IMG/VR virus record: IMGVR_UViG_3300020045_003042
Location: 1 to 33,334 of that record
Length of the DNA: 33,334 bases
Reading direction: 5' to 3' (one strand)
From: a virus
Lineage: Duplodnaviria; Caudoviricetes
The position numbers and the translations under genes are program-made. Under the pieces are notes generated by a model that saw nothing but the letters and a program-made list of their open reading frames with translations, ran no database searches and had not been told where the DNA came from. Of the stretch, positions 1-33,334 are shown piece by piece. Within the stretch, counting starts at the first letter, position 1; each line of letters begins with the position of its first letter.

Positions 1-240
1 ATGGAGGCTGCTGATTACACGGTGCCGTGTGACCGGTGTGGGGTAAAAGTCGATTCTCGGGCCGTATATAGCCAGCTCGAAAAAACCCGATTCGGCGGCA
101 AAATTGTGCCGGTCAAAGCCCATTATTGCAAAGCTTGTCATGGCGTACTGTCTGCCGTTGGTGCTGGAGAGCACACCGCGCTTGATGAGAGAGCTGCGGA
201 TATCCCGAGTTTTGAGCCAACCACAAAAACAGACCGATAG
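1..240 (+). CDS. hypothetical Zn-finger protein
   Basis: 79 aa ORF with two CxxC motifs (CDRC, CKAC); starts at the window edge, so the start cannot be verified. Confidence 0.55.
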   Translation: MEAADYTVPCDRCGVKVDSRAVYSQLEKTRFGGKIVPVKAHYCKACHGVLSAVGAGEHTALDERAADIPSFEPTTKTDR

Positions 241-263
241 CCCAACACATAGGAGATTGACAC

Positions 264-455
264 ATGAGCGACTTGACGTTAGCACAAAAGCGGATGATCG
301 GCAGACACCTCAGAGACAAATACACGGACGGGAGTGCGGTCCGGTTTGCTCAGGATGGGTCTGTATCAATCATGGTAGACGAGATGCCTAATACCAACCA
401 ACCAGGTCGGATATTTGCCGGGTGGGATACCGAGTTGTTGGCCCTGGCCGAATAA
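264..455 (+). CDS. hypothetical protein
   Basis: 63 aa; AGGAG RBS upstream of ATG. Confidence 0.7.
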   Translation: MSDLTLAQKRMIGRHLRDKYTDGSAVRFAQDGSVSIMVDEMPNTNQPGRIFAGWDTELLALAE

Positions 456-509
456 ACCAAAACCCCCATACCGGCGGGAAATGGGTATGGGTAAAACGGA
501 GACCAATAT

Positions 510-914
510 ATGAACAAAGAATATATCAACCCAATCAAGACGCTCCGCTGTCAAGTTTGCAACTTGCCGCCCGAGACCTACGAACCAACCGGAGACGCTG
601 TATATGACGCCATGCTGTCCGACCGATCCAGCCACGCAGTGTGCTGCATCATACACATCAAGGATGGGACTTTTAACATCCCGGTTTGCCATGATTGCGG
701 GCGCAAAAGTGAAGCCGATCTACTTCGGGCTATCGGTATCACGCCCGAATCTGGTACTCCAGGCGATCCCGAAAAGTGCTCATGGTCAACCGGATGTTTC
801 TCTCACAGGCTCGGGGTTAATTCATACCCGGTTACTGTAAAGCCAGAGACAAACCCAACAGAAACAACACACCCGCGCAGTTCGGAGACCGACAACATCC
901 CGGCGTCGAGGTAG
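510..914 (+). CDS. Cys/His-rich hypothetical protein, paralog 1
   Basis: GGAG RBS; first ~100 aa closely match 6320..6673 with mostly synonymous changes; CQVC, HAVCC and CHDC motifs. Confidence 0.8.
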   Translation: MNKEYINPIKTLRCQVCNLPPETYEPTGDAVYDAMLSDRSSHAVCCIIHIKDGTFNIPVCHDCGRKSEADLLRAIGITPESGTPGDPEKCSWSTGCFSHRLGVNSYPVTVKPETNPTETTHPRSSETDNIPASR

Positions 915-955
915 CATCTGAGTTTTTTGATCGTCGTGTGTTTTGCCTTGCCCAT
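803..955 (-). CDS. small hypothetical protein (50 aa, MGKAKHTT...)
   Basis: Strong AGGAGG RBS upstream of the ATG at 955; overlaps the non-conserved tail of 510..914 in antisense. Confidence 0.5.
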   Translation of the reverse strand: MGKAKHTTIKKLRCYLDAGMLSVSELRGCVVSVGFVSGFTVTGYELTPSL

Positions 956-1011
956 GTCCGGCCTCCTGATTTGTGGGTTTACCAACTCTTTAGATACACA
1001 ATCCCACTATT

Positions 1012-1026
1012 TTGACACTATGTCAA
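1012..1026. promoter_or_regulatory. palindrome TTGACA-CTA-TGTCAA (possible operator or -35 box)
   Basis: Perfect inverted TTGACA hexamers in an AT-rich intergenic gap; no strong -10 box on either side. Confidence 0.4.
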
Positions 1027-1075
1027 CAAATATTTTTCGGGTTTCGCATTTTTTTTTAATATTGCCGATAACCCC

Positions 1076-1387
1076 CTACCAGCTGATCGTGATCAGCGCC
1101 CCACACACAGCCCCAACACCATCAGCCACCAAGTCCCCGTTGTCAACCTCGCTGTCGGTTAGCTCCTTGGCATACCCGACAGCCATCGTCGCAAGGATCG
1201 ACCACATGGCCCTCTCCCACCCCGGCATATCCGGAGCGACATATTTCAGCGTTGAGCTTGCCGCCATCGCCAGGACCGTGCACCCCCCGGCATGAAAAAC
1301 CTTATCGGGTCCGACCTCAAGCGCCGGACAGGTTGTAGCCATTACCAAACAAATGATCACGATTAATCCGATGATTGCCTTTTTCAT
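1076..1387 (-). CDS. YfiM/VanZ-like small membrane protein
   Basis: Signal-like N-terminus; DKxxH, KExxD and DLxADxxGA motifs; hydrophobic segments. Confidence 0.6.
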   Translation of the reverse strand: MKKAIIGLIVIICLVMATTCPALEVGPDKVFHAGGCTVLAMAASSTLKYVAPDMPGWERAMWSILATMAVGYAKELTDSEVDNGDLVADGVGAVCGALITISW

Positions 1388-1584
1388 GTAGCCCCCAGTT
1401 CAGTTTCGACGGCTGCAATTGCCGCCTGTTTGTTTATGTTCATCCAGTTATCCCGGAGTCTGGCTCCGACAAGGTAGCGTTTCAAGAGTTCTTTTCTGGA
1501 CGTCTTGGTCTTTTCGCAAAAAGTCCCAAGGCCCTTGATGAATTTCAACTCCTGATATGTGTTCCATGTTTCCCAGTCGCCCAT
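1384..1584 (-). CDS. hypothetical protein
   Basis: 66 aa; GGGGG RBS; ATGA overlap with the next gene. Confidence 0.6.
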   Translation of the reverse strand: MGDWETWNTYQELKFIKGLGTFCEKTKTSRKELLKRYLVGARLRDNWMNINKQAAIAAVETELGAT

Positions 1585-1594
1585 ATATCCCCCC

Positions 1595-2016
1595 TTAAAA
1601 AATCAGCATCGCGGCATCCCGCTCTTCCTGGTTGGTCCTTGGCTTCCATCCCGTGAGTGCCCAAAAGGTTTTGGCGTCGATCTTGCCTTTTGGCAGAACT
1701 TCCTCATACTTTATCTCATGATGCTTGCAAAAGTCAACAAATAGTTTTCCTACGGCGTGGTTGGTGCCGACATTTTTAGCGATCTTCTGGGCCACTACGC
1801 CCTTCCTCCATGCCAGTTGCTTTTTGAGTGAAGCCATCCCGCCTCGATGTATACCACCAGAGAACCACCCATCGACCGGCACAAATAACTCACGGCTCTT
1901 ATCTCGTCACACACTTCAAAGAATCTCAAGGTTATGATGTCCTCAAGGATTCCGTCTGTCATGATGGCGTATCCAGATAGGCCGATGTCTGGGTCTATTC
2001 CAATTTTTACGTTCAT
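1595..2016 (-). pseudogene. RuvC-like Holliday junction resolvase, frameshifted near 1800-1810
   Basis: N half (1795..2016) has IGIDPD and VYIEAGW; C half in the -1 frame has VGTNHAVG and RTNQEERDAAML; one added base would join them. Confidence 0.7.
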
Positions 2017-2501
2017 TTGGTCACCCTCGCCTCAACGAGCCACTTAGCGTAATTCGCCGCCTTCTCGTCGTCCCTCTCGGGAGTTCCCTTCCAGTTCCGC
2101 CGCAGGGAATATTTCATCACGTTTCCGAGACAAAAGCCCTCGTACTGTTCCGGGGTCAACTTTGCCTTGATGATGTCCTGGACTTCGATTCCGCCAGCGT
2201 CATAATACGACGACTTTTCATCCCTGCTCATTTTCTCTCCTTCCATAGGCGTCCGGTACTCGGGCCAGCCAACAGTGACAGGGTTGGACATCAAATAGCA
2301 CCCATGAGCAAAAAAACACTCATTGCACTTATTGGCGAGCTTGGCCCATTCTCCGAAACATCCCGGCTTTTTGGGTTTTGTGTTGTGCGGAGCCGGGGCG
2401 GTTATAAGCTGGCAATCCCCGCAATCCTCGCACCCTGAACAGTTCCGGACTATAGACTCTCTTGTGTTATAGAACCCAAAACAAGCTGGCTTTTTCATCA
2501 C
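2013..2501 (-). CDS. DUF3310 (SaV / T7 gp1.7-like) protein with Cys-rich N-terminal repeat
   Basis: C-terminal YYDAGGIEVQDII...GFCLGNVMKY.LR...KG...D.EKA..Y motif; two KKPxCFG...CxxC units at the N-terminus. Confidence 0.75.
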   Translation of the reverse strand: MMKKPACFGFYNTRESIVRNCSGCEDCGDCQLITAPAPHNTKPKKPGCFGEWAKLANKCNECFFAHGCYLMSNPVTVGWPEYRTPMEGEKMSRDEKSSYYDAGGIEVQDIIKAKLTPEQYEGFCLGNVMKYSLRRNWKGTPERDDEKAANYAKWLVEARVTK

Positions 2502-2565
2502 TCCCCCTTTCTAAATCGTTTTTAAGCCCACCAAGCTTCAATCCCTACCCCACCCCTTCACCCGG

Positions 2566-3295
2566 TTACGATGTGCCGGGAAATATTAACTCCGGCTGTC
2601 TGGCCGGTTGTTTCGTGACTCGGCTCTCCCTCCCTGGTGTAAAAAGCTTCTTCTGGCTCAACTCTTGGAGAATCCGCTTCTTGGCGACCTCGCAATATTT
2701 CTCGGAGATTTCTATACCTATCCATTTTCGGCCAAGGCGTTCACAGGCTACGCCGGTTGTGCCGGAGCCGAAGAATGGGTCGAGGGTCAACATCGTCATG
2801 TTATATGCCTGTAGTATTTCAACTATTACCGAGACTGGTTTTTGTGTCGGATGGAACACGTTTTCGGTTCTGTCCCCAAAAATTACATCCGGTATTCGTT
2901 TTTTAAAAATATGGGATGGGCCTGGATAAAAACAGCAGGCCTCCCACTGTCTGCCGTGTTCGTGTTTAAGATCACCCATACTCCAGTTGTTTTTGACCCA
3001 TGCAAGCACGCTCTTGGGGGGGGGGCATCTCGCCTATGTTGTCCCACCGGCAGAAAAAATATGCAGCGCACCTCGCTTTTGTTTTTGCTCTTTCTATGGA
3101 ATCTATCGGCAGAATGTGGTCACCATGTATTTTGTCGTGCTTGTCGTTCCGGTGGTTGCTTTGAAAGTTCATCCCGTATGGGGGATCTGCGAGAACCAAA
3201 TCCACCGGCTCAAGCATCGGCATGATTTCCATGCAGTCGCCGCAGTAGATCACCCCGTTTTCGGTGCGGAAATATTCGTAATCGGACAGGTTCAC
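2566..3295 (-). pseudogene. N6A/N4C DNA methyltransferase (beta class), frameshifted at a G10 tract (3016-3025)
   Basis: GDC and DPPY in 2972..3295; HPTQKP and DPFFGSGTT in 2566..3009; a C9 tract would read through as [12 protein letters not shown]. Confidence 0.85.
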
Positions 3296-3627
3296 GCCGC
3301 CCTCCCCGCCAACCGCTCGCTATATCGAAGAAATGCCTCGACCCCTGCCTTGACCCCATCGGTCTGCTTTCTGAGTGCCGCCCTTGCCTTTAGCGCGTTT
3401 TCCCGGCGACCCTCAAGACTCTCCGGGGCTACGGGTTTGATCCCTATTCTCGGCTTCTTAGATAGAACAGGCTTGTCAATCTCAATTTCGTAGGTGGTAA
3501 GCCTATTTCCGCAATCTTTGCACTCATGCCGCCGTTTGTCAGAAACAAGGATCTCCCCGGCAATCTCAACTTGTGACTCCCGGACGTTGATTATCTTTGT
3601 GTTTTTTGATCCGCATCCGCACTTCAT
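3292..3627 (-). CDS. NrdR-like N-terminal Zn-ribbon protein
   Basis: [16 protein letters not shown]...[16 protein letters not shown] matches the NrdR Zn-ribbon pattern; no ATP-cone follows; GGAGG RBS. Confidence 0.7.
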
Positions 3628-3658
3628 TTGCCGCCTCCGTTTTGTTTCAGTATGGCTT

Positions 3659-3687
3659 TTTATACCATCGCCATTTTAGAAACGCAA
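3659..3687 (-). promoter_or_regulatory. sigma70-type promoter
   Basis: TTGCGT-17 nt-TATAAA with extended TG, upstream of the Zn-ribbon gene. Confidence 0.55.
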
Positions 3688-3714
3688 GAATTATTTTCAA
3701 GACAACAAATCTTT

Positions 3715-5037
3715 TTAGGCGTCACCCATCCCACCATTCGCAAGATTTTCGAATGTTGTTCTGTGTGATATCCATGCCAGCTTGATGGTTCCGGTTCGTC
3801 CGGCCCTGAACTTGTCTATTATAAATTCAACAACCCCCCTCTGGTCTGTCCCGGGGTTGTAATATTCGTCTCGGTAAAGGAAGGCTATGACGTCTGCGTC
3901 TTGTTCTATTTCCCCTGAGTTCCTTAGATCGCTTCGCGTCGGGCGCTTGTTTTCGCGCTTTTCAACTTCCCTCGAAAGCTGGGACAACAACAGAATTGGG
4001 ATATTCAACTCGCGGGCAATCGCCTTTAGCCCTCTGGTTACGGTCCCGATTTCCAAATCTTTCCGCTCGGACTTAATGCCCTCAATATATTGGAGATAGT
4101 CGATTATTATCAACGGCGTTTTGTTTGTAGAGTATCTCTGAACAAACGTTCGGATCTTGCGTTGCACCCCCCGGATGTTGGCAGTAGGAGTGTCGTCAAT
4201 ATATAGCGGTGATCCTGAAATCTTAGCATATGCCGCGTTTATCTTTTGCCAATGGATCGCCTCAAAGTCACCGGTCCTGAACCTGGACCCGTCAACTCCG
4301 GACAAATCGGAAATCTGCCTGGAGATAACCTGGGTGCGGGACATTTCGATGGATATAACGCCGACGGCATGGTTTTTAGACGCAGCAGACAACGCCACCT
4401 TGAAGGCAAAAGCGGATTTTCCCATTCCCGGCCTTGCCCCAAGAAGATACAACTCTCCGGGCTGGAATCCTCCCAGGGCGTTATCAATATCAACAAGACC
4501 AGTATCAACCCCAATAATCCCCTTTTTGCTCTTTGCGGCCTCCCACCTGTCAAACGTTTCCATTTGGAGATCCCCAACCCTGAGCCACGAATCTTTAGCC
4601 GCGTTCTGGTCAACTCTGGCAAGTCTGTCTTGCAGCGAAGGTAAAATGTCAATTATCGACTCTCCATCGTAGCACTTCCGGACGGTTTCGGAACAAAGCT
4701 CAATAATATTGCGCTTGATGGATGCGGTTTTGATTATACCGGCGTATGCCTCAAGATCAACAGCAATGGGACACCCAAAAAGCTCTGAAACATTAGCCGC
4801 GCCCCCAGCAGGATCAAGTTTGTTTTTGTCTGACAACCACGAAGCGAGGCTGACAAGATCAACACCAACCCCGGCCTTGACCATAGCACACACGGCAGAA
4901 AATATTTCCCGGTGGGTGGTCCGGTAAAAGTCGTCGGCTGCCAATAGTTCAACCGCCTGTACAGCATCACCATGGATACACGCTGCAAGAAATGACTCTT
5001 CTGCGTCAAGCGCCTGTGGAGGTAATTTAGAAATCAT
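3715..5037 (-). CDS. dnaB: replicative DNA helicase DnaB
   Basis: PPQALDAEE N-terminus; Walker A GARPGMGKS; SIEM, IIDYLQ, LSQLSR and SDLRNSGEIEQDAD motifs. Confidence 0.95.
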   Translation of the reverse strand: MISKLPPQALDAEESFLAACIHGDAVQAVELLAADDFYRTTHREIFSAVCAMVKAGVGVDLVSLASWLSDKNKLDPAGGAANVSELFGCPIAVDLEAYAGIIKTASIKRNIIELCSETVRKCYDGESIIDILPSLQDRLARVDQNAAKDSWLRVGDLQMETFDRWEAAKSKKGIIGVDTGLVDIDNALGGFQPGELYLLGARPGMGKSAFAFKVALSAASKNHAVGVISIEMSRTQVISRQISDLSGVDGSRFRTGDFEAIHWQKINAAYAKISGSPLYIDDTPTANIRGVQRKIRTFVQRYSTNKTPLIIIDYLQYIEGIKSERKDLEIGTVTRGLKAIARELNIPILLLSQLSREVEKRENKRPTRSDLRNSGEIEQDADVIAFLYRDEYYNPGTDQRGVVEFIIDKFRAGRTGTIKLAWISHRTTFENLANGGMGDA

Positions 5038-5770
5038 CTTGGTATCTCGTTTTCGGGTTGAGGTCTAACATCTGGTGGCTCTGGCATATTGTCTGGGTTT
5101 TTGGCTTGTGATCTCTATTTTCTTCTTTAAACCACACTGATATCATTTTCTGCTTCCAGTTTTGGACCTTGTTGCCCTTTGAGTCTTTCCAGTCGGCTGT
5201 GGAATAATATTCAAAAGCCTTGTCTGCGGTAGACAGCGAGTATCCCTTCTCTGAGAAGAAAGATTCGACCTCTTGGATAGTGGGTGGTGCAAATGTGGAT
5301 TTTTGTTTTTTCGGTAAAGGGGATATAGGGGTTTTATTTATATCTGTATCTGTATCTGTATCTGTATCTGTATCTACACCGTTACAATTCCGTTTCTGTA
5401 ACGTTTCTGTAACGTTTCTTGAAACATTAATAATTTGTTTGTTTTCCCTATACTTACGCACTCTGCCAGTGCTTTTGTCGCTTGGGAATTGGCGCTTCTC
5501 CCAGTTTTTAATGCCTATGGTTTTCCGCTCATTTGTTTCATGTGTAATAATCAATTTGTTATACTCAAGTTTCAGTAACGTTTCAGAAACGTTTCTTCTA
5601 AGCTTCCAATTCAGATCGTCAACCGTCATTCCTGTATCGCCATTTTCGCCGCAACTACAGGCCAGGCAAAGAAGCTCAACCCATAGACGAAATTCAGCGT
5701 CAGGAAGCTTCCCGACCTTTGGATCGTCCACCATTTCACTATACATCCGGAACCAAGGCATACCACTCAT
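5027..5770 (-). CDS. phage replication initiator / replisome organizer
   Basis: WFRMYSEMVDDPKV N-terminus, RVRKYRE, (DT)n linker and PPTIQEV...WKDSKG...NWK C-domain; directly upstream of dnaB. Confidence 0.8.
   Translation of the reverse strand: MSGMPWFRMYSEMVDDPKVGKLPDAEFRLWVELLCLACSCGENGDTGMTVDDLNWKLRRNVSETLLKLEYNKLIITHETNERKTIGIKNWEKRQFPSDKSTGRVRKYRENKQIINVSRNVTETLQKRNCNGVDTDTDTDTDTDINKTPISPLPKKQKSTFAPPTIQEVESFFSEKGYSLSTADKAFEYYSTADWKDSKGNKVQNWKQKMISVWFKEENRDHKPKTQTICQSHQMLDLNPKTRYQDDF
5341..5375. repeat. (TATCTG)n hexamer repeat encoding the DT linker
   Basis: Five full units plus a partial unit read directly from the sequence. Confidence 0.9.
5391..5598. repeat. putative origin iterons, 11-bp unit CGTTTCWGWAA
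   Basis: Arrays at 5391-5419 and about 5569-5598 inside the initiator gene, with an AT-rich stretch after the first array. Confidence 0.6.
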
Positions 5771-5952
5771 TTGGAATCCCCCTAAATAAAAAAACCTTGC
5801 AAGTCACCGCTGACGCTCAAAGGAAATGGCGAGCCGGACTTTCACCGGATTGCTTGCAAGGAATACGTTGTTTAATTGGGGCCATGATTGATCCTTTTCA
5901 CATCAGCATGACCACAACCGCACAAAATCGGCAAGCTGTCAAGCCAAAAAAA

Positions 5953-6159
5953 CTATGCCCCAGTCAAGGCTTCGTGTTCGAACTCAAGCGCCGCTATTCG
6001 GTCCATAAAGTCAGCCCTTGGCACCCCCTCACCTTTTTCATATCTCACAATCGTCCGTTCCGTTTTGCCAGCCCACACCGCAAGTTTGTAGCGTGACCAG
6101 CCCAGCCGCTTCCGTAGATCGGCTATCCTCTGCCCATGAATATTGTCGTTGTTTTCCAT
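5953..6159 (-). CDS. XRE-family HTH regulator (Cro-like)
   Basis: RIADLRKRLGWSRYKLAVWAGKTERTIVRYEKGEGVP is an HTH_3 pattern; ATG at 6159 chosen from promoter geometry. Confidence 0.85.
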   Translation of the reverse strand: MENNDNIHGQRIADLRKRLGWSRYKLAVWAGKTERTIVRYEKGEGVPRADFMDRIAALEFEHEALTGA

Positions 6160-6165
6160 GGGCTG

Positions 6166-6193
6166 ATAGTACCACACCGGGGTAAATTGTCAA
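6166..6193 (-). promoter_or_regulatory. leftward sigma70 promoter
   Basis: TTGACA-16 nt-TACTAT with extended TG. Confidence 0.65.
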
Positions 6194-6237
6194 GATAAAA
6201 TAATTTAAAAAAATCGGCAGAATGTGAAAAATAATTA

Positions 6238-6266
6238 TTGACAACTGGAAATTGATATGGCATATT
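6238..6266 (+). promoter_or_regulatory. rightward sigma70 promoter
   Basis: TTGACA-17 nt-CATATT with TG extension and an AT-rich UP-like element. Confidence 0.65.
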
Positions 6267-6319
6267 GAGCCTAACGATGGGGAAGATTGCTCTGCATATT
6301 ATAGCAAAAGGGGTATCGC

Positions 6320-6673
6320 ATGAACAAAGAATATATCAACCCAATCAAGACGCTACGCTGCCAAGTTTGCAACCTGCCGCCTGAGACATTCGACACCACC
6401 GGCGATGCGGTGTATGACGCTATGGTCTGGGAGCGGTCCAGCCATGCCGTGTGCTGTATTATGCATATCCAGGACGGGGTTTTTAACATCCCGGTTTGTC
6501 ATGACTGCGGGTGCAAAAGCGAGGCCGCGCTACTCCGGGCTATCGGCGTCACTCCCGAATCTGGGACGCCCGGAGACCCGGAAAAATGCACGTGGTCAAC
6601 CGGTTGTTTTTCTCACAAGCTGGGTAAGTGCCTTTTAAACTCAACCCCGGAGAGGTGCGATTATGTCAGATGA
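6320..6673 (+). CDS. Cys/His-rich hypothetical protein, paralog 2
   Basis: AGGGG RBS; paralog of 510..914. Confidence 0.85.
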   Translation: MNKEYINPIKTLRCQVCNLPPETFDTTGDAVYDAMVWERSSHAVCCIMHIQDGVFNIPVCHDCGCKSEAALLRAIGVTPESGTPGDPEKCTWSTGCFSHKLGKCLLNSTPERCDYVR

Positions 6674-6869
6674 GATTATCTCCACGGAAGATCCAGAGTC
6701 GATCCTTGATTCGATTAAAGGCAGCACCTCGGATAGGCTCTTTAATATGCTGTTGATTTCAGAGCGGCGGCTTTTAGTTGCAATCGAGGACGTTAGGGCC
6801 ATCCAGGCTATCATCTGCGCTATTCAGTGCGAATTGGGGCGGCGTAGAATTGTTGACATAAAAGCTTAA
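6663..6869 (+). CDS. hypothetical protein
   Basis: 68 aa; GAGG RBS; overlaps the previous stop codon. Confidence 0.65.
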   Translation: MSDEIISTEDPESILDSIKGSTSDRLFNMLLISERRLLVAIEDVRAIQAIICAIQCELGRRRIVDIKA

Positions 6870-6880
6870 AGGGGGATCAA

Positions 6881-6949
6881 ATGGAATTTGCAGGATTTCC
6901 GAAAATGGCAAGATATAGCCGAGAAGCGATAGCCAGTGAGAATAGTTGA
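6881..6949 (+). pseudogene. orphan 5' fragment of the RNA ligase
   Basis: MEFAGFPKMARYSREAIASENS* matches FVPFPKMPRLSREAIVSE of 7454..8017 at 13 of 18 residues; has its own GGGGG RBS. Confidence 0.8.
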
Positions 6950-6974
6950 CAGACAAAGCAATTTGTGCCATAAT
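6946..6974 (+). promoter_or_regulatory. sigma70 promoter for HNH-ligase
   Basis: TTGACA-17 nt-CATAAT with TG extension. Confidence 0.7.
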
Positions 6975-7011
6975 GCCCGTGCGGATCAAATAACTCTAAC
7001 GGGGGGGTATT

Positions 7012-7479
7012 ATGGAGCTAACCAAGAATTGCAGGAAATGCGGAGCAGCTTTTACATTTGGGCCGGAGACAAAAGTAAAACATTTTTGTAGTAAACAATG
7101 CCGAGAGTCTCATTGGGTAGAGAATAACAGGGAAAAACACAACCGGAACGTAAGAGAATATCGTGCGAGGCGATACGCGAGTGAGGGGCAATGGCATAAT
7201 AACTCCCCCAAAGCTGTGGCCGCCAAAGCATGGATGAATGAAATAAAATCAAAGCCATGTCGGGACTGTGGCGGAATTTTTGAAGTTTGTTGTATGGATT
7301 TCGACCACAGGGAGGGAACAAAAAAAACTTATAATATAGGGAGCATGTTTGCACATCACTATAGCGCAGAACTTATTCAAATCGAATTAGATAAGTGCGA
7401 TCTTGTGTGTGCCAATTGTCATAGAATCCGAACCAGAGACAGGAGGATAGGAAGTGGAAAATATAAAGCATCTGTTTAA
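7012..7479 (+). CDS. HNH endonuclease
   Basis: PCRDCG...MDFDH...CDLVCANCHRIRT; N-terminal CRKC...FCSKQC Zn motif. Confidence 0.85.
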   Translation: MELTKNCRKCGAAFTFGPETKVKHFCSKQCRESHWVENNREKHNRNVREYRARRYASEGQWHNNSPKAVAAKAWMNEIKSKPCRDCGGIFEVCCMDFDHREGTKKTYNIGSMFAHHYSAELIQIELDKCDLVCANCHRIRTRDRRIGSGKYKASV

Positions 7480-8017
7480 CTTTGTGCCTTTTCCTAAAAT
7501 GCCAAGGCTGTCGCGAGAGGCGATAGTCTCAGAAAAAATTGACGGAACCTCTGGATGTATATTTATATCAGACGCTGACGAGAGCGGGAAGACGACCATG
7601 ATGGTCGGCTCCCGCAATCGGTGGATCTCTCCCGACGATGATAACCACGGATTCGCTCGTTGGGCCTACGATCATCAAGCCGAACTGATGGAACTCGGAC
7701 CCGGTAGGCACTTTGGGGAATGGTGGGGTAAGGGAATTCAGCGGGGGTATGGTTTGAAAGAGCGACGGTTTAGCCTTTTTAATGTAGCCCGATGGGGTGT
7801 GTCCCGCCCGAACTGCTGCCATGTTGTTCCGGTTTTATGGTCTGGTAATTTTGAGATGATTTGGATTGAAGACATCATGCACAACCTCGCAATCAACGGA
7901 AGCGTTGCGGCCCCAGGTTTTACCAACCCGGAGGGAATTGTGGTCTTCCACACAGCCGCCAATTTCGGGTTCAAAAAAACATTTGAAAAAGATGATTGCG
8001 GTAAAAGTTTTTCTTGA
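7454..8017 (+). CDS. Rnl2-type ATP-dependent RNA ligase (nucleotidyltransferase domain only)
   Basis: Motif I EKIDG, then GSRNR, FGEW, FSLF, EGIVV and FKK; AGGAGG RBS before a GTG start. Confidence 0.85.
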   Translation: MENIKHLFNFVPFPKMPRLSREAIVSEKIDGTSGCIFISDADESGKTTMMVGSRNRWISPDDDNHGFARWAYDHQAELMELGPGRHFGEWWGKGIQRGYGLKERRFSLFNVARWGVSRPNCCHVVPVLWSGNFEMIWIEDIMHNLAINGSVAAPGFTNPEGIVVFHTAANFGFKKTFEKDDCGKSFS

Positions 8018-8042
8018 CATTGGATCGAATCTAAATTAGTAT
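8014..8042 (+). promoter_or_regulatory. sigma70 promoter
   Basis: TTGACA-17 nt-TAGTAT; the -35 box overlaps the ligase stop codon. Confidence 0.65.
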
Positions 8043-8049
8043 GAACTTA

Positions 8050-8530
8050 ACGCTGAACGGAAAAGATCTTTCAAAAGTCAAATAGCAGGAGGCATTATGT
8101 GATTCTCAGCCAATGCCCATCTGGATGGTGGGCATTCACGGACAATCACAGAATTTCATTCCTTGAGTGGTTTGAAATTGATTTCCGACCGGCACAAAGG
8201 ATGGTGAGTTTTCCCGCTAATGTGTCACCCCGTATGGGGATTGTTAAAAATGCTGTACCGATCTTTTAAAATCCAGCCGAACCCAAACCCCAAAAGCCCC
8301 GGATTAGTCTCCGGGCAGTTAAAAGGTGAAAGTTCAGTTTTCGAAAGTAATACCCCCGAGGCTGGCGGGGGTTAACACAAAAATCAATTTTCCCGGAATA
8401 AGCCGGGGCCTCCCCTGAACCATATAGGACGCGCAATCCACGGTGGGGATGGGGAGGTAACAAACGCCATCCGCATTGAGGGGCCGACCGGATCTCCGGG
8501 CGGTAGCGACCTGGACGGCTGGTTCCAAAT
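8050..8530 (+). ncRNA. candidate structured RNA or leader
   Basis: About 480 nt with no + strand ORF of 60 aa or more; several GC hairpins; two GATCTTTYAAAA boxA-like motifs at 8065 and 8260. Confidence 0.4.
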
Positions 8531-8531
8531 G

Positions 8532-8608
8532 GGGGGCATAGCTCAACTGGTAGAGCCCCCGGCTCATAACCGGGCGGTTGACGGGTTCGAATCCCTCTGC
8601 CCCCACCA
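8532..8608 (+). tRNA. tRNA with CAT anticodon, non-initiator (Ile2/lysidine type or elongator Met)
   Basis: Acceptor GGGGGCA/TGCCCCC, D arm TAGCTCAACTGGTAGAGC, anticodon arm CCCGG-CTCATAA-CCGGG, GGTTCGAATCC T arm, encoded CCA. Confidence 0.93.
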
Positions 8609-8628
8609 CAACAAAAAAGGAGAACACA

Positions 8629-8820
8629 ATGGAAAAAACACTTGCCGACGTTTTCCGAGATACCGTAAACCAGCACATCGTTCTGGCTCAAGCCATAGCT
8701 AAGGCCAACCCCGAAGAGGCCATAACTTTCGACATGGCCAACTACTGTGAACGGGTTCAGTTTATGGACTCAACTTTTGCCCCGATTATTGAGCGTGGGG
8801 AAATGGGGGTTGAGGTATGA
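8629..8820 (+). CDS. hypothetical protein
   Basis: AAGGAG RBS; MEKTLADVF..., 63 aa. Confidence 0.7.
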   Translation: MEKTLADVFRDTVNQHIVLAQAIAKANPEEAITFDMANYCERVQFMDSTFAPIIERGEMGVEV

Positions 8821-8936
8821 AGCGCAAAAAAGAGTTTGAGCCGTGTGGCATCATCAATGATATTCAGATTTTAGCCTGTGTCGTTGTCGCTGTCGCTATA
8901 ATCGTTTTGATTTGTGGGAGGCTTTGCCATGGGTGA
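8817..8936 (+). CDS. small single-TM protein (39 aa)
   Basis: ATGA overlap and GAGG RBS; MKRKKEFEPCGIINDIQILACVVVAVAIIVLICGRLCHG; below the ORF-track size cutoff. Confidence 0.55.
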   Translation: MKRKKEFEPCGIINDIQILACVVVAVAIIVLICGRLCHG

Positions 8937-9207
8937 AATGGTCGTTGCTATGGGGATCAATGTTGAGGTCGAGTATTCCATCGAACCCAGCCAGAAAGAA
9001 ACCAGAATGGAACCCGGATGGGACGCTCGGGTTAATCTTGAAAGTGTGGTTATCGGCGGTGAGGATTTCGGCTCGGATCTTGAAAAATACTTTACACCTT
9101 CATTTTTATATGAGATAAAAGAGGCGATTCTGACGCTTGAGTCCGATAAACACGCCCAGCACATTTTTGACAACATGGTCACCCGGGAGGATTATGGAGA
9201 TGGATGA
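8929..9207 (+). CDS. acidic hypothetical protein
   Basis: GGAGG RBS before the ATG at 8929; tight packing with neighbours. Confidence 0.65.
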   Translation: MGEMVVAMGINVEVEYSIEPSQKETRMEPGWDARVNLESVVIGGEDFGSDLEKYFTPSFLYEIKEAILTLESDKHAQHIFDNMVTREDYGDG

Positions 9208-9733
9208 TAAAGAAAAAAAAACCGACGGAAAAACCCATTACCGCAAAGCTTTTGATAGCCCGTACCTTTCCAGCGCCGACATCGTAGAGCCAACGGTTTT
9301 GATGATCTCAAAAGTTCTTCTTGAGGCCGACAAAACTAAAAAAACGAAAGATGTATTTAACACCGCATATTTCACCGAAAAAGAAATCCGATCCGGTGAG
9401 GTGTTGAAACCTATGGTTTTAAACGCGACAAACTGCCGAACCATGAAGAAATTGACCGGAAGCGCATTTATTGATGATTGGAATAATGTAGCCGTGACCG
9501 TCTATGTTGACCCGCAAGTGCGCTTTGGGAAGGATACCGTAGAAGGGTTAAGACTTTCCACAGAGAAGCCGCGAACGGTCAAGCCGGAGCTTACACCCGG
9601 CAGCCCCAGGTGGAAGGGCGCGGTCGATGTTTACCGCCGGGAAAAGGCATTTGGGACGATTGAGAAGCACGTCATAATCTCCGACGAAAACAAAGAGTTG
9701 ATTAAACGTGAGGCGTCCGATGCTGTGGATTGA
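9194..9733 (+). CDS. conserved phage protein (THYRK...SPYL.SADI), probable recombination partner
   Basis: GGAGG RBS; overlaps the exonuclease start, in the slot usually held by an annealase. Confidence 0.65.
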   Translation: MEMDDKEKKTDGKTHYRKAFDSPYLSSADIVEPTVLMISKVLLEADKTKKTKDVFNTAYFTEKEIRSGEVLKPMVLNATNCRTMKKLTGSAFIDDWNNVAVTVYVDPQVRFGKDTVEGLRLSTEKPRTVKPELTPGSPRWKGAVDVYRREKAFGTIEKHVIISDENKELIKREASDAVD

Positions 9734-10337
9734 TTGCGAACAGAATACCGAAGAATGGGATTCTTTGCGTATCGGGCGCATTGGTGGGTCAGAGATTCAC
9801 ACGATAATGGCGAACTACGGCAAGGCGTTTGGGGACCCGGCAAAAAACCTTGCGGCCTACATTGCCGCCGAACAGAAAGACGGCATAGCTAGAACGCGAG
9901 GAATGGCCCCGAACGAGCATATGAAGCGCGGCCACGAACAGGAACCGATTGCCCGGATGCGATATGAGGAAGATCGCTTCGCCACAGTCACGAATGGCGG
10001 GTATTACATCGTTGGGGATGATATCGGAGTAAGTCCGGACGGACACGTTTATGAAGATGGGCTTGTGGAAATCAAGAGCGTAACCATTCCGGTTCAGGCC
10101 GCAACGATCAGGCGCGGGGCGTTCGATCCGAAATACAAGTGGCAGATAGCCCAAGAGTTAAAAGTATCTGGGCGTGAGTGGATTGACTACATTTCGTTTT
10201 GCGCCGAAGGGACCGCCGACAACCAGCTTTTCGTTCAGCGTATTTATCCGGCAGATCTTACCGAAGAATTCAATCAGATTGACATCCGGGTTGACGAGTT
10301 CCGCCGCCTGGTGGACAAAAACAGGAAGTATGTATGA
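9720..10337 (+). CDS. YqaJ / lambda-exonuclease family nuclease
   Basis: EQNTEEW..LR.GRI..S, RGHEQEP.AR, SPDG, EIKS and Y.WQ motifs. Confidence 0.9.
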   Translation: MLWIDCEQNTEEWDSLRIGRIGGSEIHTIMANYGKAFGDPAKNLAAYIAAEQKDGIARTRGMAPNEHMKRGHEQEPIARMRYEEDRFATVTNGGYYIVGDDIGVSPDGHVYEDGLVEIKSVTIPVQAATIRRGAFDPKYKWQIAQELKVSGREWIDYISFCAEGTADNQLFVQRIYPADLTEEFNQIDIRVDEFRRLVDKNRKYV

Positions 10338-10807
10338 AATCCAAGCCCCAGAAATACGCATTCCGGGTGGCAAAGAGCCGGACCAACAGCGGCCTTGTGG
10401 TGGCTGATTCCATCTCTGAATCGGCCATTGCAAGGCTCACCCACGGCGATCTCGTATTCTGCCAAATCACCAAGCCCCGGAACCCATGTTTTCACCGGCG
10501 GGCCCACGCATTCGGCAGATTAGTTTCAGAAAATATTGACGGTTTTTCTGGACTTGACGCGCATTCTGTGCTAAAACGAATGCAAATAGAAAGTGGGATA
10601 GGTTGCGACGAGATAGCAATCATCATGAAAGGCGTTGGCCCGTGTATGTATCGAGTGCCCAAAAGTCTATCTTTTGAAAGTATGGACCAGATGCAATTTG
10701 AAACCATTTTTTCCGGATTGTGCGGCCATGTTTCAACCCAATATTGGGGCGGCTTAGACCCGGAAGAAATCAAACGGATGGCGGAGGTGATGATAAATGA
10801 ATCTTGA
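10334..10807 (+). CDS. DUF1367-like protein
   Basis: KPRN..FHR and PKSLSF.SMDQ..F motifs; ATGA overlap. Confidence 0.65.
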   Translation: MKSKPQKYAFRVAKSRTNSGLVVADSISESAIARLTHGDLVFCQITKPRNPCFHRRAHAFGRLVSENIDGFSGLDAHSVLKRMQIESGIGCDEIAIIMKGVGPCMYRVPKSLSFESMDQMQFETIFSGLCGHVSTQYWGGLDPEEIKRMAEVMINES

Positions 10808-11183
10808 AAATGCAAAAATAACTATATTGTTTTCCGATGGCGGGATGTCGATAGATGTGGTTGATGCTAATGCGTGTATAACGTTTTTAAAGGCTCGTCT
10901 TAGTCCTTCTGAGGCGTGTGATGCTCTATCGAGATTGTGTCTCGTCCACTGCGAATGTGATGTTGCAAACCTTGATCTTGTCGGAAAGCGTATGGTCCAC
11001 AAGCAGATAGAGTTTGAAATACCAATCCTCCCTTGGGACAAGCGTGAATCAGGGGCGTGTGAATGTGCAAAAAAAGAGTGTCCCTATGGTTGGTTCCCTG
11101 ATTTGTATTTCGGCGCACAAGACTCTTTTTTTGTTGAGAATGGTAAAGAAATGGCGCGCTGCACAATTCGCAGGTGGGAATAA
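10797..11183 (+). CDS. hypothetical protein
   Basis: 128 aa; coupled to neighbours on both sides. Confidence 0.65.
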   Translation: MNLENAKITILFSDGGMSIDVVDANACITFLKARLSPSEACDALSRLCLVHCECDVANLDLVGKRMVHKQIEFEIPILPWDKRESGACECAKKECPYGWFPDLYFGAQDSFFVENGKEMARCTIRRWE

Positions 11184-11515
11184 TGAAACCATGGCGCTCT
11201 CCAAAATATTTGGCTTTTATCCGTACCAAGCCATGCCTTGCTTGCGGATCTACGCAGAACGTACAGGCGGCGCATCAGAATCTTGGTTCCGGTAGCAAGT
11301 CAATTAAAGCCCCGGACTGCCAAGCCGTACCGCTTTGCTTTGAGTGCCACCAAAATGAACACAACGGACGGCTGACGTTTTGGACTACAATCCTAAATTT
11401 ATCGTGGATTGAGTGTGTTCTCCCAAAACACGATCTAACAATGGTTGTTGACGGCCAGCTTTCCAAATCCATGGTTAAATATCTCAACGAATTTCTAACT
11501 GACGGAGCAAAATAA
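11183..11515 (+). CDS. DUF968-like His-Me finger protein
   Basis: RS.KYLAFIRTKPCLACG...AAH...K.PD..AVPLCFECH..EH; TAATG coupling. Confidence 0.75.
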   Translation: MKPWRSPKYLAFIRTKPCLACGSTQNVQAAHQNLGSGSKSIKAPDCQAVPLCFECHQNEHNGRLTFWTTILNLSWIECVLPKHDLTMVVDGQLSKSMVKYLNEFLTDGAK

Positions 11516-11791
11516 ATGTCAATCAGCGAAAATACATTCACGGTCACAAACGAGAAATACAACGAAGGGATTGCTCTGGACGAGTACAACGGGACGTATT
11601 CGATAGTCTCCTGCCAAAAAGCCCAGGATGGCAAGATCTGGCCGAAGTGGATGCGGATGCGGCTTGGAAAAGATGAGTGGAGCGAGGTTTTGGTTGGGGC
11701 CACGAAAGAGGATGCGATTGCAAATCTCACCATGCTTATTGAGGCTATCCGGTGCGGGACCGATGCCCCGGATGACGATTTCCCATTTTGA
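11516..11791 (+). CDS. small protein with SSB-like acidic tail, paralog 1
   Basis: Ends in PDDDFPF; paralog of 12487..12786. Confidence 0.7.
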   Translation: MSISENTFTVTNEKYNEGIALDEYNGTYSIVSCQKAQDGKIWPKWMRMRLGKDEWSEVLVGATKEDAIANLTMLIEAIRCGTDAPDDDFPF

Positions 11792-11801
11792 AAAATAATT
11801 A

Positions 11802-11830
11802 TTGACAGTTTGCACCGGTGGTGATAGATT
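11802..11830 (+). promoter_or_regulatory. sigma70 promoter
   Basis: TTGACA-17 nt-TAGATT with TG extension; upstream context identical to the 6238 promoter. Confidence 0.7.
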
Positions 11831-11879
11831 GGCCTTAAACAATCAACGTAATGGACGCCGGGGAGAAGGTTGACGAGCG

Positions 11880-12253
11880 GTGTCCGGAGAGGGCTCTATC
11901 GTGTTGAGAGCGAGACTAAAAAAGCGATACCGTATACCGAAAGTTGACGATGGGGAGCTATTGGTGCGTTTTGGCAAGGCTCCCGGCGATTCAACCCCAG
12001 ACATTTGTTATTATTGGGGCGCAGGCATCCATAGGTGCGATGCCCGATATGTCGCCAACACATTTGCAACAAAACGATGGGTCGCCCCGGGTGCCAATGT
12101 GGAGCGCTTCTTGACTCAAAAGTTTCGACCAAACGGGGGCTTTGCTATCCGTGTTTTGAACGGGAGTTTAGGGCCATGGAACGGCAACTTTCCCGGCTCA
12201 GGGTTGGGTTTTTGGGGCGGGTGGTGAGGTGGATGAAAGGGGTTGTGGCATGA
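11880..12253 (+). other. two overlapping same-strand ORFs (11880..12227 and 12035..12253), possibly a chimeric lesion
   Basis: First ORF has a GGAGAGG RBS before the GTG at 11901; second ORF has CxC/CxxC motifs and an ATGA overlap with the next gene. Confidence 0.4.
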
Positions 12254-12486
12254 AAACAAGAATCACAAAAATGATCCTCTGTGGAGACGGACCTATTTTT
12301 GACGAGAGTGTGACCGCAATCGAAATTGAAGATCTTTCGTGTGGCGAGTATCTCACCGTCTCTCAAGACGGCAATGACGACCATCGGCACGAAATCAAAC
12401 TTGATCTTGACGAGGTTGAACCGTTTATCAAACTCCTGCGCAAGATGTCGCGGGAGATAACGAAGCACGAAAGAAAGGAAGCGTAA
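12250..12486 (+). CDS. hypothetical protein
   Basis: ATGA overlap and AGGGG RBS; MKTRITKMIL... Confidence 0.7.
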   Translation: MKTRITKMILCGDGPIFDESVTAIEIEDLSCGEYLTVSQDGNDDHRHEIKLDLDEVEPFIKLLRKMSREITKHERKEA

Positions 12487-12786
12487 ATGTCCATCATCGA
12501 ATCAAGCTTCATTGAAACAAACGAGAAATATCGCGAAGGCGTAGCACTCGACGAATACAACGGTTCGTTTTCGCTCACCCTCTGCCAGAGAGGGAATGAC
12601 GAGAAAATCTATCCACGGTGGGCCAAGCTCCAAGTCGGGAAAGACAAGCTGGCGGAAAAGGCAACTCCGGTCAAGATCGGGTTGGGCGACAAAGACAAAG
12701 CTGTCGACGCCATGACGTTTATGATTGCGGTTTTGAACGGAACGGCGGTTAGCTCCCACCCCGAGGACGGCTCGATTCCGTTCTAA
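12487..12786 (+). CDS. small protein with SSB-like acidic tail, paralog 2
   Basis: Ends in EDGSIPF; shares TNEKY.EG.ALDEYNG with paralog 1. Confidence 0.75.
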   Translation: MSIIESSFIETNEKYREGVALDEYNGSFSLTLCQRGNDEKIYPRWAKLQVGKDKLAEKATPVKIGLGDKDKAVDAMTFMIAVLNGTAVSSHPEDGSIPF

Positions 12787-12832
12787 CCAACAACCCCGCC
12801 CGGTCACCGCGACGGGCGGAGAAAGGAACAAA

Positions 12833-13387
12833 ATGAAAGAACGCCCGATTATGTTCAACAAACAGATGGTTCAAGCAATTCTCTCCGGGCGGAAGACTAT
12901 GACCCGTCGAGTGGTGAAGCCGGGGGTTGTTTTTGACTCTGGGGTTGGCGGGCTTTGGGTACGAGAATCGGCCAAAGTTCTTCGTGTGCGTAGCGGGTTC
13001 AGAGAGGCAGATATCGAATACCAAGCCGACATGGCCATGGCAACTGTCCCCTACCCATCCCGGCTTGCTCCGGCTCCTGTTGGAAAACTGCTTGCGAACG
13101 GGACGTATAGAGAGGCCTCCCGGATCATTCTGGAGATTGCCGACGTCCGGGTGGAGCGGTTGCAGGATATCAGCCGAGAAGACGCTGAGGCCGAAGGACT
13201 TCTCAAATTCCCATTCGAGGACAGTTATGCATGGGCGTACAAAGAAGACGATTTGCAAGGCCATACATCTCCCACCGGGGCGGTCCGCGCATTGTGGGAG
13301 TCCATCAACGGCTCCGGCTCATGGGACAGCAATCCGTGGGTGTGGGTGGTTGGATTTAAGAGGATTGCGAGAAAGGAAGCGCCATGA
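12833..13387 (+). CDS. ASCH/PUA-like phage protein
   Basis: KERPIMF...AIL.GRKT.TRR, LWVRE, VERLQDI...A.AEG and NPWVWV motifs. Confidence 0.8.
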   Translation: MKERPIMFNKQMVQAILSGRKTMTRRVVKPGVVFDSGVGGLWVRESAKVLRVRSGFREADIEYQADMAMATVPYPSRLAPAPVGKLLANGTYREASRIILEIADVRVERLQDISREDAEAEGLLKFPFEDSYAWAYKEDDLQGHTSPTGAVRALWESINGSGSWDSNPWVWVVGFKRIARKEAP

Positions 13388-13632
13388 AGAAGATGCTCAT
13401 AGTTGAAAGTTGCGCAACTTGTCCGGCAAATTGCCCGTACCCTGTCGGCCCCGGCCCTCATGGAGGCATCCACCCCGACTGCCCCCTGGACGACGCACCA
13501 GACCCGGAGCGGTATCAGCGGGCCGTGTTGTTACTCAAAGAAATGCTTGAATATCTTGAAGACGAGGACGAAGGACAAACAACATTTGCGGAAGAAATCA
13601 CGGCGTTCCTGGCCGGGGAGGATGGAGGATGA
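13384..13632 (+). CDS. hypothetical protein
   Basis: ATGA coupling; Cys-rich N-terminus. Confidence 0.65.
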   Translation: MKKMLIVESCATCPANCPYPVGPGPHGGIHPDCPLDDAPDPERYQRAVLLLKEMLEYLEDEDEGQTTFAEEITAFLAGEDGG

Positions 13633-13847
13633 AAGAAGAAGAAGCGATCAAAAAATGGTGTCCGTTTGTTCGGGTTGCGCTTGGCCCTGACAATGTTACC
13701 TGGCAAGGGATGGAGTACACAAACAGGCTTTCGCCTACAGGCGACAAGGGGACGAACTGCATTGGTTCCGATTGTATGGCGTGGCAGAATGGTCGCGCCA
13801 GAAACGAAGGGGGATGCGGCCTGTGCGGAGCAAGGGAGGGTGATTGA
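13629..13847 (+). CDS. Cys-rich hypothetical protein
   Basis: WCPF.R...CIGSDCMAW...CGL; coupled to neighbours. Confidence 0.65.
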   Translation: MKEEEAIKKWCPFVRVALGPDNVTWQGMEYTNRLSPTGDKGTNCIGSDCMAWQNGRARNEGGCGLCGAREGD

Positions 13848-14035
13848 TGGAGAAGAAACTTGACCCCGAAAAACTGAAGGAAGCCTTTACGGAGATGTAC
13901 GAGGCGCTTGATGCCCTTCTGCTTGTAGTAGGGCTAACTGCATTTAGATATGAAAGCCAGCGTGAGGTGTTGCAGATAGCTGTAAATGCGGCTGGCGACG
14001 CACTCAAGAAAGCGAGGGAGAATGAGCGAACCTGA
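13847..14035 (+). CDS. hypothetical protein
   Basis: GGAGG RBS and TGATG coupling. Confidence 0.6.
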   Translation: MEKKLDPEKLKEAFTEMYEALDALLLVVGLTAFRYESQREVLQIAVNAAGDALKKARENERT

Positions 14036-14372
14036 TTTTTCAAATGCGAGGGTGAGGGACAGGGTTTGGGACTTGTTCCTTGGAACTGAGCAAGAAGTAG
14101 TGGAGCATCGTGATATTCGTGGGGAAATGTGTATTTCAGGCTATGGCCCTTTGGGTAATGGGAAACAAAATGGTGTCCAACGATTCTACTGGTCCCGGCC
14201 AGCAATCACCGGCGGATGTGAACCGCCGAAGCGGATGGCTAAGAAGACGATCGAGGTTGATATCTGGCGGCGTCCGAACGGCCAACTTACATCGGAGGTT
14301 CGTGGTAATCCTTTGGGTGATTTGTGGACGCTTCTTAAAACCATCGAAACGGAAATCGAGGTGGAGGAATGA
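14022..14372 (+). CDS. hypothetical protein
   Basis: GAGGGAG RBS; MSEPDFSNARV... Confidence 0.6.
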   Translation: MSEPDFSNARVRDRVWDLFLGTEQEVVEHRDIRGEMCISGYGPLGNGKQNGVQRFYWSRPAITGGCEPPKRMAKKTIEVDIWRRPNGQLTSEVRGNPLGDLWTLLKTIETEIEVEE

Positions 14373-14548
14373 GCCCCAAGCCAAAGCGCAAACGAACTCG
14401 ATACTGCAATCACTATCACAACTGCGACCTTGACCGCGAATGTTTTAATGTTCTAACTGGAGATGATTGCCCGTTCTTCGGGCACACAACACTGTTTTCA
14501 TCGCTACCCAAAGAGCCGCCCACCGAGGCGCAGGAAGGGGGCGAGTGA
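14369..14548 (+). CDS. small Cys-rich protein (59 aa)
   Basis: ATGA overlap and GGAGG RBS; MSPKPKRKRTRYCNHYHNC...; not in the ORF track. Confidence 0.55.
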   Translation: MSPKPKRKRTRYCNHYHNCDLDRECFNVLTGDDCPFFGHTTLFSSLPKEPPTEAQEGGE

Positions 14549-14754
14549 TGATCGCACCAGAGACTAAGCCGCTTGATTATTTCGATGGGGTCGAAACCGG
14601 AACGAGAAAGGCCGAAGCTGCCCACAAAGAATTCCGGGCCAAGGCGCGGCTGGTGGCTGAATTTGTAGCAAACTACTTCGGGGAAAATTACAACTATTGG
14701 GGCACCGTGGCCATAGCCAAAGAAATTATAGCCGAAACAGAAAAGGATAGCTAA
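14548..14754 (+). CDS. hypothetical protein
   Basis: TGATG coupling; MIAPETKPL... Confidence 0.6.
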   Translation: MIAPETKPLDYFDGVETGTRKAEAAHKEFRAKARLVAEFVANYFGENYNYWGTVAIAKEIIAETEKDS

Positions 14755-14928
14755 ATGAAGCTCCCATTCGGATATGGCACCATTGGAATAGAGTTTGAGA
14801 AGGCTAACATACTATTCAAGGGCGGCACAGTTAAAATATGGCTGCACATCGCCCCTAAAAGATTGCGGATTTGGAGACTTACGATGCAATTACGTAAGAA
14901 AAAGGAGGTCCTGGATGACGCCGAGTGA
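14755..14928 (+). CDS. small hypothetical protein (57 aa)
   Basis: AAGGA RBS; MKLPFGYGTIG...; abuts the previous stop codon. Confidence 0.5.
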   Translation: MKLPFGYGTIGIEFEKANILFKGGTVKIWLHIAPKRLRIWRLTMQLRKKKEVLDDAE

Positions 14929-15241
14929 CTTGCGGAAAGCTGCATCCTGTATTTACATTGCCGTAGAAGAACGTGTTGCAAAAGATATTTCCGCTAAATT
15001 GTTATGGGCAGCCAATGAGATAGAGAAACTCCAAGAAGCCGAAGCCAACGCCATCCAGCGCACCAGGAAAGAGATGTCACTGACATCTATATCTTTTTTG
15101 GAGGGCTATTCGCAGGGCAAAGCCGATGGAATCCAGCGCACCAAGGAGGCGGTTTTGGATGCTATTCGGATCGATCCTGAACTCAGGCGGGAATATAAAG
15201 ACTATTTGAGCGAAATCTGTATGACCGTGGAGGTGCGGTGA
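14915..15241 (+). CDS. hypothetical protein
   Basis: AAGGAGG RBS; MTPSDLRKAA... Confidence 0.65.
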   Translation: MTPSDLRKAASCIYIAVEERVAKDISAKLLWAANEIEKLQEAEANAIQRTRKEMSLTSISFLEGYSQGKADGIQRTKEAVLDAIRIDPELRREYKDYLSEICMTVEVR

Positions 15242-15450
15242 TGGACAACAGCGCTTGCTACATGGACGGCTTTGGTGATGGCGTTAAGTATGGCCGGAAG
15301 AAGACCATTGACGAGATGGCAGACCGCGAGGCGAAGATCAAGGCGGTAATGGAATATGTGCTTGAAACGCACAACGACGGCAGGCCATGCGGGATATGTG
15401 TCTGCGATATGTGCCAGACCGCCCGTGAGCTCCTGGAGGTGGTGAAATGA
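15241..15450 (+). CDS. hypothetical protein
   Basis: GGAGG RBS; Cys cluster CGICVCDMC. Confidence 0.6.
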   Translation: MDNSACYMDGFGDGVKYGRKKTIDEMADREAKIKAVMEYVLETHNDGRPCGICVCDMCQTARELLEVVK

Positions 15451-15755
15451 TTAATTCCCAACGGATCAAGTGGCTCAAAGTGTGGGCTGAAAAGATTCAG
15501 ACAGCAGATGCCGCGCTTGATTCAATACAAAAATTATTTGATAGCGATTATGAATCGCCAGCGCTTAAACCAATTTGTGAACTTATGTCGGCATTTACTG
15601 ACGCTGTTAGCGAAATTGTGGGCGATGAGTGCGAATGGTTGGACTATTACAGACACGAGTGCCAGCTGGGGGCGCATCCCCTTATGACAAAACACGATGG
15701 GCTTGAAATTAAAATGGATAGCCTCGATGCACTGTTGAACGTGATTTCAAGATGA
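15447..15755 (+). CDS. hypothetical protein
   Basis: GGAGG RBS and ATGA coupling. Confidence 0.7.
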   Translation: MINSQRIKWLKVWAEKIQTADAALDSIQKLFDSDYESPALKPICELMSAFTDAVSEIVGDECEWLDYYRHECQLGAHPLMTKHDGLEIKMDSLDALLNVISR

Positions 15756-15982
15756 AACGTTTCGGCTGGTACAAAAAATGGGTTGACGATCAGCACCCGG
15801 AAATCCCCCACGGGCTGTATTGCCATGGGGAGAACTTTAAGTTCTGCCCTCACTGGAAACTATCACGATGGCATCGGCGGCAGAACAACGGATACTGTAA
15901 ACTGATAAGGCGCGGAGACTGGATGCCTGGACTGTCTCAGCTTTGGGACCAATGCAAAGAATGCGGGATAAACGATGATTAA
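15752..15982 (+). CDS. Cys/Trp-rich hypothetical protein
   Basis: IP.G.YC...CP.W...GYC...LWDQCKECGIN; coupled to neighbours. Confidence 0.7.
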   Translation: MKRFGWYKKWVDDQHPEIPHGLYCHGENFKFCPHWKLSRWHRRQNNGYCKLIRRGDWMPGLSQLWDQCKECGINDD

Positions 15983-16163
15983 CCACGCCCACATCAAGAA
16001 CTATATCAACCAGTACCACGATAGGGGCCAGAAGCCCACCATCCGTCAGGTTGCCGAAGCGTTTGGCATCACACCGGACGAGGTTCGGGGGGCGCTGAAA
16101 CGGATCAGGGACGAGAAGACGCCGGATATTGTCAAGGACATTTTGGGGGTGTTTAGAAAATAA
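15975..16163 (+). CDS. small HTH-like protein
   Basis: PTIRQVAEAFGITPDEVRGALKR resembles a winged HTH. Confidence 0.6.
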   Translation: MINHAHIKNYINQYHDRGQKPTIRQVAEAFGITPDEVRGALKRIRDEKTPDIVKDILGVFRK

Positions 16164-16173
16164 CGGAGGCAGA

Positions 16174-16347
16174 ATGCACATAAAACTTGAAGAAAATAAA
16201 CTTGTTATAATGCACGAAACCGAGTTTGAGGCAGATTGGCTTGATATGTTTTTCAAAGATAGAAACGGAGCCTATAAAAGGCGCACGTGCATTAATACCG
16301 TGGATGTCCATGCTGGATATGAAATATATACAACAAGAGACGAATAG
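16174..16347 (+). CDS. hypothetical protein
   Basis: GGAGG RBS; MHIKLEENK... Confidence 0.55.
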   Translation: MHIKLEENKLVIMHETEFEADWLDMFFKDRNGAYKRRTCINTVDVHAGYEIYTTRDE

Positions 16348-16456
16348 CCAGCTTGCCGCCTACGCGCACCATCCATCTGCGGCGGGGTTAACACCGGATC
16401 GTGGTTAAGGGGAAGGGCTCCTCGGACGCCTCTGGGCGGCAATAATAAAGGAAACT

Positions 16457-16798
16457 ATGGGAGACAATAAATATAAACAGAGACACAAAGAGCTTGGATT
16501 GTGTCGATTTTGTTCAAATCCTGTCTTCCCTGGTGTTGGATTTTGTGTTAAGCACATGAAGACGCATGCCGAGTCAAACAAAAAGCACCACCACGGCAAC
16601 GGCAAGGAACAAAGATTGATGCGCGACAGGCTAAAAATGAAACACAGGATCGAAAACAGACTATGCACCACTTGCGGTTGCCCCCTAACCCCAGAAGACG
16701 CCCCAAAAACATGTATAAACTGTTCCCTTCGTATCAAACCACCCCAAAACAGAAAGGCGGCGCGTATTGAACTTTTTCAAAGTACCACTACCGGCTGA
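16457..16798 (+). CDS. basic double Zn-finger protein
   Basis: CRFC...CVKH and CTTC...CINC; AAGGA RBS. Confidence 0.65.
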   Translation: MGDNKYKQRHKELGLCRFCSNPVFPGVGFCVKHMKTHAESNKKHHHGNGKEQRLMRDRLKMKHRIENRLCTTCGCPLTPEDAPKTCINCSLRIKPPQNRKAARIELFQSTTTG

Positions 16799-17618
16799 TT
16801 GTAATATATTCCTTTGGTCGTGCGACCACGAAGGGAATAGGCTCAGACACCACGATGGATGGGATCAGCTTGTGGAAATGATGCACTCAAAATATGGTGG
16901 GCTAAATCCTAAGCTCAATTTCGGGATTGACCACGGGGATATCATCGACGCTATTTGCTCCGATGACAAAAGGTATGACAACATCACGGTTGAAGGTGAT
17001 CTGTTGGTTCAGATGGATAACGCCATCGCTCACCGGCAGAAGATCAAAAACAAGATCATTGCCATCCTGGATGGCAACCATCCCCGAAAACACTGGCGGT
17101 TCGGGTTTATTACACAGCGCGTTTGCAAAGAGCTTGGGGTTAGATATGGTGACTGGTCGTGTGTTTTTGATTATCGCGATCAAAAAGACGCCGCGATGTT
17201 CAAACACTACACCACCCACGGTAAAGTTTCTATCTCCTCCCGCATTGATGACCCCAAAGACCGCAAAAACGCCGAGCTTAGATCCCTGAAAAGATATCTC
17301 AAAGACAAGGTTGGGGATTGCGTTTTGATGACCATGGGTCACGTTCACAAGCTCAGGGTCTACAATCCCGAACCCGAATTATATGTAACCGTCGGAAAGA
17401 ATATCGAACAGAACTATACAGAAGCCGATCAGACAGCACACTATATTCACCCTTACCAGAGGTGGTATGTTGCCGCCGGGTCGTTTCTTAAGACGCTTGG
17501 GGAAGGCTACGCTGGTTATCCTGAAATAGCCGGGTATGATCCCTTACAGATCGGGTGCGCCGTTGCGTTGATCCGTGGTGGAAAGCTGGCCGGAGTAGAT
17601 GAGATCCACTTCAAGTGA
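16767..17618 (+). CDS. calcineurin-like metallophosphoesterase
   Basis: CDHEG, GDIID, GNH, HG and GHVH metal-binding motifs in the canonical order. Confidence 0.8.
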   Translation: MNFFKVPLPADCNIFLWSCDHEGNRLRHHDGWDQLVEMMHSKYGGLNPKLNFGIDHGDIIDAICSDDKRYDNITVEGDLLVQMDNAIAHRQKIKNKIIAILDGNHPRKHWRFGFITQRVCKELGVRYGDWSCVFDYRDQKDAAMFKHYTTHGKVSISSRIDDPKDRKNAELRSLKRYLKDKVGDCVLMTMGHVHKLRVYNPEPELYVTVGKNIEQNYTEADQTAHYIHPYQRWYVAAGSFLKTLGEGYAGYPEIAGYDPLQIGCAVALIRGGKLAGVDEIHFK

Positions 17619-17624
17619 AACAAA

Positions 17625-17660
17625 AGCCCCCTTTGCCGGAAGCATCGGGGGCCACTTTTT
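17625..17660. terminator. probable terminator between convergent units
   Basis: GCCCCC...GGGGGC stem with an A run before it and a T run after it. Confidence 0.5.
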
Positions 17661-17967
17661 AGGAAAGCTCGATTGTAACGTATGCCCCAGCCGTGATGGT
17701 GCACTCCGAATAGTCAATACACGGGGACTTCATCCCACCAGTAAAAACCTTGTTTCTCCCCTCTGTGTCAGTCGCAAGCAGCGTCACAAGCTTGGGCCCG
17801 GAGATGCTACCGTCCCGGATTATAAGCTTGTCGTTTGCGGCTCCAGGCATAAAGAAAATAGATGCGATCTTTACGGGGTTTGCTGAAATCTGGGACCATA
17901 CCACGTCCGAAGAATCTGCAAAATCAATCGTCATTGTCGAACCATACTGTGTTACAGTTTGTGCCAT
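17659..17967 (-). CDS. hypothetical virion-associated protein
   Basis: AGGAG RBS; beta-rich 102 aa; last gene of the late operon. Confidence 0.65.
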   Translation of the reverse strand: MAQTVTQYGSTMTIDFADSSDVVWSQISANPVKIASIFFMPGAANDKLIIRDGSISGPKLVTLLATDTEGRNKVFTGGMKSPCIDYSECTITAGAYVTIELS

Positions 17968-17981
17968 TTTAAAATCTCCTG

Positions 17982-19694
17982 TTAGTTTAAAGAAAGCCCA
18001 AGGCCAAGGTGCATAGGCCCGATTATTCCGCCTGATACCACTGGGGGTATATATACATCCACCGCCCCAATATCCACCCCGCCATAACCCGCTCCGGCGA
18101 GGGCTGCGTTTGTGGGGGCGAACCCGGCGCGGACGTAGGCGATAAGGTCGGCCACGGTTAGCGTTGTCGGCGTGTCGCTCTGCGTCATAGTGGTAGAGTT
18201 AAACCCATTCCGCTTAAGTAAATACTCGGTGGTTTCTGTGTCCGTGGTATGCCCGTTCCAGTTCAAGACGCTTCTAGTTGGGTCAACGAAGTTGGGGTCC
18301 ACCGATAAATCATATTGTGATCCATCGGTGATAACCACGTTTCTATATTTCAGGGTCGTGTTGTAGACATTATTATACCCAGCAAAAGCGAATACCTGGT
18401 CATCGCCCTCCCCGTTGTCGTCAAGGAAATAGTTAGACATTCCCCCATACGCGCCGTGGATATTGTTGCGGAGAATCAAGGTCCCGCTGGTTCCGCCGTT
18501 TTCAGACAACCAGAAGCAAGTGGGTTGGACATAAGAATCAAACTGTGTATTGACCATCGTACAGTTGGTCACCGTGCAATTCCACGTTACCTCGCCCGCG
18601 AACCCGATAGCGTTAGCAGCCCCGAAGAAAAGGACATGGTCCACTGTAATTTCAGACGGGATAATCATTTGACCGCCATCTGATCCGTCTGCACCGTACA
18701 TTTCGTAAACGCTATTTTGCCATGTTGGGGAGCCCGACCCCCCTGAAACGTGGGCGTTTATAACCCTCCGTGGCACATACACATAATTTCCGTCCATCGT
18801 TGACCCAGCAACGCTCAAAGAAAGAGGCGTTACCCCACCTGCGTCTCCGTCTGTTGTCTGGTCATTCCAAGAAAGAAAAACGTCCTTTACCTTGGTTGGC
18901 CCAGCCATAACATAAGAACCATACCCCACAAGCACACTTCCGGTAAGATCAAGGGCTGCGGATGCCCGGTTATTTGCTACTTTATTAAACCCGGTTGTGC
19001 TCCGCTTAAACGTGCTGTATTTGCAGGAAATGACACTGCTTGCATCGGATAGCCCCGCAAACGTAACATCCCCGCAATCCCGGAAATCACAATAATCAGC
19101 TATAGTCGGCGTTACAGCAAGAGTGCTTCCACCCGTCCCAATATTTACGGCGGTGTTGCCAACAAAAGCACAGTGGGACACGTCGACGTAGGACGTAACC
19201 GCCCCACTTGCTCCTTTTGCCGGGAACCGAACTGTTCCAGTGTTTTGCCATGAAACATAGTGGACCTGAATGTTCTGTTTTGGGGAGGTGTACACGGCAC
19301 CCAATACAGTGCTTGCCGTGCCAATTACTTTAGCCCAATTCGTTGATGTCGCGTTTGAAGCAAGGATACAGTTATTGACGACCATCCCGAAGGCTCCATA
19401 ATCCAGAGTAGCACCAGCCCCGAAGGAAAACTTACCATCCTTGGCCGAACCGTTACCGAGCGTCAGAATCCCGCCGAGGGTTGTGGTTACGCCGGTCGCC
19501 TGGACGACTCCATAAACATCATCTTCGATCGTCATGGCTGGGATGGTGGTAGACGTATCAAGGACGAGCGCCCCGGTGATTGTCGCCGGAACGGTAAGGG
19601 TGTCCGTCCCCGGAACGAACGTGGATGGATCAACCCCGCCCCAGGTAGCCGAGGCTGAATAGTTCCCCGCCGTGGTCATTGTGTAGGCTGTCAT
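17982..19694 (-). CDS. putative beta-helix tailspike / receptor-binding protein
   Basis: 570 aa, rich in G/T/S/V/N; VTNCTMVN, LRNNI, YNNVY, DPNFVD and DIGAV motifs typical of pectin-lyase-like folds; AAGGAG RBS. Confidence 0.6.
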   Translation of the reverse strand: MTAYTMTTAGNYSASATWGGVDPSTFVPGTDTLTVPATITGALVLDTSTTIPAMTIEDDVYGVVQATGVTTTLGGILTLGNGSAKDGKFSFGAGATLDYGAFGMVVNNCILASNATSTNWAKVIGTASTVLGAVYTSPKQNIQVHYVSWQNTGTVRFPAKGASGAVTSYVDVSHCAFVGNTAVNIGTGGSTLAVTPTIADYCDFRDCGDVTFAGLSDASSVISCKYSTFKRSTTGFNKVANNRASAALDLTGSVLVGYGSYVMAGPTKVKDVFLSWNDQTTDGDAGGVTPLSLSVAGSTMDGNYVYVPRRVINAHVSGGSGSPTWQNSVYEMYGADGSDGGQMIIPSEITVDHVLFFGAANAIGFAGEVTWNCTVTNCTMVNTQFDSYVQPTCFWLSENGGTSGTLILRNNIHGAYGGMSNYFLDDNGEGDDQVFAFAGYNNVYNTTLKYRNVVITDGSQYDLSVDPNFVDPTRSVLNWNGHTTDTETTEYLLKRNGFNSTTMTQSDTPTTLTVADLIAYVRAGFAPTNAALAGAGYGGVDIGAVDVYIPPVVSGGIIGPMHLGLGLSLN

Positions 19695-19957
19695 TTAGAT
19701 AGCTCCTTAAATCCGAATTGTTTCATTATCTTTTCGATTGAACTTATCGCTGTGAAACACTTTAATTTCCCATCGTATGAATCAAGCCATGTGTGCATTT
19801 CCATCTTGAACTTTCTTTTTTCATCAAGGGTCATGGGTAAAATCATAAACCCCTTGATTTCTCCATCTGATACAGTCCACTGTGCTGCATATCGATTGTC
19901 TTCCGAATCGGGGTGGTATCTATAGAGTTCGCCGCAAACAGGCTCTTTGACTATCAT
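19691..19957 (-). CDS. hypothetical protein
   Basis: ATGA overlaps at both ends; MIVKEPVC... Confidence 0.6.
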   Translation of the reverse strand: MIVKEPVCGELYRYHPDSEDNRYAAQWTVSDGEIKGFMILPMTLDEKRKFKMEMHTWLDSYDGKLKCFTAISSIEKIMKQFGFKELSK

Positions 19958-20511
19958 GCAATAAACCCCAGAAGCGCCCCATAAACCGCCCCGTAGATTA
20001 TCTCCCCGAGCCCCCACTTGTTTGTCCAGTGCTGTTCGGGGAGCCAGTGCGACAAAGCATAACAGGCTGGCATCAACACCCCAGCCAATACACCCGCATA
20101 GGGGTTGTCAAGATAAACAAAGACAGGCACCCACCAAACAAGCCCACGGATAGCCAGCGCTACAACAGAATAGGCATACCAGCGCCTATTTTCGTCATAG
20201 AGCGCATCTGCCAGCCAGTGTATACCCAACTCCACATGGCCCTTAACGGTGCGCTTGTCTTGGATCTCATAAGCGATAGAGCCCACCCACTTCCCCCACG
20301 CGAAACTCTCACCGAGCAAATAGAGCCCGAGGCATAGCGGAATGGCAATATACCACGGTTTCCCCGAATAAACAGCGATGGCCCCGATAATCAAGCCGGA
20401 AACAACCTTGGCAATCCTGTCATTATTCGGATTTTTCCACCCGAAAAGGTAGCCCCCACCCCGCACTCTATTTAATATAGCAAAGATTGTGCCAAAAATC
20501 AATATGCTCAC
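19954..20511 (-). CDS. multi-pass membrane protein
   Basis: Several hydrophobic Trp/Gly-rich segments; GTG start just after the lysozyme stop codon. Confidence 0.7.
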   Translation of the reverse strand: MSILIFGTIFAILNRVRGGGYLFGWKNPNNDRIAKVVSGLIIGAIAVYSGKPWYIAIPLCLGLYLLGESFAWGKWVGSIAYEIQDKRTVKGHVELGIHWLADALYDENRRWYAYSVVALAIRGLVWWVPVFVYLDNPYAGVLAGVLMPACYALSHWLPEQHWTNKWGLGEIIYGAVYGALLGFIA

Positions 20512-20513
20512 AA

Positions 20514-20960
20514 TTAGCCCCTTATGTGTTTTGCCTCTTCCGTTCTTCTTGCCACAAGCCCCGGAAGAATTTTCCCTCCGCCCCTGGTCCACTTCATAAG
20601 CTCATCGGCTGCCGATTCCCAATCCCCAATATTTATAAACCTCCGTAACGTTGAGGTTTGCAGTCTCCCGCCGCCCAGGTTATACACAAAATCACAGATT
20701 GCATTTAATTTCAGCTCATATTGCACAAGTATCGGGCACAGCCTCACCACACATGGCAGGCACACGCTGCGGAGTTCGTTCAAAAGCATGGCCCTTGCTA
20801 TAGATTCGGTTATGGGTGCATCTTGCATCGTAATCCGCCGCCCGTCTGCATAATATGTGCTCCCATAGCCTATGGTTGGCACCCCGGCTGGACAAAGATA
20901 GGGCTTGGGCCGGAACCCCTCAAAGCGCATACATAAATCTGTAGCAAGATCAAGATTCAA
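20514..20960 (-). CDS. endolysin, GH24 phage lysozyme
   Basis: FEGF..KPYLCPAGVPTIGYG, FVYNLG and LPGLVARR..E motifs. Confidence 0.93.
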   Translation of the reverse strand: MNLDLATDLCMRFEGFRPKPYLCPAGVPTIGYGSTYYADGRRITMQDAPITESIARAMLLNELRSVCLPCVVRLCPILVQYELKLNAICDFVYNLGGGRLQTSTLRRFINIGDWESAADELMKWTRGGGKILPGLVARRTEEAKHIRG

Positions 20961-21454
20961 GCGAGGCCCCGTTTAGCAAGGGTTCTATCCATGATCCAGT
21001 AGTTAATCACTCCGCACAACAGCGCCATATCATCCGGAACCCATATAATACCGGCAACGGCAGCCATGTCATGCCCCTGAACCCAAGCAAGATATGCCAT
21101 CACAAACTTAGCCGTCCCATAAAGCGCAAGCAGATAATAGGTCATAAATGGCCTGACGCTGGCCGAAAGACCAGCTAAGAACTTTCCCGCGCTCTTGACC
21201 ATTTCGGACTGCTGGTCTATTGCGGCTTTGAACGCTGAAATTACCCCCGAATCGATATCGGCCTGATGCTGCGCTCCAATCTCGTCAAGCTTGATCTGTC
21301 CCCGTGTCTTTTCAAGATCGACTTGAGCGTTAAACATCGACAATTCGTGTGATCGCTCATTCTTTTTGTCAACGATCTTTAGGATTTCAGGGATTACCCT
21401 AAAAATCCCGCCTAACAGCGTCCCTAATATACCGCTTCCCAAAAACTCAAGCAT
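20957..21454 (-). CDS. putative holin (3-TM GTA-holin-like)
   Basis: N-terminal hydrophobic helix, ERSHEL, ASVRP and two C-terminal TM segments; adjacent to the lysozyme. Confidence 0.65.
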   Translation of the reverse strand: MLEFLGSGILGTLLGGIFRVIPEILKIVDKKNERSHELSMFNAQVDLEKTRGQIKLDEIGAQHQADIDSGVISAFKAAIDQQSEMVKSAGKFLAGLSASVRPFMTYYLLALYGTAKFVMAYLAWVQGHDMAAVAGIIWVPDDMALLCGVINYWIMDRTLAKRGLA

Positions 21455-21466
21455 ACATCCTCCCAG

Positions 21467-21664
21467 CTATTTTTTCAGAGCAAGTTCCATCTTTGTTTCT
21501 ATTACCGACATCCGGGCGTTTATTGCAGCGAGATTACCCAATATGGCCATTGAAACCGCGAACGTAGCGACACACAACCCGCCAATTAGCCACTTGAAAC
21601 TTGACAGGCTTTGGATAACGCCGCTGTGCTGTAAACACACAGATTCTTGTTTGTCTGGCACCAC
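21467..21664 (-). CDS. small TM protein (possible holin or antiholin)
   Basis: One TM segment and a coiled-coil tail; GGGAG RBS before a GTG; start uncertain. Confidence 0.5.
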   Translation of the reverse strand: MVPDKQESVCLQHSGVIQSLSSFKWLIGGLCVATFAVSMAILGNLAAINARMSVIETKMELALKK

Positions 21665-21677
21665 GGCTCCCCCCCGG

Positions 21678-21845
21678 CTACGGTCTTTTAAGCGGGTGAA
21701 TGTTAATATCTTGGCCACGTCCGGTTGTCCTCCGAATCTCTATTAGTATCCGCTCTGAATCCTCTATAGACCCAATAAAGCAATCAGGGGCCATCGACTT
21801 TAAATCTCTCAACAAATCAATAATTTTAGTGATATCTTCATACAA
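21678..21845 (-). CDS. small hypothetical protein (55 aa)
   Basis: GAGG RBS before a TTG; MYEDITKIIDLLRDLK...; fills an otherwise empty gap. Confidence 0.4.
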   Translation of the reverse strand: MYEDITKIIDLLRDLKSMAPDCFIGSIEDSERILIEIRRTTGRGQDINIHPLKRP

Positions 21846-22134
21846 GGAGACCTCTCATTTCTTCACGGAGCGTTGCAACCTCAGCATTTATGCTCTCCAA
21901 ATAAGCAAGATCGCCCTCCGCAAGTGGTCTAATTCGTTTCAAATCGAGCCCGTACAGCTCCGCCTTTATTTCACGGATACGCCTTGCTTTTATGATCTCT
22001 GCTGACTGCGCTGGGTTGGGCTTTATCTCAAAAAGCCCATTCCCAAGATGCTGAATAAACGCCCCGTTTGCGTTACACCAGTCAGATGCTTTTGCATATC
22101 CTGGCTGTTCGTCGGTGATAACCAATCCAATCAT
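21838..22134 (-). CDS. putative tail fiber assembly / chaperone protein
   Basis: Directly after the tail fiber; A.WCN.N and L..LDLK.IRPL motifs with a C-terminal helix. Confidence 0.6.
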   Translation of the reverse strand: MIGLVITDEQPGYAKASDWCNANGAFIQHLGNGLFEIKPNPAQSAEIIKARRIREIKAELYGLDLKRIRPLAEGDLAYLESINAEVATLREEMRGLLV

Positions 22135-22144
22135 ATCCCCCCCA

Positions 22145-23227
22145 TTAAACGCTTAAGTAATATCCGCACGCAGACCAATAAATCAGGCCGGTATATGCCC
22201 CACCGCTGGTTAGGTTGTGGGCTGCGATAAAGTTTGTGGCAGTTACACCCCCCACCCCAGGAATTTCATGATACTCAGTTGCGGACTTATCCACCGTCAG
22301 ATGCACAGTGGGAGGCCCTGCAAGAAACGCCACCGGAAATGTGATGGTTGTGTCTGTGGCATACGTTCCCTTCCCGCCCTGTTCAATCCACCCATCTGTA
22401 TATTTGCGATACCAAGACGTTGAAGACGAATATGTCTCAGTTATAACCCGGCTTCCCTTCGGCGCGAACCCGTGCTTCGAAGTCGAAACGTCCAACGTCG
22501 CAACATCGGCTAAAACAATTTCTCCCTCTGTAACAGTGGGCTTTTTTTGCGTCCCGTCCGAACTAAAGAAGTGTGTTGCGTCTGCGTCAAGCTTAGGCAA
22601 GAACCCATGTTTGGTTGAACTAACATTGTTAGTGGTGTTGTCGGAAAGCAGAATGTCTTTTTCTGTAACTGTCTGTTTCGACTTGATATAAAACGCGCTT
22701 TTCGACGCTACATAAACCGTACTAATCACAGAATCGAGCGCTATTTCCCCGGCAATCAACGCATTACCTGTGGCTGAAACCATCGATACCGGCCCCGGCC
22801 CAGCATCCAGAGTTGTGGCCCCTGTGTTTGCGTGTGAGGCCAAAAATTCCACCATGAACCCGTCCGCATAAGCGACAAGGACCGGCGTTACAGCTACAAC
22901 ATACGAGTTCCCTGATCCCGTTTCTGTGTACCAGTCAGAGGTATCCGTAGTGCTTTGCCACGGGAGAATGTCATCCGTCTCATCAATCAACACATCGGCG
23001 CTGTCTTTCAACACAAATTTAGCCGGTTCGGTGATGAATATTTCGGCCTCTCCAATTGAATCTAAGATAATCGGGTTCGTGTGTGGAGTTGTCGCGCCCT
23101 CATCTTGATATGTGGTTAGTGCCGTCGAAACAGTCCCGGCCTTATAGGTGTAAAGTTTACCACCATTCAATGGAATCCCCGCCGTGGTGAACGCTTTGTA
23201 AAGTGGAAATGTAGCTCTTCCAGCCAT
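22145..23227 (-). CDS. tail fiber protein
   Basis: N-terminal GKLYTYKAGT...TNPIILDS virion anchor; C-terminal WYRKY.DGWIEQGG...ITFPVAF fiber tip domain. Confidence 0.85.
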   Translation of the reverse strand: MAGRATFPLYKAFTTAGIPLNGGKLYTYKAGTVSTALTTYQDEGATTPHTNPIILDSIGEAEIFITEPAKFVLKDSADVLIDETDDILPWQSTTDTSDWYTETGSGNSYVVAVTPVLVAYADGFMVEFLASHANTGATTLDAGPGPVSMVSATGNALIAGEIALDSVISTVYVASKSAFYIKSKQTVTEKDILLSDNTTNNVSSTKHGFLPKLDADATHFFSSDGTQKKPTVTEGEIVLADVATLDVSTSKHGFAPKGSRVITETYSSSTSWYRKYTDGWIEQGGKGTYATDTTITFPVAFLAGPPTVHLTVDKSATEYHEIPGVGGVTATNFIAAHNLTSGGAYTGLIYWSACGYYLSV

Positions 23228-23230
23228 TGT

Positions 23231-24643
23231 TTATTCTCCAGTATTGAGCGCATTAACCGAAGCGCTGGCGGCAAAGGGTGAAACATTGCGGAGGGCGTTT
23301 CCGCCAAGATATAACGACCCGGCCCCAAGCTCTTTCCCCCGAGCGGCATTAAGCAAAATAGCAAGCCGAGCCTTAATCGCTGGTGTATCTATTAGTTTAG
23401 CTGCGGTTGTTGCCGCCGCGCCTATGGCATTGCCCGACAAAGCTTTCCCCGCAACTGGCGCCGTTTGCATCCCGAGCCCGACAATATCCCGGTTCTGAAT
23501 CCTACCGATGGCCCTATTATATGGATCAAGGAAACTCAAAAGCCGCCCCTCTTCCATATTTAGCCCTTTTATCTCAGGGTAAAGCGTTTCCAACTCTTGT
23601 TTTAATCCACTTGCTACGGCCTTTTTGCCCTGAATGTAGGCCCCAACAGCGTCCGGCATTCCATAATAATCCTGGTATACCTTGTAAATGTGTTGTTTCA
23701 TCTTTTGGGCCGAGTCGGTTGGAATGTCTCCACCACCGGCCATAAACTCATCTTTTACACGCTTAACAGCCTCTCCGAAGGCCGGATCAACCCGCTTTAT
23801 TTCGTCTCCCTTTGAGATAAGCGCATCAAGCCGAGTGGCCACGTCAGGGGCGCTAATTGTACCCCCCTGTTTTGCGCTTGTCTGTATAATGTCCGATATT
23901 TCAGAGTTCAAGGAGTCTATCTTGTTCATAATGTCAGAATGGCCCTTCATCCCGAGCCATTTATCTACAATACCCACATCAGCTTTAGGGACGGCCCTTT
24001 CTGACAATCCCGTGGATATTGCCGATGCCCTTTCTGCTGGGCTCATGGTTGTTGGCAATTTCAGCGCCGACGCATACATTTTTTCAGGTACTGCTTTCGG
24101 TATAGCTTTCCCGGCCACATCTACTGCAGCACCGACTATTTTTTTCAGTGGGGCAACAACCGGGGCCACCATAACAATATTCCCCGCGCTCTCAACCGGG
24201 AGGCGGACATCTTCCGGGATCTTGTTGTACTGCTCACCAACCCACTTGGCTCCGCGCCCTATGTTTTGGGCCGTCTTTGTCCCGGCTGCATAATTAAGAG
24301 CGTTTGAAAATCCCTCTTTCGCATAGTCTGGGGCGATGGCGTTATACAGTCCAGAAGCACCGGCCCCGATAACCTCCCCAGCCACATCCCCGGCGAACCC
24401 GGCAGCCTGCCCGACGCCCTCGAACAGCGTTTGCGGGGTTTCGATGGCTCGCCCAAGCATAGTGCCGCCCGACCTCTTTTCTCTGCTCTGCTCAACCCTG
24501 GCTGTGCGCTCTGCGTATTTCTGCTTTAATCGGTCAATGGCCGTGGTTTCTTGTTTGGGCTGTTCAACCGGCGTTGCTGTTGCTAAATCGAAAACCCCGC
24601 CCCCGGTCGCATCCGGCTGTGCTGTGCTAAGATCGAAGGCCAT
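23231..24643 (-). CDS. putative internal virion / DNA ejection protein
   Basis: 470 aa, A/G-rich and helical; position between tail hub and fiber genes. Confidence 0.6.
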   Translation of the reverse strand: MAFDLSTAQPDATGGGVFDLATATPVEQPKQETTAIDRLKQKYAERTARVEQSREKRSGGTMLGRAIETPQTLFEGVGQAAGFAGDVAGEVIGAGASGLYNAIAPDYAKEGFSNALNYAAGTKTAQNIGRGAKWVGEQYNKIPEDVRLPVESAGNIVMVAPVVAPLKKIVGAAVDVAGKAIPKAVPEKMYASALKLPTTMSPAERASAISTGLSERAVPKADVGIVDKWLGMKGHSDIMNKIDSLNSEISDIIQTSAKQGGTISAPDVATRLDALISKGDEIKRVDPAFGEAVKRVKDEFMAGGGDIPTDSAQKMKQHIYKVYQDYYGMPDAVGAYIQGKKAVASGLKQELETLYPEIKGLNMEEGRLLSFLDPYNRAIGRIQNRDIVGLGMQTAPVAGKALSGNAIGAAATTAAKLIDTPAIKARLAILLNAARGKELGAGSLYLGGNALRNVSPFAASASVNALNTGE

Positions 24644-26010
24644 TATTTCACCTCTTCGAACTGTTTTCCGTCTGGGCTCACATACGCCTTATTCCCGTTT
24701 GCGTCTGTGTGCAGAGTCCAACCGGACGCATTGACAGGCGGCATAGACGGCGCTTGTGTCATCTGTTTTCCGCTAATCCCGGCTTTTTCTTTGGCCCGTT
24801 GTGCGCCCTTCTGCACAATGTCCTTAAACTCGTTGGCCGCTGCTATAAATTCTTGTTCGCTGCTGGACGTTTTCATCCGAGATATTGCGTCGGTTGCCTT
24901 CTGCCCCTCAACCTCAGTGATTTGTCCTCCACCTTTAAGGCTCTGGAACGCCTGCAAAAACTGCTTTCCTTTAAGCTGGTCAAGCCTGTTTATAAAGTCC
25001 CTTGACTCGGTACCTGGGATTTTACCAGCCGGGAACAACGAAGACGCACCGACCGCCATTTTCATACCCGGATGTTTTATAATATCGTCAACAAGTTTAA
25101 CTGTTTGGTCCGCCTCTGCAACTATTCCGGACATCGCAATTTTAGCCTCCGCCTCAGACTTGGCTTTGGCTTCGGCTGCCGCTTTTTCTGCTGTTATTCT
25201 TGCCTGCAATTCCGGGTCGCTGCTTGAGCCGACAATAGCCTTTCCGCCGACGGCTATAGGCTCCATTTGGCCGGTCCTGTTGTTGAACGCGTACACTCCC
25301 TGCGCTGATTGTACGGGGGTATAGTAGGGGGTCCCGGATGACTCACCCCGATCAACCCTCGCCCGTTCTCCCGGAGAAAGTCCCTTCCGTATCGGCTGCG
25401 GGTTGTACCCTGGCGCTCTCGGGTTTGTTTCAACCGGAGCGAGGACTGGCCCTGCGTCCTCATACTTTATCTTTGACAACATCTCGTCTGCGCTAAACAA
25501 ATGTTGCCCAGCCCACTGTTTGATTCCCTCGGGGTTATTGCCTATCCGGGCCAAGTCCTGCCGATGTTTAGCGGTTACGTTCGGGTCTCCAAACGTCTGG
25601 TCAATAAAATCAAGCGCCTCTGCGGTAGATTCTGGCGTCGGATTGTTGTAAACGCTGTTTAGGGCCTGTTTGGTTATGTCAATCCGCTGTTTTGATTCCT
25701 CTATTTTTGCGGCCCTCTGTTCAGATATCTGTTTTTGCAATTCTTGGGCTTGTTTATAATATCCGCCCTTTAACAGGGTCTGTTGGGCGGCTTGTATGTC
25801 TCCACCGGCTAAGGCATTTTTTATCGCGCCTTCTGCCTCAGATTCTCGCTTGGCTCTGTCTATTTGCAGGGCGTTAAGTTGCTGTTGCTGCTTCGCGCTA
25901 CGCATTGCAAGTGCATTTTGTTGCCCGGTCTGGAATGATGTAGCAATGCGCCCCGGAGCCGTGGTGTCCAATAACCCATAGTTTATCTGATCCATTTTAT
26001 CCCCCGTCAC
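24643..26010 (-). CDS. putative internal virion / DNA ejection protein
   Basis: Q/A-rich coiled coil with LKGGGQITEVEG; synteny; start may be the ATG at 25995. Confidence 0.6.
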   Translation of the reverse strand: MTGDKMDQINYGLLDTTAPGRIATSFQTGQQNALAMRSAKQQQQLNALQIDRAKRESEAEGAIKNALAGGDIQAAQQTLLKGGYYKQAQELQKQISEQRAAKIEESKQRIDITKQALNSVYNNPTPESTAEALDFIDQTFGDPNVTAKHRQDLARIGNNPEGIKQWAGQHLFSADEMLSKIKYEDAGPVLAPVETNPRAPGYNPQPIRKGLSPGERARVDRGESSGTPYYTPVQSAQGVYAFNNRTGQMEPIAVGGKAIVGSSSDPELQARITAEKAAAEAKAKSEAEAKIAMSGIVAEADQTVKLVDDIIKHPGMKMAVGASSLFPAGKIPGTESRDFINRLDQLKGKQFLQAFQSLKGGGQITEVEGQKATDAISRMKTSSSEQEFIAAANEFKDIVQKGAQRAKEKAGISGKQMTQAPSMPPVNASGWTLHTDANGNKAYVSPDGKQFEEVK

Positions 26011-26654
26011 TGGTTCGCGTAATAACTGCCGAGAGCATTACCGATGCCCTGATAGGCAGAATTCCACGAGTTAGCCGCAGTCAAATACGAATTGCCTTGA
26101 TTCGCTGCATTTGTTGTGGCTATATTGCTTACCGAGTTCGCATAGTTACTCCCGGCGGTAGAAGTTGCGGAGTTCGCCGTTTGGCCCAGTCCGGCAAGAG
26201 ATGCGAGCTGGTTATAGTTCTGTGTCCTACTCTGCATGTACCGATTGTATGCGTTGCCGTATTCCTGAGATCCCATCTCTTGGCCGTATGTTGCCGCCGC
26301 CTTGAGTGCCGAGCCGGACTGCAACCCGCCCTTTGCTGCCGCGCTCTGTTCTATCTGCTTTTGCCCTTCGCTCAACCTAAAACTATATCCAGGATCAGCC
26401 GTCATGTCGGAATATTCGAAATCCTTATAATATTCGGGGCTTTGCATCTGAGCGAGCGCATTATACCCTGCGTCTCTATATGGTGCGTAATCCGATCTGG
26501 TTTGCTGATACTGTTGATTTTGGACGTCCGTAGCATACGCCGAGGCCGCAGCCGACGACTTGGACGCCTTGCTTGCAGCACTTGAGCTGGAACTCGCAGA
26601 CGCAAGCCCTCCAATTAGCGCTGCGCCACCGACGATTACTGCTCCCCAAGACAT
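26007..26654 (-). CDS. DNA transfer (pilot) protein, P22 gp7-like
   Basis: G/A/S-rich N-terminus; PY..AG..AL and DPGY.FRL.EG motifs. Confidence 0.75.
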   Translation of the reverse strand: MSWGAVIVGGAALIGGLASASSSSSAASKASKSSAAASAYATDVQNQQYQQTRSDYAPYRDAGYNALAQMQSPEYYKDFEYSDMTADPGYSFRLSEGQKQIEQSAAAKGGLQSGSALKAAATYGQEMGSQEYGNAYNRYMQSRTQNYNQLASLAGLGQTANSATSTAGSNYANSVSNIATTNAANQGNSYLTAANSWNSAYQGIGNALGSYYANQ

Positions 26655-27124
26655 AATGCACCCCCATCTAAAGCTAAAAATTCATCTTCGGTTATAATGA
26701 AGTCATTTTCTATTTCTTCAAGATCCGTCTTTTCTGTCGGATGAATGTTCATAAACACACAATCTTCAAGGCAATATGCCATTTTCTTGACGTTTGGCGC
26801 TGATGTGAACTGAAACGGTGCTGTAATCGTGAGGGGCGGATTGCCATCACCAGCGTAAAGCAGCATTGTCCCCCTCATCAAAATATTGCACGTCTCATGC
26901 CGATGGCGTTTCCCAATAATAAGCGACTTATCCGGAATGCTTAATTGCCGTATGTAGACCCCACCGGAAAAAATATGGTCCACCACCTCTTCTATTTGCG
27001 GGAATTCGGCCAAAATCCTTTCAATCTCGCAAATATCAAGATCCTTGTTGAACGATTCGAATATGAGCGCCTCATCCTCGGTCCTTGGAACAACAGCGCA
27101 TGAGCTTGGCACCAAATCCATCAT
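26636..27124 (-). CDS. cupin-like phage protein
   Basis: HIFSGGVYIRQL.IP...IIGKRH...NI..RG motif. Confidence 0.6.
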   Translation of the reverse strand: MMDLVPSSCAVVPRTEDEALIFESFNKDLDICEIERILAEFPQIEEVVDHIFSGGVYIRQLSIPDKSLIIGKRHRHETCNILMRGTMLLYAGDGNPPLTITAPFQFTSAPNVKKMAYCLEDCVFMNIHPTEKTDLEEIENDFIITEDEFLALDGGALCLGEQ

Positions 27125-27459
27125 CCCGTAACCTCTCTAACCGTTGCCCTGACTGTAATCGCGTCAGCGGTTCCGGATAGCCCTTGAATCGAATCCCCGG
27201 TTTTCAAGGAATGCCCGATAGCCTCGGGGCATCGGTATGTCTCCCCGGCTCCGATAGACCGAGCGGAAATAATCCTATAGGTCACACCAGCCGATCCCCC
27301 GCTTGATACCAGATCGATGGTTGCAGTGGCGGCGCTTGCGGATGTGTTACACAGTGTCAGCGCGTCGATGATGGCGGTCACGTTGTTAGCTGTGTACAGT
27401 GTACTATTCGTTGTTACAAGCTGCGTACCGGCAACGACCGGTTTAGAAGTTACTGACAT
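27121..27459 (-). CDS. putative structural protein
   Basis: T/S/A-rich beta protein within the tail cluster. Confidence 0.65.
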   Translation of the reverse strand: MSVTSKPVVAGTQLVTTNSTLYTANNVTAIIDALTLCNTSASAATATIDLVSSGGSAGVTYRIISARSIGAGETYRCPEAIGHSLKTGDSIQGLSGTADAITVRATVREVTG

Positions 27460-27468
27460 ACTGGCCCC

Positions 27469-28302
27469 TTATTTTGCGTTGATTAGTCGACTTCCCAACG
27501 TGTTTTGCTTTACGTGTGCGCCCATCTGATTAATGAATATATTACCAGGGTATTCCGTTCCTCCGGTTGCCGCTATTCGTTTAAGCCGTGTTTTAATGTG
27601 GTCTCCGATATGTCTGCCAGTGCTGGAATAGGCTGGGAAGTCCAATCTAAGAGATGTCAGCGCCGCCGTCCCGTTCGGGATTGTGAGCTCTGCCGAGACA
27701 TTGGTTTCTGTCCACGATCCCAACATTGGGGCATATGCCCTGAATAACTGTATTTTCGCATACTGATTCGCGCCGCTGGTATTCGCTGCCTTGGTCGTTA
27801 CGTGGACATGGATGTTTACATCTGTCCCTTCCTGCCACCAGTGCGGATACTCTTCCACCCCGAAATCCACATAATCATCAACGGCGAAACTATATTCACT
27901 TGTGTTGGTCGTGAATGTTTCCCATGTCGGGTAATGAGACGCTGGAAGTTTGGCTGTTGAAATTTGATATTGAACATCATTCCAGACCGGCTCTAAATAA
28001 TATGGATCGTATATCAAATGCGCGGGGCTGCTCAAAACGTCGTCCACACGGTCAGACGCCGAACATGCCGCGCAAAAAGTGTTAGTTTGGCTGTTGAGCC
28101 TGTTTAGCATGTCTTCGTCAAACGGTTGCGGCTGTGGGCCAAGCTGCAAATCCTGCACGTCAACGGTTTGATCGAAAGAAGCCGCTGTGTCTCGGAAAAA
28201 CTGCATGAAAAATCTATACCATTCCCGCGACATTTGGCCCGTAAGGGGATCAATAGGATTGACCCTTGGTGCCGGTATATTGTTCTGTTTAGTGAGCCCC
28301 AC
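27469..28302 (-). CDS. putative tail-associated structural protein
   Basis: PAPRV...DP.TG.MSREWYRFF N-terminus; follows the gp10-like gene. Confidence 0.65.
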   Translation of the reverse strand: MGLTKQNNIPAPRVNPIDPLTGQMSREWYRFFMQFFRDTAASFDQTVDVQDLQLGPQPQPFDEDMLNRLNSQTNTFCAACSASDRVDDVLSSPAHLIYDPYYLEPVWNDVQYQISTAKLPASHYPTWETFTTNTSEYSFAVDDYVDFGVEEYPHWWQEGTDVNIHVHVTTKAANTSGANQYAKIQLFRAYAPMLGSWTETNVSAELTIPNGTAALTSLRLDFPAYSSTGRHIGDHIKTRLKRIAATGGTEYPGNIFINQMGAHVKQNTLGSRLINAK

Positions 28303-29713
28303 CAGAGACCTCCACTTCCGCCCCGAGAATAGCCACCTTTACCGGGTCTGTCCCGCTGATCTCAAAAACCCTGTCCCTTCGTTTCAATGTAATTCCCAAC
28401 CGCCTCCACACAACCCGCGTGAAGAACTCCCCGATCTTACCCATGGGCCACACATGCTCATTCCCCCAGGTATGACCCCCATCGTCCGACACTCTGAGCG
28501 CAATATTGGGGGCATTTTCGCCATTCAATCCCACGCCCGTCTCGCAATCAAGCTGTAACGAAGACCAAATAGTCCGTTTGAGGTTGTTCTGCCCGGTAGG
28601 AATCCCCCGCCAAGACCGCACCCATCTTATCGTAGCGCCGTTGTCTGTAAAATAATCAAGATCATATGCGCAAAGGTTCCCATCATCGTCCCCGACTATC
28701 AACTCCCCATTGAAATTCATGAAGCACGTTGCCGGGTGGTTTGCGTCCTGCCCGAGATAGAACCCAAGTCTTTCGTGCCACCACTGCGTCGCTACGTCAT
28801 AAACCCATGTTTTTTTTGCAGTTGGGAAGTTGAGTACATAAAAAGCGTGTCCGTCTTGCTGATATGTGAAGGCCCTGGCATCATCTATGCGGTGATATGA
28901 CTGTATTTCGAACTCAATCGCGTGTGTAGATATTCTGACTGCGTTATATCCCTGAGAACGGTATACAATGCCGAATCCTCTTCGATCCCGGCCAAGCCAG
29001 AAAACAGAATTATCTAACAACTTAGCCGAATGTTTAGCGGCGCATCCAATTTCTATAAAGGCAGCCTGTATCGGCTGGAAGGGAAAGTCTGTGGTATCTG
29101 ACTGGTAAAATATTTCAGTAGACACCGCCCCGAGCATCCACAACTCCTTGTGGCTTGCTATTGGGGCAACGATATCATCAGAATATGCCTCGGAGCTGGC
29201 ATAATCCAGGGCGTCAACCCCGGTTCCGTCTAAAACAGAGGACACAAAAAATCGCTGTGTGCCGGGCTCGTTGTAAACGAAATAGCCCCCGATATATGTT
29301 ACCATGTCGGACCCAGGGAAATCCGCGTCAAGAATCTGTGCATATGCACCGGTCAGCTGGTTGTAAATATACCCGTCCGGGTTCGCAGATATAAACAGCT
29401 GATACCCATTATCATCCATAGACACTGGATCGCCACCAGACACAGAGCCTTTGTTGGACAAAGACCAATCCACGCCTATCTCGTACAACTTATCCCCTGA
29501 TACGGCGTATCCTTTGCCGCCAAACGCCCACAAACCCCGGATGGGGCCATTTCCGATGCTTTTGACAAGCCGTCTTCCGGGCGCACGGGTGAAATATGCG
29601 GCCTCTTTCCCGCCGTCTACCACCTGCTCAGCGTATAGGTTGACAAGCCTATTTGCAGCCGCATTAAGGCTTCTTGCTGTGTATGCTTGTCCAAGGATCG
29701 GTGATTTCATCAA
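28289..29713 (-). CDS. P22 gp10-like tail hub / packaged DNA stabilization protein
   Basis: GPIRG, IEIGC.A..S, YQQDGH.FYVL.FP, WHER and SDDGGHTW motifs; 474 aa. Confidence 0.85.
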   Translation of the reverse strand: MMKSPILGQAYTARSLNAAANRLVNLYAEQVVDGGKEAAYFTRAPGRRLVKSIGNGPIRGLWAFGGKGYAVSGDKLYEIGVDWSLSNKGSVSGGDPVSMDDNGYQLFISANPDGYIYNQLTGAYAQILDADFPGSDMVTYIGGYFVYNEPGTQRFFVSSVLDGTGVDALDYASSEAYSDDIVAPIASHKELWMLGAVSTEIFYQSDTTDFPFQPIQAAFIEIGCAAKHSAKLLDNSVFWLGRDRRGFGIVYRSQGYNAVRISTHAIEFEIQSYHRIDDARAFTYQQDGHAFYVLNFPTAKKTWVYDVATQWWHERLGFYLGQDANHPATCFMNFNGELIVGDDDGNLCAYDLDYFTDNGATIRWVRSWRGIPTGQNNLKRTIWSSLQLDCETGVGLNGENAPNIALRVSDDGGHTWGNEHVWPMGKIGEFFTRVVWRRLGITLKRRDRVFEISGTDPVKVAILGAEVEVSGGAH

Positions 29714-30426
29714 TAATTCCCGGAGTATATGTTATATCGTCCCGGCCCGTTAAGCAAAGATACCGGCATTGACATCACCGAGTCGTCCTGGTTGACTCTC
29801 TTGATGTTCCTTTTCGACGCGATAGCCCCGCGGATTACCGAACCGGCTGGCTCAACTCCGTATTCCGGGCACAATTCGAGCGCGAGGTTGTATCTATACG
29901 CCCTTGCATATCCGGGCGGCAAGTATAGCGTGGTTGCAATGGTCGCAGGTTGCGTCAACTCAAGCACTGACACAATATGAAACTCAAGGGATCGGCTCGG
30001 GACGGGCCACACTGTCATTTCGACAGCCGGATTTGTATAGTTCACCCACAAATACTGCGGAAACGTAGAAGTTGCGGTTTTCAGGGCTATCCCATTATAC
30101 TGGCCCTGGTTGATCTGCCGCAAACCATACGAAACGCCGCTTGTGACATCTTTAAAATATGTCGAATCGTCTATGGTAAACGGCCTGTTCCCGACAAAAT
30201 TACCAGCCGGGCCAATTGTCCGAGTCGCTGTGGCTGCTGGCCAAGTAAAAATCTGGTCTTGTGTGGCGTAAGAAGCAAGCCGTTCAAGGCTCCACGATTC
30301 GAGCATACCATTCAGGCTTGAAAGAGCGTCATTCATCATATCCGAGGAAGGGGTTTCCCCCTCCTGGATGACGCCAATCAGCCTAAGAGAGCCTTTTATT
30401 AGATCGCTTGTAAGGACGCTTGGCAC
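29710..30426 (-). CDS. head-tail adaptor (P22 gp4 / tail tubular A-like)
   Basis: DLIK.SLR.IGV...AL..LN.ML.SW and LPPGY..A..YNLA.EL.PEYG motifs; synteny. Confidence 0.75.
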   Translation of the reverse strand: MPSVLTSDLIKGSLRLIGVIQEGETPSSDMMNDALSSLNGMLESWSLERLASYATQDQIFTWPAATATRTIGPAGNFVGNRPFTIDDSTYFKDVTSGVSYGLRQINQGQYNGIALKTATSTFPQYLWVNYTNPAVEMTVWPVPSRSLEFHIVSVLELTQPATIATTLYLPPGYARAYRYNLALELCPEYGVEPAGSVIRGAIASKRNIKRVNQDDSVMSMPVSLLNGPGRYNIYSGNY

Positions 30427-30571
30427 GGGTTACCTCTTTCGGTTCATCTATCAATTCAGACTTCGCGCCATACTCAAACCGCTCCCAGCCGTTTTTCTCG
30501 TCGGCTATCGCTTCGGTTTCTGATATAGCAACCTTTGTCCCATTTGCGGCATGTCTTAAATATATTACCAT
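30383..30571 (-). CDS. small conserved head-module protein
   Basis: GGAGG RBS; MVIYLRH...GTKVA..E.EA..DEKNGW. Confidence 0.65.
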   Translation of the reverse strand: MVIYLRHAANGTKVAISETEAIADEKNGWERFEYGAKSELIDEPKEVTRAKRPYKRSNKRLS

Positions 30572-30723
30572 ATTATGCCTCCGGGGGAGCGTCCTCCCCC
30601 TTTGGCAACTCGGGAGCATCCATCATGGCGATTATGGTTTTTATGACGTCCATGGTGCGCGCTATTACGCCGACTTTCAAGTTGGTCCAATTCCCCACTT
30701 AGAAACTCCCGAGTAACAATCAC
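30565..30723 (-). pseudogene. small gene, apparently frameshifted
   Basis: GGAGG RBS; helical MIVTREFLSGELDQLESRRNSAH, then the helical pattern continues in another frame as TMDVIKTIIAMMDAPE...*. Confidence 0.35.
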
Positions 30724-30732
30724 CTATCCTCC

Positions 30733-31146
30733 TTACGCAAACCGATACGCAGTAAATGCACCGGCTGCGGTTTTGCGGAACCGCCACGTTCCAGTAGAGC
30801 CAGCCGAAGTGGTGATCGGCAGGGTGGCCATTCCACTAAGCGTAACCCCGGTCCCAGCGGCAAGGGTGATAATCCCGGAAGACGTACCAAGGTTAATCAC
30901 AGTAAGATCGAAGCTGGACCCAACTTTCAGATTGGGAAGTGCGGTCTCGATTGCCGCAGCGGTCGGCGTGGTATACGTTGCCGCGCTGGTGCTGGGGTTC
31001 CCCACCAAAGTCTCCCCCAACAGCTGGGCGGTGGTAAGGGTGGCCGTAGACGTTGCGGTCTGCGGCGCTGCCATAGTTCTGAGTTTGATTTCATTCAGGT
31101 TCCCATCACCAATCTGAGACCCCTGACCAACGGATGCAATAGTCAT
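30733..31146 (-). CDS. putative head decoration / cement protein
   Basis: T/A/G-rich 137 aa immediately after the coat gene; AAGGAGG RBS. Confidence 0.65.
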   Translation of the reverse strand: MTIASVGQGSQIGDGNLNEIKLRTMAAPQTATSTATLTTAQLLGETLVGNPSTSAATYTTPTAAAIETALPNLKVGSSFDLTVINLGTSSGIITLAAGTGVTLSGMATLPITTSAGSTGTWRFRKTAAGAFTAYRFA

Positions 31147-31156
31147 TTAATCCTCC

Positions 31157-32374
31157 TTAACCCCAAAGCCGAACGCCAAGCTGCGGACGAATTACAGACA
31201 CGCCATACAGCACGTCAACCCGGCAAGGCATACGGTCGTTATTGATGTCATACTGCCGAACGATACGCATGGACACCCCGTTGTGAGACATGCGGGAAGC
31301 CATATCAACACCCTGCGGCATGATAAGGTCGGCGGTAGCAAGGACAATGGCGTCCTTGTGATAAATAAGGTTCTGCGGATAAGACATAGAGGCTGCACCA
31401 AGGAAGGTGATGGCCGCTCCATCCTGCGGGAACGCGTCAATGGTAGCCAACGCGTGTGCAGAAGTATACATGGGCGGAGATACCTTGATATCGGTCCACG
31501 CGCCACTGGAAGCGGTATTGGCCTCAGTCACAACGAACTGCTGCAAAGACCCCGTGGATACTCTGGTCTGCGGGTTGACGGCATAAACACCGGCAATAGT
31601 GAACACGTCCCCCTTAGTTACGGTTGCAGTCGTGGTCCCGCCATCGATGGATATGGTGGCCGCGCCCTGGGTAGAAATGGTGCCGTTCACAAGGATGGTG
31701 TCGGACGTGGACCGAGATCCGCAAGTGTGGACCGTAAGCCCCTGACTCATGTTGATCTCGTCATACCCAAGTATCCCGTTGGCAACCAAACCGCTCTTAA
31801 ACTGCTGGCTCACAGTGCCGGTCGGGTTATAGAATCCCTTCATGGCCTCGATAATGCCAACGTTGGCAGAAGGAGTGATTGCAGCAAACCGAGAATCCTT
31901 GGGCGCTGCGGTTTCGTTAAGCTTCTGACCACCCTGTAACAGAACCTGAGTGGAGGCCGGAGTGGTCCCGGGAGTCCCAACGGAGCTAAACAGAGACGGC
32001 ACGGCATAGGCTGCAATATCGGCTTCAACCTGAGCGGCCAGTTGAGAAATACGGGGTTTCAGGATGAGGTCGGAAAACCGGTCCAAGCTGAGGGCCATTT
32101 CAGCGGTAGTGAAGTTCAGGCCGATGTGGGCCTGATCGGTGATAGTCACATTGGCGTACTGCTGAGACTCGTCCTGCGCCTGGAGGGCCGCGCCCTTGGT
32201 TACAAGCGACCGGTCAGGCAAACGCACCCGGAGATTAGCGCCGATCTTAGCGCCTTCCTTTGCAAAGCTGGCATCGTACTGTTTGTTGACAGTACGCGCG
32301 AGGGGCGTCGCATTCTCAAAAATGCGCTGGGCCTCTGCGTTAACCATGTCAATAGTTAATATGTTTTGACTCAT
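31157..32374 (-). CDS. major capsid protein, P22 coat (gp5) family
   Basis: N.ILTIDM, GAKIG..LRVRLP, GDVFTIAGVYAVNPQT and PCRVDVLYG motifs. Confidence 0.92.
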   Translation of the reverse strand: MSQNILTIDMVNAEAQRIFENATPLARTVNKQYDASFAKEGAKIGANLRVRLPDRSLVTKGAALQAQDESQQYANVTITDQAHIGLNFTTAEMALSLDRFSDLILKPRISQLAAQVEADIAAYAVPSLFSSVGTPGTTPASTQVLLQGGQKLNETAAPKDSRFAAITPSANVGIIEAMKGFYNPTGTVSQQFKSGLVANGILGYDEINMSQGLTVHTCGSRSTSDTILVNGTISTQGAATISIDGGTTTATVTKGDVFTIAGVYAVNPQTRVSTGSLQQFVVTEANTASSGAWTDIKVSPPMYTSAHALATIDAFPQDGAAITFLGAASMSYPQNLIYHKDAIVLATADLIMPQGVDMASRMSHNGVSMRIVRQYDINNDRMPCRVDVLYGVSVIRPQLGVRLWG

Positions 32375-32389
32375 TTTTGGTCGTCCTTT

Positions 32390-33130
32390 TTATCTTCGCG
32401 CCCTGTCCATCAACTGTCTGTTCCGCGCTTCGATCCACTCTGCTGGTGACATATGCTGGATACTGCGTGGATCTGATGGATCAAACGTTTTAACACCTCC
32501 ATCCGGTGTCACTGGCTTGATGGGCGGCGGCGCTGTGGTTGTTTTTTTAGGCGTCGGTGGTTTATCTTCTATCCGCGCTTCGATTTTTCCGATTTCCTTG
32601 ATCTGTAAAACGGGTGAAAGCTGGGAGATTCTATCGGCCTCTTTGGGATTGCTCCCCAGCCAATAGGCAATGTCAGGGCCTACGGCAGCATTTCGGATTG
32701 CATCGGCCATAGCGCTCGTGACCCTTAAGCCGGGATTGTGCGCTACCTGGTCGAAGTCGTCATATTTATCCCGGGCAGAGTCTTCTTTATCAAAATATGC
32801 GTCTCTAACCCGAGTAGCCTTCTCCCGCTCTTCCTTCTGCGCTAACTTCTGATCCGCCAATGCTTCGGCGTACTTGTCCACGTCTTCAAACGTGTTGGGG
32901 TCCAGGGATGGTGCTTCAACAACAGGAATAGGAGCCTGTGCGATCCTGTCTCTTTTCCTAAACTCTCTGTCCAGGCGCTTCTTGATAATCTCGTCAAGCT
33001 GGGCCTGTGTAAAAACCTTCTCTGCCTCTGCTTGCTGCACCGGAGCTTCCTGTTCGACAGCGGCCTCCGTTGCCGGTTGTTCGATTGCTTGAGTCTCTAC
33101 AACTTCTTGTACGACTTGTTCGTCTTCCAT
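32390..33130 (-). CDS. scaffolding protein
   Basis: Acidic N-terminus, FTQ.QLD.II.KRL, GPDIAY.L..NP and APPPI.P motifs; upstream of the coat gene. Confidence 0.8.
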   Translation of the reverse strand: MEDEQVVQEVVETQAIEQPATEAAVEQEAPVQQAEAEKVFTQAQLDEIIKKRLDREFRKRDRIAQAPIPVVEAPSLDPNTFEDVDKYAEALADQKLAQKEEREKATRVRDAYFDKEDSARDKYDDFDQVAHNPGLRVTSAMADAIRNAAVGPDIAYWLGSNPKEADRISQLSPVLQIKEIGKIEARIEDKPPTPKKTTTAPPPIKPVTPDGGVKTFDPSDPRSIQHMSPAEWIEARNRQLMDRARR

Positions 33131-33187
33131 GATGTCTCCTGTCCTCTGGATACCGCCAGAGTGCGGCTTCCGGCATCTCGCCGTTGG

Positions 33188-33334
33188 TTATGCCAAAAAC
33201 TTCAACTTGTAGATCGTTTGCAAATACAAACCCACCACTTCGTCAATGATGTTTTGCAGCGGTGAGTCATCCTTCTCGCAAACATCATATCTGCCATCTT
33301 CAATTTCCTTTAGTTGGCCTTCGAGGAAAGCAAC
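33188..33334 (-). CDS. partial (3' end) DUF5856 / ferritin-like protein
   Basis: VAFLEGQLKEIEDGRY...LQNIIDEVVGLYLQTIYKLKFLA*; truncated by the window edge. Confidence 0.6.
   Translation of the reverse strand, partial: VAFLEGQLKEIEDGRYDVCEKDDSPLQNIIDEVVGLYLQTIYKLKFLA

Follow-up and report, generated by a model that had tools for sequence, protein, structure and literature searches.

The seg and mob genes of T-even phages encode homing endonucleases without the help of introns. Each of these intron-less genes lies beside a conserved gene and takes conserved motifs as targets; cleavage takes place at a distance of hundreds to thousands of bases, and flanking homology is a requirement for homing (PMC2988022). 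For I-TevI, segB and the Aeh1 mobE gene the same text describes a masking of the ribosome binding site (RBS) by a hairpin together with an internal promoter, and for T4 homing it describes one-sided illegitimate repair with extensive degradation. HNH genes can also sit at a crucial place in their host gene without splicing, as Aeh1 mobE in nrdA and T4 mobA in gene 60 do, in which case two chains reassemble (PMC2988022). In fungal mitochondria, mobile ORFs for LAGLIDADG or GIY-YIG enzymes bring in a foreign gene end that takes the place of the native end, and the latter is kept as a duplicate. Such C-terminal replacements are described for Allomyces atp6 and for Glomus atp6, atp9, cox2 and nad3 (PMC3630166), and N-terminal duplications are reported for atp9 with a GIY-YIG gene (PMC7487136) and for Tremella inserts (PMC7315562).

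Here we describe a phage locus where an HNH gene stands between two copies of an RNA ligase start, the first a dead stub and the second part of an intact ligase gene. The HNH protein is probably a free-standing homing endonuclease that would cut motif I of other ligase alleles and bring its own ligase start with it. Like seg and mob, its gene is intron-less and neighbours a conserved gene whose conserved motif would be the target; unlike in the T-even cases, the candidate cut site is only 56 nt beyond the HNH stop codon and a duplicate gene start has been left behind. As with mobE and mobA, an HNH gene occupies a critical region without splicing, but a single intact chain appears to be rebuilt and the stub is seemingly dispensable. 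A predicted hairpin over the RBS and an internal promoter-like site recall I-TevI, segB and mobE. The closest precedents are T4 intronless homing and the fungal mitochondrial gene hybrids, the latter being closest in logic, although they differ in the replaced end, the nuclease families and the mitochondrial setting. By analogy, the element resembles the former combined with the gene-end replacement of the latter. In the literature that we searched, where subscription papers are poorly covered, we found no description of an HNH-ligase element or of a phage 5′ replacement.

The HNH-ligase locus in the window

The window, that is, the whole stretch of DNA analysed, is the entire record of an uncultured virus, 33,334 bases, linear and about 90% complete. 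It encodes a P22-like coat protein, lysozyme, DnaB, a replication initiator, a repressor-like HTH protein, a YqaJ exonuclease and NinB. The HNH-ligase site is located within a rightward gene run that follows divergent promoter-like sites (6166-6266); a small HTH gene beside these sites gives the region 5953-6266 a resemblance to a temperate phage switch. Another promoter-like site (8014-8042) overlaps the ligase stop, and a tRNA-Met (CAT) gene (8532-8608) is found downstream of the ligase. No close relative was present among 165 cultured phage records, every one being below 60%, and four flank proteins of the window had no match in any fetched locus.

Table 1. Positions of the features of the HNH-ligase locus in the window
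Feature	Position	Strand	Basis or remark
RBS-like purine run of the stub	6870..6875	+	Sequence
22-codon stub of the RNA ligase 5′ end	6881..6949	+	Aligned part 6887-6942, ends in the motif-I Lys codon
Sigma70-type promoter-like site (TTGACA, 17 nt, CATAAT, with TG)	6946..6974	+	
Predicted 11-bp RNA stem (6968-6978 with 7005-7015)	6968..7015	+	0/200 shuffles as strongly paired
HNH endonuclease gene (155 aa), with a four-Cys module at the N-terminus, long helices and the HNH domain at the C-terminus	7012..7479	+	
AGGAGG RBS of the ligase, within the HNH gene	7441..7446	+	Sequence
Presumed element-borne ligase 5′ end, through the AAA motif-I Lys codon (7535-7537)	7454..7537	+	Deduced from relatives
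Intact 187-aa RNA-ligase-family nucleotidyltransferase domain, without C-terminal domain	7454..8017	+	

An earlier note on this DNA had reported an unlisted 22-codon ORF copying the ligase N-terminus and breaking at the motif-I Lys. Both points hold: the stub is identical to ligase residues 10-27 at 13 of 18 positions, while the runner-up among 18-residue segments, from ~66,500 positions across the six frames of the window, reaches 8, and the alignment stops after the AA at 6941-6942, which corresponds to the first two bases of the Lys codon. The duplicated codons had also been called heavily recoded. Recoding is present, but it is only moderate, as 34/54 nucleotides and 7 of the 13 codons for the same residue are identical; the nucleotide identity is slightly above the mean of 0.54-0.55 between the stub and other alleles. 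GC3 is 0.33 in the stub, 0.44 in the new start and 0.53 in the 3′ part, and composition in the window is uninformative on the origin of the stub. The stub is most similar to another stub (73%) and to a free allele (70%). The stub and the new start have two uncommon residues in common, Ala at –5 and Ser at –2; the latter is found in 17/40 HNH-linked alleles compared with 12/186 free ones. The window stub may be the remaining start of a previous round of invasion.

The HNH gene product matches PHROG 3106 (E 2.5e-23) and PHROG 2255, and its model (pLDDT 90) matches viral folds of HNH proteins from E 1.3e-9. Matches to PDB folds are weak (E 0.08 or more), and a Pfam search of the protein returned no HNH family. 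Residues H99, N135 and H137 are invariant across 95 sequences. With these properties the gene can be assigned to the HNH endonuclease superfamily. It has its own start and stop and lies in no Rfam intron, and so is not inside an intron or intein. The downstream protein matches PF09414, as T4 Rnl2 and Naegleria RNA ligase do, and shares their nucleotidyltransferase fold (model matches to Naegleria RNA ligase, REL1 and T4 Rnl2, E 4e-6 to 2e-4), but is shorter than these two enzymes in lacking the C-terminal domain; PDB sequence searches gave no useful match for it. By this fold and the KxDG motif I we class it as a putative Rnl2-type ligase whose RNA-joining activity is presumed. The motif-I Lys is, we assume, the adenylated residue. 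The order of stub, HNH gene and full ligase, with the RBS and GTG start of the ligase inside the HNH gene, is as previously read.

The promoter-like site that follows the stub is as strong as had been claimed: it scores 11/12 with TG and is the best of 14 sites between 5500 and 9500 (shuffles 5.5 ± 2.3). The TTGACA was said to lie where the I-D codons would align; it misses that register by one base (offset 5, register 4). Offsets of the –35 box from the Lys position in six other loci are 0, 0, 7, 9, 11 and 18 bases, and descent of the box from the I-D codons is rejected as a rule. Given the missed register and the varied offsets, we treat the alignment as unexplained or due to chance. Related promoter-like sites precede the HNH gene in other stub-bearing loci, with a score of at least 10/12 in only 9/38.

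The predicted stem pairs the –10 region with the RBS and start of the HNH gene, its 5′ arm being upstream of the expected internal start site. In the model, pairing is 0.86 on read-through RNA and 0.54 on RNA from the internal promoter, and on read-through transcripts the HNH start and some of its RBS would be hidden by the stem. Folding of the entire 106-nt region exceeds that of shuffles only modestly (z –1.56), and the hairpin beat shuffles in two of six loci tested (the window and L072). In several relatives the HNH start lies 6 bases past the –10 box, which suggests a leaderless RNA; among five such loci the hairpin beats shuffles in L072 only.

Linkage and stubs across the family

Scans for the HNH gene yielded 24 and 11 viral loci and the best 80 of 85 metagenome loci, from which 24 duplicates were dropped; none of 15 candidates on genome contigs carries an HNH gene of this clade. 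A ligase or its start lies downstream in 40/40 non-redundant loci scoring at least 150 bits, a set that includes the window and six other profile sequences, as well as L112 (5′ piece only), L118 (ending at the contig edge) and L145 (HNH interrupted). Among 52 weaker loci, 48 have enough downstream DNA, and a ligase is found in 4 of these, all partial or divergent members. In five loci the ligase belongs to another subfamily (type 2), whose N-terminus is longer. The candidate ligase start is inside the HNH gene in 32/35 type-1 alleles. A protein search found 757 HNH relatives at E 1e-30 or better, and ligase stubs stand at the start of 5 among the 120 listed. Starting from the ligase, an intact clade HNH was found upstream in 0/51 and 0/135 non-redundant loci (186 free alleles); the first set represents 68 loci minus duplicates and L013, and the ligase search of viral contigs took in 80 of 583 matches. 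HNH remnants were detected at L009, L092 and L156. The family thus shows tight HNH-ligase linkage at one site in many members rather than a single fossil.

Individual loci display further arrangements. In L112 (1918-2000) a short 5′ piece of the ligase, ending in a stop, is all that follows the HNH gene, the remaining ligase being missing, and in L145 (32-1260) the clade HNH is broken near its 3′ end by several small genes, with AAG in the ligase behind. The HNH protein of L133 (1414-2025) has a C-terminal extension of ~55 residues holding more Cys and His. A sister HNH lies directly 3′ of the ligase in L150 (129-1132) and L156 (830-1851), the latter in addition to the clade HNH remnant upstream. 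L009 and L071 are near-identical (98%), and L071 lacks 533 bases spanning the HNH remnant and most of the ligase. Ligase motif I is altered in L001 (Met for Lys) and L013 (Lys for Glu).

Stubs were read by eye in 38 loci with at least 120 bases upstream (14 of the 16 found are tabulated). They are kept in 16 loci and missing from 22, and none of the 16 extends past the motif-I Lys. Six reach the Lys codon (the window, L072, L073, L074, L109 and L146), those of L110 and L118 end within the Glu codon, and the others are shorter, the range being from 7 codons, as in the weak L116 stub (~7), to ~25. The last codon is AAG in L073, L074 and L146 and AAA in L072 and L109; in L109 the stub and the new start are 75% identical. 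Five stubs are fused in frame to the HNH gene (L111, L113, L122, L142, L146). Such a spread of ends would be expected if a broken end were trimmed and then joined with no help from homology. L142 (1-780) is nested, with an HNH 3′ end, a ligase stub fused to a second HNH and then a full ligase, and it shows re-invasion of an already invaded ligase.

A different nuclease occupies the same layout at a single locus, L191 (728-1204). Here a ligase stub is joined in frame to a LAGLIDADG ORF (PF00961, 23.5 bits, cut-off 23.1). A full type-2 ligase with an AAA Lys codon comes next and overlaps the ORF; four free type-2 alleles have AAG. No relatives of this ORF were found on viral contigs. The upstream flank of L191 is 83% like that of the HNH-bearing L133.

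Origin of the ligase start and the motif-I lysine codon

The earlier note proposed a search for empty-site alleles, and these were found: L265 for L073, L013 for L143 and L160, and the 186 free alleles at large. L265 is an HNH-free relative of L073 (3′ protein 92% identical) with unrelated upstream genes. At the nucleotide level, the stub of L073 matches L265 at 54/63 positions, the new start at 40/63 and blocks of the 3′ part at 47-55 per 60 (78-92%). Synonymous codons are identical in 14/19 cases for the stub and 96/132 for the 3′ part, compared with 3/17 for the new start. This comparison supports a resident origin for the stub and 3′ part of L073 and a foreign one for its new start. In L110 the stub is 94% like a free allele (L285), the 3′ part being cut off. 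GC3 in 37 linked alleles rises across the Lys codon from 0.35 to 0.53 (+0.18, P 1.6e-8), a step that is absent in 51 free alleles.

L143 and L160, which have no stub, have an upstream gene in common with the HNH-free L013 and are almost identical to it in their 5′ residues; because of this near identity their start is not clearly foreign. The pattern fits ordinary homing between relatives or a later loss of the HNH gene. Thus, the defining trait of the fungal hybrids, a foreign end carried in and the native one displaced, is seen in L073 and is not clear in L143 and L160. For the window no close empty allele was found, the best free 3′ part being 66% identical. Its stub need not have belonged to the present 3′ part, and relatives are what argues for a foreign start there. 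A degenerate pattern search for stub-like starts returned 8 continuous alleles, all without stub or HNH, and the exact continuous reading predicted for an empty site was not among them.

The codon of the motif-I Lys is AAA in 39/40 linked and 59/186 free alleles (9/51 and 50/135), a count that ignores relatedness; L146, L152 and L160 are included among the linked alleles here and L112, L118 and L128 are left out. When type-1 linked alleles are considered, the values are 35/35 versus 58/180 free. As controls, AAA is used in 22/33 alleles for a Lys that the same carried segment has 13 codons further upstream, and in 386/588 cases for lysines of the HNH genes. In simulations, which likewise ignore relatedness, 39 AAA codons were reached in 0/200,000 runs. 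The difference is maintained within GC3 classes (linked versus free: 11/11 and 23/36, 9/9 and 10/24, 12/12 and 25/121). Thr codons at –2 end with A or T in 16/16 linked and 57/166 free alleles, and codons past the Lys vary freely. The sole linked allele without AAA is L145 (AAG), where the HNH is interrupted; of the three remnant loci, L092 with its broken HNH has AAG, and two (L009 and L156) keep AAA. The fixed AAA is likely to be a self-protection or immunity mark against the element's own nuclease. About a third of free alleles have AAA; the upstream ORFs of 39 of them, the only ones searched, matched no Pfam homing-nuclease family and gave one ERCC4 and one weak PD-(D/E)XK match.

In a tree of 207 ligase 3′ parts, the 28 linked ones require 19 changes (shuffles: mean 26.7, minimum 24), which means that they are scattered with some clustering. 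A single clade for the linked 3′ parts is rejected under a simple model (p-AU 1.5e-10; 62 rows comprising the 28 linked parts, their 22 nearest free alleles and 12 random ones). Identities of HNH and ligase 3′ parts are uncorrelated (Mantel r –0.04, n 21), and identities of the 5′ segment do not significantly track those of the HNH (r 0.14, P 0.13, n 21). By these results the HNH gene appears to have a history independent of that of its host gene, and loss from free lineages may be a further contributor. HNH GC3 follows host GC3 (rho 0.90), suggesting that many HNH copies are long resident.

A proposed route of invasion and its alternatives

We propose that, in a resident or co-infecting phage, the nuclease would nick or cut the codons for T/S-E-K-I-D-G. 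The right end would then recombine with the donor ligase just past the Lys codon, so that the recipient keeps its 3′ part and gains the HNH gene and a new start. The left end would either find upstream homology, leaving no stub, or be joined without homology after trimming, leaving a stub and sometimes an in-frame HNH fusion. The carried start would owe its protection to the choice of codons for the Lys (AAA) and the two preceding residues, and the hairpin and the internal promoter would time HNH synthesis. After HNH decay, the allele could drift and become open to new invasion.

The earlier note had inferred that an element of promoter, HNH gene and new 5′ end invaded the ligase. Across the family this is favoured by linkage, stubs, the L073/L265 pair, non-clade 3′ parts and codon usage; for the window itself, it is weakened by the want of a close empty allele. 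Its claim that the ligase was restored without splicing is borne out at the sequence level. A self-splicing intron rejoining the stub to the ligase 3′ part, which an insertion with a nuclease ORF in a conserved motif might bring to mind, is barely credible: Rfam finds nothing but the tRNA in 6700-8700 and hence no group I or II ribozyme structure, the non-coding part is 62 nt, and the ligase that follows is whole and has an RBS of its own. Gene splitting of the Aeh1 nrdA type is rejected as well, since the downstream ORF holds the whole family alignment and many loci have no stub. The HNH and ligase genes could instead be a functional pair inherited together, with stubs as recombination debris, as their unbroken linkage and overlapping reading frames would allow. 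We regard this as highly improbable, because all 186 ligase-first loci do without an intact HNH, the identities of the two genes are uncorrelated, HNH remnants occur at three loci, and a LAGLIDADG gene fills the slot in L191.

A local tandem duplication of the ligase start with the HNH gene inserted between the copies, nothing being foreign, would explain the residues at –5 and –2 shared by the two window copies, the similarity of the copies in L109 and the L013 residues kept in L143 and L160. It is very unlikely in view of the foreign codons of the L073 start and of 16 stubs of varied lengths in scattered lineages. It is also unlikely that the HNH gene is mobile and ligase-linked with its site elsewhere or non-specific, AAA then arising from an operator, expression or A-run slippage. 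T4 free-standing enzymes do cut far from their genes (PMC2988022), AAA is carried by many free alleles, and the HNH site is a predicted one; nevertheless stub ends, the GC3 step and codon fixation all point to the Lys codon. Our preferred reading, homing at motif I with a carried ligase start, has a broader form that we put forward tentatively and would not yet bet on. There, the element would be a self-contained cassette independent of splicing, both of whose homology arms come from the target gene, so that it homes between unrelated phages without shared neighbours; immunity would be largely one Lys wobble base, and the LAGLIDADG gene would have converged on the same solution.

If homing at motif I is correct, it would provide a third route, besides splicing and gene splitting, by which a phage homing endonuclease can occupy an active-site motif and leave the gene alive. 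Some phage RNA ligases would then be chimeras joined at the catalytic Lys. The data predict a target site and a protective base for the HNH enzyme, and one gene would display much of the cycle of invasion, decay and re-invasion.
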